Assembly: GCA_041740795.1 (NCBI GenBank)
Contig: JBGSLH010000012.1
Location: forward strand, 19,146-83,145
Direction: 5' to 3'
DNA from: Minisyncoccia bacterium
GTDB taxonomy: Bacteria; Patescibacteriota; Minisyncoccia; Phycocordibacterales; JAACPR01
Length of the DNA: 64,000 nt
The stretch's first letter is position 1. Each line of letters starts with the position of its first letter. Positions 1 through 64,000 of the stretch are shown here, piece by piece. The notes under the pieces were generated by a model. That model was not told the origin of the DNA, did no database searches, and saw only the letters and a list, made by a program, of their open reading frames with translations. Made by a program: the position numbers and the translations under genes.

Positions 1-52
1 AAATCAATGAAAAATAGCCCGACCCACAGTCCTAGTTTGCCTTGTCAGAACT

Positions 53-67
53 ATGCTAAAATACCCT
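53..67 (+). promoter_or_regulatory. Extended -10 promoter-like box (TGcTAAAAT)
   Basis: The 15-nt ATGCTAAAATACCCT is identical to the box at 3529-3543, which ends 1 nt (-10 hexamer 6 nt) before the ydeI-like ATG. Here no ATG follows. Confidence 0.35.
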
Positions 68-147
68 TACAAGGCTTGAACTCACTGGTACTTAACCCGA
101 GTGGCCCGCCATTGACAGGTAGCACGAGATAGGTTGCTATACATTTA

Positions 148-170
148 CAAAACACAATTAATGTGTTTTT
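148..170 (+). terminator. Intrinsic terminator-like hairpin
   Basis: AAAACACA-ATTAA-TGTGTTTTT: 8-bp stem followed by a T-run. Confidence 0.5.
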
Positions 171-252
171 GAATAAATAAACAAGTTCTTTCACATTCCC
201 GAAGTGATCGAATAAACAACTCAGTCGGATAAGGCCGGCAAGGGATCATAAC

Positions 253-2295
253 ATGATAACACCAAAAAACTACCAAGTTCCAGCCATTTCAAAAGGGTTG
301 GAGGCTCTTCGTATGTATGGCAAAGCTCTCCTTGTCATGGCAACAGGACTAGGAAAGACCGTCGTCGCTGCATTCATGACCAAAGGAGAAATCTTGTCGC
401 AAGGCAAAGTTTTGTTCCTCTGTCATGACTCGCGTATTCTCAAGCAAGCTCGCAAATCTTTTTCTGAAATCATTGGTTCAGATTGTACCCATGGAGAATT
501 TCATGGGAAGCAAAAGGATCATGATGATGTGAATGTTATCTTTGCAACCTTTCAGACAATGAAGGATTGGAAAGATGCATTTTTTGAAGATGAGTTTGCA
601 ACTATCATTGTAGACGAAGGACACCACTCACAAGCAATCACATTCAAGTCTGTTTTGGAATATTTCAATCCAAAATTCATGTTTGCTCTCACGGCTACGC
701 CGGATCGAGCAGATGGACTCGATATCCGTGATTTATTTGGTGAAGAGGTTGTCGATATTTCTCTTGAAGAAGCTCTTGCAAATCGCTGGCTTCCGCATGT
801 TGAGTATCGTGTACTCTCAGATGGTATCGGTCGTGGTGTTCTCAAAAAACTCACAAAAGATATCGTGCAAGATGGTAAAAGGGTTTCAATCAAGCAATTG
901 AACGAGACTATTTTTATCAAAAAGCGGGACGAAGAGATTTCGAGAATCATACAGGAGCAAGAACAGAAGCAGGGAATCATTTTCTGCGAAAGTATTGCTC
1001 ACGCACATGAATTTCAAAAATCTCTCCCGTCTTCGGTGACACTTCATTCCAAAATGTCGCAAAAAGCTCAAGACAAGGCTCACGAAGGATTCAAGGCAGG
1101 AACGTATTCGTACATTCTTGTGATTGATAAGTACAACGAAGGCGTTGATGTACCAGAGACGGACTTAATTGTCTTTCTCAGGTGTACTGACTCTCGTCGT
1201 ATTTTCCTTCAACAGCTTGGTCGGGGGCTTCATTGTACAGATACAGACAAAAAGGTACTCGTTTTGGATTTTGTCGCAAACTGTGACCGAATCCAAATGA
1301 TCAAGGAACTGACAGACAAGATTCTATCATTTCTTCCAAGCTGGTCCGAAATTGACAAGAGTCCAATACATGTTTCAGGAGAAGGATTTGACTTCGTCTT
1401 TGACGAAGAACAGATTCAACTCTTGGAAATTTTGAGGAGTTTGAGACCGACCTATGTCAGTGATGTTCCTCATCTTTTGGTAGAATACCACCCAACCAAA
1501 AATGACCTTCCTGCAGATCAAGTACGAGCAGGATGGAATAGGAATTTTTGGTGGAGGTGTTCGCTTGACTCAAGACACGAGTGGAAAGCACGTGCTTCTC
1601 ATAGGCAGTTTGGAGTGGGTTGTCCATTTTGCTCAAACAAAAAGATTCACCCAGAAACCAACTCGCTCGCAGTAACTCACCCTGAACTTGCAAAAGAATA
1701 CCACCCGACCAAGAACGAGCTTCCTGCAGATCAAGTATTTGCAGGAACTAATCAAAAATTGTGGTGGATATGTTCTAAGGATTCAAGACACGATTGGGAG
1801 GCTGTGGGATCTTCCCGAAGCGGTCTAAAAACAAACTGTCCTTTCTGTGCTGGTCAAAAAGTTCATCCAGAAACCAACTCGCTCGCAGTAACTCACCCTG
1901 AACTTGCAAAAGAATACCACCCAACCAAAAATGAACTTCCTGCAGATCAAGTTTCTGCTGGAACTCATAAAAAGTTATGGTGGATATGTCCGAAAGAATC
2001 CCGTCATGTATGGGAAGCAGCAGGAAATAGTAGGGTGGGAGGAAATGGTTGTCCATTTTGCTCAAATAAAATGATTCATCCAGAAACCAACTCACTCGCA
2101 GTAACTCACCCTGAACTTGCAAAGGAGTATCATCCAACGAAAAACGAGCTTCCTGCAAATCAAGTTTTTGCTGGGGCCAGAAGAAAGTTTCAGTGGATAT
2201 GTTCCAAGGACCCTCGTCATGAATGGGAGATGCCTGGTTACAAGCGTTTTATTGGAGTAGGATGCCCTCATTGTAGGCGTTCAAAAAATATGTAG
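253..2295 (+). CDS. SF2 helicase (ResIII/DEAD-like core) fused to four tandem treble-clef zinc-ribbon modules
   Basis: Helicase motifs ATGLGKT (I), IIVDEGHH (II), LTATPDR (III), QQLGRGLH (VI). The C-terminal half has 4 repeats of YHPTKNELPADQV..WWIC..H.W....CPFC. AAGGGA Shine-Dalgarno before the ATG. Confidence 0.85.
   Translation: MITPKNYQVPAISKGLEALRMYGKALLVMATGLGKTVVAAFMTKGEILSQGKVLFLCHDSRILKQARKSFSEIIGSDCTHGEFHGKQKDHDDVNVIFATFQTMKDWKDAFFEDEFATIIVDEGHHSQAITFKSVLEYFNPKFMFALTATPDRADGLDIRDLFGEEVVDISLEEALANRWLPHVEYRVLSDGIGRGVLKKLTKDIVQDGKRVSIKQLNETIFIKKRDEEISRIIQEQEQKQGIIFCESIAHAHEFQKSLPSSVTLHSKMSQKAQDKAHEGFKAGTYSYILVIDKYNEGVDVPETDLIVFLRCTDSRRIFLQQLGRGLHCTDTDKKVLVLDFVANCDRIQMIKELTDKILSFLPSWSEIDKSPIHVSGEGFDFVFDEEQIQLLEILRSLRPTYVSDVPHLLVEYHPTKNDLPADQVRAGWNRNFWWRCSLDSRHEWKARASHRQFGVGCPFCSNKKIHPETNSLAVTHPELAKEYHPTKNELPADQVFAGTNQKLWWICSKDSRHDWEAVGSSRSGLKTNCPFCAGQKVHPETNSLAVTHPELAKEYHPTKNELPADQVSAGTHKKLWWICPKESRHVWEAAGNSRVGGNGCPFCSNKMIHPETNSLAVTHPELAKEYHPTKNELPANQVFAGARRKFQWICSKDPRHEWEMPGYKRFIGVGCPHCRRSKNM
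1465..2292 (+). repeat. Coding tandem repeat, 213-216 bp period, 4 units
   Basis: GTAACTCACCCTGAACTTGC recurs at 1672, 1888 and 2101 (spacings 216 and 213 bp), with long near-identical stretches between units. Confidence 0.9.
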
Positions 2296-2345
2296 TTTAT
2301 CATCGTTATACGGCAAAAATGATGAGAGTGGCGAGCTTCGCTAAT

Positions 2346-2377
2346 GGAGGGAACAGGTAATGCTGCCCTCCTTTTTT
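2346..2377 (+). terminator. Intrinsic terminator after the helicase gene
   Basis: GGAGGG..CCCTCC stem followed by TTTTTT. Confidence 0.6.
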
Positions 2378-2558
2378 ATTATGTAAACTAAATACTTATA
2401 TTTTATCCTTCAACAAAATCCTTTCAGATATATTCTCAAATATATCCCTTTTCTCCTGCATGTCTCCATCTTTCAGAATAAACTTCACATAATTCTTGAT
2501 GATACACAGCTATGCAAAATTTTATTTTTACTTTATGGTCGTATGTTAAAATTCAAAT

Positions 2559-3161
2559 ATGGATATCAATAAATATACTATTCCAGACAATGGGGCACAA
2601 AATGAAATACTTCCAAACCTTTTGAATTTAGAAACTATAGAGGAAATCAATGAATCAGAATTCCTTGGTTTTGTGCGTGCACAGCAAAATGCAATTGATG
2701 AATTGTCGGATGACACAGTATTTGATGTTTCATATTTGTATAAACTTCACAAAGAAGCTCTTGAGCACCTATATTCTTTTGCAGGAAAATTACGAACAGT
2801 GAACATGTCAAAAGGGAACTTTGCTTTTGCTCCTGCAAGCTTCCTTTCTCAGTCAATGAAAGATTTTGAAACTGAATTTTTAGATGTATTAAAAAATGAA
2901 ATAACCGATGACACTATTCTTTTACAAAATCTTGCACGAATGCATGCAGAACTATTATTCATTCATCCATTTCGAGAAGGGAATGGAAGAACTGCCCGTA
3001 TGTTTACAGATATGTTTTATTTATCAAAGACAGGAAAACTACTCGACTCTACTTTTTTGTTAGATAATCTAGAAGCATATATTCTAGCAGTACAACAAGC
3101 GAATCAAAAAGAATACACTTTGATGGAGAAACTATTTCTTGAGATGTCCTCTGGTCTTTAG
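2559..3161 (+). CDS. fic: Fic/DOC family protein (AMPylase-type toxin)
   Basis: Canonical Fic motif HPFREGNGRTAR. About 200 aa, like stand-alone Fic proteins. No [ST]xxxE[GN] inhibitory motif seen in the protein itself. Confidence 0.9.
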   Translation: MDINKYTIPDNGAQNEILPNLLNLETIEEINESEFLGFVRAQQNAIDELSDDTVFDVSYLYKLHKEALEHLYSFAGKLRTVNMSKGNFAFAPASFLSQSMKDFETEFLDVLKNEITDDTILLQNLARMHAELLFIHPFREGNGRTARMFTDMFYLSKTGKLLDSTFLLDNLEAYILAVQQANQKEYTLMEKLFLEMSSGL

Positions 3162-3314
3162 TTTTGAAAACTGAGATTTGGTGAATTTAATACCTTCAAT
3201 AGCAAAAGAAGTTCTCATTGTTTCAAATGAGCGAGATTTGAGTGCTGACTTGTTTAAACTCTTTAGAGAGAAGGGTTTTTGAGTCTTTGATTTCTTAATA
3301 CTGGTTGCTTTCAT
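3132..3314 (-). CDS. VbhA-like Fic antitoxin (60 aa), start trimmed to the internal ATG
   Basis: MKATSIKK...MRTSFAIEGIKF contains S-x-x-x-E-G, the Fic inhibitory-helix motif. TGgTATAAT box 6 nt upstream of the ATG at 3314. Overlaps the fic 3' end by 30 nt. Confidence 0.6.
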   Translation of the reverse strand: MKATSIKKSKTQKPFSLKSLNKSALKSRSFETMRTSFAIEGIKFTKSQFSKLKTRGHLKK

Positions 3315-3356
3315 ATTGTTATTATACCATATTGGGCTTAAAAATAAAGTTAAAAA

Positions 3357-3405
3357 GTGACACATCGCTGTCACAAAAACCTGCAATAAGTGTCACTTTT
3401 GTCAC
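3357..3405 (-). promoter_or_regulatory. Candidate operator: GTGACA/TGTCAC repeats upstream of the antitoxin promoter
   Basis: GTGACA-N6-TGTCAC at 3357-3374, plus TGTCAC at 3391 and GTCAC at 3401. Confidence 0.35.
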
Positions 3406-3544
3406 TTTTTGCTCTGCTCGAGACTCATTGAAAGAAGGAAGACAATAAGGTTGTCTTGCGATCATGTTTAGTGTTATTGAACCATAGGAATACCAGGAAG
3501 ATCAAGAACAGGATTTTGAATTATAAACATGCTAAAATACCCTC

Positions 3545-3835
3545 ATGTCCAAAACTCCCACCCACCTCCCTCATACTACTCCTCCAGATCTACAAAAAAT
3601 GCTCGCATCTTCAAAGGCGGCACAAGCGACATGGGAAGACATCACTCCTCTTGCACGCAACGAATGGGTCTGTTGGATCACTTCGGTCAAAAAACCTGAG
3701 ACGAGAAAACTTCATATCGAGCGAGCTCGCGAAAATCTCACTGCCAGGAAACGTCGACCTTGTTGTTGGTCAGATTGCTCTCATCGATATGAGTTTGCAC
3801 GAACACATGCAGACGCATCTTCTCATTTGCGTTAG
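3545..3835 (+). CDS. YdeI/OmpD-associated (OmdA) family protein
   Basis: PPDLQKML...ITPLARNEWVCWITSVKKPETRKLHIERA..RKRRPCCW matches the family pattern. Leaderless-type -10 box at 3533-3538. Confidence 0.6.
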   Translation: MSKTPTHLPHTTPPDLQKMLASSKAAQATWEDITPLARNEWVCWITSVKKPETRKLHIERARENLTARKRRPCCWSDCSHRYEFARTHADASSHLR

Positions 3836-3844
3836 AATAGATGT

Positions 3845-4582
3845 ATGAAGAAAAGAAAGCTCACTCTCCTCTGGATACTTCTCATATTTGTTTTCATATA
3901 TCTTAATCGAACCTATGCGCATATTTACAACACGATAGATACGGTTTCGCTTCAATCTCCGCCAATGGAAATGAAATATGACCTCGGTAATACTTCCCAA
4001 AAACTTCTCACCTACGTCGCGATAGGTGACAGTCTCACTGCTGGTGTCGGTGTTGATGAATTCACACAGTCATATCCGTATCTGCTTGCCAAACAGATTG
4101 CTGATACGGACAAACACGTTGTACTTCACACGTTTGCGGTACAGGGTGCACGAAGCGATACAGCACGTAATTTCATTGATTCTGCAGTGGCGGTTCAGCC
4201 TGACATCATTACAATTCTAATCGGAGTGAATGACATACACGGAAATGTTTTTAAAAAGAAATTCCAAAAAAACTACGAACAGATTCTAACAAGGCTCACG
4301 ACCGAAACTCGTGCCAAAATCTATCTGGTCGCCATCCCGTATATCGGTGCGTCAGATCTGATACGTTTTCCATATTCGTATTATTTTGAATACCAGACCA
4401 AGAGATTTAATGAGACTGTCCAAGAGCTTGCAGACACATACTCGGCTCAATATATAGATTTGTACACACAGACCCATACCCAAGCATATTCCAAGGAGTA
4501 TTATTCTGCAGACTTGTTTCATCCATCACCTGCAGGATATACTCAGTGGTCCGATATCCTCTATGACAGTATCAATCATTAA
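3845..4582 (+). CDS. SGNH/GDSL hydrolase, membrane-anchored
   Basis: Block I AIGDSLTAG, block III GVNDI, block V DLFHPS. N-terminal TM segment. Confidence 0.8.
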   Translation: MKKRKLTLLWILLIFVFIYLNRTYAHIYNTIDTVSLQSPPMEMKYDLGNTSQKLLTYVAIGDSLTAGVGVDEFTQSYPYLLAKQIADTDKHVVLHTFAVQGARSDTARNFIDSAVAVQPDIITILIGVNDIHGNVFKKKFQKNYEQILTRLTTETRAKIYLVAIPYIGASDLIRFPYSYYFEYQTKRFNETVQELADTYSAQYIDLYTQTHTQAYSKEYYSADLFHPSPAGYTQWSDILYDSINH

Positions 4583-5675
4583 TCCAGTCCAGGCGACATA
4601 CATCTTTATCTGTATTGGGATTATTCTGCTTGCTTGTTCGATGAAGCGACGCAGTACAGACGGACTTTCTAATTCGGTAAGTACGGAGCTCAAGGGTTTT
4701 GCCATTCTAATGGTTATCTTCGCGCACATTGGATACATCCTGTCGAAGCAGCATGAGTTTCTTTTTCCGATATCCATTCTTGCAGGTGTCGGAGTAAACT
4801 TATTTCTTTTTCTTTCAGGTTATGGACTAACAATTAGTCAGATCAAAAAAAATGAATCAATTCTCAAATTCTATAAAAAAAGATTGCCTAAGCTATTCGT
4901 CCCATTCTGGATAGTTCTTGTGGTACTTCTTGTGCTTGATTATGTCACGCTCGACATTGTTTATACTCACCAATCCATTCTCAAAGCGTTCCTCGGAATC
5001 TTCACGCAGGCAGATGCACTCCGAGACATCAATTCTCCGATGTGGTATTTTACGCTCATCCTCGTCTACTATCTTCTCTTTCCCTTGTTATTTTCAAAAA
5101 GATATCCGTGGATATCGGCGATCATATTGTATTTTTTCACATGGTATGTCCTGTATCTCAAACTAGATTTTTTCAAGGATGTCTTGACGCTCTACAAGGT
5201 TCACTTACTGGCGTTTCCTCTTGGGATGGTCGGAGCGTGGTTTTCTCTGAGAGAAAACCAGTTTTCCCAAAAACTTTTTTCAAAAATAAAAGAACTGTAT
5301 GTGCGATTTGAAAAATATCTTCACTCAATCCTTGTTGTGGTTCTTTTGTTCATAATCGGATACACTGCAATTCATTCGGGAGTAGGCGAGAAGCCTCTCA
5401 TTGAGCAGACGATCAGTCTTGTGACAATGTTTGCTGTAATTCTTTTATTCATTATCAAAAAATACGAGTTCAGAATCCTTACTATCTTAGGAATCTACTC
5501 GTATGAGATCTACCTGTTCCATTGGCCACTTATGTATCGATACGATTTGTTCTACAAGTATGTTCCTGCCTGGCTGGCGACACTTCTGTATTTTTTCGTA
5601 TTTATTGGATTGGCACGGGTTCTTAAGAAAGTTTCCAATCGTGTAATACATGTACGACAAAACCCAAAAATCTGA
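4563..5675 (+). CDS. Acyltransferase family 3 (O-acyltransferase) membrane protein
   Basis: LKGFAILMVIFAHIGY near the N-terminus and about 10 hydrophobic segments. Overlaps the SGNH gene by 20 nt. Confidence 0.8.
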   Translation: MTVSIINPVQATYIFICIGIILLACSMKRRSTDGLSNSVSTELKGFAILMVIFAHIGYILSKQHEFLFPISILAGVGVNLFLFLSGYGLTISQIKKNESILKFYKKRLPKLFVPFWIVLVVLLVLDYVTLDIVYTHQSILKAFLGIFTQADALRDINSPMWYFTLILVYYLLFPLLFSKRYPWISAIILYFFTWYVLYLKLDFFKDVLTLYKVHLLAFPLGMVGAWFSLRENQFSQKLFSKIKELYVRFEKYLHSILVVVLLFIIGYTAIHSGVGEKPLIEQTISLVTMFAVILLFIIKKYEFRILTILGIYSYEIYLFHWPLMYRYDLFYKYVPAWLATLLYFFVFIGLARVLKKVSNRVIHVRQNPKI

Positions 5676-5689
5676 TATTATCTTGATAT

Positions 5690-6880
5690 ATGATAAAAAC
5701 GGATATTGAAAGCATTGACGAAATTTTGGAACGAGGGACGATCGTAAATATTTTACCTACAAAAGAGCAATTTCGAGAGAAACTGCTTTCTGGAGAAAAA
5801 TTGAGATTTTATATTGGTTTTGATGCGACAGCACCAACGTTGCATCTCAGTCACGCCAAAAACATTATGTTTCTTGAAAAGTTCAGAAAACTCGGGCATG
5901 AGGTAATCGTCTTGTTTGGAGATTTTACTGCCAGGATAGGTGACCCGACAGGAATGCATTCTCAGACTCGCAAGCAGCTTTCGCGAGAGGATGTCTTGTC
6001 GAATGTTCAGAAATGGAAAGTTCTCATTCAGCCACTGATGGATTTTGATGATGCTACAAATCCTCCGCAGATTCGATACAACCACGATTGGCTCTCTGTT
6101 CTCTCTATGGAGGACGTAATAAAATTAAGTGCAAACTTTACAGTTCAGCAAATGCTCGAGCGAGATATGTTCCAGAAGCGCATGTCAGAAGGAAGGCCGA
6201 TACATTTGCACGAATTTCTTTACCCATTAATGCAAGGATATGATTCTGCTGCAATGGATGTTGATGTAGAAGTATGTGGTACTGATCAGACCTTTAACGC
6301 GTTAGCAGGTAGAACGCTTCAGAAAAGAATAAATAATAAGGAAAAGTTTGTTGTTGCTGTAACGCTGATGGAGAATCCCAAGACAGGAGAGCTTATGTCA
6401 AAGAGTAATGGGACTGGAGTTTTTCTTGATGTGACGCCGACCGACATGTATGGTCAGATCATGGCTCAACCGGACGAAATGATCGAAATACTTTTCACGA
6501 ACAATACGCTTTTTTCTAAGCAGAAAATACGGGAAGTGATGACTTCAGAGAATCCAAAGGATGCAAAAATGAAACTAGCCCACGAAATCGTCAGGATTTT
6601 TTCAGGTGAAAATCTTGCTGATGAAGCACAGGTCTACTGGATCTCTACTTTTTCTAAAAAAGAAATTCCCGACGATATGCCCACATTCAAGATGATTAAC
6701 TCTGACATTCTTTCTTTGCTTGTTGATGGAGGACTTGTAACTTCAAAATCAGAAGCACGTCGCGCGATAGAACAAGGAGGAGTAAAGATAAATGGAGAGG
6801 TCTGCACTGATGTAAAGACTGAAGTTTCATCAGGTGACGTGATCCAAAAAGGCAAGATGCATTTTTTGAAAGTTGAATAA
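5690..6880 (+). CDS. tyrS: Tyrosyl-tRNA synthetase
   Basis: HIGH-type APTLHLSHA, KMSKS-type LMSKS, and C-terminal S4 domain SKSEARRAIEQGGVKINGE. Confidence 0.9.
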   Translation: MIKTDIESIDEILERGTIVNILPTKEQFREKLLSGEKLRFYIGFDATAPTLHLSHAKNIMFLEKFRKLGHEVIVLFGDFTARIGDPTGMHSQTRKQLSREDVLSNVQKWKVLIQPLMDFDDATNPPQIRYNHDWLSVLSMEDVIKLSANFTVQQMLERDMFQKRMSEGRPIHLHEFLYPLMQGYDSAAMDVDVEVCGTDQTFNALAGRTLQKRINNKEKFVVAVTLMENPKTGELMSKSNGTGVFLDVTPTDMYGQIMAQPDEMIEILFTNNTLFSKQKIREVMTSENPKDAKMKLAHEIVRIFSGENLADEAQVYWISTFSKKEIPDDMPTFKMINSDILSLLVDGGLVTSKSEARRAIEQGGVKINGEVCTDVKTEVSSGDVIQKGKMHFLKVE

Positions 6881-6907
6881 AAACCAGTTCGAACTTATAA
6901 TAAAAGA

Positions 6908-7429
6908 ATGTTTCGTATATTATCTCTCGTATTCGCAATTGTCATATTTGTAGGTGGTTTGATTTTGATAGTTGGGTACACGACCCTTCCGTCTTATAAT
7001 AGTTCAACCACATTTGAAGTAGGATATTCTCCCGAACTTGTTTGGCAGGAACTCATAAAGATACAACTGATCCCTTCTCGTAAGGGCGATGTTGTTTCTG
7101 TAAATGTACTTGAAGAATACGGAAAACTCATTGCGTGGCAGGAGAACCTGCGTAACGGAGGCTATCGGATCTACCGTATGAATGAACGACAAGAAAACAG
7201 CCGACTTGTTCTCGAACTGACAGATAGTTCATACGGACTTACGGGAATTTGGACATTTGACCTTCGTTCAAATAACAACAAAACCGATGTAACCATAACT
7301 GAACAGAGTGTCCTCGGTGATCTCAAACTGCGTGGGTACCGCGTCTTGTTTGGTCGCGACCATGATTTGTTAGTTTGGGTAAAATATATTAAAGTAAGTT
7401 TACTGCAATCATTACTCGTCACACCATAA
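6908..7429 (+). CDS. Membrane-anchored hypothetical protein (possibly SRPBCC-like)
   Basis: N-terminal TM followed by a ~140-aa soluble domain. The family assignment is weak pattern recognition only. Confidence 0.45.
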   Translation: MFRILSLVFAIVIFVGGLILIVGYTTLPSYNSSTTFEVGYSPELVWQELIKIQLIPSRKGDVVSVNVLEEYGKLIAWQENLRNGGYRIYRMNERQENSRLVLELTDSSYGLTGIWTFDLRSNNNKTDVTITEQSVLGDLKLRGYRVLFGRDHDLLVWVKYIKVSLLQSLLVTP

Positions 7430-7432
7430 TTT

Positions 7433-7954
7433 ATGCAAGAAACACTTCTCAAACTTATTTCTCTTGGATCAATCGTGTTGATTTGCATTTCTCTTGTTCT
7501 TGTATTTTTGAACCTTTTTGGAATCTCAAATCCGATCAGGACGTTCATGGTGCGTTACCGTCTCAATCTTTTATTTTTAATATCTCTCATAGGAACTCTG
7601 GGAAGCATCCTTCTTTCTATCTATTTCAAACTTGCACCGTGTGAATTGTGTTGGTACCAGAGACTTTTTCTTTTTAGTTCTCCTGTGATCGCAAGGATTG
7701 CCTTACTCAAGAACGATACGACTGCACACATATATATCTTCTGGCTTTCGTTCATCGGTCTCCTTATTTCGATATATCACAGTCTTCTCCAATCAAAGAT
7801 CTTTGCGCCTGACACTGTATTTTGCAATCCGACTTCTGTAATCGACTGTTCCGTTCCACAATTCGTCTACTACGGTTTTGTGACCGTGCCTGTAATATCA
7901 TTCTCTGTTTTCCTTCTTTTACTTCTTATTTCATATGATTACAAGAAAATTTAA
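7433..7954 (+). CDS. DsbB/BdbC-like disulfide bond formation protein
   Basis: Four TM segments, CELCWYQR signature and a second Cys pair CNPTSVIDC. Confidence 0.7.
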   Translation: MQETLLKLISLGSIVLICISLVLVFLNLFGISNPIRTFMVRYRLNLLFLISLIGTLGSILLSIYFKLAPCELCWYQRLFLFSSPVIARIALLKNDTTAHIYIFWLSFIGLLISIYHSLLQSKIFAPDTVFCNPTSVIDCSVPQFVYYGFVTVPVISFSVFLLLLLISYDYKKI

Positions 7955-8456
7955 GGAGCATGCGTCAAAAAAAATTTTCAGAATAATCCTGGGTACCATT
8001 GTGTATTTAACTTTTGCGTTCTATGCCGTACCTGTATTTCACATGATTCCATCTGTGTATCATAATGCGTATGCGTTCGTGAGCGAAAAATTTCTTTCCA
8101 ATAAGAAGAATATTATTATTGGAAACACATCTCTTCTTGTGGACGTTGCTGATACGCAAGACAAGAGAGTCAAAGGACTGTCTGGCGTGGCGCAGCTTCC
8201 TGTACGATCAGGAATGCTTTTTGTGTTCGATACGCCTGACCTCTACGGTTTCTGGATGAAGGATATGAACTTTGCAATCGATATTATTTGGTTCAACAAA
8301 TACGGAGAGATCATCTATTTTGTGCAGGAAGTGGGTCCTGATTCGTATCCAGAGACGTTTCTTCCTCCTCAGGATAGTTTGTACGTGCTCGAAGTCTCTG
8401 CTGGCTTCGTAAAGAAAGAAGGACTCAAGATAGGGGATAAGATTGATTTATATTAA
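7935..8456 (+). CDS. DUF192 family protein
   Basis: GLSGV..GMLFVF..FWMKDMNFAIDIIW is the typical DUF192 core. N-terminal TM. Confidence 0.7.
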   Translation: MITRKFKEHASKKIFRIILGTIVYLTFAFYAVPVFHMIPSVYHNAYAFVSEKFLSNKKNIIIGNTSLLVDVADTQDKRVKGLSGVAQLPVRSGMLFVFDTPDLYGFWMKDMNFAIDIIWFNKYGEIIYFVQEVGPDSYPETFLPPQDSLYVLEVSAGFVKKEGLKIGDKIDLY

Positions 8457-8487
8457 AACTCATTGTATAATAATAAAGCTCGATGAT

Positions 8488-8822
8488 TGCTGTGTTGTAA
8501 TATATACAGAGGAAAGTCCGGACATGGGCCTGAGCAATTAGGCAGACGTGTAGCGGGTAACTCCCGTCGACATTGATTTGTCAGAGGTGCGAGCAGAGAC
8601 GTCCTTGGCCGAAAGGCTTGGAATTCCGGGAGTAATTCTGGAATAGTCATATGGCAACATATGAGTGAAACGGCTAAATCCTTACATCCATGCAAGACCG
8701 TGTCCCATGAAGTTTCTGACTGATTGGGAAGAGTCGCTCGAGGCCATGAGTAATCATGGTCCCAGATAAATAATCATCCGTCATGCAAATGGTGACAGAA
8801 TCCGGCTTATGAGCACATACGT
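8488..8822 (+). ncRNA. rnpB: RNase P RNA (bacterial type A-like); ends approximate
   Basis: GAGGAAAGTCCGG at 8509-8521 and ACAGAATCCGGCTTA at 8795-8809 (universally conserved regions). P1-like pairing of TGTGTT at 8491 with AGCACA at 8812. Confidence 0.85.
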
Positions 8823-8912
8823 GAAAAACCTGCGGAAAACTCCGTGGGTTTTTCATTTGCTTTTGATATACTTACAAGTATACAAACAAATTATCAGTTT
8901 TTAGCTATACCC

Positions 8913-11261
8913 ATGTACATGTCAAAATTTAAAGTAATTAGTCAGAATATTCTGCTTGCCGTAATTGCACTCGTACCTATTTTGTTCTTACCACTTTCGG
9001 TTCTTTCACTTGAGCCACTCAAGACTTTCGTCTTCCTTTCACTTGGTGTGGTTTTTACTCTTGGAATTATTCTATACAAGATTAAGCAGGACTCTTTTTA
9101 TATTACTCGCAATTCGTTTATACTGTCGATCATTGGAATTATCTTTTCTGGATTCCTTGCAACTGTGCTTTCGAACAATATCGGCATATCGCTGATGGGC
9201 AGGCAACTTTCATACGGTTCATTTTTTGGCCTAATTTCATTATGTGCACTGATGTTCGTCGTGTACTCATGCTTTGATGGTTTTAAAGAAAAGACGCGGC
9301 TCTTTTTGACTATGTATGTTTCAGGAATTGTCGTTGTGGTAATCCATCTTCTTTCGATCATGTTGCCATTTTTTCCTACACTCGGATTTTTTGTGAATAA
9401 TACGATCAATACGATTGGGGGATGGCATGACCTCGGTTTTTTTGCGCTATTTATTGTTCTTTCGTCCGTTCTTGTGCTCCAATTCCTTGGACACTCTAAG
9501 TTCTACAGAATCATTGGTTGGATTGGTTTTGTTGTTGGAATCACGTTGATGGTTTTGGTCAACTCGGTCGTCATTTTCGTATTGGCTGTTATATTCTCAC
9601 TTCTATATATTGTTCTTAATGCAGTGATGCAGCACGACTTTGAACTGACTAACAGAATATCATACGAAGCACTTATTATTCTTGTAGTCTCTATTATCTT
9701 CATGTTGATCGGCGGTAAGACGGGTGTGCTTCTCAACTCCGCTTTAGGTCTTGAATCTAACGAAGTACGTCCTTCTCTTGTTGCCACATATAACGTTACG
9801 AAAGAGGTTATCATGAATAAGCCTATTTCAGGAGTTGGTCTTGATCGTTTCGACACTGCATGGCTTTTGTACCGACCAATCGAAAGCAACATCACTCGGT
9901 TCTGGGATACTGATTTTAGATTCGGATATTCCACTATTCTTTCAATGGGTGTGACACAAGGAATCGTGGGAATTCTTGCCTGGCTTGCCTTTATTGTTAT
10001 TGCTGTCTACTTTTCCTTTAAACTTCTCTTTGTTCCGACAGAACAAAAGAGCGAACTCTTCATGTACATGTACTCGGTACTCGGATTCATGTTCTTTCTG
10101 GTGGTGATGATCGTGCATACTCCATCTGTCGTACTTGTTTCGCTCATGTTTATTTTTATGGGCCTATTCCTTTCTAATCTTAAGAGTGCAGGACTTATCA
10201 AGTTCAAACAGATTGCAATCAATCAGAATCCGCGAATATCTTTTGTCTATATTCTTTCCCTTGTACTTCTTTTGATAGCCTTTATCTATGTTGGTTACAC
10301 ACACCTTAGTCAGTACAGTTCTCGGGTATTATTTGAACAGGCAACTGCAGAGTACAACCGGACAGGGAATATTCAAATACTTGAATTGAAAGTGAATCGT
10401 GCACAATTCATCTATAGTTCAGACATGTATGTCCGGGCGCTTGCAGAAATAGGAATGCTCAAGATCAATCAGATAGTTCAGAATAAGGAAATTACACAAG
10501 AACAGGCAGTAAGTCAGTTTACCGACACACTTCGAACGACTATTGCATATGCACAGTCTGCAATTGCGTATGATCCTCAGTCCTATATCAACAAAATGGC
10601 ACTGGTAAACGTATACAAGAACCTTATTCCGCTCGGTGTCGCTGATGCTAAGACAGAAGCACTGGCACTTCTTGACGCGACAACGCAGCTCACCCCTTCG
10701 AACCCCACGATCTCACTAGAGAAGGCACGTGTATTCGTGCTAGCACAGGAATTTGATTCTGCAATCGAACAGATCAAAAAAGCTATCGAGCTGAAACCAA
10801 ACTATGTTGATGCGGTATTTCTTCTTTCGCAGATCCAAGTTGAAAAGGGAGAAATAAATGAAGCAATTAGCAGTATCCAGTCTGCGATTCAAGTTGATCC
10901 ATACAATGCAAACCTTAGATTCCAACTTGGACTCTTGTACTACAACCAAGAAAAATTCAATGATGCAGTTGGAGCATTCGAGGATGCTGCAATTCTTTCG
11001 CCTTCATTTGCGAATGCAAAATATTTCCTCGGTCTGAGTTACTACAAGAACAATCGAACTTCAGACTCGATCAAAGTATTTGAAAACCTCAGTGCACAGG
11101 TTCCTGAAAATCCCGAAGTACGCCTTATTTTGAGCAATCTCAAGTCCGGCAACGATCCATTTGAAGGTATCCAGCCACCTCTCGATAATCGTCCTGAACA
11201 GCGCGAAGAACTTCCTCTCGAGGATGAAGAAGTTGAAGATGAGGCACAAACGCAGGAATAA
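8913..11261 (+). CDS. O-antigen ligase-like polytopic membrane protein with C-terminal TPR repeats
   Basis: About 12 TM segments, then TPR-like repeats (AIELKPNYVDA.., AIQVDPYNAN.., AAILSPSFANA..). Start moved to the ATG at 8913, downstream of rnpB. Confidence 0.7.
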   Translation: MYMSKFKVISQNILLAVIALVPILFLPLSVLSLEPLKTFVFLSLGVVFTLGIILYKIKQDSFYITRNSFILSIIGIIFSGFLATVLSNNIGISLMGRQLSYGSFFGLISLCALMFVVYSCFDGFKEKTRLFLTMYVSGIVVVVIHLLSIMLPFFPTLGFFVNNTINTIGGWHDLGFFALFIVLSSVLVLQFLGHSKFYRIIGWIGFVVGITLMVLVNSVVIFVLAVIFSLLYIVLNAVMQHDFELTNRISYEALIILVVSIIFMLIGGKTGVLLNSALGLESNEVRPSLVATYNVTKEVIMNKPISGVGLDRFDTAWLLYRPIESNITRFWDTDFRFGYSTILSMGVTQGIVGILAWLAFIVIAVYFSFKLLFVPTEQKSELFMYMYSVLGFMFFLVVMIVHTPSVVLVSLMFIFMGLFLSNLKSAGLIKFKQIAINQNPRISFVYILSLVLLLIAFIYVGYTHLSQYSSRVLFEQATAEYNRTGNIQILELKVNRAQFIYSSDMYVRALAEIGMLKINQIVQNKEITQEQAVSQFTDTLRTTIAYAQSAIAYDPQSYINKMALVNVYKNLIPLGVADAKTEALALLDATTQLTPSNPTISLEKARVFVLAQEFDSAIEQIKKAIELKPNYVDAVFLLSQIQVEKGEINEAISSIQSAIQVDPYNANLRFQLGLLYYNQEKFNDAVGAFEDAAILSPSFANAKYFLGLSYYKNNRTSDSIKVFENLSAQVPENPEVRLILSNLKSGNDPFEGIQPPLDNRPEQREELPLEDEEVEDEAQTQE

Positions 11262-12931
11262 TGGTAAAGCAGATACAGTCACTTCTCCAAACGCAAGTTC
11301 AAGGGCTTCATCAAGCCGCCTATATTTTGGGTGCGTTTGCAATTCTTTCACAAGTATTCGCACTGATTCGTGATCGGTTGCTTGCGTCAACATTTGGAGC
11401 AGGAGCTGAGTTAGATATGTACTATGCCGCATTTAGACTGCCAGATATTCTTTTTGTACTACTTGTAACTTTTTTTTCAGTATCAATCCTTGTTCCGCTT
11501 ATTGTAGAAAAGCAACATGACAAGAAAGAGATGGATAGATATTTTAATTCTATTTTTACCTTTGTTTGTATCGTAGCCCTATTACTATTTTCTTTAGCTT
11601 GGTATATTGCTCCGTACTTCCTTGAATTAATAGTTCCTGATATGTATGCACAGAATACACAAGACATAACTACTATGACTCGCATTCTTTTACTTCAGCC
11701 TTTACTACTCTCACTCTCTGGATTCTTTGGAAGCTTTGCACAGGCACAAAAAAAATTCCTTCTCTATGCTACAAGTCCTGTAATGTATAACCTTGGAATT
11801 ATTCTTGGTATTGCAGTACTGTATCCACTTTACGGACTCTATGGACTTGCTAGTGGAGTTGTATTAGGCGCTTTGCTTCATGTAGGATTTCTAATTCCAT
11901 TTACGACACAGTTTTATATTCCAAAATTTGCAAAAATTTATTTTGCAGACATCAAAAAATTAGTCTTTCATTCAATTCCACGTACTTTTGCTATGCTTTC
12001 AAATCAGATTCTTCTTGTTTCAGTAACATTTTTCGCTGGACTTCTTGCAACAGGTTCGATTGCAATATTTAATCTCGCATACAATCTTCAGTCAGTTCCT
12101 CTTGCTATTATTGGAGTTAGTTATTCACTCGCAGCCTTTCCAAGCTTAGCTTTGTTTTTCCAAGAAAAAAGATTCGATGAATTCTATGAATTACTCTCTC
12201 GAACCATTAGACATGTGTTTTTTTGGTCTTTACCTGTTGTTGCGTGTTTCATTATTCTTCGAGCACAAATTGTTCGTGTGATATTAGGATCAGGTAATTT
12301 TGATTGGAATGAGACTATTCTTGTTGCAGCCGCGCTTGCTATTTTTACACTGTCGCTTGTTGCGCAAAGTGCATCACAAGTACTTATCCGTGCGTTTTAT
12401 GCGATGGGTAGAACGATGTATCCGTTTATCGCAACATCTGTTTCGTTTATCCTGACACTTATCTGTATGTCTGTTTTGTTTATCCCAAATCTTATTTCTT
12501 CTGACATAGTAATTTATCTTGAAACTCTGTTTAGAGTTGATGTTGTTGCATCGAGTCTAGTTCTACTTTTACCAATCGCATTCACAATCGGGCAGTGGGT
12601 CCAACTCATTATGTTATTGGCCGGAATTGGTCAATTACGAAAGATATTTTCAAGACAATTTTTCATGAGTATCTCACAAAGTCTCATCGGTGCTGCTGTA
12701 ATAGCTCTAGTTAGTTATATCTCACTTGATTTTCTAAGTAGTGTTTTTGATCTTGATACGTTTGTCGGAATTGCATCGCAAGGACTCATTGCAGGACTCG
12801 CAGGACTCGTGAGTGGATTCGTATTCCTTGTAGTCATAGGCAACAGGGAAGTTATTACAGTCCTTGATATGAGCATGAAAAAACTCCGCACCCAGCCGGT
12901 TATGTTGCAAGAAGTGAAAGAGGAGTTGTAA
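11261..12931 (+). CDS. murJ: Lipid II flippase MurJ
   Basis: RDRLLASTFGAGAELDMYYAAFRLPD signature and about 14 TM segments. TAATG overlap with the upstream gene. Confidence 0.85.
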   Translation: MVKQIQSLLQTQVQGLHQAAYILGAFAILSQVFALIRDRLLASTFGAGAELDMYYAAFRLPDILFVLLVTFFSVSILVPLIVEKQHDKKEMDRYFNSIFTFVCIVALLLFSLAWYIAPYFLELIVPDMYAQNTQDITTMTRILLLQPLLLSLSGFFGSFAQAQKKFLLYATSPVMYNLGIILGIAVLYPLYGLYGLASGVVLGALLHVGFLIPFTTQFYIPKFAKIYFADIKKLVFHSIPRTFAMLSNQILLVSVTFFAGLLATGSIAIFNLAYNLQSVPLAIIGVSYSLAAFPSLALFFQEKRFDEFYELLSRTIRHVFFWSLPVVACFIILRAQIVRVILGSGNFDWNETILVAAALAIFTLSLVAQSASQVLIRAFYAMGRTMYPFIATSVSFILTLICMSVLFIPNLISSDIVIYLETLFRVDVVASSLVLLLPIAFTIGQWVQLIMLLAGIGQLRKIFSRQFFMSISQSLIGAAVIALVSYISLDFLSSVFDLDTFVGIASQGLIAGLAGLVSGFVFLVVIGNREVITVLDMSMKKLRTQPVMLQEVKEEL

Positions 12932-12969
12932 AAACTTAAAATTCTATTAGGATAGGGGACAACAACGCT

Positions 12970-14772
12970 ATGAATCTACAACATATAAGAAACTTCAGTA
13001 TTATCGCCCACATTGACCATGGCAAATCGACACTTGCAGATCGGATGCTTGAAATTACCCAGACGGTTGAGAAGCGCAAGATGCAAGACCAGGTCCTCGA
13101 CAGCATGGAACTCGAGCGCGAAAAGGGAATTACCATCAAGATGACGCCTGCTCGGATGCACTATTCCTACAAAGGAGAGGAGTATATATTGAACCTCATT
13201 GATACTCCAGGCCATATAGACTTCTCCTACGAGGTGTCGCGTGCCCTGAACGCCGTAGAAGGCTCTATTTTGCTTGTGGATGCGACCCAGGGAGTCCAGG
13301 CTCAAACACTGACAACTCTTGATATGGCACGCAAAATGGGACTTAGAATCATCCCTGTTTTGTCAAAAGTAGATGCACCTCATGCTCGGATCGACGACGT
13401 AAAGATGGAGATCTGTGAGCTTCTCAACTGCGACCTTGATGACGTCATGGAAACGTCTGGCAAGACCGGGTTTGGAGTAGATACACTGCTTCAGAATATT
13501 ATTGAAAAAATTCCCGCTCCCGAAAAGGAATATGAGAATGCTCGGGATCTGCGCGCACTTGTGTTCGACTTTCAGTATTCGAATCACCAAGGAGTGATCG
13601 TGTACACTCGAATTTTTGACGGGGAAGTAGCAGCAGGAACCAAACTCAGATTCAAGATCGCGGGAGAATCGTTCATTACGAACGAGGTTGGAATTTTCAA
13701 TCCTGCCCAGGAGAAAGTAGATAAGTTGCAGGCGGGAGAAATCGGATATATCGTAACAGGGATCAAGCGACCAGGAGTTGCAAAAGTTGGAGACACAATA
13801 GTACTCGACGCCAATCCACTCGAAGAACTTCCTGGATATGAGGAGCCTCGACCAGTCGTGTGGGCAAGTATTTTCCCTGAGAGTCAGGATGACTTCGATG
13901 TGCTTCGAGGTGCGCTTGAACGGCTCAAGCTTTCCGATTCATCCTATGCTTTTGAAGAGGAATCTTCAGGAACACTCGGACGGGGATTCAGATGCGGATT
14001 CCTCGGGATGCTTCATCTTGAAATCATCACGGAGCGTTTACATCGAGAATTCAATCTCGAACTCGTTGTGACACTTCCGACAATTAACTATCTCGTGAAG
14101 ACCAAAGGTAAGCCCGAAAAGCTGATTTATTCTCCGACTTTGTTCCCGGACCACGGAGATATCGAATGGGTGAAGGAACCATGGGTACTTGTGACAATGA
14201 TTGCACCGAGCGAATACGTGAGCCCACTCATGCAACTCCTTTTTATGCATGAAGCTTTTGTAAAAGATACGATTACAATCAACGACAGACAATCCATATT
14301 GGTTGAGATGCCACTTCGTGAACTGATGCGGAACTTTTTTGACGAGGTAAAGAGTGCATCTTCTGGATACGCGTCGCTCTCATACGAGCTCGGAGAATTC
14401 AAAGATGCCAACGTAACGAAGATGGAAGTGTTGGTTGCAGAAGAAGTCTATCCTGCATTCACTCGAGTGATCTCACGGGAACGAACAGACGAGGAAGCTC
14501 AGAAGACAGTTGAAAAATTATACAATGCGCTCCCACGTCAGATGATCGTCACTAAGATTCAGGCCATGATAAACGGAAAGATCATCGCATCCAAGACGCT
14601 TTCGGCCCTGAAAAAAAATGTAACCGCCCACATGTACGGAGGAGACATTACTCGAAAGATGAAACTGCGTGAGAAACAAAAGAAAGGGAAGAAGAAAATG
14701 CAAAAACTCGGAAAAGTCACCATCACTAATGATGTGTTCTTGAAGATGATGAGGGGAGGGGATAATAACTAG
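12970..14772 (+). CDS. lepA: Translation elongation factor 4
   Basis: IRNFSIIAHIDHGKSTLADR, DTPGHIDF and the LepA C-terminal domain. Confidence 0.95.
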   Translation: MNLQHIRNFSIIAHIDHGKSTLADRMLEITQTVEKRKMQDQVLDSMELEREKGITIKMTPARMHYSYKGEEYILNLIDTPGHIDFSYEVSRALNAVEGSILLVDATQGVQAQTLTTLDMARKMGLRIIPVLSKVDAPHARIDDVKMEICELLNCDLDDVMETSGKTGFGVDTLLQNIIEKIPAPEKEYENARDLRALVFDFQYSNHQGVIVYTRIFDGEVAAGTKLRFKIAGESFITNEVGIFNPAQEKVDKLQAGEIGYIVTGIKRPGVAKVGDTIVLDANPLEELPGYEEPRPVVWASIFPESQDDFDVLRGALERLKLSDSSYAFEEESSGTLGRGFRCGFLGMLHLEIITERLHREFNLELVVTLPTINYLVKTKGKPEKLIYSPTLFPDHGDIEWVKEPWVLVTMIAPSEYVSPLMQLLFMHEAFVKDTITINDRQSILVEMPLRELMRNFFDEVKSASSGYASLSYELGEFKDANVTKMEVLVAEEVYPAFTRVISRERTDEEAQKTVEKLYNALPRQMIVTKIQAMINGKIIASKTLSALKKNVTAHMYGGDITRKMKLREKQKKGKKKMQKLGKVTITNDVFLKMMRGGDNN

Positions 14773-14942
14773 TGAATCAATCAGAATTTAGAAAAGTCCG
14801 TATGCAGAAAGTGCAATCATACTGAACGTTACTAGGAAGGCGATAATGATGAAAAAGAATTTGATTACTTTTCGGCTTTTTTTGTGAAATAAAATTGACA
14901 TAATAGTACTACATTAGCAAATTTTGTGAGATAATCAAGGTC

Positions 14943-15314
14943 ATGGCATATGGTAAAAAAGTAGAAAAGAACCGGTTCCAATACATGGCAGGCTCTTTTT
15001 TGGCTACAATTGCGATAATCTATCTCTTTTTTAATATCGTTGATGGGTGGCACAAGTACACCGAGAGCACGAAGCGTCTCGAGGCTTCTGTTACGTCTTT
15101 TGCTGAGTTAAATAAACAGTATGAGGAGTTACAGAAGACAAAATCCCTTGAGACTTCCTCTACGGGATACGAAATGCATGTCAGATCAAAATTTGACCTC
15201 ATAAAACCGGGTGAGAATGTGGTATTTATCACTTCAGATGACGAGCCTGAGCCTCTCAAGGAAGAAAAGGGTATTCAGAAGATTCTCGATTCCTTCAAGA
15301 GTTTTTTTAATTAG
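14943..15314 (+). CDS. FtsB/DivIC-like septum formation initiator
   Basis: Single TM, a coiled coil, and the KPGENVVFI tail typical of the family. -10 box at 14930-14935, 7 nt before the ATG. Confidence 0.55.
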   Translation: MAYGKKVEKNRFQYMAGSFLATIAIIYLFFNIVDGWHKYTESTKRLEASVTSFAELNKQYEELQKTKSLETSSTGYEMHVRSKFDLIKPGENVVFITSDDEPEPLKEEKGIQKILDSFKSFFN

Positions 15315-15372
15315 GAATCGGATATCATTTTGTGTTAAAATAGCTCTACATTTATCAGTAAGGAAATTACAT

Positions 15373-15633
15373 ATGAAAACAGTTCACATTTACTCAACAC
15401 CAAGTTGTACATACTGCCAGGCAGCCAAGGAATATTTTACCCAGAACGGGGTAGAGTATGCAGAATTTGACGTTGCAGCTGATGAAGCGAAGCGAGCCGA
15501 AATGGTAGAAAAATCAGGACAGATGGGAGTACCAGTAATCGATATCGGAGGAACGATCATTGTCGGATTCGACGAACCTTTGATCAAGGCTGCACTCGAA
15601 GGGACTTCTGTGCCTGAAGAAGTTGCTGCATAA
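15373..15633 (+). CDS. Glutaredoxin-like protein
   Basis: MKTVHIYSTPSCTYCQAAKEYF with CxxC, and GVPVIDIGG. Start trimmed to the ATG preceded by AAGGAA. Confidence 0.8.
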   Translation: MKTVHIYSTPSCTYCQAAKEYFTQNGVEYAEFDVAADEAKRAEMVEKSGQMGVPVIDIGGTIIVGFDEPLIKAALEGTSVPEEVAA

Positions 15634-15656
15634 TTGAATTAAAAACGGAAGACAAG

Positions 15657-15684
15657 ACCACTGCGAGCAATCGTGGTGGTTTTG
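15657..15684 (+). terminator. Intrinsic terminator with GCAA tetraloop
   Basis: 10-bp stem ACCACTGCGA/TCGTGGTGGT, loop GCAA, then TTT. Confidence 0.6.
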
Positions 15685-15701
15685 TGTATAATGGCATCAT
15701 T

Positions 15702-15773
15702 GTCCCCGTAGTTAAATGGATATAACAGTCCCGTCCTAAGGGATAGTTGTAGGTTCGATTCCTGCCGAGGACA
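15702..15773 (+). tRNA. tRNA-Arg (CCU)
   Basis: Hand-folded cloverleaf: acceptor GTCCCCG/CGAGGAC (one C-A mismatch), anticodon loop GTCCTAA, T-loop TTCGATT. No encoded CCA. Confidence 0.85.
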
Positions 15774-15834
15774 CATTTTTGAAAGATTGGAAATAACGGT
15801 TGAAATATTCCTTGTTTAGGCTATAATGTCTTGC

Positions 15835-16116
15835 ATGTCCTTAGACACAGATATTGAACATCGACTTGAAGATATAGAAGAAAAGATAGACCAGAATTCC
15901 AAGGTTCTTCGATCGATCAAGCGCAAACAAACCTTTGATTTTTGGATCGGTATCATAAAGATATTCATCTTCATCGGAGCGTTCTACTATGCATATCAAT
16001 TTGCAGAACCACTTCTGATCCAATTCAAGGAAGCGTACATATCTTTTCAAGGCCTTAATGGAAAGATCAATTCATTCGACGGGTTTGATTTTTTCAAGCA
16101 GAGTCCGTCGCAGTAA
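15835..16116 (+). CDS. Hypothetical small membrane protein
   Basis: ORF with one TM. TATAAT at 15822-15827 lies 7 nt before the second ATG, so the start is moved to 15835. Confidence 0.45.
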   Translation: MSLDTDIEHRLEDIEEKIDQNSKVLRSIKRKQTFDFWIGIIKIFIFIGAFYYAYQFAEPLLIQFKEAYISFQGLNGKINSFDGFDFFKQSPSQ

Positions 16117-16123
16117 TAACTAT

Positions 16124-16184
16124 GTCAGAGTAGCTCCTAGTTATTTGTTGGCCGCTGAAGCAGAACAAATAACAAGGTAGAGCA
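16124..16184 (+). pseudogene. tRNA-Phe 5' fragment interrupted by a hairpin
   Basis: GTCAGAGTAGCTC and GGTAGAGCA (tRNA-Phe positions 1-13 and the D arm) are separated by a hairpin with arms TTATTTGTT and AACAAATAA. The rest of the tRNA is absent. Confidence 0.6.
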
Positions 16185-16206
16185 CTTACAGTTTAGGATA
16201 GAAAAT

Positions 16207-16279
16207 GTCAGAGTAGCTCAGTTGGTAGAGCATTCGCCTGAAGAGCGAAGGGTCACCGGTTCGACCCCGGTCTCTGACA
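16207..16279 (+). tRNA. tRNA-Phe (GAA)
   Basis: Acceptor GTCAGAG/CTCTGAC, anticodon loop CTGAAGA, T-loop TTCGACC. No encoded CCA. Confidence 0.9.
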
Positions 16280-16372
16280 CAGAAATTTAAGGATAAGGAT
16301 CTATACATTCGTGATGTCGCGACGCTTACTATTTTGAGCTCCTTGCGAAAAATAGTAAGCAAAGTCGACCAC
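16280..16372 (+). repeat. tRNA-trailer repeat, copy 1
   Basis: The first 49 nt, CAGAAATTTAAGGATAAGGATCTATACATTCGTGATGTCGCGACGCTTA, match the sequence after tRNA-Leu(UAG) at 45163-45115 (- strand) with 1 mismatch. Both copies end in GTCGACCAC. Confidence 0.8.
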
Positions 16373-16389
16373 CACAAGATTTAGTAAAA

Positions 16390-16570
16390 CTAGCAGGCAA
16401 GGCAGCTTTTCTCTCATCGGCTTCGACCTGGTAAAATATAGAAAAAGCCTCGCACAATTCAGGCAGCTGGGTGCCGTAATCGGCGGGTCCCCTGTCTGAA
16501 TTGTGCGAGGCCTTTTCGTATTTTGGACAAGTCTGCAGAATGATTCATTCAAAGCTACCTTGCCTGCTAG
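16390..16570. repeat. Nested inverted repeats (19-bp outer arms, 20-bp inner hairpin)
   Basis: CTAGCAGGCAAGGCAGCTT at 16390-16408 pairs with AAGCTACCTTGCCTGCTAG at 16552-16570. Inner arms GCCTCGCACAATTCAGGCAG at 16447 and CTGTCTGAATTGTGCGAGGC ending at 16511. Confidence 0.75.
16447..16511. terminator. Bidirectional terminator-like long hairpin
   Basis: 20-bp stem flanked by AAAAA on the left and TTTT on the right. Lies between tRNA-Phe (+) and hsp20 (-). Confidence 0.55.
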
Positions 16571-17145
16571 TTCGACTTAATCTGCAACTTTGTCTTCCTG
16601 TTCTTGTCGAGTTTGGGAAGGGTGATGACGAGCAGACCGTGTTTTTCTTTGGCGTCTGCAAGGTCGACATCCACTTCTTCAGGAAGGACGATTGTACGTG
16701 CAAACGTACCCCAGTAGAGTTCTCTCATGTGGAAGTTTTCATCTTCAATCTCGTGTTCGTCATTACGTGTTGCCTTAAGTGTAAGTGAATCCCGCGTAAT
16801 ATCTACATCAATGTCAGAAGGTTTTACTCCTGCAATCATGGCTTTGACCACTATTGAGTCCGGAGTATTGATTACGTCGACAGAAAGTTCTCCTGTATCT
16901 TCAACTGCATCATCGTCATAAAGTGTGCTTGGAGTTGAGTGTGCAAAATGCATGTGCTTAGGAGCAGGTTCTGAGGATTGTCCGTATTGGTTCTGCTGGT
17001 AAGGAACCTGATTGTATGTGGAATGATGAATCTGAGCGCGCTTTGATGGAGTTTCTTCTTCGAATTCAAAATCCTCTTCCTCATCCAAGTGTATTGCACC
17101 AGTCAATCTTTCAATTAATGTCTTTTTTTTCTTTTTCCCGAACAT
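16567..17145 (-). CDS. Hsp20/alpha-crystallin small heat-shock protein
   Basis: Alpha-crystallin domain: LSVDVINTPDSIVVKAMIAGVKPSDIDVDI...GTFARTIVLPEEVD...GLLVITLPK. Confidence 0.9.
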   Translation of the reverse strand: MFGKKKKKTLIERLTGAIHLDEEEDFEFEEETPSKRAQIHHSTYNQVPYQQNQYGQSSEPAPKHMHFAHSTPSTLYDDDAVEDTGELSVDVINTPDSIVVKAMIAGVKPSDIDVDITRDSLTLKATRNDEHEIEDENFHMRELYWGTFARTIVLPEEVDVDLADAKEKHGLLVITLPKLDKNRKTKLQIKSN

Positions 17146-17887
17146 TTTGAATTTTATTTACTTTAATTTTTTTAATGCGCTCGAACAAAACTATTATCAG
17201 GACAACGAATAACCAGATTATCAGAAAACCAACGAACCTATTTTGATTACCCTTTATTATAAATAAATTAAACAATGCATGCAATACGGTTGCGAGAATA
17301 AAACCAATTCCAATATATCTTCTTCTGATGGATCGCATAAAAAAAAGAGAGTAACCCATGAACATTCCGATCAGTGCGGAGCATGATATATGCACGAGTG
17401 TTGCTCCGATAAACCTGAGGCTTGTTGTGTTGATAATACTCTCGTTGTTGATAATAGTTGTTGCCAAAAAAAGCGTATTCTCAAGCGCCGCGAATCCAAG
17501 CGCTGCAGAAATCATATAGATAGGAACATCCACTGCTTCGTCGGTGATTGCTTTGCCTAGTCCTCCATTCCATGCTGCTTTGTATTTTACGTATTCTTCG
17601 ATTGCAGCCCATACGAATATGACCGCAAAAGCATAGACAAAGGGAAATTCTCCAACTGCTTCGGTATTGGGTATTGAAAACAGGGAATTGAATAAAAGTT
17701 GGAAGATAAATGCAAAAGGTACTGACAGTGCGCCGTAAAAAAAGGTCATCAGGATGTATTGAGGAGGTTCGGGGTGTTCACTGTCTTCTCGAAGCCAGAA
17801 CCAGAGCCACACAAAAGCGGGAACTGTTCCAAGTAGGAATGCAAAAAAGATTGTATTGAATATTTCCATTGTTATTGAAGTGGCCAA
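17111..17887 (-). CDS. PrsW family intramembrane metalloprotease
   Basis: AIEEYVKYKAA, ALENTLF and VLHALFN motifs on a polytopic membrane protein. Confidence 0.75.
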   Translation of the reverse strand: MATSITMEIFNTIFFAFLLGTVPAFVWLWFWLREDSEHPEPPQYILMTFFYGALSVPFAFIFQLLFNSLFSIPNTEAVGEFPFVYAFAVIFVWAAIEEYVKYKAAWNGGLGKAITDEAVDVPIYMISAALGFAALENTLFLATTIINNESIINTTSLRFIGATLVHISCSALIGMFMGYSLFFMRSIRRRYIGIGFILATVLHALFNLFIIKGNQNRFVGFLIIWLFVVLIIVLFERIKKIKVNKIQNVREKEKKDIN

Positions 17888-20067
17888 CGACTCACTATAA
17901 GCATTGTATTATCTTTGTGGATTGTTTGCCAGATTTCTTCGGTGATAAAGGGCATGAATGGGTGGAGTGCCTTGAGTTGATCTGTTAGAAGTGTTCGGAG
18001 CGTATACTGCGCTGACTTCTTGTCTTCCTCTGATACTGACTCTACTATTCTTTTTTTGCAGTCTTCTATGATAACGTCTGCAAATCTGTGCCAGAAGAAA
18101 TGATATAACTTCTCGCTTACGAGATAGAGTTTGTACTCTTCCATTTCTTTTGTGATTTCTGCAAGAAGCGTCTGAAATTCTTCGAGGTATGCTTGGTCTT
18201 GCGTCGCGAGAGATGCGGGCTTCTCGATGTTTTCATCTGAAGTCTGTTCAAGTACGAATCTTGTCGCGTTCCATATCTTGTTTGCAAACTTCTTGTATGC
18301 GCGGATCTTGTCTTCAGAAAAATTCACGTCGCTCCCAGGACCCGTTCCTACAAGCATAGACATTCGTAGTGCATCAGCTCCATATTTTTCTATCATATCG
18401 ATTGGATCAACCGCGTTTCCGATGGATTTACTCATCTTTTTCCCTTTGGCATCTCGCACGAGTCCATGAAGGTAGACCGTCTTGAAAGGAATTTCACCAA
18501 GCAGGTATGTACTCATAAGAATCATTCGTGCTACCCAAAAAAATATGATATCGTATCCCGTCTCGAGGAGGTTTGTCGGATGATATGTCTTGAAGTCTGC
18601 AGTTTCGTCTGGCCATCCAAGTGTAGAGAACGTCCACAGCGCGGAAGAGAACCAGGTGTCTAGTGTATCTTCGTCTTGTGTCCATGAGTCGTCATTTGGA
18701 TTTTCTCCGATCTGCATTGCACCATCCTTGTACCAGACAGGGATTCGGTGTCCGTACCAGATCTGCCGTGAGATACACCAGTCACGCAGATTGTCGATCC
18801 AGTGGAAATATGTCTTTGAGAAACGGTCGGGGAGAATCTCGATTTGATCGGAGGAGACAACATGTTGCATCAGTTCCTTGAGTGAAACTTCTTGTCCTAC
18901 ACTGATTCCTTTAAGATTAGATTTTGCGAGTTTGAATTTTTTGGTTACGTCGACGAACCATTGTAGCTTGGGAAGCGGTTCGATAATTGCACCGGTTCGT
19001 TCTGCAGTCGAGATGTTTTGTTCGATTTCCTTTTCATCAACCAGTAGGTTCTGTTCTCTAAGCCATTCGACTGTCTTGATTCGTGCTTCTTCAACCTTGA
19101 GTCCGTTTACGAGTTCGCTTGTTGTCTGCATCTTGGCATATTCGTTGATGACTTGTTTGAGTGGAAGATCGTTCCGGATCGCCATGTCATAGTCGACTTG
19201 AGAGTGTGCCGGAGTTACTCCGAGGGCACCTGTCCCGAACTCAGGTTCCACATGCTCATCCGCGATGATTTGGATTGAAAGTTTTTCTCCTGCAAAATCT
19301 ATATCGAAAGTTTGCCCAATGTATGTTTGGTATCGTGTATCGTCTGGATGTACAGCAACCGCAGTGTCCCCGAATTTCGTTTCTGGTCGCGTAGTTGAGA
19401 TTGCAATAGGGAAGTCCGTACTGTATTTGAAAGTGTACAAAAAAGCCTTTCGTGTTTCATACACGATCTCGTCATCAGAGATTACAGTCTGACCCTTTGG
19501 GTCCCAGTTGATTACTTTTTCTTTTCGATAGATCAGTCCGTCCTCGTACATTTTTTTGAATGCTGCATGTACCGCCTTTTCTCTTTGTGCATCAAGTGTA
19601 AAAGCTTCGCGTGACCAGTCAACGGAGGCACCCATCGCCTTGATTTGTGTCGTGATGGTGTCGTGACTCTCTTGTGCAAACGCATTCACTTCGGCGAGAA
19701 AAGCCTCGCGACCGAGATCATGCTTTCGTTTGCCGTCCTTGAGGAGTAATTTTTCTACTTTGGTTTGAGTTGCTATCGCTGCATGATCCGTTCCTGGTAT
19801 CCAAAGAGTTTTTTTGCCTCGCATGCGCTCGAACCTGATGATCGTATCTTGGATCGCGAGCATTGACGCGTGTCCGAGATGGAGTACTCCTGTTACGTTA
19901 GGAGGAGGAAGTACAATTGAAAAAGGTTCCGCGTCTGCAGAAGTCACACCTTCTCGAACGCAGATGTCTGGATTAAAAAAGTTAGACTTTTGCCACAAAT
20001 CATAGATATTTGATTCAACCTCCTTGGGTTCGTACGGTTTAAGGAATTTGTCGCTCATGTAGAACAT
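17872..20067 (-). CDS. valS: Valyl-tRNA synthetase (short form, 731 aa)
   Basis: PPPNVTGVLHLGHA, TDHAAIATQ, KMSKSIGN. No long C-terminal coiled coil. Confidence 0.9.
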   Translation of the reverse strand: MFYMSDKFLKPYEPKEVESNIYDLWQKSNFFNPDICVREGVTSADAEPFSIVLPPPNVTGVLHLGHASMLAIQDTIIRFERMRGKKTLWIPGTDHAAIATQTKVEKLLLKDGKRKHDLGREAFLAEVNAFAQESHDTITTQIKAMGASVDWSREAFTLDAQREKAVHAAFKKMYEDGLIYRKEKVINWDPKGQTVISDDEIVYETRKAFLYTFKYSTDFPIAISTTRPETKFGDTAVAVHPDDTRYQTYIGQTFDIDFAGEKLSIQIIADEHVEPEFGTGALGVTPAHSQVDYDMAIRNDLPLKQVINEYAKMQTTSELVNGLKVEEARIKTVEWLREQNLLVDEKEIEQNISTAERTGAIIEPLPKLQWFVDVTKKFKLAKSNLKGISVGQEVSLKELMQHVVSSDQIEILPDRFSKTYFHWIDNLRDWCISRQIWYGHRIPVWYKDGAMQIGENPNDDSWTQDEDTLDTWFSSALWTFSTLGWPDETADFKTYHPTNLLETGYDIIFFWVARMILMSTYLLGEIPFKTVYLHGLVRDAKGKKMSKSIGNAVDPIDMIEKYGADALRMSMLVGTGPGSDVNFSEDKIRAYKKFANKIWNATRFVLEQTSDENIEKPASLATQDQAYLEEFQTLLAEITKEMEEYKLYLVSEKLYHFFWHRFADVIIEDCKKRIVESVSEEDKKSAQYTLRTLLTDQLKALHPFMPFITEEIWQTIHKDNTMLIVSRWPLQ

Positions 20068-20106
20068 ACTATCAAAATAAAAGGATTCTTTCCATCAATA
20101 AAAAAA

Positions 20107-20155
20107 CAGGCAGACACAAACCTAAAACCAACAAAGTCCGGATTGTGTCTGCCTG
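20107..20155 (-). terminator. Strong intrinsic terminator 40 nt upstream of valS
   Basis: 13-bp arms CAGGCAGACACAA/TTGTGTCTGCCTG, with a T-run on the minus strand (A-run at 20101-20106). Confidence 0.65.
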
Positions 20156-20386
20156 CTGAATTTTTTGAAAGGGTACAATTTGTAGATTTGCCATGAACAA
20201 AGCTGAACCGTTTCTTTGTACCAGTATGGAGGAATTCACTCCTACCATAAGTGTTGCCTTGGCAACCCTGTCGCGAGCAGTCTATGAGGGGCTGGCTGTT
20301 GCGTTGCTGATGCGCTTGAAGCTTGATGCCTCACATACCGCTGACCTGTCTGGTTATATAGTAGAACGTTTTTATAAAAAAGTCAA

Positions 20387-21601
20387 TCAGTATGACAGGT
20401 TGCCCTGAGCCGTTATTTCTGGGTTAATCGTGGCCATCGTATTGAGAGACTCGATCGCACCAGCAACTGCAATCATCTGTGCGTTGTCGGTGGAATCGGA
20501 TATCTTGGGCAAAAGGAGAGGAATTTTCATTTGATGAGCAAGTTGTTCCACTTGTGTTCTAAGGTAAGTATTAGCAATGACACCACCAGATATTATGAGG
20601 GTTTTGTACTCACCTTGTTCAAATGCCTTGTTGATTTTGTACAAAATGACATCTGTGATTGCCTGTTCAAACTCGTGCGCAATGTTCATTTTAAGGGTAT
20701 CGGTAAGAGTCTCGATCTCCTTCACTTTGTAGAGTACGGAAGTTTTTAGTCCTGAAAATGAAAAGTCCAAGTCCTTGGTGTGGAGCATCGGACGAGGAAA
20801 CGTGAAGTCGCCGCTGCCGATACTTGAGTGCCGAGCGAGCGCAGCGAGCTCGGCGATCTTGGGTCCGCCAGGATATTCAAGTCCGATCATACGCGCGACT
20901 TTGTCGTACGATTCTCCGATTGCATCGTCTTTTGTTTTTCCTATAATTGTAAAGTCAGAAACGGAATTCATTTCGACAAGTTCGGTATGTCCGCCCGAGA
21001 TCAGGAATGCGAGTGTTGGGAACTTGATCTCTGTCTGGTTAAGTAGTACAGAAAATATATGCCCCTTCATATGGTTGGCTGGAACGAGCGGAATATTCCA
21101 GTACAGAGAAAGTGCGCGCGCAAAGCTGATGCCGACCCAGAGAGCTGGCTCGAGTCCTGGGCCTTGGGTAACTGTTAATAGATCAATGTCAGGCTTGGGA
21201 TACTTCAGAAGAAGCTCCTTGGTTTTTTCAAAAAGTCCGACTTCGCGTTCGAGGAGTTTTTCTATCTGAGACCACCTGTCATCCTGCACAGATTCGTCGG
21301 TAGACGAATCGTGTTGTGGGACCATGTTAGAATAATCACGAGATCCCGCATCTTCGCCTGTCTGCGACAGACTTCGTGCGGGATGACATGTTAATATTTT
21401 TTCCAACAACAAAGGTAACCACTTCGCATGTTCTCTTTTTGCAACTGCAGGGAAGACACCTCCGAATTCTTTATGGATGTCGATTTGTGAAAAGAGTTCA
21501 CTTTGAATCTCTCGCGCCGTGATACGTGTATCAGAAATCTGCACGTCTACAAGAGCGATACCTGTCTCATCACAAGATGTTTCTATTGCGAGGATTTTCA
21601 T
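20387..21601 (-). CDS. tsaD: tRNA N6-adenosine threonylcarbamoyltransferase TsaD (404 aa, with an internal insertion)
   Basis: MKILAIETSCDETGIALV, GPGLEPAL, SGGHTELV, ISGGVIAN. Confidence 0.9.
   Translation of the reverse strand: MKILAIETSCDETGIALVDVQISDTRITAREIQSELFSQIDIHKEFGGVFPAVAKREHAKWLPLLLEKILTCHPARSLSQTGEDAGSRDYSNMVPQHDSSTDESVQDDRWSQIEKLLEREVGLFEKTKELLLKYPKPDIDLLTVTQGPGLEPALWVGISFARALSLYWNIPLVPANHMKGHIFSVLLNQTEIKFPTLAFLISGGHTELVEMNSVSDFTIIGKTKDDAIGESYDKVARMIGLEYPGGPKIAELAALARHSSIGSGDFTFPRPMLHTKDLDFSFSGLKTSVLYKVKEIETLTDTLKMNIAHEFEQAITDVILYKINKAFEQGEYKTLIISGGVIANTYLRTQVEQLAHQMKIPLLLPKISDSTDNAQMIAVAGAIESLNTMATINPEITAQGNLSY
21278..21387 (-). mobile_element. Composite palindromic element inserted in frame in tsaD
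   Basis: On the + strand: GTCATCCTGCA..TGTGGGA, a loop, then CGAGATCCCGCA..TGCGGGATGAC. Translated through as HPARSLSQTGEDAGSRDYSNMVPQHDSSTDESVQDD. Homologous to 62721-62832. Confidence 0.7.
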
Positions 21602-21637
21602 ATAGGGGATAGTAGCACAAAAATAGCTTTTTAAAAC

Positions 21638-22480
21638 CTAAATACAAGCACAAAAGTCAGAATTAGACGAACCATCACACAAAGGTGTTGGACTATTTAA
21701 TGGAACTGCATTGTGTTGACATAATATAGAACCTGTTGGTATTGGTCGAAAAAATCCAAAACCTATTGCTGTTTGATTAGATAAAATTCTTTGAGTAAGT
21801 ATATCAGGATTTTGAATTGAAGCGCTTCCTGTACAAAAACCAATTTCAGCAGCAATTCTACATGCATCAGAAGGGAATTCACTTGGGTTCAAAGATGTTA
21901 ATGTTGCACAATTACAATTTTCTGGCGCTTGACGGGCATTAAAACAAGAGCTTGTCTCTGTTTGTTGTCCGATAGCAGGACAACTCCAATCATGATCACA
22001 AGAACCAAAGGTATAACTTTTTGAAGGAGAGGCCGAACAATATTTTTTTGTATTATTTGCAATACTGTTATTTAACTTTACTCCAAAGACAGCATCTATT
22101 TGATCTTCTGAAACCGCATACATATATCCAGCTCCCGTTGGACTGTATGGTATTTCTGAGAGGTAGCCACCATCTACCAGCGCTTGCATAGTTGGAATGT
22201 AATCAGAGTTTGGATCATTTTCATTATGGGTAATACCTATGTTTGTACTGTCTCCACCGCCAGATGTCTTTAAGGGTGCAAAACCATTGTGGTCATTTTT
22301 ATACAATGCAATCGCACTGCTTATCTGTTGTGCGTCAGCCTTCATGCTCGCATCCCTTCCCTTTTTCTTGGCCTCAGTTATGTTAAAAAAAATTACAGAT
22401 GACAAGACTGAAATCATTCCAGTTACGAGTAAAAGTTCAATAAGTGTAAAACCCTTTTTATTTTTTGAAGATGTTTGCAT
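21638..22480 (-). CDS. Type IV pilin-like protein with a Cys-rich C-terminal domain
   Basis: Prepilin N-terminus KGFTLIELLLVTGMISVL. 12 Cys in the C-terminal half. Confidence 0.75.
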   Translation of the reverse strand: MQTSSKNKKGFTLIELLLVTGMISVLSSVIFFNITEAKKKGRDASMKADAQQISSAIALYKNDHNGFAPLKTSGGGDSTNIGITHNENDPNSDYIPTMQALVDGGYLSEIPYSPTGAGYMYAVSEDQIDAVFGVKLNNSIANNTKKYCSASPSKSYTFGSCDHDWSCPAIGQQTETSSCFNARQAPENCNCATLTSLNPSEFPSDACRIAAEIGFCTGSASIQNPDILTQRILSNQTAIGFGFFRPIPTGSILCQHNAVPLNSPTPLCDGSSNSDFCACI

Positions 22481-22586
22481 AGGTATGATTATTTATAGAT
22501 ATAAGTTTACCATCATCTTAAAATGAGTAAAAACAAAGAAGTTAAGATGTTTACAACTATACGGATTGTGCCATTCTCAAAAAAGA

Positions 22587-23129
22587 ATGAAAACATCAAT
22601 TGGAGACAAACTGTTTCCTCCCAAATTCATAGCCAGTGTCATCTTTCCTGTCAAAGAGGGGAAAGTTTGTATGGCCATCAAGACTCGTGGAGTAGGTAAG
22701 AACAAGCGTAATGGATATGGGGGAGGATTGGAAGAAGGTGAAAACATGCTTGGATGCACCATTCGAGAACTTCGTGAAGAAGCCTGTGTAGAAACGGATG
22801 TCGCGAGTATCAAAAAAGTTGGATTTATCAAGATTCGAAATCTGAATGCGGATGGGTCACATAACTTTACATGCCATCTTCATGTCATTCTGCTTACTTC
22901 GTGGACGGGAGAGTTTGCGGAGACCGATGAAATGCTCGATCCCAAATGGTTTCCTGTTTCTGACCTTCCTGTTAGTGACATGATGCCTGCAGACCTGATA
23001 TGGGTACCTCGTATTCTTGCAGGTGAAAGCCTGCGGGGAGAATTCAGTTGTGGACCCGAACAGGTACTAGTCGGCGAAGCGATTTTGGAACCATGCACCT
23101 TCGGCGACCAAGACCTGGAAGCTTCCTAA
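22587..23129 (+). CDS. NUDIX hydrolase
   Basis: Nudix box GGGLEEGENMLGCTIRELREEACVE. Start set at the first ATG. Confidence 0.8.
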   Translation: MKTSIGDKLFPPKFIASVIFPVKEGKVCMAIKTRGVGKNKRNGYGGGLEEGENMLGCTIRELREEACVETDVASIKKVGFIKIRNLNADGSHNFTCHLHVILLTSWTGEFAETDEMLDPKWFPVSDLPVSDMMPADLIWVPRILAGESLRGEFSCGPEQVLVGEAILEPCTFGDQDLEAS

Positions 23130-23134
23130 ACTCA

Positions 23135-23162
23135 AGTGCTACAGGAAACTGTGGCACTTTTT
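23135..23162 (+). terminator. Intrinsic terminator with GAAA loop
   Basis: AGTGCTACAG-GAAA-CTGTGGCACT followed by TTTT. Confidence 0.6.
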
Positions 23163-23204
23163 AATATAAAAAAGAACTCTGAAATTCAATGTTTCGATCA
23201 CTGG

Positions 23205-23528
23205 TTACTTAAGCAGGTAGATGGAAATTACTCCAAGCAGGATTCCTACAATCTGTGACAATGTAAGGGGTTCGTTAAAATAAAAATATGTGAATATGAC
23301 GAGGATGATTGTATTGAAGAGGACTTGGATGATGCCGGCCGCTACGATGTTAATGTCGTATTTGTAACTTTCCACAAGTGCCATAGATCCGAGAAGATAC
23401 AGAAGAATACCTATTACGTAGGAAGCGGAGTATAAGGCTCCTTTTTCTACCCAGTTTTTGAATATAAGATCGCCTAGTGTGAGGATGAGTCCGCCTATAA
23501 ACAAGATTGTGAGCGGGATGAGATGCAT
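23205..23528 (-). CDS. Small 4-TM DMT-superfamily (SMR/ArnE-like) membrane protein
   Basis: 107 aa with four hydrophobic helices. Family assignment rests on architecture only. Confidence 0.55.
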   Translation of the reverse strand: MHLIPLTILFIGGLILTLGDLIFKNWVEKGALYSASYVIGILLYLLGSMALVESYKYDINIVAAGIIQVLFNTIILVIFTYFYFNEPLTLSQIVGILLGVISIYLLK

Positions 23529-23746
23529 TGGATTATTTTAGCATGTCAGAATTAAGATTCACAATGTTTATTGTGAGCTAAAGGCGTGGCTTTTAGAACT
23601 TTTGGGAAGGAGGGGTGATCCTAATGTATTGAACCATTACGCAGTATTGACAAATACGATTATCAATAGTACTTTAAAAATAAAATCGGGTTACAAGATA
23701 TTCCTCTCAGGACATCGCCCTTTTGCACATCAAATTAGATACCATC

Positions 23747-24637
23747 ATGACACCACTGATTCGCATCACACCTTCGGTATTTCAAATTCCTCCGGATGAT
23801 GGAGGTTATCTCAAAGCACAGAATCGAGAAAAAGACATGGACGATAGTGACCGAGTAGGTTCGCTTTTCTTGAAAGATCGTATTGGTGAAACAGGTAATG
23901 GAGGAAGCATCCTCCGTAGCGTGATCCAAAAAATGGAAAAGGATGCCAATCCTCCAGGAGCGACTTTATGGACACGGACAGTTGGCTTCAGTCAAAGAAT
24001 GGGCCCTGCTAGTAGCTGGGCACATATTCTTATGAGTCTCAAAGGTGATCCGTTCGAATTCGCCGTCTTCAGTCTTGAAGATCTCGGATTCACTGATCCT
24101 GAAGTAACGAAGCTTGCAACAGTAAAAGATTTACTCACAAGAGCTGAGGGAATGGGTTTAAAGACCTGTCCCCATGGACTTATGGCAGCTCTCGTACTTG
24201 CGCAACCCGTTGTAAAATTATACTCGACTATTGCGGTCATGACTGAACCTGTTCATGTTTATGAGGAAGGCTTATATTACTGGTCTCTTAAGGGGTGTGG
24301 AATGAACGGTTCTACCGTAGTACACCGTTTACAAGCTTATCCAGAATGCCAGATCCGTTGCATGGAAGAAGATGGGCTTGTTTTCGGTTCTTATGATGGG
24401 AAGTTAAATATTCCCCCTCCGAACAAGCTTGGATTCCTATATGTAGTTCCCCCAAACTTCAGACTTCCTTCACCCGTTCAAAGACAGGAGATCATCGAAA
24501 CGAAGCAATTGGCTCGGGTTGCAGCACTTGAGCAAAAACCTGACAACACGCCTATCTTCCAGTTTCCTGGAATTGAAGAGAATCGACTTCCACTTATTAG
24601 TATTACTACCTGTTTGCAGGATGCAATGCTCGTTTGA
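23747..24637 (+). CDS. Hypothetical protein with no recognisable domain
   Basis: Long ORF, visibly GC-richer than its neighbours. Start set at the first ATG; the ORF-track start at 23723 is TTG. Confidence 0.5.
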   Translation: MTPLIRITPSVFQIPPDDGGYLKAQNREKDMDDSDRVGSLFLKDRIGETGNGGSILRSVIQKMEKDANPPGATLWTRTVGFSQRMGPASSWAHILMSLKGDPFEFAVFSLEDLGFTDPEVTKLATVKDLLTRAEGMGLKTCPHGLMAALVLAQPVVKLYSTIAVMTEPVHVYEEGLYYWSLKGCGMNGSTVVHRLQAYPECQIRCMEEDGLVFGSYDGKLNIPPPNKLGFLYVVPPNFRLPSPVQRQEIIETKQLARVAALEQKPDNTPIFQFPGIEENRLPLISITTCLQDAMLV

Positions 24638-24725
24638 AGTATGGTGTCCAAAATCAAATTCGCCCAATTTAAATTATTAGATTGTGGCGGATTTTTATTT
24701 CCCCTTCCTCGAAAGATTGCCCTAA

Positions 24726-24758
24726 ATGGTGACCCTACGGAGAATCGACCCGCAGTTA
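24726..24758 (-). pseudogene. Degenerate copy of the tRNA-Glu 3' end
   Basis: TGGTGACCCTACGGAGAATCGA matches 21 of 22 positions (22 of the first 23) of the tRNA-Glu 3' end (TGGTGACCCCACGGAGAATCGAA at 24964), then diverges. The T-loop lacks 1 nt. Confidence 0.6.
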
Positions 24759-24963
24759 CTAAACTCAAACTTCGTCTTTCAGACTCGTTTTCGTTAAGTA
24801 CTGCTGGTCGCGGCTCGCTCATCCCAGGTCTGCTCTGTAGATGATTAATATAAAATTCGAGAAAGTATTCGCAGACGCAGGGGCCCTGGAGCTCCGCCGT
24901 TCTCATCTCCTTGGTGCCTACAAAAATAAATCGCCAAGACCTGCTCGGTCTTGGCTCATTATT

Positions 24964-25038
24964 TTGGTGACCCCACGGAGAATCGAACTCCGATTACCGC
25001 CTTGAAAAGGCGATGTCCTAACCGTTAGACGATGGGGC
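24964..25038 (-). tRNA. tRNA-Glu (UUC), CCA encoded
   Basis: Acceptor GGCCCCA/TGGGGTC, anticodon loop TTTTCAA, T-loop TTCGATT, 3' ACCA. Confidence 0.9.
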
Positions 25039-25367
25039 CATACTTGGACTTTTGTTTAAAAATCAAGTGTCACCATCATACCAACTTTTCCAAAAAAATC
25101 AAAGGTTATTGGGACCATTGGCTTAGATTGATTGACTGAATACTCTAAATGTGCTCTAATGGCACTCACTTTGTTCTTCGCATGCCAAAACCAACAATAC
25201 CAAACGATGTCATTACTGCATTTCACAACCTCCAGACATCTTCTTGTTGTCGTAAAGATTTATGGAGAATATGAGGCAACGGACACACATTGTGTGACGG
25301 GAGCATTACATTGACTTCCAAAGGCCCTACAGGAATTTCTGTAGGGCCTTTTATTTATACATATCCT

Positions 25368-25772
25368 TTACCCGCGTCTTTTTTCAAGGACGACAGAGAG
25401 TGCCAGTGCGATTATAACAATGTTTTTGATAATGTATTGTCCTGGAAGAGTCGGTACAAAAGCGAATTGCCACGTCATGGGTACGAGAAGAAAAAGGGGG
25501 AGGATCGTGGTGAACATGTGAGGGATGAGGATGATGACGGCAAGCTTGGTAGTCTTTGGAAAAAGAAACAGGATACCGATCAGCATCTCCACAAGTCCTA
25601 GTAGTACGATGAATACATCAAAACTCATTTGGTTAAGCAAAGGTATCTTTACAAAAAGCGCCTCAACAAGATCGTTTGCTGGAGATACTCCAAAAAGTTT
25701 CAATGCACCGAACCAGAAGAAGACAATGAAGAGTGCGATGTGTGCCAGCAAGTATGTGATTTTTTTATTCAT
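25368..25772 (-). CDS. DoxX/DUF417-like membrane protein
   Basis: 134 aa, four TM segments, FWFGALKLFG start typical of these families. Confidence 0.55.
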   Translation of the reverse strand: MNKKITYLLAHIALFIVFFWFGALKLFGVSPANDLVEALFVKIPLLNQMSFDVFIVLLGLVEMLIGILFLFPKTTKLAVIILIPHMFTTILPLFLLVPMTWQFAFVPTLPGQYIIKNIVIIALALSVVLEKRRG

Positions 25773-25773
25773 A

Positions 25774-26700
25774 TTATTTGTTTTGTTGTAGATAGATGTA
25801 AATATCCTCGAGCGCTTTCACTGCATCTCCGGCTGCGATATTGTTCTGATGATAAATCCCGTTGGTACAGTCGCCGGCAGCCCAGATGCCGAGCTGAGAA
25901 GTGCGCTGGTTCCACGGATCTGTCACAACACGGTTGTATTCGTCGAGTGTTACGATATCCTTGGCGTATGCAGTTGTCGGAACCGCTCCTATCTCGACGA
26001 AGATACCTTGGACTTCGAGAGAACCTTCTTCTCCAGTTTTGTTATTTTTGTATTTGAGTCCATTCACGAACGTTGCACCTGTGACTTCAGAGATGTCTAC
26101 ATTCGTAAGCGTCTTCATCTTGGGATCTTTGAGCACAGATTCGACAGTGACGGGATCAGCCTTGAACTTTGCATTTTTGTGTATAAGAGTCACACTCTTG
26201 CAGTAGGCAAGAAGTTGCGCTGCACTTTCGAATCCTGCATTTCCTCCACCGATTACTGCAACGTCCTTGCCAGTAAAAAGGGGACCGTCGCATGTTGCGC
26301 AGTAGGTGAGTCCTTTGTGTTCAAAAGTATCAGCACCAGGTGCAACAAGTTTTCTTCGTTGACTTCCTGTTGCAATAAGGATGGTTTTTGCTTGAATCTT
26401 TTCTCCTGTATGTAACGTAATTTCAAATCCATTATTAATCTTTGCAATATTTTGTGCATATAATCCTGTCTTAATATCTATGATGTCTCCAGCATATGCT
26501 TTGAGATGATTTTCGAGAGATTTTGCAAGATCTAATCCACTAATAGAAATTGTTCCAATCCAGTTCTCAATACTGTCAGAAACACTACTTTGACTTAAAA
26601 AATCTTTTGTAATGAATACGGTCTTTATCTTTTTTCGTGACGCGTATACTCCTGCCGCTACTCCTGCAGGACCTCCTCCGATGATTGCTAGTTCGTACAT
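25774..26700 (-). CDS. trxB: Thioredoxin-disulfide reductase
   Basis: IIGGGPAGVAAGVYA FAD motif, CATCDG redox centre, VIGGGNAG NADPH motif. Confidence 0.9.
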   Translation of the reverse strand: MYELAIIGGGPAGVAAGVYASRKKIKTVFITKDFLSQSSVSDSIENWIGTISISGLDLAKSLENHLKAYAGDIIDIKTGLYAQNIAKINNGFEITLHTGEKIQAKTILIATGSQRRKLVAPGADTFEHKGLTYCATCDGPLFTGKDVAVIGGGNAGFESAAQLLAYCKSVTLIHKNAKFKADPVTVESVLKDPKMKTLTNVDISEVTGATFVNGLKYKNNKTGEEGSLEVQGIFVEIGAVPTTAYAKDIVTLDEYNRVVTDPWNQRTSQLGIWAAGDCTNGIYHQNNIAAGDAVKALEDIYIYLQQNK

Positions 26701-26791
26701 GATTGAATAATTAGAAATAAGTAGGATTATTATACTAGAAAAAAAGCTCTTAGCTAATAGCTTTGAGCTTTTAATACTTCACTTTTTCAAA

Positions 26792-26821
26792 TTGCCAATA
26801 GCTAAAAGCTAACAGCTAATT
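26792..26821 (-). repeat. Heptad repeat immediately 3' of the ftsZ stop
   Basis: Plus strand GCCAATA GCTAAAA GCTAACA GCTAATT. In the mRNA sense this reads (NNTTAGC)x3 followed by one TTGGC heptad. Confidence 0.7.
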
Positions 26822-28055
26822 ACTTCAACTTAGACCTTCGTAGAAACGCAGGAACCGCGCTCCACTCATCTTCATCTTCCTGAGGTGGAAGAGGTTTGTT
26901 GCCGGCTTTAGGTGCTTCTTCTACATGTTGCTTGGGAGCAGGACGAGATTCGATAACTCGCTCAGGCTCAGAATCTTTTTCCTTTGAACCTATACCATTG
27001 AAGATCTTTGATCGTTCTGGCTTCTCTTCAACTGTCTCTGCCTGTTGTGGTCGGCTGAAAGAAGGAGACTGTTGAGCTTGCATGATCCGATTGTTTTGGT
27101 CGTCAGGGAATCCTGAAGCAATGATCGTAACTTTGACTTCTCCTTTATTGAGTTTTTCGTCCTTGATAGTTCCAAAGATAACTTTGGCATCAGGATCCAT
27201 GGACTCAGTAATAACCTTGGCTGCATCTTGGATCTCGAACATTGTAAGGTCATCGTTGCCAGCGATAGAGAATAGAACTCCTCGTGCGCCATTGATCGAA
27301 ACATCGAGAAGGGGAGAGTTGATAGCGATCCGTGCAGCTTCTTCTGCGCGCTTCTCACCACTTGCGATACCAATTCCCATAAGTGCAGAACCAGCATCCT
27401 TGAGGACTGCTTTTACGTCGGCAAAGTCGACATTGATGATACCTGGGGTTGTGATGAGGTCTGACATGCCTTCAACTGCCTGCTTGAGGACATCGTCACA
27501 CATTGCAAAGGCGTTCCTCGCTGTAGTTTCTTTTGAAATATTATTTAGAAGTCTGTCATTGGGGATTACAATGATCGCATCTACTTCGTTTCGAAGTGCC
27601 TGAAGTGCTTCGTTAGCAATTCGTGCCCGATGTTGTCCTTCAAAAAAGAATGGCTTGGTTACAACAGCAACGGTAAGTGCCCCCGTTTCTCGTGCAATCT
27701 GAGCGACGATAGGCGATGCTCCTGATCCTGTTCCTCCTCCAAGTCCGCAAGAGATGAATACCATATCCGAACCCTTGATAGCTTCTTGCACTTCTTCTTT
27801 TGTTTCTTCGATCGCCTTTCGGCCGAGATCTGGACTCATGCCAGTTCCAAGACCTTTAGTGAGATTTTTTCCGATGTGAATTCGTTTTTTTGCGAGCGAG
27901 TTATGTAAATCCTGCGCGTCAGTATTGACCGCGATAAAATCAACCCCTTTTACCTTCTGGTTGACCATATGGTTGACTGCATTTCCTCCTGAACCACCGA
28001 CACCGATGACTTTGATTCGTGCAAAACTTTCTACTTCTGGTTTAACTTGTGGCAT
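26820..28055 (-). CDS. ftsZ: Cell division protein FtsZ
   Basis: GVGGSGGNAVNHM, GGGTGSGASP. Confidence 0.95.
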   Translation of the reverse strand: MPQVKPEVESFARIKVIGVGGSGGNAVNHMVNQKVKGVDFIAVNTDAQDLHNSLAKKRIHIGKNLTKGLGTGMSPDLGRKAIEETKEEVQEAIKGSDMVFISCGLGGGTGSGASPIVAQIARETGALTVAVVTKPFFFEGQHRARIANEALQALRNEVDAIIVIPNDRLLNNISKETTARNAFAMCDDVLKQAVEGMSDLITTPGIINVDFADVKAVLKDAGSALMGIGIASGEKRAEEAARIAINSPLLDVSINGARGVLFSIAGNDDLTMFEIQDAAKVITESMDPDAKVIFGTIKDEKLNKGEVKVTIIASGFPDDQNNRIMQAQQSPSFSRPQQAETVEEKPERSKIFNGIGSKEKDSEPERVIESRPAPKQHVEEAPKAGNKPLPPQEDEDEWSAVPAFLRRSKLK

Positions 28056-28133
28056 GTTTGTATCGATTTAACCGCTATATAGTAATAGAGTCAGCATATC
28101 AGAAATAAAGAATATATCAATCAAACAAAGAGT

Positions 28134-29345
28134 TTAGGGCAAAAAACGCTTGATACTGCGCACTATTGTTTTGAACATCTTTTTAATCAGAATGATGAGA
28201 CCCTCAGCATTAATTGAACTATCATCGTCGGCAAAAGAACCGAATACGCAGAGACCATAAGAGACAGCCCATGACGCGTCTTTGATCTTGATGTTGCCTT
28301 CGCATGTTTTGTCATCTGTGAGACAGCTGATCTTGGCGATTTTGGATGGAAGTCGTAGATATGCCTTGACAACATCATCGACGGTTGCGATTCGCGATCC
28401 TCCTCCTGTGATAATCACTCCGGCAGGAAGCATTCCGTTCTTGCCGATTTTTTTGAGATGCGCATCTACAAGATCGAGCATGTCAGTAAGTCTAGTGGAT
28501 ACGATGTCATCGAGTTTCTTTTTTGAAAACCCATGGTTCTCACCCTTGTCGTGATCTTTCTTGATAACTTCTGCATCTTCAAGGGAAACTTGCAGACCGA
28601 GCGCGATATCGTTGGTAATGTCGTTTCCTCCGATCTGAAATACTTCAAGAGAGATCGGCTTATCGTCCATGTATATGATTATTGAAAGTGTCTCTGACCC
28701 AATGTTCACGAGAAGGCAGCCTGCGATCCGTTCTGCTTTGGTAAGTGAAACGAAGCTTGCAGCAAGAGGAGCAGCAACAACGTCAGTAATCTCATATCCA
28801 GCATCTTCCACTACTTCTATGAGGCCTTGGATGTGTGGTTCAAGAAGGGTAATGAAGAGTATTTTTGCTTCAAGACGTACTCCTTTGAGACCGACTGGAT
28901 GTCCGTGGACTTGTTGTCCATCAATAAAAAAATCTACAGGAGATTCATGAAGAATCCGTCGGTTTTGGATGTACTGAAGAGGGAGCTGTTCACGCGCCTG
29001 TGCAACCGCAGCTTCTAAATCTGTTTGAGTAATTTCAGAATCAGCTCGAGTAATCATCATCGCTCCTGTCGAAACGTAACTCGAAAGTCCGATCCCTCCG
29101 GCTCCGAGGAATACCTTTTTGACTTGTGTATTGTTGCCGAGCATTTTTTCTGCGGTTTTGATCGAGCGTCTGATGCTTTTGACCGCGTCCTGGTGATTAG
29201 TGATGTATCCATGACGTAGACCGAATGCAGGAGTGTCGCTGTGTGCTATTACTTCGGGGGTGTGACCCGTGTCAGAAGCGCGACAGATGACAGTTCTGAT
29301 CGTGCTTGTTCCGATATCTAGTCCGACAATTATGTTAGAAGCCAT
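28134..29345 (-). CDS. ftsA: Cell division protein FtsA
   Basis: VGLDIGTSTIRTV, actin-like ATPase fold motifs, and position upstream of ftsZ. Confidence 0.9.
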   Translation of the reverse strand: MASNIIVGLDIGTSTIRTVICRASDTGHTPEVIAHSDTPAFGLRHGYITNHQDAVKSIRRSIKTAEKMLGNNTQVKKVFLGAGGIGLSSYVSTGAMMITRADSEITQTDLEAAVAQAREQLPLQYIQNRRILHESPVDFFIDGQQVHGHPVGLKGVRLEAKILFITLLEPHIQGLIEVVEDAGYEITDVVAAPLAASFVSLTKAERIAGCLLVNIGSETLSIIIYMDDKPISLEVFQIGGNDITNDIALGLQVSLEDAEVIKKDHDKGENHGFSKKKLDDIVSTRLTDMLDLVDAHLKKIGKNGMLPAGVIITGGGSRIATVDDVVKAYLRLPSKIAKISCLTDDKTCEGNIKIKDASWAVSYGLCVFGSFADDDSSINAEGLIILIKKMFKTIVRSIKRFLP

Positions 29346-29416
29346 ACTTCCATGTATTGTAGTGCTTTTTTGTGAAATTTGAAAGTAAAAGTTTGGGAAA
29401 AGTAGAAGTCTTAACT

Positions 29417-29787
29417 CGTCATTCCCGCGAAGGCGGGAATCCAGGCTTTATTTTTTCTTGAGCAAGGGATCGTATTATTAAAAACATGAAGGAAAGTTAC
29501 GTATACATACTTGCCAGCGATAGAAACGGAACTTTATATGTTGGTGTAACAAGTGATCTTGATAAAAGAATACAGGAACATAAATTAAAGATACGAAAGA
29601 GCTTTACGCAAAAATATAATGTAGATAAGTTGGTTTATTACGAGGTACATTTTGATATTCAGACCGCAATTCATAGAGAAAAGTGTATAAAGAAATGGAA
29701 TAGAAAGTGGAAGATAGATCTTGTTGAAAGTATGAATTTGCAATGGGAAGACCTGAAACCTGGATTCCCGCCTTCGCGGGAATGACG
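29417..29787 (+). mobile_element. GIY-YIG gene bracketed by exact 29-bp inverted hairpin repeats
   Basis: CGTCATTCCCGCGAAGGCGGGAATCCAGG at 29417-29445 is the exact reverse complement of 29759-29787. Each arm is itself a hairpin, ATTCCCGC-GAAG-GCGGGAAT. Confidence 0.7.
29486..29785 (+). CDS. GIY-YIG nuclease superfamily protein (YhbQ/UPF0213-like)
   Basis: YVYILASDRNGTLYVGVTSDLDKRIQEH. The C-terminal residues PGFPPSRE and the stop codon are encoded by the right repeat. Confidence 0.85.
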   Translation: MKESYVYILASDRNGTLYVGVTSDLDKRIQEHKLKIRKSFTQKYNVDKLVYYEVHFDIQTAIHREKCIKKWNRKWKIDLVESMNLQWEDLKPGFPPSRE

Positions 29788-29792
29788 TGTTG

Positions 29793-30188
29793 CTAAAACT
29801 CAATTTCAATATCAAAATATTTCTTCATAAAAAAACTTTCCTTTGCACTCATTTCGTCGCTGTGATCAAAACCTTTGAGATGAAGCATGGAGTGAATAAG
29901 GAGATAATAGAGATAGTTTGTCACGGAAAGATCGAACTTGGGAGCCTCAAGTCGAGCTGTCTTTGGATTTAAAAAAATTTCTCCCATGGTCTCGTCGATC
30001 GGGAATGAAAGCACGTTGGGAATATAATCCTTGCCACGATATTCCTTGTTGAGCGAGTGTGCCCGTTTTTCACCAACAACAACAATGGACACATCGTACG
30101 ATGTGTCCAATATGTCGTCTGCTATTTTTTGCAAAAGAGTTTCTGAAAGGGGAAGTTCCTGTTTTGTTGTATTAGAAAAATCCAACAT
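29793..30188 (-). CDS. ybeY: rRNA maturation endoribonuclease YbeY
   Basis: Zinc motif HSMLHLKGFDH. Confidence 0.85.
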   Translation of the reverse strand: MLDFSNTTKQELPLSETLLQKIADDILDTSYDVSIVVVGEKRAHSLNKEYRGKDYIPNVLSFPIDETMGEIFLNPKTARLEAPKFDLSVTNYLYYLLIHSMLHLKGFDHSDEMSAKESFFMKKYFDIEIEF

Positions 30189-30194
30189 GGGAGA

Positions 30195-30440
30195 TTATCG
30201 ACCTCGACGTGTAGTCGCGGAGATCTTTCCGAGCTTGATCTGCTCCTCTCGAACTTCTCGGTTCTTGATGGACTTGAGTCGCTTTGTTTTCTTTACGTAT
30301 GCTGAAGGTGTTCTTTCAGAATACCGAATTCCCTTGACTCGAGGAATAATCCCAGACTCCTGAACTCGTCTTGTAAACTTTTTGATGAGAGTGACACTAT
30401 TGTCTTTTACTCCTTTTGTTATTTCTACGTTTGTTGCCAT
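30195..30440 (-). CDS. rpsU: 30S ribosomal protein S21 (probable)
   Basis: 81-aa basic protein, LIKKFTRRVQESGI..RYSERTPSAYVKKTKR pattern. Start trimmed to MATNVE. Confidence 0.6.
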   Translation of the reverse strand: MATNVEITKGVKDNSVTLIKKFTRRVQESGIIPRVKGIRYSERTPSAYVKKTKRLKSIKNREVREEQIKLGKISATTRRGR

Positions 30441-30485
30441 ATAGTGTCTTACGTTATCACGAATCTTAAAAACATGCAATTAGCA

Positions 30486-30624
30486 CGTCATCCCCGCGAA
30501 GGCGGGGATCCAGTCCATAGTAGAAAAATATTATTGGGGTTGTGTAAAGACTAGTTACTACTGTTCTCTGAAAGTTACTGTTTAACGCAAGTGATCCTGG
30601 ATTCCCGCCTCCGCGGGAATGACA
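30486..30624. repeat. ORF-less inverted doublet of the hairpin repeat
   Basis: CGTCATCCCCGCGAAGGCGGGGATCCAG at 30486-30513 and CCTGGATTCCCGCCTCCGCGGGAATGACA at 30596-30624, in inverted orientation, 82 bp apart. Confidence 0.75.
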
Positions 30625-30631
30625 GCTCACA

Positions 30632-31846
30632 TTACTTTGCCTTCTTCTTATCTTTTGCTGCCTTTGCCTCGTTCTTATCTAGATTTTTGATGTATTCCAC
30701 GAGGGATGTAAGCGGAATCGTCTTCTGGGAGTTGGTCTCGAGATGTCGTACACAGATGCTATTCTCGAGTGCTTCCTTTTGGCCCATGAGAAGGATGTAT
30801 TTCACACCTTTCTTGTGTGCGAACTGGGTTTGTGTTGCCATCTTGTCTCGACCGATGGACTGGTGGACAGGGATGCCTGCTTTTCGCAAGGTCTCGATTA
30901 CTTCGAGGCTCTTGAGCTTTGCACCGTATCCGAGCTGGATGAAGTAGATCTGACTGTCGTCGAGCTTGGGCTGCTTGCTTATGGGAACTTGTTTGAGTTT
31001 TGGAACCTTGATCGAAACGGAGACAGCGGGAATTCCTTTTCGAAGTACTGTTCTTTTTGAAAGGTCGTTGTACCGTGATCCTGTCGCGAGAATTTTCCCC
31101 GTCTTCTCTTCGATGATTGTAAAGATTGTGTGTGAAGAATAATGTGGATCTCCGAGCACAAACTTATTTATTTCAAAAGGAATCTTCTGTGATTCAAGAT
31201 ATTCGATCACTTCCTTGAAGTGATTTCGGTGCTCTTCATTCAAAAACTCGATAGGTGCAGGTGCTTCTTTGAGAAGATGCTGAACTCCCTTCACATTGCA
31301 TGTGACAAGTGTATGTCCGCCGAACTTAAGAAGTTCTTTACAGTCAGTATTGAGATCTGCCAACTTGCTTCTAAAATAATTAGTCGCGTGCTTGCTGTAC
31401 GTACTGAGTGTGTCGCGGTCTCCGATATTGTTGATCTCGACAGAAAGGTTTTTGTACCCCTCTTCATTCAAGATGGTGTAGGCAGTCTTAATTAAAATAG
31501 CTTCAGCGATGCTTTTTGGAGTACCGATGATGTGGAGCGAAACAGTATCACCTGACTTCTTCTTCACTTTCTTGTTGTGGGGATTTTTTACCTCTCCTTT
31601 TGTATAAAAAAGAACTGGCATCTCGCGTCGTTTTTGCTCGTCGCTGTTGGCATGTCGAAGTAGGGTAACTGCCTCTTCGATTTTGGGTAAATGTGCATGT
31701 TCAAAATCCTTGTAGGTCTTGATTTTTTGCGCTTTGTCGTGATCGTCCTTTTCTACCTGATGTAGTTCAAGACCTTCAAAACCATAATATTGGGAGATAA
31801 CAAATGCGTTATCCACTTTGGTCTTTTTTGGTGTCATGTGACTCAA
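30632..31846 (-). CDS. HisRS-like class II aaRS paralog with apparently degenerate catalytic motifs and an intact anticodon-binding domain
   Basis: Collinear with HisRS: LNEEHRNHFKEVIEYLES.., ATGSRYNDL in place of GGGRYDGL, LGDPHY in place of RGLDYY. No FRxERPQxGR motif 2 seen. C-terminal HGTP-type domain IYFIQLG..YILLMG. Confidence 0.7.
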   Translation of the reverse strand: MSHMTPKKTKVDNAFVISQYYGFEGLELHQVEKDDHDKAQKIKTYKDFEHAHLPKIEEAVTLLRHANSDEQKRREMPVLFYTKGEVKNPHNKKVKKKSGDTVSLHIIGTPKSIAEAILIKTAYTILNEEGYKNLSVEINNIGDRDTLSTYSKHATNYFRSKLADLNTDCKELLKFGGHTLVTCNVKGVQHLLKEAPAPIEFLNEEHRNHFKEVIEYLESQKIPFEINKFVLGDPHYSSHTIFTIIEEKTGKILATGSRYNDLSKRTVLRKGIPAVSVSIKVPKLKQVPISKQPKLDDSQIYFIQLGYGAKLKSLEVIETLRKAGIPVHQSIGRDKMATQTQFAHKKGVKYILLMGQKEALENSICVRHLETNSQKTIPLTSLVEYIKNLDKNEAKAAKDKKKAK

Positions 31847-31848
31847 AT

Positions 31849-32391
31849 TTAATAACTTCCTGGCAAAAAGTCAATTTTTGAAGGCGGGAAGAGGCGTACA
31901 AAGGCTTTTCCGACCACAAAGGATTTTTTGAGAGGTCCCCAACTTCGCGAATCGAGGCTTGCGAGCCGATTGTCTCCCATGACAAAATATTCGTCATTTG
32001 CGAGTGTAATTTCGACATCACTCTCTTTTTCAAACTCTATATAGGGCTCATCGAGGGTATAAAAATCAGCTGCGCCAATTTCTTTAATTTCGACTTTTGT
32101 TCCTTTGATTCGGATCGTCTCTCCTGGCAGTGCGATCACTCGTTTGATAAAAAATCGAGATGGAATAAGAGGGTATTTGAAGATGATTACTTCGCCTCGG
32201 TGAGGTTCTGAAATTTCATAGGATAACTGGTCGACAATGAGGTATTCATTTGTGTGAAAAGTAGGTTCCATAGATGATCCATTCACAACGAATGGTTGCG
32301 CGATAAATGTTCGTACAAAAAATACCATAAGGAGAGATGTTCCGATCAGGAGTGCGTATTCGCGAGCAGTCTGCAGAATATTTTCTTTCAT
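31849..32391 (-). CDS. lepB: Signal peptidase I
   Basis: VNGSSMEPTF (catalytic Ser box), GDNRLASLDSRSWG. Confidence 0.85.
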   Translation of the reverse strand: MKENILQTAREYALLIGTSLLMVFFVRTFIAQPFVVNGSSMEPTFHTNEYLIVDQLSYEISEPHRGEVIIFKYPLIPSRFFIKRVIALPGETIRIKGTKVEIKEIGAADFYTLDEPYIEFEKESDVEITLANDEYFVMGDNRLASLDSRSWGPLKKSFVVGKAFVRLFPPSKIDFLPGSY

Positions 32392-32433
32392 TTAGATTAA
32401 GCATACGTTATTTTTATGCTATAGTCTATTGAT

Positions 32434-32973
32434 ATGAAAATTCTCGTAGGGCTCGGGAACATCGGAGAAAAATACGTAGGCACAAGACACAATGTCGGAC
32501 GCGATTTTCTTTTCTGGTTTGCACGCAAGCATGACTTTTCCGAATTCAAGAAGGATTCTTTTCTCAAGGCACTCGTATCACAAGGAGAAATCGGTAATAA
32601 AAAATATATTTTCGTACTACCTGAGACATATATGAATCTTTCAGGACAAACAGTGAAGCATATTTTTGAAAAATGGACTGACACAACAAAGGAAGAAGTG
32701 ATGATTATCCATGATGACATCGACATTAATTTTGGCGAGATCAAAGTATCCAAGGACTCTGGTCACGGAGGGCATAATGGTGTGAAATCGATCCAGCAGG
32801 AAACAAAGGAGAACTTCATACGCATAAGAATCGGCATCTGTCCTAGGACATTTCTGGGTGGATATAAAAAACCGCACAAGGAAGAGGTTGCGGATTTTGT
32901 ATTGAAGAAGTTTGGGATGTTGGAGAGGAGGGAAGTGGAGACTGTGTATAGGAAAGTGGAAGGGTTGGTATAA
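32434..32973 (+). CDS. pth: Peptidyl-tRNA hydrolase
   Basis: MKILVGLGNIGEKYVGTRHNVG. TGCTATAGT box 8 nt before the ATG. Confidence 0.9.
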   Translation: MKILVGLGNIGEKYVGTRHNVGRDFLFWFARKHDFSEFKKDSFLKALVSQGEIGNKKYIFVLPETYMNLSGQTVKHIFEKWTDTTKEEVMIIHDDIDINFGEIKVSKDSGHGGHNGVKSIQQETKENFIRIRIGICPRTFLGGYKKPHKEEVADFVLKKFGMLERREVETVYRKVEGLV

Positions 32974-32974
32974 G

Positions 32975-33007
32975 AGAAAAGGCGCGCCCGAAGGGCGCGC
33001 CTTTTCT
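32975..33007. terminator. Bidirectional terminator
   Basis: AAAAGGCGCGCCC-GAA-GGGCGCGCCTTTT, between the convergent pth and rpsA. Confidence 0.7.
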
Positions 33008-33051
33008 CTTCTGTTTATTACGAGATTCCGGAATAAATCCGGGATGACAGA

Positions 33052-34185
33052 TTACTCCGCAGTCTTCGTAGAAAGCGTCATTCTCTGTTCCTTCGCTTCA
33101 AACAATGTGATTTTGAAATCATATGCCTTACCGAGTTGGAGAGTTTCTCGAAGTTTTTCTTCACTTTCAAATTCTGAAATATGAACTAGTCCAGCTACAC
33201 CTTCAGCAATTGATGCGAGAGCACCGTGTTTGTTGAATTTGATAACTATACCCTTGACCACATCACCTTTTTTGAATTTGGTTGCTGCAGTAGTCCATGG
33301 ATTTTCTTTCAATTGTTTGATAGAGAGAGAAACCTTTCCGTTTTTGATGTCAATAACTTTAACTTGAACTTTGTCTCCAACAGAGAAGAGTTTTTTAGGA
33401 TCTTCAACAAGTGACCAGTCCAATTCAGAAATGTGCACAAGTCCTTCGAGGTTGTCTTCGATTTTTACGAATACTCCGAATTCTACGACACCTGTGATAG
33501 TTCCTGCGAGAACGTCACCGAGTTCGTATTTTTCAGCCTTCTTAACTTCTGCCTCTTCGCCACCTGTGTGCTTTTCAGAGAAGATAAGTTTTCCGTCATC
33601 TTGTGTCGCTCCAATGATCGTAACAACGAGCTTTGTTCCAACGAGTCTTCGAAGTTCTTCCAAGATTCGATCCTTGTCACCATCTGCAACTCGTGGGTAG
33701 TGTTGCGCTGACAATTGTGATGCAGGAAGGAATCCTTGGAGACCTTGCCATGAAAGGAGAAGTCCTCCTTTGTTTGCTTCTTGGATCGGAAGTTCGAGTG
33801 GAGTCTTGTTTTTGATTGCCTGCTCTACTTCTTCCCATACCATTGCTTGTTTCGCTTCTTTGAGTGAAAGTTCAATGTATCCATTCTTGCTTTTGATATC
33901 AACTACCTTTGCAGAAACAGTGTCGGCAACGTGAAGCTTTCGGATCATGTCCCGGGCAATGATAAATTCTCGACCATAGATAATACCTGTTCCGAATGGG
34001 GAAAGGTCGATATAGATGGCTGACTTGTCCACAGAGATGACTGGACCTTCTACAACTTCACCTTCCTGAGGCGGGTTTGGAAGGTCTGTCATGTATTTTT
34101 GCATTGCGCTTTCTGGAGCGACAACTGCGTTTTCTTCTTGTTCCATATTAAATTTTCTTACTAATAATGAGATCTGCATATTCAT
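33052..34185 (-). CDS. rpsA: 30S ribosomal protein S1 (four S1 domains); start uncertain
   Basis: Repeated S1 motifs such as G.V..GTITGVVEFGVFVKIEDNLEGLVHISE. Confidence 0.85.
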   Translation of the reverse strand: MNMQISLLVRKFNMEQEENAVVAPESAMQKYMTDLPNPPQEGEVVEGPVISVDKSAIYIDLSPFGTGIIYGREFIIARDMIRKLHVADTVSAKVVDIKSKNGYIELSLKEAKQAMVWEEVEQAIKNKTPLELPIQEANKGGLLLSWQGLQGFLPASQLSAQHYPRVADGDKDRILEELRRLVGTKLVVTIIGATQDDGKLIFSEKHTGGEEAEVKKAEKYELGDVLAGTITGVVEFGVFVKIEDNLEGLVHISELDWSLVEDPKKLFSVGDKVQVKVIDIKNGKVSLSIKQLKENPWTTAATKFKKGDVVKGIVIKFNKHGALASIAEGVAGLVHISEFESEEKLRETLQLGKAYDFKITLFEAKEQRMTLSTKTAE

Positions 34186-34322
34186 ATAATCCCGTATGTA
34201 GTTAAGATAGAAGATTCTACCAGCTCATACATACACTCGTGGTCGCATACGCAGGGTTACTCTGTTTTGTTCTAATAAAACTGAGTAGGGTAAAAGTACC
34301 ATATAAATAGGGAAATGGGAAG

Positions 34323-34374
34323 GGATTCCCCGCGCTCCGACCGAGGGATTCCCCTCGGTCGGAGCGCGGGGACG
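34323..34374. repeat. Expanded copy of the hairpin repeat (20-bp perfect stem)
   Basis: CCCCGCGCTCCGACCGAGGG-ATTC-CCCTCGGTCGGAGCGCGGGG, with GGATTCCCCGCG / CGCGGGGACG outer arms like the 30486 copy. Confidence 0.75.
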
Positions 34375-34415
34375 ATGTAATTGACTTTTTTATACCATTG
34401 TATATAATCTGGTAT

Positions 34416-34691
34416 ATGAATACAAAAACCATCCTTAATATAAAGACTGACAAAGAACTTAAGAAGAGTGCGCAAGAAACAGCAAAAGAGTTAGGCATTC
34501 CTCTTACGACTGCGATCAACTCCTTTCTTAAGCAGTTTGTGCGGGACAAGGAGATAATCATCTCTGCTTCTTTTAAGCCTTCCAAGTATCTTCTTGAGAT
34601 TATTGATGAGACAGAAAAGGATAAAAAAGAAGGAAAAATTTCAGGTCCTTTTAATAATACTGATGATCTGATGAAGCATCTTAATTCGTAA
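34416..34691 (+). CDS. RelB/DinJ family antitoxin
   Basis: MNTKTILNIKTDKELKKSAQETAKELGIPLTTAINSFLKQFV. TTGACT-N16-TATAAT with the ATG 7 nt downstream. Confidence 0.7.
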   Translation: MNTKTILNIKTDKELKKSAQETAKELGIPLTTAINSFLKQFVRDKEIIISASFKPSKYLLEIIDETEKDKKEGKISGPFNNTDDLMKHLNS

Positions 34692-34694
34692 TCC

Positions 34695-34955
34695 ATGCAT
34701 ATTGCGACGACCAAGACTTTCGATAAGGAATTTAAAAAACAGACACAAAAAATAAAAGAACAGTTTGCCATTCGGATCCAATTGTTAAGGGTGGATATTG
34801 ATCACAAAATTTTGCATGTACACAAACTTTCTGGAAAAATGCAGCATCTTTGGAGCTTTAACGTTACAGGTGATATTCGGGTTCTTTTTGAAAAAAATAC
34901 AGAAAATTCTTTGTTGCTGACCGCTATAGGATCGCACAGCGAACTTTATTCATAA
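34695..34955 (+). CDS. RelE/YafQ family toxin
   Basis: LHVHKLSGKMQHLWSFNVTGDIRVLF..AIGSHSELY. Starts 3 nt after the antitoxin stop. Confidence 0.7.
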   Translation: MHIATTKTFDKEFKKQTQKIKEQFAIRIQLLRVDIDHKILHVHKLSGKMQHLWSFNVTGDIRVLFEKNTENSLLLTAIGSHSELYS

Positions 34956-34958
34956 GGA

Positions 34959-35633
34959 ATGACGTCCAAAAATGAATATGCTATACTACCCCTCATGATA
35001 ATCACATACGACGGCGTAGAATCTATAAAAGTTTCACATGGGGACTTTACGATCTCACTCAATCCAATTTCGAAAGAATCCAAATTCAAATTAGCAAACT
35101 TCGGGAGCGATGTTGTACTTATTACCGCCAATCACCCTGACTTTAATGGAGCAGACACAGCAACTCGCCAAGGCAAGGAACCTTTTGTTATCAAGGGTCC
35201 AGGAGAATACGAAGTACGCGGAGTGTTCGTGCGCGGATTCTCATCTAAGACCGTATATGACGGAGTAGAGCGGTTCAATACTGTATATACGTTCGAATTG
35301 GATGGGATTCGGATTGCATATCTTGGAGCAATCTCTGACAAGGATCTTGATTCAAAGGCAAAGGAAGAAATGGGGGATATCGATATCGTGTTCGTGCCGA
35401 TTGGAGGTGACGATGTGCTCGGAGGAGAAGATGCATACAAGATGGCGATGAAACGGGAACCACGAATCATTATTCCAATTCACTTCGGTGCAGTAGGTGC
35501 CAAGGATGCACTTGCAAAATTCCTGAAGGAAGCGGATGCGACGGACGTAAAACCTATAGACAAACTGACAATCAAGAAAAAAGATCTTCTCGACAAGCAG
35601 GGGGATGTTGTGGTGCTGTCTTCAACACTGTAA
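34959..35633 (+). CDS. MBL-fold (UPF0173/COG2220-like) hydrolase-like protein
   Basis: DVVLITANHPDFNG and overall length and pattern. The metal-binding motif looks incomplete. Confidence 0.5.
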   Translation: MTSKNEYAILPLMIITYDGVESIKVSHGDFTISLNPISKESKFKLANFGSDVVLITANHPDFNGADTATRQGKEPFVIKGPGEYEVRGVFVRGFSSKTVYDGVERFNTVYTFELDGIRIAYLGAISDKDLDSKAKEEMGDIDIVFVPIGGDDVLGGEDAYKMAMKREPRIIIPIHFGAVGAKDALAKFLKEADATDVKPIDKLTIKKKDLLDKQGDVVVLSSTL

Positions 35634-35642
35634 AATAAAGAC

Positions 35643-35867
35643 ATGATAAAAAAACATATTGAAAAAATAAGAACCCAGTCATATGCAGAAAAAAGTAACA
35701 AAGCATTTATCGGTTCACTCGTTCTCACGGGTCTTATTGCCACTTTGTGGTTTCTGACTATTTTTGCCAATCCTCAGGCGTATTTCAATCCTCAGCAAAA
35801 TAATGAAGCACAGAATCTTGCTAATTCAGGAAGCCTGTTCGACAGTGTTAAGGAAGGACTCAAATAG
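35643..35867 (+). CDS. Hypothetical single-TM protein
   Basis: ORF with one hydrophobic helix. No homology recognised. Confidence 0.4.
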   Translation: MIKKHIEKIRTQSYAEKSNKAFIGSLVLTGLIATLWFLTIFANPQAYFNPQQNNEAQNLANSGSLFDSVKEGLK

Positions 35868-35905
35868 TATAGATATTCACCCAACTTGTGATATAATTGC
35901 GCGAT

Positions 35906-38377
35906 ATGGCTAAAAAGAATCCCGAAAACACTCCCGACGAATCACAGAACAAGGGAACTCAGATCATCAATGCTCCCATCAGTGAAGAGATGAAACGGTC
36001 GTATCTCGACTATGCGATGTCAGTTATTACACAGCGTGCCCTCCCTGATGTACGCGACGGACTCAAGCCTGTACACCGACGAATTCTTTTTTCGATGCAC
36101 AAGAACGGTCTCAATTTCTATGCCAAATTCCGAAAGTCTGCAACCGTAGTTGGAGACGTGATCGGTTCGTATCATCCTCACGGAGATGTTGCTGTATACG
36201 AGGCGATGGTGAAGCTTGCACAACCATTTGCGACACGGTACCCGCTTATCATCGGACAGGGTAACTTCGGATCAATCGACGGAGATCCTGCTGCTGCACA
36301 CCGATATACAGAAGCCAAGATGAGCAAGATCTCGGGAGATATGATGAAGGATATCGAAAAAGATACGGTCATATTCAGGCCTAACTACGATTCCACCAAA
36401 AAAGAACCAACCGTTCTTCCTGCTGCTGTTCCCGCACTTCTTCTCAATGGTACGCTCGGTATTGCTGTAGGTATGGCATCCAACATTCCTCCTCATAACC
36501 TCAATGAGCTCATCGACGCGACTGTATACCTGATCGATAATCCCGACGCAACAAGCGAGGAGCTTTTTCAATTTGTACAAGGTCCAGACTATCCGACAGG
36601 AGGAGTTATTTTTAATCAGAAAGATATCCATCATGCATACCTACATGGGCGTGGAGGAGTTGTGTGTCGAGGTGAGGCCGAAATAATCGAACTTAAGACA
36701 GGGGCGACGCAGATCATTATTACCTCAGTTCCATATCGTGTGAACAAGGCAGAAATGATTACTCGAATTGCAGATCTTGTGAAGGATAAAAAACTTGAAG
36801 GGATCAAAGATATCAGGGATGAATCAACAGATGATATCCGAGTAGTAATCGATATCAAACCAAGTGCACATCCTCAAAACGTACTCAACTATATCTACAA
36901 GCATACTCAGCTCGAAGACACATTCCATTTCAATATGGTTGCGCTTGTGGACGGAGTTCCTCAAACTCTTTCACTCAAAGCCGCACTTCGAGAATTCGTC
37001 AAACATCGATTCGAAGTAGTTACCAAACGAACACGGTTTGATCTACAAAAGGCTCTAGATCGTGAGCACATTCTCCTTGGACTCAAAAAAGCTCTCGACC
37101 ATATCGATGAAGTTATTAAGTGTATTAGGGCATCAAAAGATACTCCAACTGCCCAACTTAACTTGATGAAACAATTCAAGTTTTCAGATAGACAAGCAGA
37201 CGCTATTTTGGAAATGAAACTTCAAAAACTTGCTGGTCTTGAACGAAAGAAGATTGAAGATGAACTTAAAATAATTCAAGCACTTATCAAAGAACTCAAA
37301 GAACTTCTTGAGAACGAAAAGAAGATGAAAGCTCTTGTAAAGAAAGAACTTGCAGAAGTTCAAGAAAAATATGGAGACGCTCGACGCACAAAAGTCATGA
37401 AACATGGCGTGAAAAATCTTTCTCAGGAAGACCTCATCCCTGATGATCCAACCGTACTCGTATTATCCAAGGGTGGATATATCAAGCGGACTGATCCGAC
37501 AGAATACAAGCAGCAACGACGAGGTGGAGTCGGTGTTGTCGACCTCAATACCAAGGAGGAGGACTTCGTACAGACATTTCTCAGTACGACCAATCACAGT
37601 GATCTTCTTTTTTTTACAGACAAAGGTAAAGTATATCAGCTCAAGACATACGAGATCCCAGAAGGCAAGCGGGCAACGCGAGGCAAGTCGATTGCGAACT
37701 TTCTCTCTATCGCGCAGGACGAACACATTACATCCATTCTTCCAATGCCAAAAGACATCAAAAAGTCTGACGGGCTCGCTGTCGTGATGGTAACTCGGCA
37801 AGGTGTGACCAAAAAAGTAGATGCACCAAGTTTCTATGATGTTAGACGAAATGGTATTATTGCAATCGGGCTCAAGGCTGAAGATGCACTTATCGAAGCA
37901 ATGTTCACGAACAAAAAAGATACTGTAGTAATTGCCAGCAAGAAGGGTCAATCGATTAGGTTCAAAGAATCTGATATTAGACAGATGGGACGGACAGCTG
38001 CAGGTGTTCGAGGATTCAATCTCAAAAAAGGAGACGAGGTCATTAGTGCAAGCGTTGTTTCAATAGAGTCAGTCAATCCACGCCTCTTTACATTCTCATC
38101 AAGAGGATACGGCAAGCAGACTGATCTTAAAGAATACAAAGTGCAGAACCGGGGAGGTTCGGGCATCAAGACCGCAAGCATTACCCCCAAAGTTGGTGAA
38201 CTTGTCGCAGGTAAGGTTATTACTGATGAATTCGAAGAAGTTGTAGCAATCTCAAAGAACGGACAGGTGATCAGGGTCGCACTCGGAGAAATTCCAAAAC
38301 TCGGAAGACAAACGCAAGGTGTTCGTGTGATGAAACTTCGAGAAGGAGATGAGATTGCATCGATTGTTTGTTTTTGA
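35906..38377 (+). CDS. gyrA: DNA gyrase subunit A
   Basis: [23 protein letters not shown]. Start moved to the ATG at 35906, 8 nt after TGaTATAAT. Confidence 0.95.
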
Positions 38378-38391
38378 CATATTTTGACATA

Positions 38392-38422
38392 TTTTTCTTA
38401 TGAGCGAAGCGAATTAGAAAAA
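38392..38422 (+). other. Conserved GAGC-GAA-GCGA hairpin, copy A
   Basis: TTTTTCT/AGAAAAA basal stem around TATGAGCGAAGCGAATTAG. The same 19-mer occurs at 53429-53447. Confidence 0.65.
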
Positions 38423-38428
38423 TAGAAA

Positions 38429-38484
38429 CGTCGAAAAAAATGCACCTATACAATTATAATTGTATAGGTGCATTTTTTTCGACG
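38429..38484. terminator. 56-nt perfect palindrome after gyrA
   Basis: CGTCGAAAAAAATGCACCTATACAATT-AT-AATTGTATAGGTGCATTTTTTTCGACG. Confidence 0.65.
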
Positions 38485-38537
38485 CAATTATCACCAATTA
38501 AAGTGACAGTTCGCTAATATCGGATATAATAATCTAC

Positions 38538-39065
38538 ATGTTTAGCACCCCTTCAACATGTCTTTCTCAATTTCATATCGAACCCGGAATGGTCGTTGCA
38601 GATTTGGGTTGTGGAATGGGTGCATACACTTTTGAAATTACTTCTCGTGTCACAACGATGGGCAAAGTCATCGCTGTCGACGTACAAAAAAATCTTGTCG
38701 AGTCTCTCTCTACTGAGTGTAAGTATCGAAAAATGCACAACGTATCAGTGGTGTGGGATGATATGGACGATACAAACGGAATTGCCTTGCAGGATTCTTC
38801 TGTCGATCGTGTTGTCATTGCCAATACACTTTTCCAGCTTGATGATATTCAAAAATTTGCGAGTGAAGTTAAGCGAATTCTTAAACCAAAAGGTTTGGCA
38901 CTTATTGTTGATTGGGCAGAATCATTTGGAGGAATAGGTCCAACACCGCAACAAGTAATCAGTGAGGCGCGTGCGCGCGAAACCTTCGCAAAAGTCCAGT
39001 TGTTCACAGTCAAAAGTATCAACGCAGGTGAACATCACTACGGATTTGTAGTACAATCTACATAA
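38538..39065 (+). CDS. Class I SAM-dependent methyltransferase
   Basis: VADLGCGMGAYT motif I. TATAAT box 7 nt before the ATG. Confidence 0.75.
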   Translation: MFSTPSTCLSQFHIEPGMVVADLGCGMGAYTFEITSRVTTMGKVIAVDVQKNLVESLSTECKYRKMHNVSVVWDDMDDTNGIALQDSSVDRVVIANTLFQLDDIQKFASEVKRILKPKGLALIVDWAESFGGIGPTPQQVISEARARETFAKVQLFTVKSINAGEHHYGFVVQST

Positions 39066-39068
39066 GAC

Positions 39069-40391
39069 ATGAAAAATATAAATATTATCCAAGTAGTTCT
39101 GATCGGCGTTTCTATTGTTGCAATTGTCGCCGCTGTAATCATGTTCTCTCTCTATACTGGTCGAGGTGGTGCATCCAAAAATGGTACGGTCGTTCTATGG
39201 GGAACTATCCCTTCCGCTGACTTCGACGGAGTCCTCCGTGAACTCGAAGGAGAACAGGTTCCGATAGAAGGACTAGAATATGTGGAAAAGGATGCTGCTA
39301 CTATGGATGACGAGTTACTCAAGGCAATTGCTGAAGGTCGAGGACCTGATCTTGTATTGTTTAACGAAAAGCAAGTTATCAACAATCAGAACCGTATGCA
39401 GATAATTCCGTTCTCATCTTTTCCACTTCGAAGCTATCAGGACCTCTTCTTGGATGAGTCTTCACTTCTTGTCACAGAAGAAGGTCTGCTTGGATTCCCG
39501 TTCCTTGTTGACCCTTTGATCATGTACTACAACAAAGATCTTTTGAGCAATGCTGGATTTTCAAAACCTCCGCAGACGTGGACCGAAGTCCTTGCGCTTG
39601 CACCGACTCTCACAGAAAAGGATTCATCTTTTAATATTTCAAAAAGCACCATCGCGCTCGGATCGTTCGACAACATCACAAATGCCAAAGACATCTTTTG
39701 GACACTTGTCTTGCAAGCGGGCAATCCTGTCATTAAGCGAGCGGTTAATCCTCAGACACAGGAGCGCATTTATCAATCTATACTAAACGAAAATCTGAAC
39801 TTTACGCTCAATCCTGCATACGCGGCAACTAATTTTTTTACTCAGTTCTCTAATCCGACCAAGACCGTATACTCATGGAACAGGTCACTTCCGAGCTCGC
39901 AGACATTTTTTACGTCAGGAGACCTTGTGTTCTATATCGGCTTTGCTTCCGAACTTGATACAATCAAGCGACTCAATCCGAATCTAAATTTTGATATTGC
40001 ACTTATCCCACAATCGCAGAGCAGTACACGCAAAGTCACATATGGATCAATGTATACACTTGCAGTACCACGTTCGACTTCTAACTTGACCGGTGCGATA
40101 AATGTAATTGCAGCACTTACGTCACAAGACGTGCAGACTCGTTTTGCCAAAAAACTTTCAATTGCACCTGTGCGTAAGGACCTGCTTGCAACTTCGGATG
40201 TGACAAGTCAGTACGAGAGTGTTTTCAATCGATCTGCAATCATGGCGCAAGGAATTCTCGAACCCGAAGGCGCTGCGACAAGTCTCATTATCAAAGAGCT
40301 GATCGACACCGTCGTGTCAGGTCAGTACGAGATAAGTGACGCCTTGACTCGTGCTCATGAAAAATTATCACTGTTGCTTCCATATGAATAA
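39069..40391 (+). CDS. ABC-type extracellular solute-binding protein (family 1-like), TM-anchored
   Basis: N-terminal TM plus a ~400-aa SBP-like domain. No permease or ATPase gene adjacent. Confidence 0.65.
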   Translation: MKNINIIQVVLIGVSIVAIVAAVIMFSLYTGRGGASKNGTVVLWGTIPSADFDGVLRELEGEQVPIEGLEYVEKDAATMDDELLKAIAEGRGPDLVLFNEKQVINNQNRMQIIPFSSFPLRSYQDLFLDESSLLVTEEGLLGFPFLVDPLIMYYNKDLLSNAGFSKPPQTWTEVLALAPTLTEKDSSFNISKSTIALGSFDNITNAKDIFWTLVLQAGNPVIKRAVNPQTQERIYQSILNENLNFTLNPAYAATNFFTQFSNPTKTVYSWNRSLPSSQTFFTSGDLVFYIGFASELDTIKRLNPNLNFDIALIPQSQSSTRKVTYGSMYTLAVPRSTSNLTGAINVIAALTSQDVQTRFAKKLSIAPVRKDLLATSDVTSQYESVFNRSAIMAQGILEPEGAATSLIIKELIDTVVSGQYEISDALTRAHEKLSLLLPYE

Positions 40392-40866
40392 AATAAAATA
40401 CATCAGCATACTCGTTCTTTTTTTGCTTACAATTGCTCCAACATTTTCTTATGGTGCCGCACCAACACAGGCTGAACTCGAGACTCCAACTGGTGCAGGA
40501 ACGAGCAAAGAAGATCCGTTGGTCAAGTGTGGAACAGGAGAAAGTAAGATTGACCCGACGACAGGAAAAGATCTGAGTGCTTGTGACGAGGATGATATCA
40601 ATGTTCTCCTGCAAGCAAGTCTGAATCTTGTATTTATTTTTGTAGGATTCATTGTGGCTGGGATGTTCATGTATGCAGGATTCCTGATGATTACGGCACA
40701 AGGTAATGTAAGTCAAATCCAAAAGGCCAAGGATGTGTTCAGGCGTGTTGTTATTGGATTTTTGATTATGTTCTTGTCATATGTGATAGTAAAAAATCTA
40801 CTCGAGAATATTGGTGCATTTGAGAATAGTGGTACACGGGAATTCTTTATAAAATTATTTAAATAA
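40384..40866 (+). CDS. VirB2/TrbC-like (T4SS-pilin-like) small membrane protein, paralog 1 of 6
   Basis: Signal peptide, then two C-terminal TM helices around a basic loop (FMYAGFLMITAQGNVSQIQKAKD). ATGA overlap with the SBP stop. Confidence 0.65.
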   Translation: MNKIKYISILVLFLLTIAPTFSYGAAPTQAELETPTGAGTSKEDPLVKCGTGESKIDPTTGKDLSACDEDDINVLLQASLNLVFIFVGFIVAGMFMYAGFLMITAQGNVSQIQKAKDVFRRVVIGFLIMFLSYVIVKNLLENIGAFENSGTREFFIKLFK

Positions 40867-40867
40867 T

Positions 40868-41212
40868 ATGAAAAAATATCTTTCAATCAGTACCTTCATC
40901 ACATCACTGTGCGTACCAATTGGATCAGTGCTTGCAGTTGCTCCGACAGCGATCGAACTTGTGAATCCAAGTAAATTCGATTCTGTTGCGACAATCCTCA
41001 AGGCATTCTTTGAAATCCTTGTGCAACTCGGGGCAGTTGCTGTGACGCTCGCGATCGTGTATGCAGGATTTTTGTTCGTGATGGCGCGCGGTAATCCTGA
41101 ACAACTTAACAAGGCCAAGATGACACTGTTTTGGACAATAATTGGAGGGCTCGTATTGCTTGGGGCGCAGGTGATCGCCAATATTATTCAGAATACTGTT
41201 GAAAAATTATAG
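40868..41212 (+). CDS. VirB2/TrbC-like small membrane protein, paralog 2
   Basis: Signal peptide, VYAGFLFVMARGNPEQLNKAKMTLFWTIIGG. Confidence 0.65.
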   Translation: MKKYLSISTFITSLCVPIGSVLAVAPTAIELVNPSKFDSVATILKAFFEILVQLGAVAVTLAIVYAGFLFVMARGNPEQLNKAKMTLFWTIIGGLVLLGAQVIANIIQNTVEKL

Positions 41213-41215
41213 TGT

Positions 41216-41635
41216 ATGGAAAAATCACTCATTGGACTCTTTGAAATATTACGAACGCTCATCAAGGGTGGTACAACTATAGTTATTGCACTAGCTACTG
41301 TTGGGTTTTTGTGGGGGATAGTCAAAATTCTTTTTAATTCTGACAATGAACTGGTCAAAAAGGAGGGAAGAAGCTTCATGCTTTATGGTGTCATCACACT
41401 GTTTGTGATGACATCACTTTGGAGTCTGGTGAATCTTCTTTCTGATACAATTATTCCAGAATCGGCAGCCAGTGGTCAAAATAAAAACAACAATCAGAAA
41501 GGCAACAATAATTACTTGGGAGATGTGAACGACCAATCATCAACGGGTTCAGGTACAAGACGTCCGGCTGCGCCACCACCGCCTCCAGATCTGGACAAGA
41601 TGTTCAAAAACCAGAATGAAGAGCGCGCAACATAA
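41216..41635 (+). CDS. VirB2/TrbC-like small membrane protein, paralog 3
   Basis: VGFLWGIVKILF..KKEGRSFMLYGVITLFVMTSLWSLV, with a Pro-rich tail. Confidence 0.6.
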   Translation: MEKSLIGLFEILRTLIKGGTTIVIALATVGFLWGIVKILFNSDNELVKKEGRSFMLYGVITLFVMTSLWSLVNLLSDTIIPESAASGQNKNNNQKGNNNYLGDVNDQSSTGSGTRRPAAPPPPPDLDKMFKNQNEERAT

Positions 41636-41643
41636 AATTCACC

Positions 41644-42048
41644 ATGTTAAAAAAATATATACTCAAAATACAAATACTCTCACTCATGCTATTTTTGTAT
41701 GCTCAGCAGATAATTGAGGCCTCAGAGCATGGTAAGGGCACTGGTGGTGGTAAAAATATTGGAAATTTGAACAACAAGACTATGCAGGAATTCGTGACGG
41801 ACTTCATTTGGCTTATTAGTAAGTATACACTTACGCTTCTTGTTGCATTGACCGTACTTACGTTCCTGTACGGATTAATGAAGTATATGTTCAAGGGACA
41901 AGGAAGCGACACTGCACGTTCAGAGGGACGCACACTCATGCTCTGGGGGATCATTGGATTGTTCGTGATGACATCGGTATGGGGACTTGTTAGTATTCTT
42001 GCAAGTGTCGTTGGACATACCGGAGTTGGAGTTCCTCAATTTAAATAA
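41644..42048 (+). CDS. VirB2/TrbC-like small membrane protein, paralog 4
   Basis: Signal peptide, RSEGRTLMLWGIIGLFVMTSVWGLV. Confidence 0.6.
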   Translation: MLKKYILKIQILSLMLFLYAQQIIEASEHGKGTGGGKNIGNLNNKTMQEFVTDFIWLISKYTLTLLVALTVLTFLYGLMKYMFKGQGSDTARSEGRTLMLWGIIGLFVMTSVWGLVSILASVVGHTGVGVPQFK

Positions 42049-42123
42049 CATTTATCCACATCTGCATAAAAATGATGTGAGTAAGTGATATAATAAAACA
42101 ACATTAATAATAGTAATAAAAAT

Positions 42124-42486
42124 ATGAAAAAAGTTTTACAAAAAATTTCAGTGGCATCAGTTGGATTCCTTACTCCAGCTCTTGTGTTCGCAGAACAAGG
42201 TTTAAATACAAGTGGACTTCAGGGTCTTTCAGAAAAGCTTTATAACCTTATTAGCAGTGTGATCCCTGTTCTTATTGCGCTTGGAGTGGTTGGATTCATG
42301 TGGGGTATCGTGCTCTATCTCTTCGGGAAAAACAAGGACGAAGGAAAAATGTTCATGCTCTGGGGGATCATCGCACTTTTTGTGATGACATCGGTATGGG
42401 GACTCGTAGGAATTCTTCGAGGAACCCTGTTTGATGGTACAGATAATGCGAGAAATGTACCTTTGCCACCATATCAGAGAAATTAA
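42124..42486 (+). CDS. VirB2/TrbC-like small membrane protein, paralog 5
   Basis: Signal peptide, DEGKMFMLWGIIALFVMTSVWGLV. About 85 percent nucleotide identity to paralog 4 over ~64 nt. Confidence 0.6.
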   Translation: MKKVLQKISVASVGFLTPALVFAEQGLNTSGLQGLSEKLYNLISSVIPVLIALGVVGFMWGIVLYLFGKNKDEGKMFMLWGIIALFVMTSVWGLVGILRGTLFDGTDNARNVPLPPYQRN

Positions 42487-42507
42487 TTTTGAAGCTTATT
42501 AATCAGC

Positions 42508-42780
42508 ATGGATGAATTCTTTGAGAAGGCGGTACAGGCCATTATCAACCCGATGATCCAGGTATTCTTCGCGGTAGCTCTTGTTATATTTGTCTACGGA
42601 ATATTCGAGTTCGTACGTGGTGCCGACAATCCCGAGGTGCGCAAGACTGGTCAACAACACATGCTGTACGGACTCATTGGGCTTGCGATCATGATCTCCG
42701 TCTTCACAATCATCCGCATCCTACTCAACACACTGGGACTTTCGGGAGATGAGATTCCTGCAATCCTCAAAAAAAACTAA
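42508..42780 (+). CDS. VirB2/TrbC-like small membrane protein, paralog 6
   Basis: VIFVYGIFEFVRGADNPEVRKTGQQHMLYGLIGLAIMISV. Confidence 0.55.
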   Translation: MDEFFEKAVQAIINPMIQVFFAVALVIFVYGIFEFVRGADNPEVRKTGQQHMLYGLIGLAIMISVFTIIRILLNTLGLSGDEIPAILKKN

Positions 42781-42886
42781 TCATATTGCATAAAGACAAC
42801 CGCGCCTTCTGCGCGGTTTTGTCTTTTATAAAGAAAGCCCCTGCCACATGAAGTGGAAGGGGCTTGATCGGTTTGAGTTAGAATGA

Positions 42887-43453
42887 TCATCTTGGCCAGT
42901 TGGGGATGAAGCGGGCGGTGTGAACCGTCGCTTTGTCCTCGTCATAGACAAACGTGATATCGAATCCTCCTTGACTGTTGTAGGTCATAGAGGTAACAGT
43001 TGCAGTAGTGAGTGAGCTACTGATAACGTCGCGAGGATCATCCCCGAACGTCAACTTGATCCTGAATCGTAGAGGACGTTCCTCGCGGAGCGTGCCATAC
43101 TTTTTCACAGGATCTAGACCGATTGTCGCTCTAAATGTTCCGTCCCCACTGTTGATGGGAACATTACACTCGAGGACAAGCAGTGAGTTCGAAGCCGACT
43201 TCACGTGATACAGAACTGACGAGACATATCCTTTGGAGTCCGTCGGGTCAGTGTAGCATGTGTAGGTGGGGGCGAACTTGATTTTCTCAGTTTCGGATTC
43301 GGATTGAGATGTGTTCGAAACTCGCTTTTCATTTGCAAGACGTGCAGGTTTCGAATCATTCCAATCTTTGATACCCATGCCGATTCCGGTGATGAACACG
43401 ACAAGTGCCAACATTCTTACAAAGCTGAACTTTCTTTTTTTGTCTTTATCCAT
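42887..43453 (-). CDS. Hypothetical membrane-anchored or secreted protein
   Basis: N-terminal basic region plus a TM. No domain recognised. Confidence 0.5.
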   Translation of the reverse strand: MDKDKKRKFSFVRMLALVVFITGIGMGIKDWNDSKPARLANEKRVSNTSQSESETEKIKFAPTYTCYTDPTDSKGYVSSVLYHVKSASNSLLVLECNVPINSGDGTFRATIGLDPVKKYGTLREERPLRFRIKLTFGDDPRDVISSSLTTATVTSMTYNSQGGFDITFVYDEDKATVHTARFIPNWPR

Positions 43454-43462
43454 GGTCGTACG

Positions 43463-44566
43463 TTACGGTTGTGTTGGTGGCGTTGATGAAGGTAATGTCG
43501 AAGCTTGTCCAGGAAGAGACTGCTGCACGGGGGCAGAAGTCGACTTGTGTCCAAGAACCAGTTGTGCAAGTTGCAACACTATTCCACCGATACCATTGAT
43601 TGTTTCTCTGCCGACATTGGAGGTGTCCGATGTTGTTGCTTCGCTGATATGTCCTGAAGCAAGTTGTGATGCTCTGAATACAAATTGGGGAGTAACGGTT
43701 GGATCCACTTTGCTTGTGTTTGCTGCAGTGGTTCTTGCGTTCTCCATCATGACTTCAATGCCGTTTGCCTTGTCTCGTGCAATGTTAACAACATCTGGCG
43801 AGTCCATGTCACCGACAGAAAACGTATCAACAAGTACTCCATACTGCTCTATGGTTGGATGTTTCTCTAATTCCCTATACACATCTATACCAATGCTAAT
43901 GACGTCTCCAATTACTTCATCAATCATGTCAATTGGATTACTTGGGTTGTTTTTGGCACTTTCGGCTGTTCGCTTTGAAATCACATATTCCAATACCTTT
44001 TGAACAATTCCCTTGATATTTTTTGTGACAACTGTTTTTCTGCCTGTTGAGCCCGAATCGGTCTCGTCACCCAAGAGATGAAGAGGAAGTAAGTGATGAC
44101 GTGCTGGCTTGGTCGTTCCTAATGCAGAAACAATCAAATCATATCCGCAAGCCGAAACACGGTACTTCTCTACTTCGAAATCCCATCTGATGTCGTACTT
44201 CCATGCCTCTTTCCATTTTGCAAAAATAGGAAGCACGATATGGAACCCGCCATCAAGCTTGAGAGCGAAGTTGAATCCTGGAATCATGATCTGGACAAAC
44301 TGCACAGATCCAGGATCAACCCGGAAAACATGCTGTTTGCTCTTGAGTAGGCTGTCGAGCACAAGCATGCTGATAACGAAGCCGACTGCACCATAGCTTA
44401 TCCAAGGCGAGAGATCTGTATCTCGCAATTCAAACCAAAGTTTGTTGGACACTATCCCTAGAAATCCTGGGATAATTATTCCAAAAACAATCACATACAC
44501 GATGATACTGAAAATGGTCCAGCCGATGCCGGCCCACTCTGGTTCGTCTCTGTCTTCTGTTTTCAT
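43463..44566 (-). CDS. Membrane protein with a possible SPFH/band-7-like domain
   Basis: Two N-terminal TM segments, FRVDPGSVQFVQ..GGFHIVLPIF, and later GVLVDTFSVGDMDSPDVVNIARDKANG. Confidence 0.5.
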   Translation of the reverse strand: MKTEDRDEPEWAGIGWTIFSIIVYVIVFGIIIPGFLGIVSNKLWFELRDTDLSPWISYGAVGFVISMLVLDSLLKSKQHVFRVDPGSVQFVQIMIPGFNFALKLDGGFHIVLPIFAKWKEAWKYDIRWDFEVEKYRVSACGYDLIVSALGTTKPARHHLLPLHLLGDETDSGSTGRKTVVTKNIKGIVQKVLEYVISKRTAESAKNNPSNPIDMIDEVIGDVISIGIDVYRELEKHPTIEQYGVLVDTFSVGDMDSPDVVNIARDKANGIEVMMENARTTAANTSKVDPTVTPQFVFRASQLASGHISEATTSDTSNVGRETINGIGGIVLQLAQLVLGHKSTSAPVQQSLPGQASTLPSSTPPTQP

Positions 44567-44687
44567 TCTAACTTGTCAAAGAACTCGGTTTCCTCATGTC
44601 GCGTTGCCTGCTCACCTGAGCAGTAGGTCAATTCCCTAGGGAATTGACCGCAGACGTGACATTCGGGAGTTCAAACTTTCTGATGGC

Positions 44688-44720
44688 ATATTAGCACATA
44701 TTATGTAAAAAGTCAAGTAT
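44688..44720 (-). promoter_or_regulatory. Sigma70-type promoter (TTGACT-N17-TAATAT) with an ACATAATATGT palindrome
   Basis: Minus strand ATACTTGACTTTTTACATAATATGTGCTAATAT, near-identical to 54131-54162. Confidence 0.5.
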
Positions 44721-44766
44721 GAAGAATAGAAAAAAGCTCTGAAAATAAAGGGAATATGGGGTGCTG

Positions 44767-44839
44767 TGCGCCCACTTGGATTCGAACCAAGGACCATCCG
44801 CTTAAGAGGCGGGTGCTCTACCAGCTGAGCTATAGGCGC
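44767..44839 (-). tRNA. tRNA-Lys (CUU)
   Basis: Acceptor GCGCCTA/TGGGCGC, anticodon loop CTCTTAA, T-loop TTCGAAT. Confidence 0.85.
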
Positions 44840-44882
44840 ATGTATGTGGGAACGGTATGTGGCAGATTGTACGCTGCCCATG

Positions 44883-44964
44883 TGCTCGGGACGGGGGTCG
44901 AACCCGTATCCCTTACGGGACAAAATTTTAAGTCTTGCGCGTATACCAATTCCGCCACCCGAGC
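44883..44964 (-). tRNA. tRNA-Leu (UAA)
   Basis: Acceptor GCTCGGG/CCCGAGC, anticodon loop CTTAAAA, long variable arm. Confidence 0.85.
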
Positions 44965-45067
44965 AAGGTATTGCTATAGTATCAAATAAAAAGATAAAAT
45001 CAAAAGGAAATGATGGGACTTGAAAATAATGACGGTAACGCAATGCGGTACCGTCATTATTTTCAAT

Positions 45068-45163
45068 GTGGTCGACTCTGCTAAGCCTTTTGTCGCTAGG
45101 TAGCTCCAGAAGTCTAAGCGTCGCGACATCATGAATGTATAGATCCTTATCCTTAAATTTCTG
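45068..45163 (-). repeat. tRNA-trailer repeat, copy 2
   Basis: Starts directly after the tRNA-Leu(UAG) discriminator base. 48 of its first 49 nt are identical to 16280-16328. Ends in GTCGACCAC. 3 nt longer than copy 1. Confidence 0.8.
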
Positions 45164-45245
45164 TGCCGAGGAGAGGACTTGAACCTCCATGGGTCACCCC
45201 GCTTGCTCCTAAGGCAAGTGCGTATACCAATTTCGCCACCTCGGC
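45164..45245 (-). tRNA. tRNA-Leu (UAG)
   Basis: Acceptor GCCGAGG/CCTCGGC, anticodon loop CTTAGGA, long variable arm. Confidence 0.85.
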
Positions 45246-45484
45246 ATGTAAAAGACATGATATCAGAAAATTGAGAAAAGGGAATTGGTCCGTGAAGGAA
45301 TCGGTCACGAGTCACTAAGTATAATTCTTCGCAGGCTTCGCCTACTCGAATTCTACTAAGTGCTCGCGACCCCGCCTCGCCGACCATGTTCGCTTCGCTC
45401 CACATGGTGCCCGGCTGCGGCTTTCGATTCCCGCTCGCAAAGCTTCGCTTTGCTCCAATCCAAAAACTCACTTCGTTCGTTTTG

Positions 45485-45556
45485 AGGCGTGGGCGGGAAT
45501 CGAACCCGCGCATGGAGGATTTGCAATCCACAGCGTTACCACTTCGCCACCACGCC
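45485..45556 (-). tRNA. tRNA-Cys (GCA)
   Basis: Acceptor GGCGTGG/CCACGCC, anticodon loop TTGCAAA, discriminator U. Confidence 0.8.
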
Positions 45557-45637
45557 TTTTATTCGTCCACTATATCAAATTGTGAGAGATTTGTCGTGAG
45601 ATGCGGAAGTCTGAAAGGAAGACTCCTTGAGGACTTT

Positions 45638-45961
45638 TTACATCTCCTCAGACAAATCTCGAATCCGCTGCGCGATTCTTTCTCCTTTGTCGAGTTCGAA
45701 GTCGAAAAACGGAATCCTTCCAATCTTCGCGTGCTTTTTGAAATATTCTTTGAACTCTCCTCGTAAACGTTTGAGGAAGTTGATTGCGTTTTCCTCCTGA
45801 CCTTCTGGAAGAACAGTCACAAGAATCGTGGCACGCTTGAGATCGCTCGGGATATATACTCGTGTCACTGTGATGAGGGAATTGCGATTCGATTCTCGTT
45901 CGATGAATTCACTTGCTGTTTTCTGAACCAACTGTTCAACTTTTTCTTGTCTGAAATCCAT
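45638..45961 (-). CDS. rbfA: Ribosome-binding factor A
   Basis: LITVTRVYIPSDLKRATILVTV pattern, and position directly after infB. Confidence 0.85.
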   Translation of the reverse strand: MDFRQEKVEQLVQKTASEFIERESNRNSLITVTRVYIPSDLKRATILVTVLPEGQEENAINFLKRLRGEFKEYFKKHAKIGRIPFFDFELDKGERIAQRIRDLSEEM

Positions 45962-45963
45962 AT

Positions 45964-47472
45964 TTAAAATTTAACCATTTTAACGACATGGAGGACATCG
46001 TGCTCTGCGAGATCAACTTTGGAATCTGTTGCGCATCCGAACTCTTCAGGTTCCGGAACCATGTCGACTTCGTGCTTGTTACGCTGAAGACCTTTGAATG
46101 AGCCCATGCCGATTTCTTCATTTCGTCTAAGAATCTTGAACTTAAGCCCTTTTTCGATTGTGCCTTCCTGCACTTTTGCTCCGATGATCTGGAGTTTTTT
46201 AGCACTTCCGAACACCTTGAGTATTTTGACCTGTGCAACCACTTCTTCTCGTTCGTGAGTCGGCTGCGCTTCGAGTGCGAGTTCTTCGACCCACTTCTGG
46301 ATTTCATAGATGATAGAAAAATTCTTCATTCGAATATTATTTCGTTCGATGATACTTTTTGCCTGATTATCCGCCTTTACATTGAATGTGATGATAACTG
46401 TTCGAGGGTTGGTAAGTGCGAGTTGTGTGTCAGCTTCGGTCACATCTCCTGTTTCTGAACGGATGATTTTGAGGATAACATGATTGATGACGATCTTGCG
46501 AAGTTCGTATTCGATTGCCTCCTTGCTTCCAAATACGTCTGACTTGATGATGATTGGAAGAAAAACTGAATGTTCATCTTTTTCAATTGCTAATTCTTTT
46601 GTAGTATTGAGTGGTTTGTGTTCAAGAATGTATTCTTCGGCTGCTTTTTTGGTCTTTACGACTTCAAACGTCTCTCCTGTGATCGGTAGTTCGTCAAAAC
46701 CCGAAACTGTAAAAGGTGCTGTACAAGTCACACTGTCGAGTTGCTTCATGTTCTGATCAAGAATGCTTCGGATAGGTGAGTAGGTATGCTTGGTCACAAC
46801 ATAATCTCCTTTGTATGCGGAACCGTTTTTGAGAATAAGTGTTGCGGTATTTCCCTTAAACTTGTCCTTCTGTGCTTCTACGACGTACCCAGACCCTGCA
46901 GCTTGTGCATTGGCGGTGTAGTTCTCGATCTCAGCAGTGAGGAGAATGATATCAAAAAGATTCGTGATGCCTTGTCCTGTCCGTGCAGAAATTTCTGCAT
47001 ATGAAATGGTTCCTCCGAGTCCTTCGAGATAGACTTCGTTCTCCATGAGTGATGCCTTGGTCATGTCGATATTCGCTTTCGGGGAATCAATCTTGTTGAT
47101 TGCGACTACGTAGGGGAGTCCTGCACTCTTGATGCAAGCGAGTGCTTCTTTGGTCTGTGGCTTCACTCCGTCTTCTGCAGAAACGATGAGTACTGCAATG
47201 TCGGCAATTCTCGCACCTCGTTCTCTCACTCCACAAAAAGCTTCATGTCCCGGAGTGTCGAGAAACGTAATTTTGTTTTTTGTCCCTTCATGATCATATT
47301 CGATTTCGTACGCACCCATGTGTTGTGTTATCCCGCCTGCTTCCTTTGACACAATGTTGCTCTTTCGGATAAAGTCGAGCAGAGTAGATTTGCCATGGTC
47401 AATGTGACCCATTATGGCAATGACAGGTGGTCGAACAGAGAGCTCTTCTTTTGTATGAGAGTTGGGAGACAT
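45964..47472 (-). CDS. infB: Translation initiation factor IF-2 (short form, 502 aa)
   Basis: RPPVIAIMGHIDHGKSTLLD, DTPGHEAF, NKID. Confidence 0.9.
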   Translation of the reverse strand: MSPNSHTKEELSVRPPVIAIMGHIDHGKSTLLDFIRKSNIVSKEAGGITQHMGAYEIEYDHEGTKNKITFLDTPGHEAFCGVRERGARIADIAVLIVSAEDGVKPQTKEALACIKSAGLPYVVAINKIDSPKANIDMTKASLMENEVYLEGLGGTISYAEISARTGQGITNLFDIILLTAEIENYTANAQAAGSGYVVEAQKDKFKGNTATLILKNGSAYKGDYVVTKHTYSPIRSILDQNMKQLDSVTCTAPFTVSGFDELPITGETFEVVKTKKAAEEYILEHKPLNTTKELAIEKDEHSVFLPIIIKSDVFGSKEAIEYELRKIVINHVILKIIRSETGDVTEADTQLALTNPRTVIITFNVKADNQAKSIIERNNIRMKNFSIIYEIQKWVEELALEAQPTHEREEVVAQVKILKVFGSAKKLQIIGAKVQEGTIEKGLKFKILRRNEEIGMGSFKGLQRNKHEVDMVPEPEEFGCATDSKVDLAEHDVLHVVKMVKF

Positions 47473-47490
47473 AGAAATATTGGAGTTATA

Positions 47491-47997
47491 TTACAAACTT
47501 AAGGAATTTTGGGCTTTTGTCAATGCTTGTTGTTCCTCTTCGGTAAGCATCACGAGTGCTTTAAAAGCTGTTATTTCCTTTGAATACACGTTCACTCGGT
47601 CGCGTGAATGGAGTGTGGACATGATCGCACCATTTCCTTTTTCATTAATAAGTGCGAGGGCAAAACTGTTTGTGCCTCCGGATTTCATCCCGTCGAATGC
47701 CTTGAACATCACGAGTCCGAGACCTCGTGGTGATGTTGTCACCTTGCGATCAAGAATTTTGAGATGGCTTGAGATTGTAATATTCTGCTCGTGATTTTTT
47801 TTGAGATAGTCATAAATCTCGACGAGCGATTTTTCGATATTATCCTTGTGTGCGGTTTTGACAAGTCTATTGAATCTGAAATTCAAATAGGCAATCCATC
47901 CAGTGAGTAGTAATATGATAGCAGTAGCTATTGCAAATATAATGACATTTTGTTCAAATACTCCTAACATACCAAAGATTATACAATATGAAGTCAT
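47491..47997 (-). CDS. DUF4446-like membrane protein
   Basis: N-terminal TM, coiled segment, and FKAFDGMKSGGTNSFALALINEKGNG core. Confidence 0.5.
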   Translation of the reverse strand: MTSYCIIFGMLGVFEQNVIIFAIATAIILLLTGWIAYLNFRFNRLVKTAHKDNIEKSLVEIYDYLKKNHEQNITISSHLKILDRKVTTSPRGLGLVMFKAFDGMKSGGTNSFALALINEKGNGAIMSTLHSRDRVNVYSKEITAFKALVMLTEEEQQALTKAQNSLSL

Positions 47998-49196
47998 TTT
48001 TAAATAATTTTATTAACACCAAAAAAGTTCATCTCGATTTTGCTGCCACAACCCCGGTCGCGCCCGAGGTGCTTGAATCCATGAAACCGTATTGGAGCGA
48101 AGATTTTTATAATCCCTCTGCAAGTTATGCTGCAGGTCAGAATATCAAAAAAATAATCAAGCGCGCGCGTGTAGATATTGCAAAATATCTACAGGTCAAG
48201 GAAAACGAAGTTCTATTCACACAAGGAGGAACCGAGTCGATCAATCTCGCACTGATTGGACTGGTACAACATGCGCTTAGGACTCTCGATTTTACTCCGC
48301 ACGTTCTCGTTTCTAGCATCGAACATCCTGCAGTGAGTGAATGCATCAAGTATATAAAGACTCTTGGAGTCGACGTCGAATACATACCGGTTCTTTCGAA
48401 AGGAATTGTTGATGTGCAGGCTTTTGAAAAAATGATCAACGAGCGTACAATCCTTGTTTCTGTAATTGGAGCATCGAACGAAACCGGAGTTATCCAACCA
48501 ATGCATCGGATTGCGAGTGTGGTAAAAAAATTCAAGAACGCGCATCAACGGATATTCGGACACTATCCGTTCGTGCACAGCGATGTAAGTCAACTTGTAC
48601 TCACGCATGATGTTTCGGTTTCAAAACTCGGAGTCGACATGCTTACGATTGACGGTTCCAAGATATACGCACCCAAGATGTCTGGAATACTCCTCAAAAA
48701 ACAATACGTCGAGATCGAACCATTGATGTATGGAGGAGGACAGGAATTCGGATTACGTTCTGGTACTGAGTCTGTCTCGAACATCGTCGCGTTGGATACA
48801 GCTCTCAAACTTATTCAAAAGCAAAGAGAAAAAGATAGTGAACATTTCAAAAAATTGAAAGAATTTTTTATACTCCAACTTTCTTCATCTTTGATTCCAT
48901 ATTCTATAAATGGAGAAGGAGAAATACTGCCTCACATTCTCAATATATGCATTCCAAAATTGAATAGCGACTTTGCAGTAATCCAACTCGACGAATACGG
49001 ATTGCAATGTGCCGCAATGACATCTTGTGCCGGTTCAAAAGGGATTCTCAAATCCGAAGTTCTGACTGCGATGCATAAGGAAGATTGTGCAGGGTCGTCA
49101 CTTCGATTTTCCTTTGGTCGATCAACGACGCTCCGTGACATAAAAAAAGCCATCGTGATACTCCGTAAAGCGTGCAAAGCCCAGAAAGTGGTCTAG
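47988..49196 (+). CDS. Cysteine desulfurase (class V aminotransferase, NifS/IscS-like)
   Basis: HLDFAATTPV, PLP-lysine region DGSKIYAPK, and a Cys loop TSCAGS. Confidence 0.85.
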   Translation: MKSFLNNFINTKKVHLDFAATTPVAPEVLESMKPYWSEDFYNPSASYAAGQNIKKIIKRARVDIAKYLQVKENEVLFTQGGTESINLALIGLVQHALRTLDFTPHVLVSSIEHPAVSECIKYIKTLGVDVEYIPVLSKGIVDVQAFEKMINERTILVSVIGASNETGVIQPMHRIASVVKKFKNAHQRIFGHYPFVHSDVSQLVLTHDVSVSKLGVDMLTIDGSKIYAPKMSGILLKKQYVEIEPLMYGGGQEFGLRSGTESVSNIVALDTALKLIQKQREKDSEHFKKLKEFFILQLSSSLIPYSINGEGEILPHILNICIPKLNSDFAVIQLDEYGLQCAAMTSCAGSKGILKSEVLTAMHKEDCAGSSLRFSFGRSTTLRDIKKAIVILRKACKAQKVV

Positions 49197-49223
49197 AAAA
49201 GAAAATTGGGATACAATACTGCT

Positions 49224-50036
49224 ATGGTTTTGAACACGCAACAAATCATTCTTCTGTGTCTACTCGTCAGTTTTGTAACCTCAATTGCTACAGGTATTAC
49301 TGTCGTGTCTCTCCTTCAGCAGACGCCAGAGCCCGTGACACAGACGATCAACCGAGTAATTGAGCGAACTGTCGAATCTGCCACTCAGCCTGTCGAAAAT
49401 ATTAAGAATTTCATCATACAACAGCCTTCAACCGGAACCAAAGACGTTGTGACTGTTGTCGTGAACCAAGAAGATCAGACGATCAATGCAGTAGCCAAAA
49501 ACGAGAATAGCATTGCACGAATCTATCTCAATACCAAAAGTCAGGAATTTGTAACGATCGGACTTGTGCTCAATACTGCTGGAGATATATTGGTCGATAA
49601 AAGGACAATTGATCGACGTGGCACATATGTAGCGACATATGGTTCCAAAAAATTCCTCGTCAAGTATGTTTCGGGTTCAGAGACTTATGACTTTATAAAA
49701 CTAAAGATCCAAGGAGAAAATCCAAATGACTTCGTTCCCGCGACACTTGCGGATTCAAACGGACTTAAACTCGCACAAAGTGTGATCTCATTGTCTGGAA
49801 CACAATCAACAAGCATTGGTGTTGGGGAGATCGTAAGCCTCAACAAGACCAAAGATGGTGCGCTCGCATCTATTTCGACCTCCGTGAACCCTCAGAATGT
49901 TCTCAATGGAAGCGTGCTGCTCAATCTGCAAGGTGCGGTCATTGGAATCAAACTTTATACAAGTGAAGATCGCACAATATTTTTTCCGATAAACAACCTC
50001 AAGACGCAGATCGACCCACCTCCTGCTGCTCCTTGA
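49224..50036 (+). CDS. Membrane-anchored trypsin/HtrA-like domain protein, catalytic His not evident
   Basis: DFIKLKI (Asp box-like) and NGSVLLNLQGAVIGI (Ser box-like), but ILVDKRTI where TNxHV is expected. TACAAT box 6 nt before the ATG at 49224. Confidence 0.45.
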   Translation: MVLNTQQIILLCLLVSFVTSIATGITVVSLLQQTPEPVTQTINRVIERTVESATQPVENIKNFIIQQPSTGTKDVVTVVVNQEDQTINAVAKNENSIARIYLNTKSQEFVTIGLVLNTAGDILVDKRTIDRRGTYVATYGSKKFLVKYVSGSETYDFIKLKIQGENPNDFVPATLADSNGLKLAQSVISLSGTQSTSIGVGEIVSLNKTKDGALASISTSVNPQNVLNGSVLLNLQGAVIGIKLYTSEDRTIFFPINNLKTQIDPPPAAP

Positions 50037-50083
50037 TTTTTTATCAAAATATTGTAGAATAAAACAATTAACGACACATCTAT

Positions 50084-52771
50084 ATGCAACCATTCAAAAA
50101 TTTTACATCAAAAGCAAAGGAAGTTATCCGCCACGCGCATGAACTTGCAATAGAACGGGGACAGAACCACGTGAATCCAATCCACTTGCTTCTTGCGCTT
50201 CTTCTGCAAGAAGAAAGCCTTATCGGATCAATTGTTGAAAAACTCGAGATAGACATCGTGCTCCTCACCGACATGTTGCTTGAAGCGATCGATGTTCCTG
50301 ACACAGGACACACTCTGTCACCTTCGTATCAGGTATATCTTGCTCCCGAACTTGCACAGGCAATCGAATATTCAACCAAGATCGCAGCAACGCTCAAAGA
50401 CGAATTCGTTTCTACTGAGCATCTTTTTCTCGCATTATTTGAAGTACCAAGTCGTGCCAAGGACATGCTTGCAAAGTTCAAGATCACGCGCGACGATGTT
50501 GTGCATATTCTTTCTGAAATAAAAACTGGAAAGGCGAAGATGTCTGAAACGACAAAGACGATGAAATCGATTCGCAAGTACACCGTGAGTCTTACTCAAA
50601 AAGCACGAGAAAACAAAATCGATCCTGTAATAGGACGAGACAAGGAGATCAATCGAATTATCCAGATTCTTTCACGTCGAACTAAGAACAATCCAATTCT
50701 CATCGGAGAAGCAGGAGTCGGTAAGACTGCTATCGTCGAAGGTCTTGCAAATAGAATCGTGCAAGGTGACATTCCTGAATCTCTTAAGGACAAAGAACTC
50801 GTGTCACTGGATCTTGGTGCGCTTGTTGCAGGAACCAAATACCGTGGAGAGTTCGAAGATCGACTCAAGAAGATTCTCAAAGAAGTGACGCAAGCACAGG
50901 GTAAGATTATTCTTTTTATTGATGAGATCCATACACTCGCAGGAGCCGGAGCTTCGGAAGGTTCTCTCGATGCATCCAATATGCTCAAACCAGCTCTTGC
51001 TAGAGGAGAACTCAAGGCAATCGGTGCGACAACAATCAAGGAATACCAGAAGTATATCGAAAAAGACGCGGCGCTTACCCGAAGGTTTCAGCCAGTTACT
51101 GTTGCTGAACCAAGCATTGAAGACGCAACTGCAATTCTACGAGGTATAAAAGAAAAATACGAGCTCTATCATGGAGTACGAATTACTGATGATGCAATCG
51201 TTTCTGCTGTACAACTTTCTTCACGGTATATTACGGACCGATTCCTTCCTGACAAGGCAGTTGACCTTATCGACGAGGCTTCTTCTACGCTCAAGATCTC
51301 ACTTGAGAACATGCCAGAAGAACTCGAAGATGGACGACGAAAAATCATGCGATACGAAATCGAACGTGAGGCTCTTACTAACGAAGAAAAACCGACAAGT
51401 ATACAAAAATCTCGACTCACCAAGATTGAAAAAGAAATCGCAGATCTTAAGGAAGGAATCCGTGAGCTTGATCTCAAGTGGCAGAATGAAAAGGAAGCTA
51501 TTTCAAATATAAAAGTATTCAAGGGTGATCTCGAATCATTACGAATTGAAGCTGAACAGGCCGAAGCTCGTGCCGACCTTTCTCGTGCTGCCGAAATCAG
51601 GTATGCAACTATTCCCATGATAGAAAAAGATTTGCGTTTACAAGAGAAGCGTCTCAAGGATCTGCAAGTTTCTCGAAAGATTCTTCGAGAAGAGGTGACC
51701 GAAGAGGACATCGCATCAATTGTTGCACGTTGGACTGGAATCCCTGTTGAACGGATGCTTGAAGAAGAGGCAAGCAAGCTTGCACGCATGGAAAAGGAAC
51801 TCAAGAGGCGAATCATTGGACAAGATAATGCTGTACGTAAGGTTGCAAATGCAATCAAACGTTCACGAGCAGGAATCTCAGATCCTGATAAGCCGATTGG
51901 ATCGTTCATGTTCCTCGGACCAACCGGTGTAGGTAAGACAGAACTTACAAAAGCTCTCGCCGACTATCTCTTTGACGATGACAAAGCACTCGTGCGAGTC
52001 GACATGTCAGAGTTCATGGAAAAACATTCTGTTTCAAAACTGATAGGATCTCCTCCTGGATATGTTGGACATGACGAAGGAAGCACATTTACAGATAAAA
52101 TCAGACATCGACCGTATGCTGTAGTACTTTTTGATGAAATTGAAAAGGCTCACCCCGAAGTGTTCAATGTGTTACTCCAGGTGCTCGACAACGGAAGACT
52201 TACGGACTCAAAGGGACGAATGGTCAACTTCAAGAACACTGTAATCATCATGACTTCAAATATCGGAGCGGAACACATCGACAAGATGGAGACTATTGGA
52301 TTTGCGTCCGACAAGTCTACTAAGACGCAGTATGAAGAAACCAAAGTGAATGTCGAAAAGGCACTCAAGGATCATTTCCGTCCGGAATTTTTGAACCGAC
52401 TCGATGATGTCATCATCTTTGATATTCTTTCTGAGAAGGCAATCGAAGAGATTGTGCATATTCAGATCGAACGAGTAGGATTACGACTTCTCGAAAAACA
52501 GATCAAGATCAAACTCGCCAAGTCTGTACTCACGTTTCTTGCAAAGGAAGGATACAATCCTCATTACGGAGCACGTCCACTCAAGCGTGTGATTCAGGAT
52601 CGAATTCTCAATCCTCTTGCACAACTTATCATTGCAAAAGGTCTCGGAGTTGGAAGTACGGTAACAGTTTCTGTCAAAAACGGAGGATTTGCGTTTGATG
52701 TTGCAGGCAAAGGCAAGAAGGGGAGCCTGATGTATAAGGAAAAAGATATTACTGAAGAAGCATTGGTGTAG
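50084..52771 (+). CDS. clpB: ATP-dependent chaperone ClpB
   Basis: Clp N-terminal repeats, two AAA+ modules ([16 protein letters not shown]) and a middle coiled-coil domain. Confidence 0.95.
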
Positions 52772-52803
52772 GGAGGCTTTTGGTAATTAGCCATTGGCAA
52801 AAG

Positions 52804-52833
52804 AAAAAGGGACGGCCGAAGGCCGTCCCTTTT
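52804..52833. terminator. Bidirectional terminator
   Basis: AAAAAGGGACGGCC-GAA-GGCCGTCCCTTTT. Confidence 0.7.
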
Positions 52834-52834
52834 G

Positions 52835-52869
52835 TCTAACTGCTAAATGCCAACAGCTAACCGCTATTT
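52835..52869 (-). repeat. Heptad repeat 3' of a stop codon
   Basis: Plus strand TCTAACT GCTAAAT GCCAACA GCTAACC GCTATTT. A mirrored GCCAATG GCTAATT copy lies at 52784-52800, after the clpB stop. Confidence 0.7.
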
Positions 52870-53103
52870 ATTCACCAACGCTGATCCTGCTGCAAAAGAG
52901 GCAATCCCTACAACGAATGATCCTATGATAAAGCAGATGACGATATCAAGCTTGAGATAAATTGCACACATGAGTGCGATGAAGAACATGATTCCTGCAA
53001 GCAGGAATACGATCCCTCCGATCGAAAGTAAAAAACCGATAAAAGACTTTTTGTCTGCTGTTAATGCATTTGTAACTTGTGTTGAATTTGTTTGTGGTTC
53101 CAT
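52864..53103 (-). CDS. Hypothetical small membrane protein
   Basis: 79 aa with 2-3 hydrophobic helices. Confidence 0.45.
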   Translation of the reverse strand: MEPQTNSTQVTNALTADKKSFIGFLLSIGGIVFLLAGIMFFIALMCAIYLKLDIVICFIIGSFVVGIASFAAGSALVNK

Positions 53104-53210
53104 GCGATTTATTATAGCACGCGTGGTTTACTGGTCACGACCTTTTGTCCAGGAATCATTTTAGCTGAGCTTGTAATATAAGGTATTTTCGATTATTATG
53201 TCTGATACAT

Positions 53211-53293
53211 GCGTAGATGGTAGAGCGGTCAATTACAAGGGACTGTAAATCCCTCGCCTTCGGGCTACGTGGGTTCGAATCCCTCTCTGCGCA
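53211..53293 (+). tRNA. tRNA-Tyr (GUA)
   Basis: Acceptor GCGTAGA/TCTGCGC, anticodon loop CTGTAAA, long variable arm, T-loop TTCGAAT (one U-U in the T stem). Confidence 0.8.
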
Positions 53294-53297
53294 CATA

Positions 53298-53340
53298 GAA
53301 AATAAGGAGAGCAAGACAATGTCTTGCTCTCCTTATTTTC
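53298..53340. terminator. 20-bp perfect hairpin after tRNA-Tyr
   Basis: GAAAATAAGGAGAGCAAGAC-AAT-GTCTTGCTCTCCTTATTTTC. Confidence 0.6.
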
Positions 53341-53413
53341 TTGCTCAGAGAGGGATTCTAAAGTCGGAGGTCCAGTCCCTGTATTTACAAAGCAAATCTG
53401 GGATGACCGAGAC

Positions 53414-53465
53414 GGGTTCGCGAGTACGTATGAGCGAAGCGAATTAGTAACTCGTGAACGAATCC
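53414..53465 (+). other. Conserved GAGC-GAA-GCGA hairpin, copy B
   Basis: The same 19-mer TATGAGCGAAGCGAATTAG as copy A, on a different basal stem (CGAGTAC/GTAACTCG, extended by GGGTTCG/CGAATCC). Confidence 0.65.
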
Positions 53466-53492
53466 TTTTTTCCTTGTGCTATAATCATTCCA

Positions 53493-54110
53493 ATGACGCC
53501 CAAAACTAAAAACTATATTTTTCTTGCGAGCCTGTCACTTGCTATTTTTACGGTCACATACACAGTACTCCTGATCATTGGACTTGTACCACGTCAGTTT
53601 GAGGGAACACAGAACGTTTTTCAAGTCATTCCTTTGGACAAAACATCTGAACCAGTTTCTACTGAAGACACAGACAAAAACCTCATTCCTCAACACGTTG
53701 AAATTCCAAAAATCGGTGTGGACTCAGTAATCCAGTTTCCTTCAAATATCGACGTGGCAACACTCGATACTGCACTTGCCAAGGGTGCTGTATATTATCC
53801 TGGATCTGGAACACTCCAGTCTGGCAACCTTTTTCTTTTTGGACACAGTACGAACTGGAAAGTTGTGAACAATCAGGCATACAAGACCTTCAATGATCTC
53901 GAAAAACTAGTTAAGGGTGACAAGATTATTCTTACAAGTGGTGACAAAAAATACACGTACACAGTGACAACAGTGCGACGTGCTGCTGATGATGACGTAC
54001 TTGTGGAATTTAATAAGGGAGATCGGATGATTACTATCTCTACTTGTGATACGTTCGGGAAAAAGCAGGATAGATGGGTGGTCGAGGCTGAATTTGAGGA
54101 AGTCGGGTAG
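53493..54110 (+). CDS. Sortase family transpeptidase
   Basis: N-terminal TM, LFLFGHS (His), ITISTCD (Cys), QDRWVV (Arg). TGcTATAAT box 7 nt before the ATG at 53493. Confidence 0.8.
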   Translation: MTPKTKNYIFLASLSLAIFTVTYTVLLIIGLVPRQFEGTQNVFQVIPLDKTSEPVSTEDTDKNLIPQHVEIPKIGVDSVIQFPSNIDVATLDTALAKGAVYYPGSGTLQSGNLFLFGHSTNWKVVNNQAYKTFNDLEKLVKGDKIILTSGDKKYTYTVTTVRRAADDDVLVEFNKGDRMITISTCDTFGKKQDRWVVEAEFEEVG

Positions 54111-54130
54111 GTAACGATAGTCACCGAGGG

Positions 54131-54162
54131 ATACTTGACTTTTACACATAATATGGTAGTAT
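54131..54162 (+). promoter_or_regulatory. Sigma70-type promoter (TTGACT-N16-TGgTAGTAT) with an ACATAATATG element
   Basis: ATACTTGACTTTTACACATAATATGGTAGTAT, near-identical to the promoter at 44688-44720 (- strand). Confidence 0.5.
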
Positions 54163-54298
54163 TTCTCTTCAGAAAGGCAAACCACATTCCTTACAAACTT
54201 GCATAACGTGTTACTGCCAGAAGATGGCCTCGTTCAGTTGCTTCATATACGTATGACTCAACTCAAGTTTTAATGGATAAAAGGTTTGAATTTGTACC

Positions 54299-55228
54299 AT
54301 GATAACAGATCCAGGCAATAATGATGACACTCAAGGTAATGATGACCTGAACGACCTTCAGGACAATCTTGCTCGCGACAGGGCACTGAAAAAGCAAGCT
54401 GAGGAAAGAAAAAAGAAGGTGGCGAGAAATCGTTTCATCGGTTACTTCCTCGGCCTTGTGCTGGCCTGTATCACTGTCTTCTTCCTCCTTTGGGCTATCA
54501 ATCGAGACAATTCGCCAAAACCCGTATCAGTATCGCCCCCGGGTTTCTCCGCGGAAGAACTGCAAGACGAACTCAAAAAGGCGCTTGCAGTAAAGGAGGA
54601 GGAGTTCAAAAAACTTCTTGCCAAGAATGGAGAAGATCAGGCAAGTTTGCAGCGCAGTCTCAACGATTACAAGGAGGAGCTAAGCATGCAGCAAAAGCAA
54701 GCAGAGGCAGCCCTCCAAGCTCGTTTCAAGGCGGAAACGGAACTCGCTGTAGCGAACAAGAAGGCCGAAGATGCCAGATTGTTAGCGGAGGCAGAAGCCA
54801 AGAAAACCAAAGATGCTGAAGCCGCGAAAGCCAAGGAAGCAGAAGTCGCGAAAGTGGCTTTGGCCTCAAAAACTGCCGAAGCCAAAGAGGTTGATGAAGA
54901 GAAGAAAATCGACATCAATCGTATGAAAGATGAGGTGTTCGATGCTTCAAAAAACTTCAACCCTAACGGACAATTCGACGTCGCCGACGAGGATGAGTTG
55001 AAGAAGGTCTGGGCTGGCTGGATTGAGTACAAGGGAAAGTATTTTCCTCTCATTACCAATCCTTCTGGCAACCCATCTCCCACCAAGGGTGATGTTGCGC
55101 CGGAATTCCTTGCTCCCAAAAATGCCAAATGGACCTACGAGACTATCATCTTGAACAATCCACGTGGCAGTGGGTCATACACGACCAAGGGGTGGGCTTC
55201 GAACATGAAGCCTGTCACGAAGAAGTGA
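54299..55228 (+). CDS. Hypothetical N-terminally anchored coiled-coil (A/E/K-rich) protein
   Basis: Acidic N-terminus, one TM, a long AEAKK-type coiled coil and a C-terminal globular part. Confidence 0.55.
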   Translation: MITDPGNNDDTQGNDDLNDLQDNLARDRALKKQAEERKKKVARNRFIGYFLGLVLACITVFFLLWAINRDNSPKPVSVSPPGFSAEELQDELKKALAVKEEEFKKLLAKNGEDQASLQRSLNDYKEELSMQQKQAEAALQARFKAETELAVANKKAEDARLLAEAEAKKTKDAEAAKAKEAEVAKVALASKTAEAKEVDEEKKIDINRMKDEVFDASKNFNPNGQFDVADEDELKKVWAGWIEYKGKYFPLITNPSGNPSPTKGDVAPEFLAPKNAKWTYETIILNNPRGSGSYTTKGWASNMKPVTKK

Positions 55229-55349
55229 TACGGTTAAGGATTTTTCTTAAAAATCCATTAAGACGCCCCTGGCAACACGGGCGTCTTTTTTAATTGACAT
55301 TTTCTATATATGTGATATACTATTTTAGTTAGAAAAATAATATAAAAGT

Positions 55350-56756
55350 ATGAAAAAATTAATTATAAATTTAAGCTTTATCTTCATTGCATTTCCTGCA
55401 GTGACATTTGCTAGTGGCGGATGGTACGGGGACGATTATTCTTATGACAGCAACAGCTGGTACGGAGATGACTATTCATACGGCAACAACAGCTGGTACG
55501 GAGATAACTACTCCTATAATTCGTCACCATGGTACGGGGATGATTATGGATATGACAACGGAAGCTGGTACGGAGATGACTATTCATACGGCAGCAACAG
55601 TTGGTACGGAGATAACTACTCCTATAATTCGTCACCATGGTACGGGGATAATTATTCATACGATAATTCCTATTACGCAAGTAACAACAACTACAATTAC
55701 AACAATTACGACTACAGTAATTACGACTACTCAAACTATGGGTACAACGACTATGATTACGGGTATAACGACTACGATTATGGGTATGATAATTACGACT
55801 ATGATTATAATGATCAGTATGCGTACAACTACGATTATGGATATAACTACGATTATAACCAGGATTATTACTACGACTATGGATATGATTACAACGAATG
55901 TACAACTTGTTCATGTCAGAACAATTGTTATAACGATGATGATGATTGTCGTTCAAACTGTACACCTCCTCCAACATACGACGATCTCGACCTTGTCTGT
56001 GTAGTATCTGATCGGAACGTAGAAGAAGGGGAATCTGTAACATTTACTGCAGAAGCTGACGGCGGAAGTGGTTCATACACCTACCGATGGTCTGGAGATG
56101 TTTCTGGTTCAAGTCGAATCATCAACACTCGATTTAACTATGAAGGAACATACTATGGAACTGTCAGAGTGACAGATTCACGTGGTAAGACCGCTACTGC
56201 AAACTGTTCATCAGTTGTCGTAGAAGAAGAGGAGGACGAGGACTTTGACGCAGTATGTAAGGTTTCAGATTCTTCAATCGAAGAAGGAGACCGAGTTACA
56301 TTTACTGCAGACGTTGACGGTGGAGACAGTCCATTCGATTACGATTGGTCTGGAGACGCTGACAGTTCAAGTCGAAGTTTTAGTAAGACGTTCAGTCGAT
56401 CTGGAACATACGAAGTTGACCTTAAGGTGATTGACGACGAAGGTCGTGTTGCTCGGGATACATGTACTGTTCGAGTAAAGGATGAAGATGAGGATAATGA
56501 CAACGATCGAGATATTAATGTCGTTGCCCGAACCAATCCTTCAAACAACGATGGTAACTTCGCTTCTGTCGACTCAGTATATCTGAACCAGGTTCCATAC
56601 ACTGGACCTGAAGACGTAGCAAAGGGAATTGCCTTTGCTGTCGGAATTCTCGCTTGGAGTATCGGTGGAGCGCTTATCATCCGAAACAAGATGGATAAGA
56701 AAGCAGTTTCAAACCGAATCGAAGCATTCAAGAGTGCGAACAAGACAAACGTCTAA
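55350..56756 (+). CDS. Secreted surface protein: D/Y/N-rich repeats, two PKD-like domains and a VPYTG-type sorting signal
   Basis: Signal peptide, 8 copies of SWYGD[DN]YSY, a YDYxNYDY tract, two 80-aa repeats VTFTA..GG...Y.WSGD (PKD-like), then VPYTG followed by a TM and RNKMDKK. Confidence 0.75.
   Translation: MKKLIINLSFIFIAFPAVTFASGGWYGDDYSYDSNSWYGDDYSYGNNSWYGDNYSYNSSPWYGDDYGYDNGSWYGDDYSYGSNSWYGDNYSYNSSPWYGDNYSYDNSYYASNNNYNYNNYDYSNYDYSNYGYNDYDYGYNDYDYGYDNYDYDYNDQYAYNYDYGYNYDYNQDYYYDYGYDYNECTTCSCQNNCYNDDDDCRSNCTPPPTYDDLDLVCVVSDRNVEEGESVTFTAEADGGSGSYTYRWSGDVSGSSRIINTRFNYEGTYYGTVRVTDSRGKTATANCSSVVVEEEEDEDFDAVCKVSDSSIEEGDRVTFTADVDGGDSPFDYDWSGDADSSSRSFSKTFSRSGTYEVDLKVIDDEGRVARDTCTVRVKDEDEDNDNDRDINVVARTNPSNNDGNFASVDSVYLNQVPYTGPEDVAKGIAFAVGILAWSIGGALIIRNKMDKKAVSNRIEAFKSANKTNV
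55413..55896 (+). repeat. Coding low-complexity tandem repeats (36-bp unit, 108-bp higher order)
   Basis: Reiterated AGCTGGTACGGAGATGACTATTCATAC-type units, then TAYGAYTAY-rich sequence. Confidence 0.85.
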
Positions 56757-56773
56757 ATTCTAAATTAGCAAAC

Positions 56774-56800
56774 GGCGCGCCCCTATGGGGCGCGCCTTTT
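56774..56800. terminator. Bidirectional terminator
   Basis: GGCGCGCCCC-TAT-GGGGCGCGCC followed by TTTT. Confidence 0.7.
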
Positions 56801-56809
56801 GTTTTGTTT

Positions 56810-58543
56810 CTACAACAGACCTTTGAAGAGTTCAATCACTTCCTCGACAGGCTTCTGTCCAAGCGGACCTTCGTCACGACTTTCCAGCGTGAACTTCTGA
56901 GCTTCAATGTCTTTATCGCCAATTATAACAAAGTAGGGAACTCGATCATCCTTGGCACGCTTTACCTTTTTTCCAAAATTATCCTTTGAATCAAGAAGTA
57001 CTGATCTGATGTCCAATTTTTTGAAATCGTCATGCAGACACTGAGCGGATTTGAGATGGGCATCTCCGATCGGAATGATTGCGACTTGTACAGGAGCCAT
57101 CCAGAAAGGGAAGTTGCCGGCGTAGTGCTCAATGATGATTGATAGGAATCTCTCAAGTGATCCTGCAATTGCTCGGTGAATCATCACAGGGGTCTTTTTA
57201 AATCCGTCTTTGTCTGTGTATTCAAGCTCAAAACGCTTTGGCATATTGAAATCAAGCTGCACTGTTCCGAGTTGTCGTTCTCGACCTATTGCATCTTTGA
57301 ATATGAAGTCGATTTTCGGACCATAGAACGCCGCTTCTCCTGGAATAATTTTGTACGGTAGATTTTCTTCCTTCGCAATTTCTTCAAGTGCCGCTTCTGC
57401 AATTGCCCAAGTCTCCTTGTCTCCAAGATATTTTTCTGGAGTTGCAGGATCTGAGAATGAGAGTGATACCCAATAGTTGCCTTCGTACATCAATCCGAGA
57501 AGTTCGTAAAACTGTTTGATGATTGAAACGATATTCCGGATCTCTTCCTTAACTTGTTCCGGTGTACAGAACACATGCCCATCATCCTGGGTAATGCTTC
57601 GAACACGTCCGAGTCCCATAAGTTCTCCGGATTGCTCGTCTCGATAAACTACACCTGGCTCTGTATATCGAACTGGAAGCTCTTTGTAGCTCCGTGCCTT
57701 CGATGCAAAGATCTGGGTGTGATGTGGGCAGTTCATCGGTTTCATCACAAAATCAGTTTCCTGACCCTTCACGTGGAAAAGCTCGTCCTTGAATTTGTCC
57801 CAGTGTCCAGACTTCATATAGAGTTCGGGTTTTGTGATGTGGGGAATCCATACTTCCTGATAGTCGAATGCACTTTGGAGTTGTTGAATTTTTGAAATGA
57901 TCGCTTTTCGCATCGCGGTTCCTTTTGGAGTAAAGAGGGGAAGTCCCGGACCTACCAATTCTGAAAAAGTGAAAAGATCAAGTTCCTTTCCGAGCTTGCG
58001 ATGGTCGCGTTCCTTGGCCTGTTCCATTCGTACGAGATATTCATCAAGTTCGACTTTATTTTCAAATGCGAGTCCGTAGATTCTTGTAAGCATTGAATTT
58101 TTTTCGTCTCCTCTCCAATACGCACCTGCTACTCGGTCAAGTTTGAAACTTTCGGGATCAATCTCGTTCATGTGTTCAACATGTCCACCACGACAGAGGT
58201 CGATGAATTCTCCAGATTGATAGAACGTAATATCTTCGTTTCGAGAAATTATTTCCTCGATAAGTTCGAGCTTGTATTTGTTGTCTTTGAAAAATTCACG
58301 CGCCTCATCAGGAGTTTTTGAAATTGCTGTAAAACCATCCCAAGTCGGGAGGATTTTTTTCATCTCTTTTTGAATTCGTGCAAGATCATGATCTGTAACT
58401 TTCTGTGCTCCAAAGTCACAGTCATAATAGAATCCGTTATCCGTAGCAGGACCGATAGTGAGTTTGGCTTCGGGATAGATACTTATAACTGCTTGTGCAA
58501 GCAGGTGGGCGAGTGAGTGCCGTTTTTCTTGTATTGTGGACAT
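56810..58543 (-). CDS. thrS: Threonyl-tRNA synthetase (short form lacking the N-terminal TGS region)
   Basis: Starts at the HSLAHLLAQAV editing-domain motif. Class II core and a C-terminal anticodon-binding domain. Confidence 0.9.
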   Translation of the reverse strand: MSTIQEKRHSLAHLLAQAVISIYPEAKLTIGPATDNGFYYDCDFGAQKVTDHDLARIQKEMKKILPTWDGFTAISKTPDEAREFFKDNKYKLELIEEIISRNEDITFYQSGEFIDLCRGGHVEHMNEIDPESFKLDRVAGAYWRGDEKNSMLTRIYGLAFENKVELDEYLVRMEQAKERDHRKLGKELDLFTFSELVGPGLPLFTPKGTAMRKAIISKIQQLQSAFDYQEVWIPHITKPELYMKSGHWDKFKDELFHVKGQETDFVMKPMNCPHHTQIFASKARSYKELPVRYTEPGVVYRDEQSGELMGLGRVRSITQDDGHVFCTPEQVKEEIRNIVSIIKQFYELLGLMYEGNYWVSLSFSDPATPEKYLGDKETWAIAEAALEEIAKEENLPYKIIPGEAAFYGPKIDFIFKDAIGRERQLGTVQLDFNMPKRFELEYTDKDGFKKTPVMIHRAIAGSLERFLSIIIEHYAGNFPFWMAPVQVAIIPIGDAHLKSAQCLHDDFKKLDIRSVLLDSKDNFGKKVKRAKDDRVPYFVIIGDKDIEAQKFTLESRDEGPLGQKPVEEVIELFKGLL

Positions 58544-58583
58544 GTCTTGTATAGTAGCAAAATAAAGACTTTTGTCATCCTAC

Positions 58584-58626
58584 TACAACGCCCAGAGCGT
58601 GACGTCGTCACGCTCTGGGCGTTGTA
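58584..58626. repeat. 20-bp perfect hairpin in the thrS / mazF-like divergent region
   Basis: TACAACGCCCAGAGCGTGAC-GTC-GTCACGCTCTGGGCGTTGTA, preceded by GTCATCC. Confidence 0.7.
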
Positions 58627-58698
58627 AAATAAATAGGGACAATAAAGATATAGAATTTCTTTATAGAGATTTGATAAAAAATCACTAGGATATATACA

Positions 58699-59082
58699 AT
58701 GAAGGATTTCGATCATTGGAATGTTTTGAAGAAGAATATTCAAAATGATATAAAAATAAAATATTGTAAACAGCGTGAAATTTGGTGGACATCAATAGGT
58801 TTGAATATTGGATCAGAAGAGGACGGAAAAAATAATTTATACGAAAGGCCTGTGTTAATCTTAAAAGTTTTTAGTCAGGATTTGATTCGAGTTCTTCCTT
58901 TGTCTAGTCGTCTAAAGAACGATGAACATAATGTTATTATAAAATATGAAAAAACAGTCTGTACAGCACTTCTTTCTCAGATGAAATCTGTCAGTAAAAA
59001 AAGACTGACTAGAAAGATTGGAAGACTTTCCAAATATGAATTCGAAGTAATTGTTAATAAAATTAGAACGTTCATTGTGTGA
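58699..59082 (+). CDS. PemK/MazF family toxin-like protein
   Basis: REIWWTSIGLNIGSEEDGKNNLYERPVLILKVF...VLPLSS pattern. No antitoxin ORF seen on either side. Confidence 0.65.
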   Translation: MKDFDHWNVLKKNIQNDIKIKYCKQREIWWTSIGLNIGSEEDGKNNLYERPVLILKVFSQDLIRVLPLSSRLKNDEHNVIIKYEKTVCTALLSQMKSVSKKRLTRKIGRLSKYEFEVIVNKIRTFIV

Positions 59083-59193
59083 TGTAAAACGAAACCCCAC
59101 TGGTTACAGTGGGGAATCTCGGAGCCCTAAGGCGTTGTATATACAATATTACCAAAGTTTATTGTGTAGTCAATCAGGAAATTTAGAATTCCT

Positions 59194-62100
59194 TTATTCC
59201 AACTTCTTGATCTTATCAACCAAGATACTCTTCTCCCCATTCCTCACCGAGATCGTCCCTTTGACCGCGATGCATCCATCACCTTCTATAATATCTTTGT
59301 ACTTCTCATACACTTTAGGAAAACAGACACATTCAAGCGAATCGGTGTAATCCTTTATCTTAAGAAATGCCATAGGCGCGCCCTTTTTGGTGAGGATCGG
59401 TTTGCATTCTTCGATTATTCCTGCAACAACAAGAGTAACACCATCTTTACTTTCTGCTTTTATTTTTTCTACCGTGTGTCCATTTGTTAATAAGTCCTTG
59501 AATTGATCGAGAGGATTCCCTGTAACGTAGAGTCCGAGCAGTTCCTTTTCCCATCCAAGCATTTCTTGTTTGGATATTGTAGGTCCTGGTTCGAGATGTA
59601 GATGAGAGATTTCGATACTGCTTGAAGTGAAGAGAGAGTCTTGGTCTGCATCTGCCTTGGCAATTTCCTTGTTGAACTTGAGAAGATTTTCGAAGTTGTG
59701 TAGAAGCAGAGCGCGGTCCGGATTGAGACTGTCGAATGCACCGGTCTTGATAAGTGCTTCTAGAGATTTTTTATTCAAATTCCGATCAACCACGCGTGTA
59801 AAAAAATCTTCAAGATCGACGAACTTGCCGTTCTCCTTTCGTTCCTTGATGATGGCATCGGCGATTCCTTGTCCAAAGTTTTTGATTGTTGTTAACCCGA
59901 AGCGAATAATCTCTTTGCCACGTTCGCCTGGTACCACACCGAAGTCTGCGAACGATTCGTTGATATCTGGTGGAAGCACAGTGATGCCCATTCGTTCGCA
60001 CTCGTGTACCATGGTCGCGATTTTGTCGACATCTCCTGAATCGGCAGTAAGTACAGATGCCATGTAGAGTACGGGATAGTTGGCCTTGAGATATGAAGTC
60101 AGGTAGGCAACTCGTCCATAAGCAGCAGCGTGAGCCTTGTTGAATCCGTATGCAGCAAACGTCTCGATCATGTCCCAGAGTTTGTGTGTATTGTCTTCCG
60201 AAAATCCTCCGACTTCAATACATCCCTTGATGAACTTTTCTTTTTGTTTCACCATTTCTTCCGGAATCTTCTTACCTACAGCCTTACGGAACTTGTCGGC
60301 TTCTCCCCAAGAATATCCTGCGAGGTTTACTGCAATCAAAAGAATATCATCTTGATAAATTAGAATTCCATATGTCGTCTCGAGATACGGTTTTAGTTTT
60401 GCATCAAAGTACACAACTTTCTCAGGATTGTGTTTTCGCTCGATATAATCAGGAATAAAGGCGAGAGGACCAGGTCGATAGAGTGCCACCATCGCATTGA
60501 TGTCATGGATATTCGAAGGTTTCAACTCTTTGAGGAATCGTGTCATGCCGTCTCCGTTGAGTTGGAAGGTTGCTTCGGTTTCACCGCGTGCCAACATGTC
60601 GAATGTATTTTTATTATCCAAAGGAATTTCATCAACATCAATTTTTTCTCCATACAATTTGTCTGCCATCTTTACTGTTTGAGCTATGATACTGAGGTTT
60701 TTTAGTCCAAGGAAGTCGAATTTGAGGAGACCTGCTTCTTCAACAGAGTGCATATCGTATTGTGTGATAATTTTTCCTTCACCCTTTGGATCCATCTGCA
60801 CAGGTACAAAATCAGTCATGGTTGTAGGTGAGATAACTACTCCTGCAGCATGAACACCAATGTGTCGTGCACATCCCTCAATCTTTCGGGCCATATCAAT
60901 AATTACTTTTGAATCAGCATCAGTCTTGTACAATTCGGCCAATTCAGGAGTGTCATCAAGTGCACGCTTGATGGTCATCGGGAATCCTTGAGCTCCGAGT
61001 GGAATAAGTTTTGCAATCGCGTCTCCTTTTGCATAATCAAATCCCATAGCACGCGCGGTGTCTCGCACTGCACCTTTGGCAAGCATTTTTCCGAATGTTC
61101 CAATTTGAGCAACGTTGTGTGCTCCGTATGTACGACGAGCGTATTCGATCATGTCATCACGCCTATTATCGGCGAAGTCCATGTCAATATCAGGAGGTGA
61201 AGGACGCTCAGGGTTGAGGAATCGTTCAAAGGGAAGTCCGTATTCGATTGGATCGACCGTGGTGATTCCTACAAGATATGAGACGAGTGATCCGGCCGCA
61301 GACCCTCGAGTGTTGGACTGGATACCTGCTTCTTTGGCATATCTGATAAGGTCTCCCACTACAAGAAAATATGGCGAGTATCCTTTGGTCTCGATAACAT
61401 CAAGTTCATACTCGACTCGTTTGAGAAGACTTTCTGTAGGTTCCATTTTTCTTCTTTCGATTCCAGCAAAGGCTTTTTCTCGGAGAACATCTTTGGCAAG
61501 TCTTCCTTCAAGGTCAATCGCAGGGAACACCCAGTTACCAAGTTCGAGCTCAATATTACATTTGTCTATAACTTCTTGAATGTTGTCGAGCGCTTCGGGA
61601 ATATCCTTGAAGTACTGATTGGCCTCTTTTTGTGAAATAAAAGAAAAATTCTCCTCGTCATCAACTCCTGCATCTCCACCGAAAGATGATTGTACCGACA
61701 TGAGTGTTCTACGAGCATCACGATCTTCAGGTTTGATGTAGTACACATCAGAGGCTGCGACTAGTTTTGTTCCAGTTTCTTTTGCAAATTCTTTTATGAG
61801 ACTCATCCGTCCTTCATGACCTTCGATTTCTGGATGATGAGTTATTTCGATATAGAAATCATCACCAAAAGTTTCTTTGTAGTACGCAAGAATTTCAAGG
61901 GCTCGTTCCTTGTTACTCATTGCTAATGCATTTACGATTTCACTATTGAATGAAGGGGAGATGCAAATGAGACCCTCGTGATGTTTTGTAATGAGTTCAC
62001 GATCTATTCGAGGCTTATAATAAAATCCATCAAGGTGGGAATCTGTAACAATTTGAATGAGGTTTTTATATCCAACTTCATTTTTTACCAATAAAATAAG

Positions 62101-62364
62101 TCTGGTTCGACGTGCATCCATTCGTTCCTTGTCCTTGCGAGTTCGTGCTGCGACATACGCATCGATTCCAATAATAGGCTTAATATTATTTTCAAGACAT
62201 TTTTTATAAAAATCTATCGCTCCGTATAAGTTTCCGTTATCAGTAAGTGCAAGTGCCTTTTGACCGTCAGCAACTGCTGCAGCGATCAGATCCTTTATCT
62301 TTGGAAGGGCAGTCAAAAGACTATAATGGCTGTGCACGTGCAAATGGGAAAAGGGTTTGCTCAT
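59194..62364 (-). CDS. dnaE: DNA polymerase III alpha subunit
   Basis: PHP domain FSHLHVHSHYSLL, polymerase core and OB fold. Start trimmed to MSKPF, 7 nt after TATAAT. Confidence 0.95.
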   Translation of the reverse strand: MSKPFSHLHVHSHYSLLTALPKIKDLIAAAVADGQKALALTDNGNLYGAIDFYKKCLENNIKPIIGIDAYVAARTRKDKERMDARRTRLILLVKNEVGYKNLIQIVTDSHLDGFYYKPRIDRELITKHHEGLICISPSFNSEIVNALAMSNKERALEILAYYKETFGDDFYIEITHHPEIEGHEGRMSLIKEFAKETGTKLVAASDVYYIKPEDRDARRTLMSVQSSFGGDAGVDDEENFSFISQKEANQYFKDIPEALDNIQEVIDKCNIELELGNWVFPAIDLEGRLAKDVLREKAFAGIERRKMEPTESLLKRVEYELDVIETKGYSPYFLVVGDLIRYAKEAGIQSNTRGSAAGSLVSYLVGITTVDPIEYGLPFERFLNPERPSPPDIDMDFADNRRDDMIEYARRTYGAHNVAQIGTFGKMLAKGAVRDTARAMGFDYAKGDAIAKLIPLGAQGFPMTIKRALDDTPELAELYKTDADSKVIIDMARKIEGCARHIGVHAAGVVISPTTMTDFVPVQMDPKGEGKIITQYDMHSVEEAGLLKFDFLGLKNLSIIAQTVKMADKLYGEKIDVDEIPLDNKNTFDMLARGETEATFQLNGDGMTRFLKELKPSNIHDINAMVALYRPGPLAFIPDYIERKHNPEKVVYFDAKLKPYLETTYGILIYQDDILLIAVNLAGYSWGEADKFRKAVGKKIPEEMVKQKEKFIKGCIEVGGFSEDNTHKLWDMIETFAAYGFNKAHAAAYGRVAYLTSYLKANYPVLYMASVLTADSGDVDKIATMVHECERMGITVLPPDINESFADFGVVPGERGKEIIRFGLTTIKNFGQGIADAIIKERKENGKFVDLEDFFTRVVDRNLNKKSLEALIKTGAFDSLNPDRALLLHNFENLLKFNKEIAKADADQDSLFTSSSIEISHLHLEPGPTISKQEMLGWEKELLGLYVTGNPLDQFKDLLTNGHTVEKIKAESKDGVTLVVAGIIEECKPILTKKGAPMAFLKIKDYTDSLECVCFPKVYEKYKDIIEGDGCIAVKGTISVRNGEKSILVDKIKKLE

Positions 62365-62383
62365 ATCTGATATTATACACACT
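62365..62383. promoter_or_regulatory. 19-bp divergent region with overlapping -10 boxes for dnaE and rnhB
   Basis: Plus strand TATTAT at 62371-62376 and minus strand TATAAT at 62372-62377. Each lies 7 nt from its ATG. Confidence 0.5.
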
Positions 62384-63112
62384 ATGGCAAAGGATTTAAG
62401 GTGGACAACTCAATACATCATTGGTGTAGACGAAGCAGGACGGGGCCCGCTTGCGGGCCCCGTTGCTGTCGGTGTTTCTTTTGTTCCAAAACTCTATCAA
62501 AAACAGGTATTTTCTTTTCTTAAAAAGGCAGGACTTAACGATTCTAAGCAAGTCAAAGAAGTGACTCGAGAATCACTGTATAAGACACTTGTCCAACTCA
62601 GAAAGGAACAAAAGTTAGACTGGGCAGTAACACTCGTCCCTGCAAAAATTATTTCAACCAAGGGGATTGTGTTTGCTGTTAATTTTGGAATAAAAATGGG
62701 GTTGCAGAAAGTTTTAGCACGTCATCCCGCAAGAAGTGGCTCCGTAGGAGGAACGAAAATGCGGGATCTCGCTATAAAAAATTACGAGATCCCGCAACTT
62801 CGCCGGCCTACGGCCGGCTCGTGCAGGATGACACGTAACATAGAACTCGAAATGGACGGAGCACTCAAAATTCCACCAGGAGAATGGAAAAAAGCATCAG
62901 TCATAATTAAAGGTGATTCAATTAAGCCAAGTATTATGATTGCATCTATACTTGCAAAAGTGACACGCGACAGATATATGAAAAAGATTTCAAAAATTTA
63001 TCCTCAATACTTGTTTGAAATTCACAAGGGATATGGAACCAAAAAGCATCGAGATTTGATTAAAAAATATGGAATGAACAAGGAACATCGGGTAGGGTGG
63101 TGTAAGTACTAG
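62384..63112 (+). CDS. rnhB: Ribonuclease HII (with an internal insertion)
   Basis: IIGVDEAGRGPLAGPV, KGDS, ASILAKVTRD, HKGYGT. Confidence 0.85.
   Translation: MAKDLRWTTQYIIGVDEAGRGPLAGPVAVGVSFVPKLYQKQVFSFLKKAGLNDSKQVKEVTRESLYKTLVQLRKEQKLDWAVTLVPAKIISTKGIVFAVNFGIKMGLQKVLARHPARSGSVGGTKMRDLAIKNYEIPQLRRPTAGSCRMTRNIELEMDGALKIPPGEWKKASVIIKGDSIKPSIMIASILAKVTRDRYMKKISKIYPQYLFEIHKGYGTKKHRDLIKKYGMNKEHRVGWCKY
62721..62832 (+). mobile_element. Composite palindromic element inserted in frame in rnhB
   Basis: GTCATCCCGCA..TGCGGGATCTCG, a loop, then CGAGATCCCGCA..TGCAGGATGAC. Translated as HPARSGSVGGTKMRDLAIKNYEIPQLRRPTAGSCRMT. Confidence 0.7.
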
Positions 63113-63169
63113 AAGTCGATCATTGTTCATTTTGACTTTCTTTTATAAATCTGTTATCTTACTATCACT

Positions 63170-63388
63170 ATGGTAATACGAATGAGACACACACGGGCGC
63201 ATACTGCCAACAGACGATCGCACCACGCGCTCTCTGCATCTGCAATTACAACAGATAAAGAGACTGGAGCAACTCACTTACGACACCGTGCTTCACGAGA
63301 CGGTATCTACAAAGGGAAGCTAGCAATCAAGCCTGTTGAAAAGAAAGCAATTGTGAAGTCGACAAAAACAAAAAAGGCTGTAAAATAA
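63170..63388 (+). CDS. rpmF: 50S ribosomal protein L32 (probable, non-zinc form)
   Basis: RHTRAHTANRRSHHALSA..HLRHR...YKGK pattern. Confidence 0.7.
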   Translation: MVIRMRHTRAHTANRRSHHALSASAITTDKETGATHLRHRASRDGIYKGKLAIKPVEKKAIVKSTKTKKAVK

Positions 63389-63431
63389 TTGAATAGGTAT
63401 TCAATTATTTTATTTATAGCACCTTCAATTT

Positions 63432-64000
63432 ATGGCAAATCGGCACCTTTCAAGATCCATCGTTCTGCAAACTCTTTTTGAGTGGGATTTTAATACATCA
63501 AAAACGAACGATGCTATTGATGCGCTTCTGCGCAATATTGCCGAATTTGCGGACAATTCTGCAGATCTTGAATTTATGAAAAGCCTAATGACGGGTGTGA
63601 TTGCAAAAGTTGAGGATCTCAACTCGATCATCAACAAGGCTGCACCCGAATGGCCAATCGATAAGATCTCAACAGTTGATAGAAATGTTTTACGAATGGG
63701 GCTGTATGAGCTTCTTTTTTCTGATCGTGAAGAAGTTCCACCAAAGGTTGCTATCAATGAAGCGATCGAGCTCGCAAAAAGCTTCGGAGGTGAGAATAGT
63801 GGAAAGTTCGTGAACGGAGTTCTCGGTGCCGTATACAAGGAGATCGGCGAACCAGGAAAGGATCAAGGAGCTTCTCGTAAAAAAGAACTAACCTTCGAAG
63901 AAATGCCGATCGAGAAAAAAGTAGGTGCGGTCGTATATGCCAAAGACGGCAACGATCTGTACTTTGCACTCGTGCATGACGTATTTGGACACTGGACTCT
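63432..64000 (+). CDS. nusB: Transcription antitermination factor NusB, continuing into a Nudix-like segment; 3' end beyond the window
   Basis: My own translation: MANRHLSRSIVLQTLFEWDF...VDRNVLRMGLYELLF...VAINEAIELAKSFGGENSGKFVNGVLGAV, then KKVGAVVYAKDGNDLYFALVHDVFGHWT. It has no stop in the window, so it is absent from the ORF track. Confidence 0.8.
   Translation, partial: MANRHLSRSIVLQTLFEWDFNTSKTNDAIDALLRNIAEFADNSADLEFMKSLMTGVIAKVEDLNSIINKAAPEWPIDKISTVDRNVLRMGLYELLFSDREEVPPKVAINEAIELAKSFGGENSGKFVNGVLGAVYKEIGEPGKDQGASRKKELTFEEMPIEKKVGAVVYAKDGNDLYFALVHDVFGHWT

Follow-up and report, generated by a model that had tools for sequence, protein, structure and literature searches.

Which signal does the sortase of a CPR bacterium read on its substrates, and is a substrate encoded beside the enzyme? 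The CPR/Patescibacteria, which live attached to other cells, account for a large share of bacterial diversity, most of it uncultured. To our knowledge, the way in which they build and decorate their envelopes is poorly known. The question arises from a stretch of 64,000 nucleotides of a Minisyncoccia bacterium (GCA_041740795.1, JBGSLH010000012.1:19146-83145; hereafter the window), in which a sortase gene lies two genes upstream of a gene for a secreted protein with a C-terminal VPYTG. A sortase family, fam000526, has been reported from over half of CPR genomes (Meheust et al. 2019, PMC6744442), and the window sortase presumably belongs to this family or to a sister family. That study deals with presence and absence only; a recognition motif, a conserved substrate or a gene linkage is described neither there nor in the other literature searched. 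Comparative genomics has thus noted the presence of CPR sortases, while the literature searched and the curated HMM libraries hold no defined signal or substrate set. Literature searches with the motif strings, and with sortase combined with CPR, Parcubacteria, Patescibacteria or Saccharibacteria, gave passing mentions only. The probable answer is that the locus encodes both the housekeeping sortase of this Parcubacteria/Paceibacteria (CPR) bacterium and the main substrate of that enzyme, a protein that carries an extended, lineage-specific form of the LPXTG signal and would follow the pathway proposed below.

Three open reading frames on the + strand make up the cluster (53493-54110, 54299-55228 and 55350-56756), in agreement with the range 53493-56756 given in a preliminary description of this DNA. 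The first encodes the enzyme:

53493-54110, + strand: sortase gene; 205 aa, type II membrane protein, Pfam PF04203
53532-53588, + strand: N-terminal membrane anchor of the sortase, residues 14-32, from hydrophobicity and charge analysis

Starting at the ATG, the product has the same length as database protein P0001. It matches Pfam Sortase (PF04203, MEROPS C60) over profile positions 1-123 of 125, at 79.2 bits where the cutoff is 26.6 (E 2.9e-22). The motifs LFLFGHS, ITISTCD and DRWVVEA can be read in the frame, and they contain the catalytic residues His118, Cys185 (in a TxxTC-like site) and Arg194, all invariant in 32 sortase homologues of 46-100% identity. The membrane-anchored sortase with His, Cys and Arg of the preliminary description is therefore borne out. 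In the AF2 model (pLDDT 78.3) the N-terminus forms a helix at residues 3-29, and four residues of the anchor region (F19, T22, L26 and P33) are invariant among the homologues. The basic N-terminal flank of the transmembrane segment indicates an N-in orientation, with the catalytic domain outside. When compared by Foldseek, the model matches more than 50 solved sortase chains with probability 1.0 (target-normalised TM 0.53-0.78). On the basis of the predicted fold, the eight-stranded beta-barrel of sortases, and the His-Cys-Arg triad, the 205-aa protein is a bona fide sortase.

Which class of sortase it represents is another matter. None of the NCBIfam sortase class models reaches its curated cutoff. 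Class E is the top match (45 bits against a cutoff of 160), followed by class C (36.6 against 160), class D (35 against 165), class F (17.8 against 166) and class B (15.2 against 153.75); no class A model was reported in this search, and even the generic model TIGR01076 falls short, with 38.2 bits against 39.35. The solved structures that match the model, at 19-28% identity, come from classes A, C, D and E. Since these structures match about equally well and the NCBIfam scores all lie below their cutoffs, assignment to any of classes A-F failed. With a score below every class cutoff, the specificity of the enzyme is not transferable by homology.

The third gene of the cluster encodes the predicted substrate:

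55350-56756, + strand: predicted sortase substrate, 468 aa; open reading frame with a PKD match and full-length homologues 3' of the sortase in related loci
56577-56606, + strand: extended sorting motif V410-Y-L-N-Q-V-P-Y-T-G419, from conservation in 77 cluster representatives and the same pattern in 51 sortase-anchored genome loci
56625-56681, + strand: transmembrane helix of the sorting signal, residues 426-444, with a conserved W-S; mean Kyte-Doolittle value 2.16 over 19 residues
56682-56753, + strand: cytoplasmic tail of 24 aa, with the basic patch RNKMDKK and then the conserved SNRIEAFKSANK, from conservation in the 77 representatives

The protein begins with a signal-peptide-like segment (residues 1-22, from hydrophobicity and charge), which is followed by Tyr/Asp/Asn-rich repeats (24-210), a Cys-rich stretch, two PKD domains (about 213-376; the PKD match has an E-value of 2e-15 over 2 stretches), an acidic linker and the C-terminal sorting domain. 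Its C-terminus ends ...SVYLNQVPYTGPEDVAKGIAFAVGILAWSIGGALIIRNKMDKKAVSNRIEAFKSANKTNV, the bare pentapeptide context is AAAAAVPYTGPED, and the peptide with the extended motif context is SVYLNQVPYTGPED. The predicted scissile bond is T418|G419. The secreted protein with a tripartite signal that had been proposed is found again (signal peptide, VPYTG, transmembrane helix, RNKMDKK), with a tail that is longer than usual at 24 aa. The pentapeptide itself deviates from L-P-x-T-G; it keeps P, T and G, and Leu is rare in the family. The preliminary description had also considered that the helix might be a simple anchor with the motif on the cytoplasmic side. The charges around the helix (net -1 on the motif-side flank, +3 on the far flank) place the motif outside and the tail inside. 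No other real gene in the 64-kb window has a product ending in xPx[TSA][GASN] plus a hydrophobic stretch. The LPXTG-anchor HMMs TIGR01167 and PF00746 do not match its C-terminal 70-75 aa, searched alone at E-values up to 10, and under the same settings no sorting-signal model in the Pfam and NCBIfam libraries fits the extended signal.

The conservation of the signal was measured on 77 cluster representatives of the proteins found by phmmer, and is thus independent of any regular expression. The search was exhaustive, with the C-terminal domain against 1.84 billion representatives, and gave 82 matches. A profile search with the 67-aa C-terminal domain against a 5.8-billion-protein index gave 1 match, its word index and E-value scale being ill-suited to such a short domain. 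Among the 77 representatives L412 (P7), Q414 (P5), P416, T418, G419 and F460 are invariant, and V410, Y417, K461 and N464 reach at least 90% conservation. The pentapeptide is VPYTG in 62, IPYTG in 10 and LPYTG in 3. The P, T and G sit 6-10 residues before the helix, on the outer face of the membrane, and the Lys ahead of the helix, as well as the Phe and the Trp-Ser inside it, is conserved across the substrates. The family signal can therefore be written as [VI][YF]L[SN]Q[VI]P[YA]TG, about six polar residues of which the last is Lys, a transmembrane helix containing W-S, then a basic patch and a tail of the form I-x-x-F-K-x-x-N. This pattern suggests that the recognition element is longer than the pentapeptide and comprises roughly [VI][YF]L[SN]Q[VI]P[YA]TG plus the conserved helix and tail residues. 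We infer that the sortase also reads the residues ahead of the pentapeptide. No description of such an extended signal was found in the literature searched. Ahead of the signal, 57 of the 77 representatives have PKD domains and others Ig-like domains, and SpaA_2, Cna_B, DUF11 and He_PIG occur among the relatives; these ectodomains are typical surface-adhesin modules. When the identity of the P2 residue (Y on one side; A, D, S or E on the other) was compared with columns of the sortase alignment, several of the top columns fell in or next to the predicted beta6/beta7 loop, a covariation that is inseparable from phylogeny because there are only 12 non-Y cases, all in one clade.

Is the enzyme really linked to proteins with this signal? 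The linkage was approached from both directions. Starting from the sortase, 72 genome loci were collected, 57 of which (Paceibacteria) are informative in having at least 3.4 kb of DNA downstream. A same-strand gene for a protein with [VI][YF]L[SN]Q[VI]P[YA]TG and a transmembrane helix is present in 51 of these 57, and all 53 instances of motif proteins in the sortase-anchored loci lie on the sortase strand. Starting from the motif, 80 metagenome loci were collected, and 43 of the 47 informative ones contain this sortase: it lies immediately upstream on the same strand in 38 and nearby in another arrangement in 5, while the remaining 4 have none. The pairing of sortase and motif protein is not due to chance. 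Together with the extended tag, the pair is found again at about a hundred related loci in genomes and metagenomes, which indicates a lineage-specific version of LPXTG anchoring.

Every related locus contains one sortase gene, in most cases with one gene for a substrate. In some genomes a second protein, encoded at a distance, carries the family signal as well (L105 and L113 lie on one contig, and L043 has two). The preliminary description had proposed a dedicated sortase-substrate pair with an altered motif. The pairing holds and its linkage is conserved in both directions; the motif proved to be longer than VPYTG, and V or I in its first position is not unprecedented. The word dedicated is too strong, since the sortase lies in a conserved housekeeping neighbourhood (ClpB, sortase, then ThrRS and DnaE) and some genomes have second, remote substrates. 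The same description had set its proposal against a picture in which other substrates carry canonical LPXTG and none carries VPYTG. Among 1737 open reading frames of at least 150 aa in the related loci, 74 have a signal of the family type, and the only one with a different type is a spurious antisense frame; over about 2 Mb of related DNA around sortase or motif loci, no canonical LPXTG signal occurs outside the family context.

Taken as a pathway, the substrate would be exported by Sec through its N-terminal signal peptide, and its C-terminal helix and basic tail would hold it in the membrane, so that the juxtamembrane VYLNQVPYTG is presented on the outer face. The membrane-anchored sortase, using His118, Cys185 and Arg194, would then cut between Thr418 and Gly419 to give a thioacyl intermediate, and the Tyr-rich ectodomain with its PKD domains would be transferred to an envelope amine, most probably that of lipid II or of a peptidoglycan stem peptide. 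Both the cleavage at T|G and the identity of the acceptor we infer. Peptidoglycan machinery is encoded within the window (MurJ, E 1.1e-60), suggesting that lipid II is made. The sortase most likely attaches the 468-aa surface protein to the cell envelope.

How does this compare with characterised systems? The class A SrtA/LPXTG system of S. aureus, S. pyogenes and L. monocytogenes shares the type II anchor, the His-Cys-Arg triad and the beta-barrel fold, with Listeria SrtA (5hu4, E 2e-10) as the top Foldseek match. It also shares a substrate with a signal peptide and a C-terminal x-P-x-T-G, hydrophobic helix and basic residues, and, like SrtA, the window sortase is located at a housekeeping locus and not on an island. 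Unlike class A, the window sortase lacks a class A model match and has 19-28% identity to solved sortases; its family motif starts with V or I instead of L and has five further conserved upstream positions (P9-P5); and the helix and the 24-aa tail carry invariant residues and leave the LPXTG-anchor HMMs unmatched. At the sequence level, the best matches are to class D (C. perfringens SrtD, PDB 4d70, E 5.7e-13) and class E (the top NCBIfam model). Actinobacterial SrtE, which recognises LAXTG, is similarly a housekeeping sortase with a variant motif. The window motif, however, keeps Pro at P3 where class E substrates have Ala, and the lineage is CPR rather than Firmicutes or Actinobacteria, with scores far below the family cutoffs of classes D and E.

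Motifs with a first residue other than Leu are known elsewhere. In C. difficile, SrtB, the single sortase of the genome, cleaves (S/P)PXTG between T and G and has adhesin-like surface substrates (PMC4155245). The window system resembles it in its non-Leu x-P-x-T-G motif and its adhesin-like substrates; it differs in the class of the enzyme (the class B model gives about 15 bits here), and neither an extended upstream consensus nor a conserved tail is described for SrtB. Pneumococcal pilin signals are cleaved by sortases at T|G in RrgC (VPDTG) and RrgB (IPQTG), and also in YPRTG (PMC5640630). Because V or I in the first position is already known from these pilins, the window system is best regarded as a CPR-specific housekeeping sortase and signal and not as a new mechanism.

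The resemblance to pneumococcal pilins raises the idea that the enzyme is a pilus-polymerising, class C-like sortase that builds a fibre by joining substrate copies via a lysine of the following subunit. Besides the V/I-P-x-T-G, relatives carry SpaA_2 and Cna_B, typical of Gram-positive pilins, pneumococcal pilins likewise consist of Ig-like domains, and class C structures are among the fold matches of the sortase. We nevertheless consider a pilus very improbable. The canonical pilin motif [WYF]PK[NDST] is present in only 1 of 117 distinct substrates, a single sortase usually accompanies a single substrate gene where pneumococci have a multi-pilin operon, the class C score is far below cutoff, and the surroundings are housekeeping genes and not a pilus islet. 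The CPR Pam system is a chaperone/donor-strand system without a sortase (bioRxiv 10.64898/2026.03.03.709456), and the window protein scores 20.9 bits against the PamR model (NF058578; cutoff 300), with local Ig-like similarity only.

The other two readings concern the membrane-bound end of the substrate. After the helix, tail lengths in the family are bimodal, 15-64 aa (clustering at 24-32 aa) versus about 270-330 aa. More distant Paceibacteria share the motif and helix, after which comes a conserved region of about 300 aa on the cytoplasmic side; it is atypical of sortase substrates in general and includes a conserved helical domain of about 200 aa with the shared motifs YPREDGWLxLD, PLFIEWxVRGEDK and RARLEG. 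This domain has a predicted fold with pLDDT 79 and no Pfam match, and a homologue search with it gave 4 matches; its best Foldseek PDB hits, clamp-loader lid and collar domains (TM 0.47, rmsd 11 A), are too poor to interpret. Even the short tail of the window protein is longer and far more conserved than in classical sorting signals. Such extensions raise the question of the fate of the stub after sortase cleavage. Cleavage may have a second purpose, with the membrane stub (Gly419 to the end, with its F-K-x-x-N tail, or the helical domain in relatives) as a functional product, which we regard as unlikely; the sortase would in that case act like a site-1 protease, coupling surface display to a cytoplasmic event such as signalling, assembly or quality control. 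In streptococcal adhesins, the cleaved C-peptide is sensed by a membrane two-component system. This precedent, the conservation of F460, K461 and N464, which is as strong as that of the cleavage motif, and the well-conserved domain shared by the long tails speak for a functional stub. On the other hand, no partner, DNA-binding or enzymatic domain was identified in it, the tail could simply be a stronger retention signal, and the window protein has a short tail only. If a stub function were real, the sortase would anchor the ectodomain and at the same time set free or activate a stub, by which surface display is reported or organised from the cytoplasmic side, making this a sortase-gated transmembrane processing system rather than a simple anchor. 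The long conserved cytoplasmic regions could also mean that the intact transmembrane protein matters: the helix would then be a permanent, uncleaved anchor, the juxtamembrane sequence would serve folding, oligomerisation or another enzyme, and the sortase would act elsewhere. The silence of the LPXTG HMMs is compatible with this, and so are five related genomes in which the sortase occupies the same locus but no substrate gene lies next to it. It is nonetheless quite improbable, given that the invariant residues are exactly the P, T and G at the spacing and on the face that a sortase requires, that the linkage is strong from both search directions, and that the related loci offer no alternative type of substrate.

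If the locus is, as we favour, a housekeeping sortase with its extended signal, a definition of that signal as [VI][YF]LxQ[VI]PYTG, transmembrane helix and FKxxN tail would make the anchored surface proteome of Paceibacteria predictable from genomes, and annotation pipelines would gain a model that they now lack. Protein engineering would gain an orthogonal pair of sortase and tag whose recognition is unusually long.

The remaining features of the cluster lie around the substrate gene:

54299-55228, + strand: intervening gene, 309 aa; N-terminally anchored (N-in), with an Ala/Glu/Lys-rich coiled-coil-like region and a small C-terminal domain
55294-55321, + strand: promoter-like site, TTGACA, 16 nt, TATACT, with an upstream TG; a pattern match only, from a consensus scan (11/12 matches)
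56774-56796, + strand: strong terminator-like hairpin with 10 G-C pairs and a T run, closing the cluster

The N-terminal anchoring of the intervening protein, called coiled-coil in the preliminary description, agrees with a transmembrane segment at residues 46-64, placed N-in by hydrophobicity and charge, ahead of the Ala/Glu/Lys-rich segment. No Pfam family covers it, and its one match, to TolA, is of low complexity and below threshold. The gene was considered as a third, conserved part of the system and rejected: apart from a weak match in L012, no homologue is present in 72 sortase loci. The same position in other loci is often occupied by unrelated bitopic proteins that form small, unrelated groups. 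The promoter-like site lies 29 nt upstream of the substrate start codon. The substrate is probably the major surface adhesin, encoded at a housekeeping locus with this putative promoter of its own. Beyond the hairpin, the convergent thrS gene ends at 56810.

The sortase and the 468-aa protein predicted to be its target (the substrate) are encoded on the plus strand with one gene between them, and the three reading frames of the preliminary description were all recovered exactly at the positions it gave. The locus comprises the following features.

Features of the sortase locus in the window
53211-53294: tRNA-Tyr gene, just upstream of the sortase gene
~53291-53340: hairpin after tRNA-Tyr
53493-54110, plus strand: sortase, 205 aa, ATG start
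54299-55228, plus strand: intervening gene, 309 aa
29 nt upstream of the substrate start codon: promoter-like site (11 of 12 positions as in the consensus)
55350-56756, plus strand: substrate gene, 468 aa, C-terminal end ...SVYLNQVPYTGPEDVAKGIAFAVGILAWSIGGALIIRNKMDKKAVSNRIEAFKSANKTNV
56774-56796: hairpin of 10 bp, all G-C, with a T run, which ends the cluster before the convergent thrS

An in-frame GTG is present upstream of the sortase ATG, at 53454; the homologues, as well as the identical database protein P0001, begin at the ATG. No Shine-Dalgarno sequence is visible ahead of this ATG (53493), and the sortase mRNA may be leaderless. By pattern match, an extended -10 element (TGcTATAAT, 53477-53495 region) ends 7 nt before the start codon. 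The ORF at 53217-53447 (MVERSITRDCKSLAFGLRGFESLSAH...) was rejected as a gene because it is a translation across tRNA-Tyr, and the long N-terminal extension of P0007, another database protein, was rejected as the same read-through artefact in another genome.

The sortase call made from the bare sequence held: the Pfam Sortase score is 79.2 bits (cutoff 26.6). All 32 aligned homologues (46-100% identity) keep His118, Cys185 and Arg194, embedded in F-x-F-G-H-S, T-I/L-S-T-C-D/N and R-W-V, respectively. In the AlphaFold model (mean pLDDT 78), the strands behind an N-terminal helix show the pattern of a sortase barrel. Foldseek pairs the model with solved sortases of classes A, E, C and D (probability 1.0, identity 19-28%), none of these classes clearly outranking the others. 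The top PDB sequence match is Clostridium perfringens SrtD (4d70, E 5.7e-13). Scores against the NCBIfam class models all lie far below the cutoffs (bits/cutoff: E 45/160, C 36.6/160, D 35/165, F 17.8/166, B 15.2/153.75). Taken together, these results identify a genuine sortase that cannot be assigned to a defined class. The proposed membrane anchor is borne out by hydrophobicity and by the charge on either side, with the N-terminus inside and the catalytic domain outside. The homologues come from MAGs labelled Candidatus Parcubacteria or Paceibacterota.

The substrate begins with a Sec signal peptide-like segment (residues 1-22). Residues 24-210 (window 55419-55979) consist of WYGDDYSY-type repeats, seen in the DNA as 36- and 108-bp tandem repeats, with Tyr making up 29% of the residues, Asp 18% and Asn 17%; adhesion and metal binding are possible roles. 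A Cys-rich stretch follows the repeats, and relatives of the substrate also carry Tyr-rich repeats directly behind the signal peptide. Two PKD domains come next, then an acidic linker and the C-terminal module, which is made up of VYLNQVPYTG (410-419), six polar residues of which the last is Lys, a TM helix (426-444), RNKMDKK and 17 further residues. The net charge is -1 before the helix and +3 after it; taken with the signal peptide, this means that the motif lies on the outer side of the membrane and not on the cytoplasmic side, which the preliminary description had considered as a counter-case.

The altered motif proposed earlier, VPYTG, is indeed present, but the conserved signal extends beyond the pentapeptide, into positions P9-P5 (counted back from the predicted T|G bond), the helix and the tail. 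An exhaustive phmmer search with the last 67 residues of the substrate against 1.84 billion cluster representatives (E up to 0.001) matched 82 proteins, in 81 of them at or near the C-terminal end. Among the 77 that were aligned, L412, Q414, P416, T418, G419 and F460 are invariant, and 90% or more keep S409, V410, Y417, K461 and N464. The pentapeptide is VPYTG in 62 of these, IPYTG in 10, LPYTG in three, and IPRTG and VPHTG in one each. A clade with more divergent sortases, found in the sortase-anchored set, has VPATG, VPDTG, VPSTG or LPETG in an unchanged YL-x-Q context. The consensus is [VI](P9)-[YF](P8)-L(P7)-[SN](P6)-Q(P5)-[VI](P4)-P-[YA]-T|G, and the tail has I-x-x-F-K-x-x-N. No Pfam or NCBIfam model recognises the C-terminal domain, and the LPXTG-anchor models give no match even when E values as high as 10 are allowed. 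In their ectodomains the proteins carry modules typical of adhesins: PKD in 57 of the 77 representatives, Ig-like or SprB-type repeats in others, and SpaA_2, Cna_B, DUF11 and He_PIG in more distant relatives.

Both membrane helices are also conserved. In the sortase anchor (53532-53588), F19, T22, L26 and P33 are invariant, and the substrate helix (56625-56681) has a conserved K ahead of it and F and W-S inside. Such unusual conservation may reflect helix-helix recognition within the membrane. One substrate homologue (L050:7024-8460, a related genome locus) stops 8 residues past YLSQVPYTG (…VPYTGIEDNLHTY, then stop) and lacks the TM helix, probably through a frameshift, an assembly error or gene decay.

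Two independent scans show that the sortase and the motif-bearing gene are paired more often than by chance. Starting from the sortase, with one genome per GTDB species, 72 loci were collected (relatives of 33-73% identity), 15 of which, with under 3.1 kb of DNA downstream, were uninformative. In 51 of the remaining 57, a gene encodes [VI][YFS]L[SNT]Q[VIL]P[YA..]TG and, behind it, a TM helix; in one more the motif lies in a truncated ORF. The other five genomes keep the sortase between clpB and thrS/dnaE with no gene inserted there. Counting the window, the motif occurs 53 times, always on the same strand as the sortase and nearly always downstream of it. Starting from the motif, metagenome contigs yielded 80 loci, 47 of them informative upstream, although near-duplicate contigs mean that not all of these are independent events: the sortase is immediately upstream on the same strand in 38 and nearby in another arrangement in five, while four have no sortase within 4.8-8.6 kb. 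These four, the two instances in genome locus L043, and the metagenome loci L105 and L113, two signal-bearing loci separated by ~70 kb of a single contig, show that a genome can encode more than one signal-bearing protein, which is how a true sorting signal should behave.

Across all loci (~2 Mb, translated in six frames, with 1737 ORFs of 150 aa or longer), 74 C-terminal xPxTG signals with a TM helix and basic residues are of the family type, and the sole signal of another type is a spurious antisense ORF. The window itself has one sortase and one such signal. Canonical LPXTG on other substrates, which the preliminary description had weighed against a dedicated pair, was not encountered: no plain LPXTG substrate was seen in the ~2 Mb. 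The 309-aa intervening protein is N-terminally anchored as described (N-in bitopic, with an Ala/Glu/Lys-rich segment). It was not counted as a system component because, apart from one weak match, no homologues were detectable in the other loci; the slot is often taken by unrelated bitopic proteins.

In the window, genes for an aminotransferase, a trypsin-like protease, ClpB, tRNA-Tyr, the sortase and the substrate are followed on the opposite strand by those for ThrRS and DnaE. The order class V aminotransferase, membrane-anchored trypsin-like protease, ClpB, sortase, opposite-strand ThrRS and DnaE is shared by the window (at 47988-62382) and three genome loci (L024, L055 and L068). Among the 72 genome loci, ThrRS is a neighbour in 36, DnaE in 28 and ClpB in 21. 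This conserved housekeeping neighbourhood points to a vertically inherited core function rather than an island.

Classical sortase chemistry acting on a lineage-specific signal is the best-supported reading, and a likely one. The substrate would be exported via Sec and retained in the membrane by its helix and tail; Cys185 would form a thioacyl intermediate at Thr418, and the ectodomain would be passed to an envelope amine, probably a peptidoglycan precursor. The enzyme would also read P9-P5 and the TM or tail residues. What the data establish is the enzyme family, triad, fold, topology, motif conservation and two-way gene linkage; cleavage, the acceptor and this wider recognition are inferred. 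MurJ (E 1.1e-60), FtsZ and FtsA are encoded in the window as well, so lipid II, the classical sortase acceptor, is expected to be available. Cleavage at T|G of x-P-x-T-G motifs with a non-Leu first residue has precedents in Clostridioides difficile SrtB, with (S/P)PXTG (PMC4155245), and in the pneumococcal pilin motifs VPDTG, IPQTG and YPRTG (PMC5640630). Pilus polymerisation by this sortase is unlikely, since just 1 of 117 substrates has a pilin-type lysine motif, no locus has more than one sortase, and the class C score falls far short of its cutoff.

Conservation in the tail equals that at the cleavage site. The tail's length after the helix is bimodal, 15-64 aa (the window protein included) versus ~270-330 aa. 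The long tails (~300 aa), found in more distant Paceibacteria, follow YLxQ[VI]PYTG and the TM helix and end in a conserved ~200-aa domain with the motifs YPREDGWLxLD, PLFIEWxVRGEDK, RARLEG and VDERYDSAYTSVRLAL.

Loci encoding long tails
Genome loci: L023, L026, L029, L036, L040, L042, L046, L047, L051, L054, L059-L063, L067, L069, L071 (example L061:11271-12191)
Metagenome loci: L130, L137, L140, L142, L143, L146, L150, L152

This domain has no Pfam match and is modelled as helical by AlphaFold2 (pLDDT 79); a likeness to the clamp-loader lid/collar was unconvincing (E 9e-5, TM 0.47, rmsd 11 Å). A conserved cytoplasmic domain is unusual on a sortase substrate. There is a small chance that the stub left in the membrane (Gly419 to the end) is functional after cleavage, as the equal conservation of tail and cleavage site and the shared domain of the long tails would allow, and a slightly smaller one that these proteins are not cleaved at all. 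Classical cleavage with a lineage-specific signal is mechanistically expected, unless the stub proves functional.

CPR bacteria (Patescibacteria) are known to have sortases: one family is reported from more than half of CPR genomes (PMC6744442), and 'sortase motifs' on CPR surface proteins have been mentioned in passing (PMC5220378). The searched literature and the curated HMM libraries yielded no account of the recognition motif, of the conserved substrate or of the gene linkage. Val or Ile as the first residue is not new by itself; the novelty lies in the extended motif context, which is nearly invariant, the conserved TM helix and tail, a CPR-specific sortase clade outside classes A-F, and the conserved core-genome locus. 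The finding is solid, and of use both in annotation and in the biology of the CPR envelope. Unrelated to it, the window also encodes (253-2295) a helicase (ResIII and Helicase_C) fused to four DUF4379 treble-clef zinc-finger repeats.

Follow-up and report, generated by a model that had tools for sequence, protein, structure and literature searches.

An in-frame CGTC-tagged repeat dimer, most likely translated, in the RNase HII gene of a Minisyncoccia bacterium

The RNase HII gene (rnhB) of a Minisyncoccia bacterium very probably carries a non-autonomous CGTC-tagged REP / NTS-like (SRM) dimer, which lies in frame in the DNA of a surface loop and is most likely translated. By its sequence, the element joins two CGTC-tagged REP units head to head, with their tags facing outward. 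The repeat family, dimer anatomy, in-frame position, empty alleles and intact predicted core fold can each be seen directly in the alignments and structural model described below. The gene lies in a 64,000-nucleotide stretch of contig JBGSLH010000012.1 (GCA_041740795.1), the whole of which we call the window. The gene and its element are laid out as follows.

62384..63112, plus strand: rnhB (RNase HII) ORF of 242 aa from the ORF list, open start at 62357 or 62384; hosts the repeat element
62714..62720, plus strand: upstream extension TTAGCAC, conserved, 5' of the left unit
62720..62771, plus strand: left REP unit, with tag CGTC at 62720-62723 and tail CTCG at 62768-62771
62724-62731 paired with 62760-62767: outer stem of the left unit, ATCCCGCA with TGCGGGAT, 8 bp, 0 mismatches
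62740-62750: inner hairpin CTCC-GTA-GGAG within the 28-nt loop of the left unit
62772..62784: spacer CTATAAAAAATTA, 13 nt, AT-rich, encoding part of AIKNY
62785..62833, minus strand: right REP unit, inverted, with tail CGAG at 62785-62788 and tag TGTC (minus-strand reading) at 62830-62833
62789-62796 paired with 62822-62829: stem of the right unit, with one C/A mismatch
62803-62819: inner hairpin of the right unit, GCCGGCC-TAC-GGCCGGC

The ORF at 62384-63112, whose product is P0001 by protein match, matches Pfam PF01351 at 7.6e-27. The first-pass annotation had quoted the sequence of 62721-62832, which reads exactly so, and no stop occurs across the element in the rnhB frame (translation ..QKVLARHPARSGSVGGTKMRDLAIKNYEIPQLRRPTAGSCRMTRNIELEMDG..). 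The gene is intact, because its frame meets no stop in the element and the net change in length is divisible by three. The TTAGCAC at 62714..62720 probably belongs to the element as well; TTAGCRY stands immediately 5' of GTCATCC in each of the four filled rnhB alleles with available DNA, though their elements differ, and it also precedes the intergenic unit at 30480. The GC content of the element is 56%, against 39% for the rest of rnhB and 42% for the window. A 124-nt stretch folds at -61.4 kcal/mol, compared with -34.3 +/- 3.4 for dinucleotide-preserving shuffles (z = -8.0). An identical rnhB gene with the same insert is present in a separate Logan assembly (L124, SRR28170465), so an assembly artefact is unlikely.

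AlphaFold models the RNase HII core with confidence (mean pLDDT 82.7, pTM 0.82). Residues 111-150 have pLDDT values of 48-67 and no secondary structure, with values above 90 on both sides. The insert residues, 111-153, lie between helix 95-112 and strand 153-158, which bears the invariant catalytic Asp158. This agrees with the earlier placement of the segment between the ..MQRAVAGL helix of the E. coli RnhB alignment and the strand with the catalytic Asp. Foldseek matched the model to solved RNase HII structures at TM scores of 0.65-0.76 on the target, namely 3o3g of T. maritima and 7uwe of E. coli; mapped onto structure, as had been proposed, the predicted core matches solved RNase HII, and the low-confidence insert falls between well-predicted elements. 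Alignment to E. coli RnhB is broken only at the insert, where 74 query residues stand against 34. The insert is most likely transcribed and translated as a disordered surface loop of 43 residues (111-153) in place of a 9-residue loop. A word-indexed protein search with the 42-aa insert peptide returned no candidates, and HMMER run in full with the 43-aa peptide against 1.84 billion representatives, a weak test for so short a query, returned none at E <= 0.001; the insert is therefore taken not to be a conserved protein domain.

Alleles without the element exist. The closest RnhB homologues fall into two groups, of 203-215 aa without the insert and 227-248 aa with it, and the search for empty sites found two syntenic genes lacking the insert whose products (P0004, from L001, and P0006, from L004) are 79-80% identical to the protein in the window. 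The gene order in L001, dnaE-rnhB-(...)-rpmF-nusB, is the same as in the window. Where the window has 43 codons (LARHP...MTRNI), the empty alleles have 9 (KSSSFEKET or KSQQYEKET), a net difference of +102 nt. Thus, the extra residues that the first-pass annotation had described are present, but its figure of about 37 aa is not; because 43 codons stand where empty orthologues have 9, the net gain is 34 aa rather than a clean 37. An empty tsaD allele (L130/P0125) gives the same picture. No target-site duplication was found in the filled/empty comparisons of either rnhB or tsaD; in these comparisons, the host loop has lost 5-9 codons, which do not reappear beside the element. The lack of a clean footprint counts against the insertion reading. 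Relatives of the long-loop unit occur elsewhere, in L003, L125 and L126 and in the proteobacterial MAG contigs L016 and L020. The alternative to a repeat insertion had been framed as an ordinary lineage-specific loop, to be expected if all related rnhB genes held an equivalent insert and the genome no further copies. Since empty alleles and other genomic copies were both found, the repeat-insertion reading is supported.

Two other features of these loci were observed. An ORF of 373-400 aa with no Pfam match lies between rnhB and rpmF in L001 (3675-4877) and L129 (4739-5860) and is absent from the window. Directly 5' of rnhB, L003 carries a reverse transcriptase gene and a bAvd-like gene (111-1827), which together look like a diversity-generating retroelement.

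The window holds a second element of the same kind.

21278..21387, minus strand: second dimer, in frame in the tsaD ORF 20387-21601 (minus strand)
21339-21388: intact unit of the tsaD dimer; the other unit is degenerate, and both tags are TGTC

The tsaD ORF stays open through its element, which folds with z = -5.7 relative to shuffles. Pairwise alignment of the rnhB and tsaD elements gives 83/112 identical positions when both are read in one direction and 81/112 when one is reverse-complemented, with an alignment score of 43 vs -16.6 +/- 4.7 for shuffles. The close match that had been claimed between the right half and the tsaD copy amounts to 79% over 43 nt. The terminal motif GTCATCCCGCA, with at most one mismatch, occurs five times where 0.69 are expected, and four of the five are ends of the rnhB and tsaD elements. 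Within the window, the octamer ATCCCGCA is confined to these two elements, which are also its only long-loop dimers in 64 kb; we found no nuclease gene flanked by long-loop units.

We compared nine long-loop units from five contexts, with window rnhB, window tsaD, L003 rnhB, L125/L126 tsaD, L020 (a Thiohalobacter MAG) and L016 (a Caulobacterales MAG) as sources. The unit consists of a (C/T)GTC tag, an 8-bp stem (ATCCCGCA/TGCGGGAT), a loop of 25-28 nt with a hairpin of its own, and a CTCG tail. The outer stem and the flanks of the loop (CGAAG ... CGAAGA) are conserved in all nine. The inner hairpin is entirely different in sequence in each unit and always complementary. The right unit of the window rnhB element differs at three positions from the right unit in L003 rnhB, in host genes that are only ~75% identical. 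Outer stem and loop flanks are identical in the long-loop units of L020 (4167-4297) and L016 (6236-6275), which come from MAGs labelled Proteobacteria; in L020, the long-loop unit is paired with a different unit, again with tags outward. A scan of genome contigs with CGAGATCCCGCANYTTCG, which is too short a pattern, gave 118 loci, nearly all of them chance matches in GC-rich genomes, and the real units among them were those of L016 and L020 only. A 26-base gapped pattern, which is too strict, found one metagenome contig, whose length and unit positions are those of L020, and a scan of viral contigs gave zero matches.

A direct repeat, CGAAG...CGAAG, flanks the inner hairpin at 62732-62759 and 21351-21376 in the window and in L020 at 4167-4216. 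The pattern resembles what would be left if the ancestral loop had been 5 nt long and was duplicated when a small hairpin entered it.

Shorter units of canonical form are also present in the window, two of them beside a nuclease-like gene.

29417-29444, plus strand: canonical SRM CGTCATTCCCGCGAAGGCGGGAATCCAG, left flank of the GIY-YIG ORF
29486-29785, plus strand: GIY-YIG ORF, 99 aa, single domain, Pfam PF01541 at 8.7e-18
29760-29787: inverted SRM CGTCATTCCCGCGAAGGCGGGAATCCAG, containing the stop codon of the GIY-YIG ORF
30486..30624: two intergenic canonical units, at 30486 and 30597, both close variants of CGTCATTCCCGCGAAGGCGGGAATCCAG, tags outward, 83-nt spacer
33021..33049, minus strand: single intergenic unit TGTC-ATCCCGGA-TTTAT-TCCGGAAT-CTCG, between convergent genes

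The segment 29417..29787 is a candidate autonomous relative. The nearest solved relative of its ORF by sequence is the UPF0213 protein BH0048 (1zg2, E = 0.0024), and the units that flank the gene are of the canonical rather than the long-loop type. The short intergenic repeats had been thought to share the stem of the rnhB element, but this did not hold: their stems (ATTCCCGC, ATCCCCGC, ATCCCGGA) are related and different. The canonical units of the window end in CCAG. The unit at 33021 has the stem TGTCATCCCGGATTTATTCCGGAATCTCG and a CTCG tail like that of the rnhB units. The published SRM motif, HGTCWYN(0-2)YYVSBRHN(0-5)WNVSBRGN(0-2)RNCYNB, has three matches in the window (29417, 29760 and 30486) vs 0.2 expected; in the same scan, the rnhB units, the tsaD units and the 33021 unit gave no match, which in the rnhB and tsaD units is because of the long loop. 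We also considered GAAAAAATA as a shared target motif. It occurs nine times in the window with inconsistent geometry relative to the units, and therefore has no support as a target.

These properties place the element among described repeats. CGTC-tagged REPs have a CGTC or TGTC tag (a CCTC variant is also known), a stem of 8-9 bp that begins with AT, a loop of 4-5 nt and a tail that is mostly CCA; they are mostly dimers with tags outward (HH) and conserved spacers, and they include Neisseria dRS3/NTS as well as RPE-4 and RPE-6 of Rickettsia conorii (Di Nocera, De Gregorio & Rocco 2013, PMC3733652). Most are intergenic, and some lie in frame in genes, often those of replication and repair, where they encode 20-43+ aa (PMC3733652). 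In-frame dimers that encode 20-30 aa are on record. The elements described here share the tag (CGTC in the left rnhB unit, TGTC in the right and in both tsaD units), the stem (8 bp starting AT, with no mismatch on the left and one on the right) and the layout, with tags outward and AT-rich spacers of 9-13 nt in rnhB, tsaD, L003, L125, L127, L128 and L129. They differ in the loop, which here is 25-28 nt long with a covarying inner hairpin where the family has 4-5 nt; in the tail, here CTCG where the family mostly has CCA; and in the host, which belongs to the Parcubacteria (CPR), outside the five phyla surveyed (PMC3733652). Long self-complementary loops have been described only in certain GTAG families and in a small number of CGTC variants (PMC3733652). 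Judged from this anatomy, the rnhB element is a long-loop member of a known repeat family in a known kind of situation.

In Neisseria, NTS is bound as single-stranded DNA and cut upstream by SsnA, a 94-aa GIY-YIG nuclease that needs a conserved sequence upstream of the repeat (Chenal et al. 2025, PMC11893778). Homologues of ssnA are typically flanked by SRMs in an IS-like manner, with the layout NTS-ssnA-NTS in 42%, and only 2% of Neisseria NTS copies lie inside genes (PMC11893778). The canonical units of the window have exactly the form of NTS, the GIY-YIG gene of ~99 aa has one of them on either side, and a conserved sequence precedes the tag in both systems. Two differences should be noted: the rnhB units do not fit the published SRM motif, and the nuclease of the window is putative.

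Similar situations are known from other repeat systems. RPE-1 of Rickettsia was reportedly described by Ogata and colleagues in 2000. Like RPE-1, the rnhB element is a palindromic repeat of ~100-150 bp placed in frame in a housekeeping gene, most likely translated, and in a predicted surface region. The rnhB insert has the marks of such an element, namely an intact ORF, empty orthologues (L001 and L004) and a predicted surface loop. It differs in belonging to a separate sequence family, and whereas Rickettsia sites are shared by descent, here two loops hold differing subfamilies. With REP/BIME and RAYT systems and with MITEs, the system in the window shares a short hairpin repeat, a small nuclease gene flanked by repeats, and non-autonomous copies that outnumber the gene; it differs in that the nuclease is of the GIY-YIG type rather than an HUH or tyrosine transposase, and in that no target-site duplication was seen and mobility is putative.

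A family known from Proteobacteria (Neisseria, Rickettsia, Wolbachia) is thereby extended to Patescibacteria. Neither of the two papers cited above covers the host phylum. We found no publication in which REP repeats and CPR names occur together, which is not proof of absence, and recognition has been possible only since the discovery of the Ssn nuclease in 2025. These are very small genomes, and the repeats sit inside essential genes. For annotation, the family accounts for odd GC-rich inserts of 30-45 aa (HPxxxGxP...LDSRLRGND) in CPR housekeeping proteins.

Other explanations deserve weighing against a single translated dimer. The dimer could instead be two independent single-unit insertions on either side of six original host codons (AIKNYE). 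Host-like residues do add up to 6 + 4 = 10 in the window protein and in P0002, the same as in the empty sisters; P0010 retains a host-like KSKYVE between two repeat pieces; and single units stand alone in P0013 and at 33021. However, the CGAG tail and the AAT(C/T)A that precedes it recur in dimers of unrelated host genes, as AATCACGAG in window tsaD and L003 rnhB and as AATTACGAG in window rnhB, AT-rich spacers of 9-13 nt are likewise seen in L127, L128 and L129 and in dimers of other subfamilies, spacers like that of the rnhB element (TAATATTAATCA, TTAGAATAATCA and GAATAAAATCA) stand in dimers of other genes and genomes, and conserved spacers are reported for tags-outward dimers in general (Di Nocera, De Gregorio & Rocco 2013, PMC3733652). 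Spacers that are alike across genes and genomes are therefore element-borne and not host-derived. We rejected AIKNYE as host sequence on these grounds, the spacer and tail recurring in the dimers of other genes, and consider two separate insertions improbable. A history of one ancient insertion per loop, followed by gene conversion from the active family of each genome and by repeated precise loss, seems to us less improbable than that, if still rather unlikely. It would fit the identical left junction TTAGCRY-GTCATCC of all four sequenced filled rnhB alleles and the presence of one subfamily in both genes of the window genome, and likewise in P0025/P0132; some 'empty' TsaD loops, such as KQVQDD, also resemble decayed repeat ends. 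By contrast, empty RnhB loops are homologous across the tree (K-x-x-x-x-E-K), which points to emptiness as the ancestral state, and every filled allele has an empty sister, although this comes from an unbootstrapped NJ tree and is weak.

The remaining alternatives have far less in their favour. The element might be lost from the RNA like an intron, from the peptide like an intein, or through translational bypass, to leave a mature RNase HII without the loop. In yeast mitochondria, ribosomes bypass palindromic GC-rich inserts in AT-rich genes, and the hairpin in the rnhB mRNA would be very stable (-61 kcal/mol). However, the insert is in frame and free of stops in rnhB, in tsaD and in every homologue seen, and 112 nt or 37-43 aa are far too small for group I/II introns or inteins. 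Bypass would not need the change in length to be divisible by three, as it is here, and an Rfam scan at E <= 1 gave nothing above noise, with only a miRNA-model match at 20 bits vs a threshold of 80 (best E = 0.25). Removal is, on this evidence, very improbable. Lower still, to the point of being negligible, is the probability of an ordinary lineage-specific protein loop that is palindromic by chance. Loop length does vary among RNase HII proteins, and nothing else speaks for it; we exclude it because of the fold z-scores (-8.0 and -5.7), the second copy in tsaD, the empty alleles, the jump in GC, and the same units in intergenic positions and in distant phyla.

We therefore retain a single non-autonomous dimer in the loop DNA as the preferred reading. 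The repeat would spread through hairpin formation in single-stranded DNA, with a small GIY-YIG nuclease of the Ssn type acting on it in trans; the candidate gene lies 33 kb away. The activity shown for Ssn is cleavage of single-stranded DNA (Chenal et al. 2025, PMC11893778); a role in moving repeats is hypothetical. Since enzymes of the GIY-YIG class do nothing but cut, repair or recombination by the host would have to supply the copying step. Selection would then leave only those insertions that are in frame and in permissive loops.

The same two loops are occupied in other genomes by different repeat subfamilies. At least 11 of the 60 closest RnhB homologues carry an insert at the same position. 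The insert types are HPREGGDP...LDSRLRGDD (canonical units), HPELVSGS..., HPGLVPGS..., a single unit in P0013, and mixed dimers such as that of P0002. Among the filled rnhB alleles with DNA, the junction follows directly on the same codon, the one after Lys, in four of four. In an NJ tree computed without the loop, filled and empty RnhB alleles are interleaved, each filled allele with an empty sister; as the tree is unbootstrapped and built on ~200 residues, this interleaving is weak and only suggestive. TsaD homologues have diverse units after LLEKIL in many lineages and are empty there in others. P0025 (JGI contig Ga0451681_0000062) and P0132, probably two proteins of a single genome, share the HP(R/H)VD..DPG type, just as rnhB and tsaD of the window genome share the long-loop type.

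Occupation of the same loop by different subfamilies may reflect repeated site-directed insertion, recombinational transfer of alleles, or an old insertion with later gene conversion. Tentatively, and as a possibility rather than a likelihood, the RnhB loop (after GLxK(I/V/L)) and the TsaD loop (after LLEKIL) could be recurrent landing pads for Ssn-associated hairpin repeats across Parcubacteria, which the active subfamily of each genome repeatedly colonises or overwrites, replacing the host loop, and where decayed repeats become lineage-specific protein segments. If so, REP-type repeats would spread in a site-directed, homing-like manner or in connection with recombination or transformation, and some of the additional protein segments that characterise CPR bacteria would have originated from them. 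Regardless, two loops with different subfamilies are a natural data set for the movement of repeats and the origin of protein segments, and the recurrent occupation of two essential-gene loops across Parcubacteria is the part most worth following.

In the TsaD gene of L128 (1501-2754, P0132), and also in P0134, the repeat 'head' (GATGACGTAAYTG...) is reiterated ~5x on the 3' side of the dimer with a 21-nt period. The reiterated heads are in frame and give VGSEDDV-like peptide repeats. They could have been left behind by a nuclease site that was cut and repaired again and again.

Repeats of other kinds were also observed in the window. A perfect palindrome of 56 nt lies at 38429-38484, its 28-nt arms 100% complementary with no spacer between them. 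Coding tandem repeats occur at 1482-2238, as three to four copies of ~213 nt, and at 55421-55910, where the periods are 36, 21 and 15 nt and codons for Tyr, Asn and Asp are abundant. Long inverted matches between the regions 16214-16330 and 44782-45185 are tRNA gene-like (TAGCTCAGTTGGTAGAGC...).
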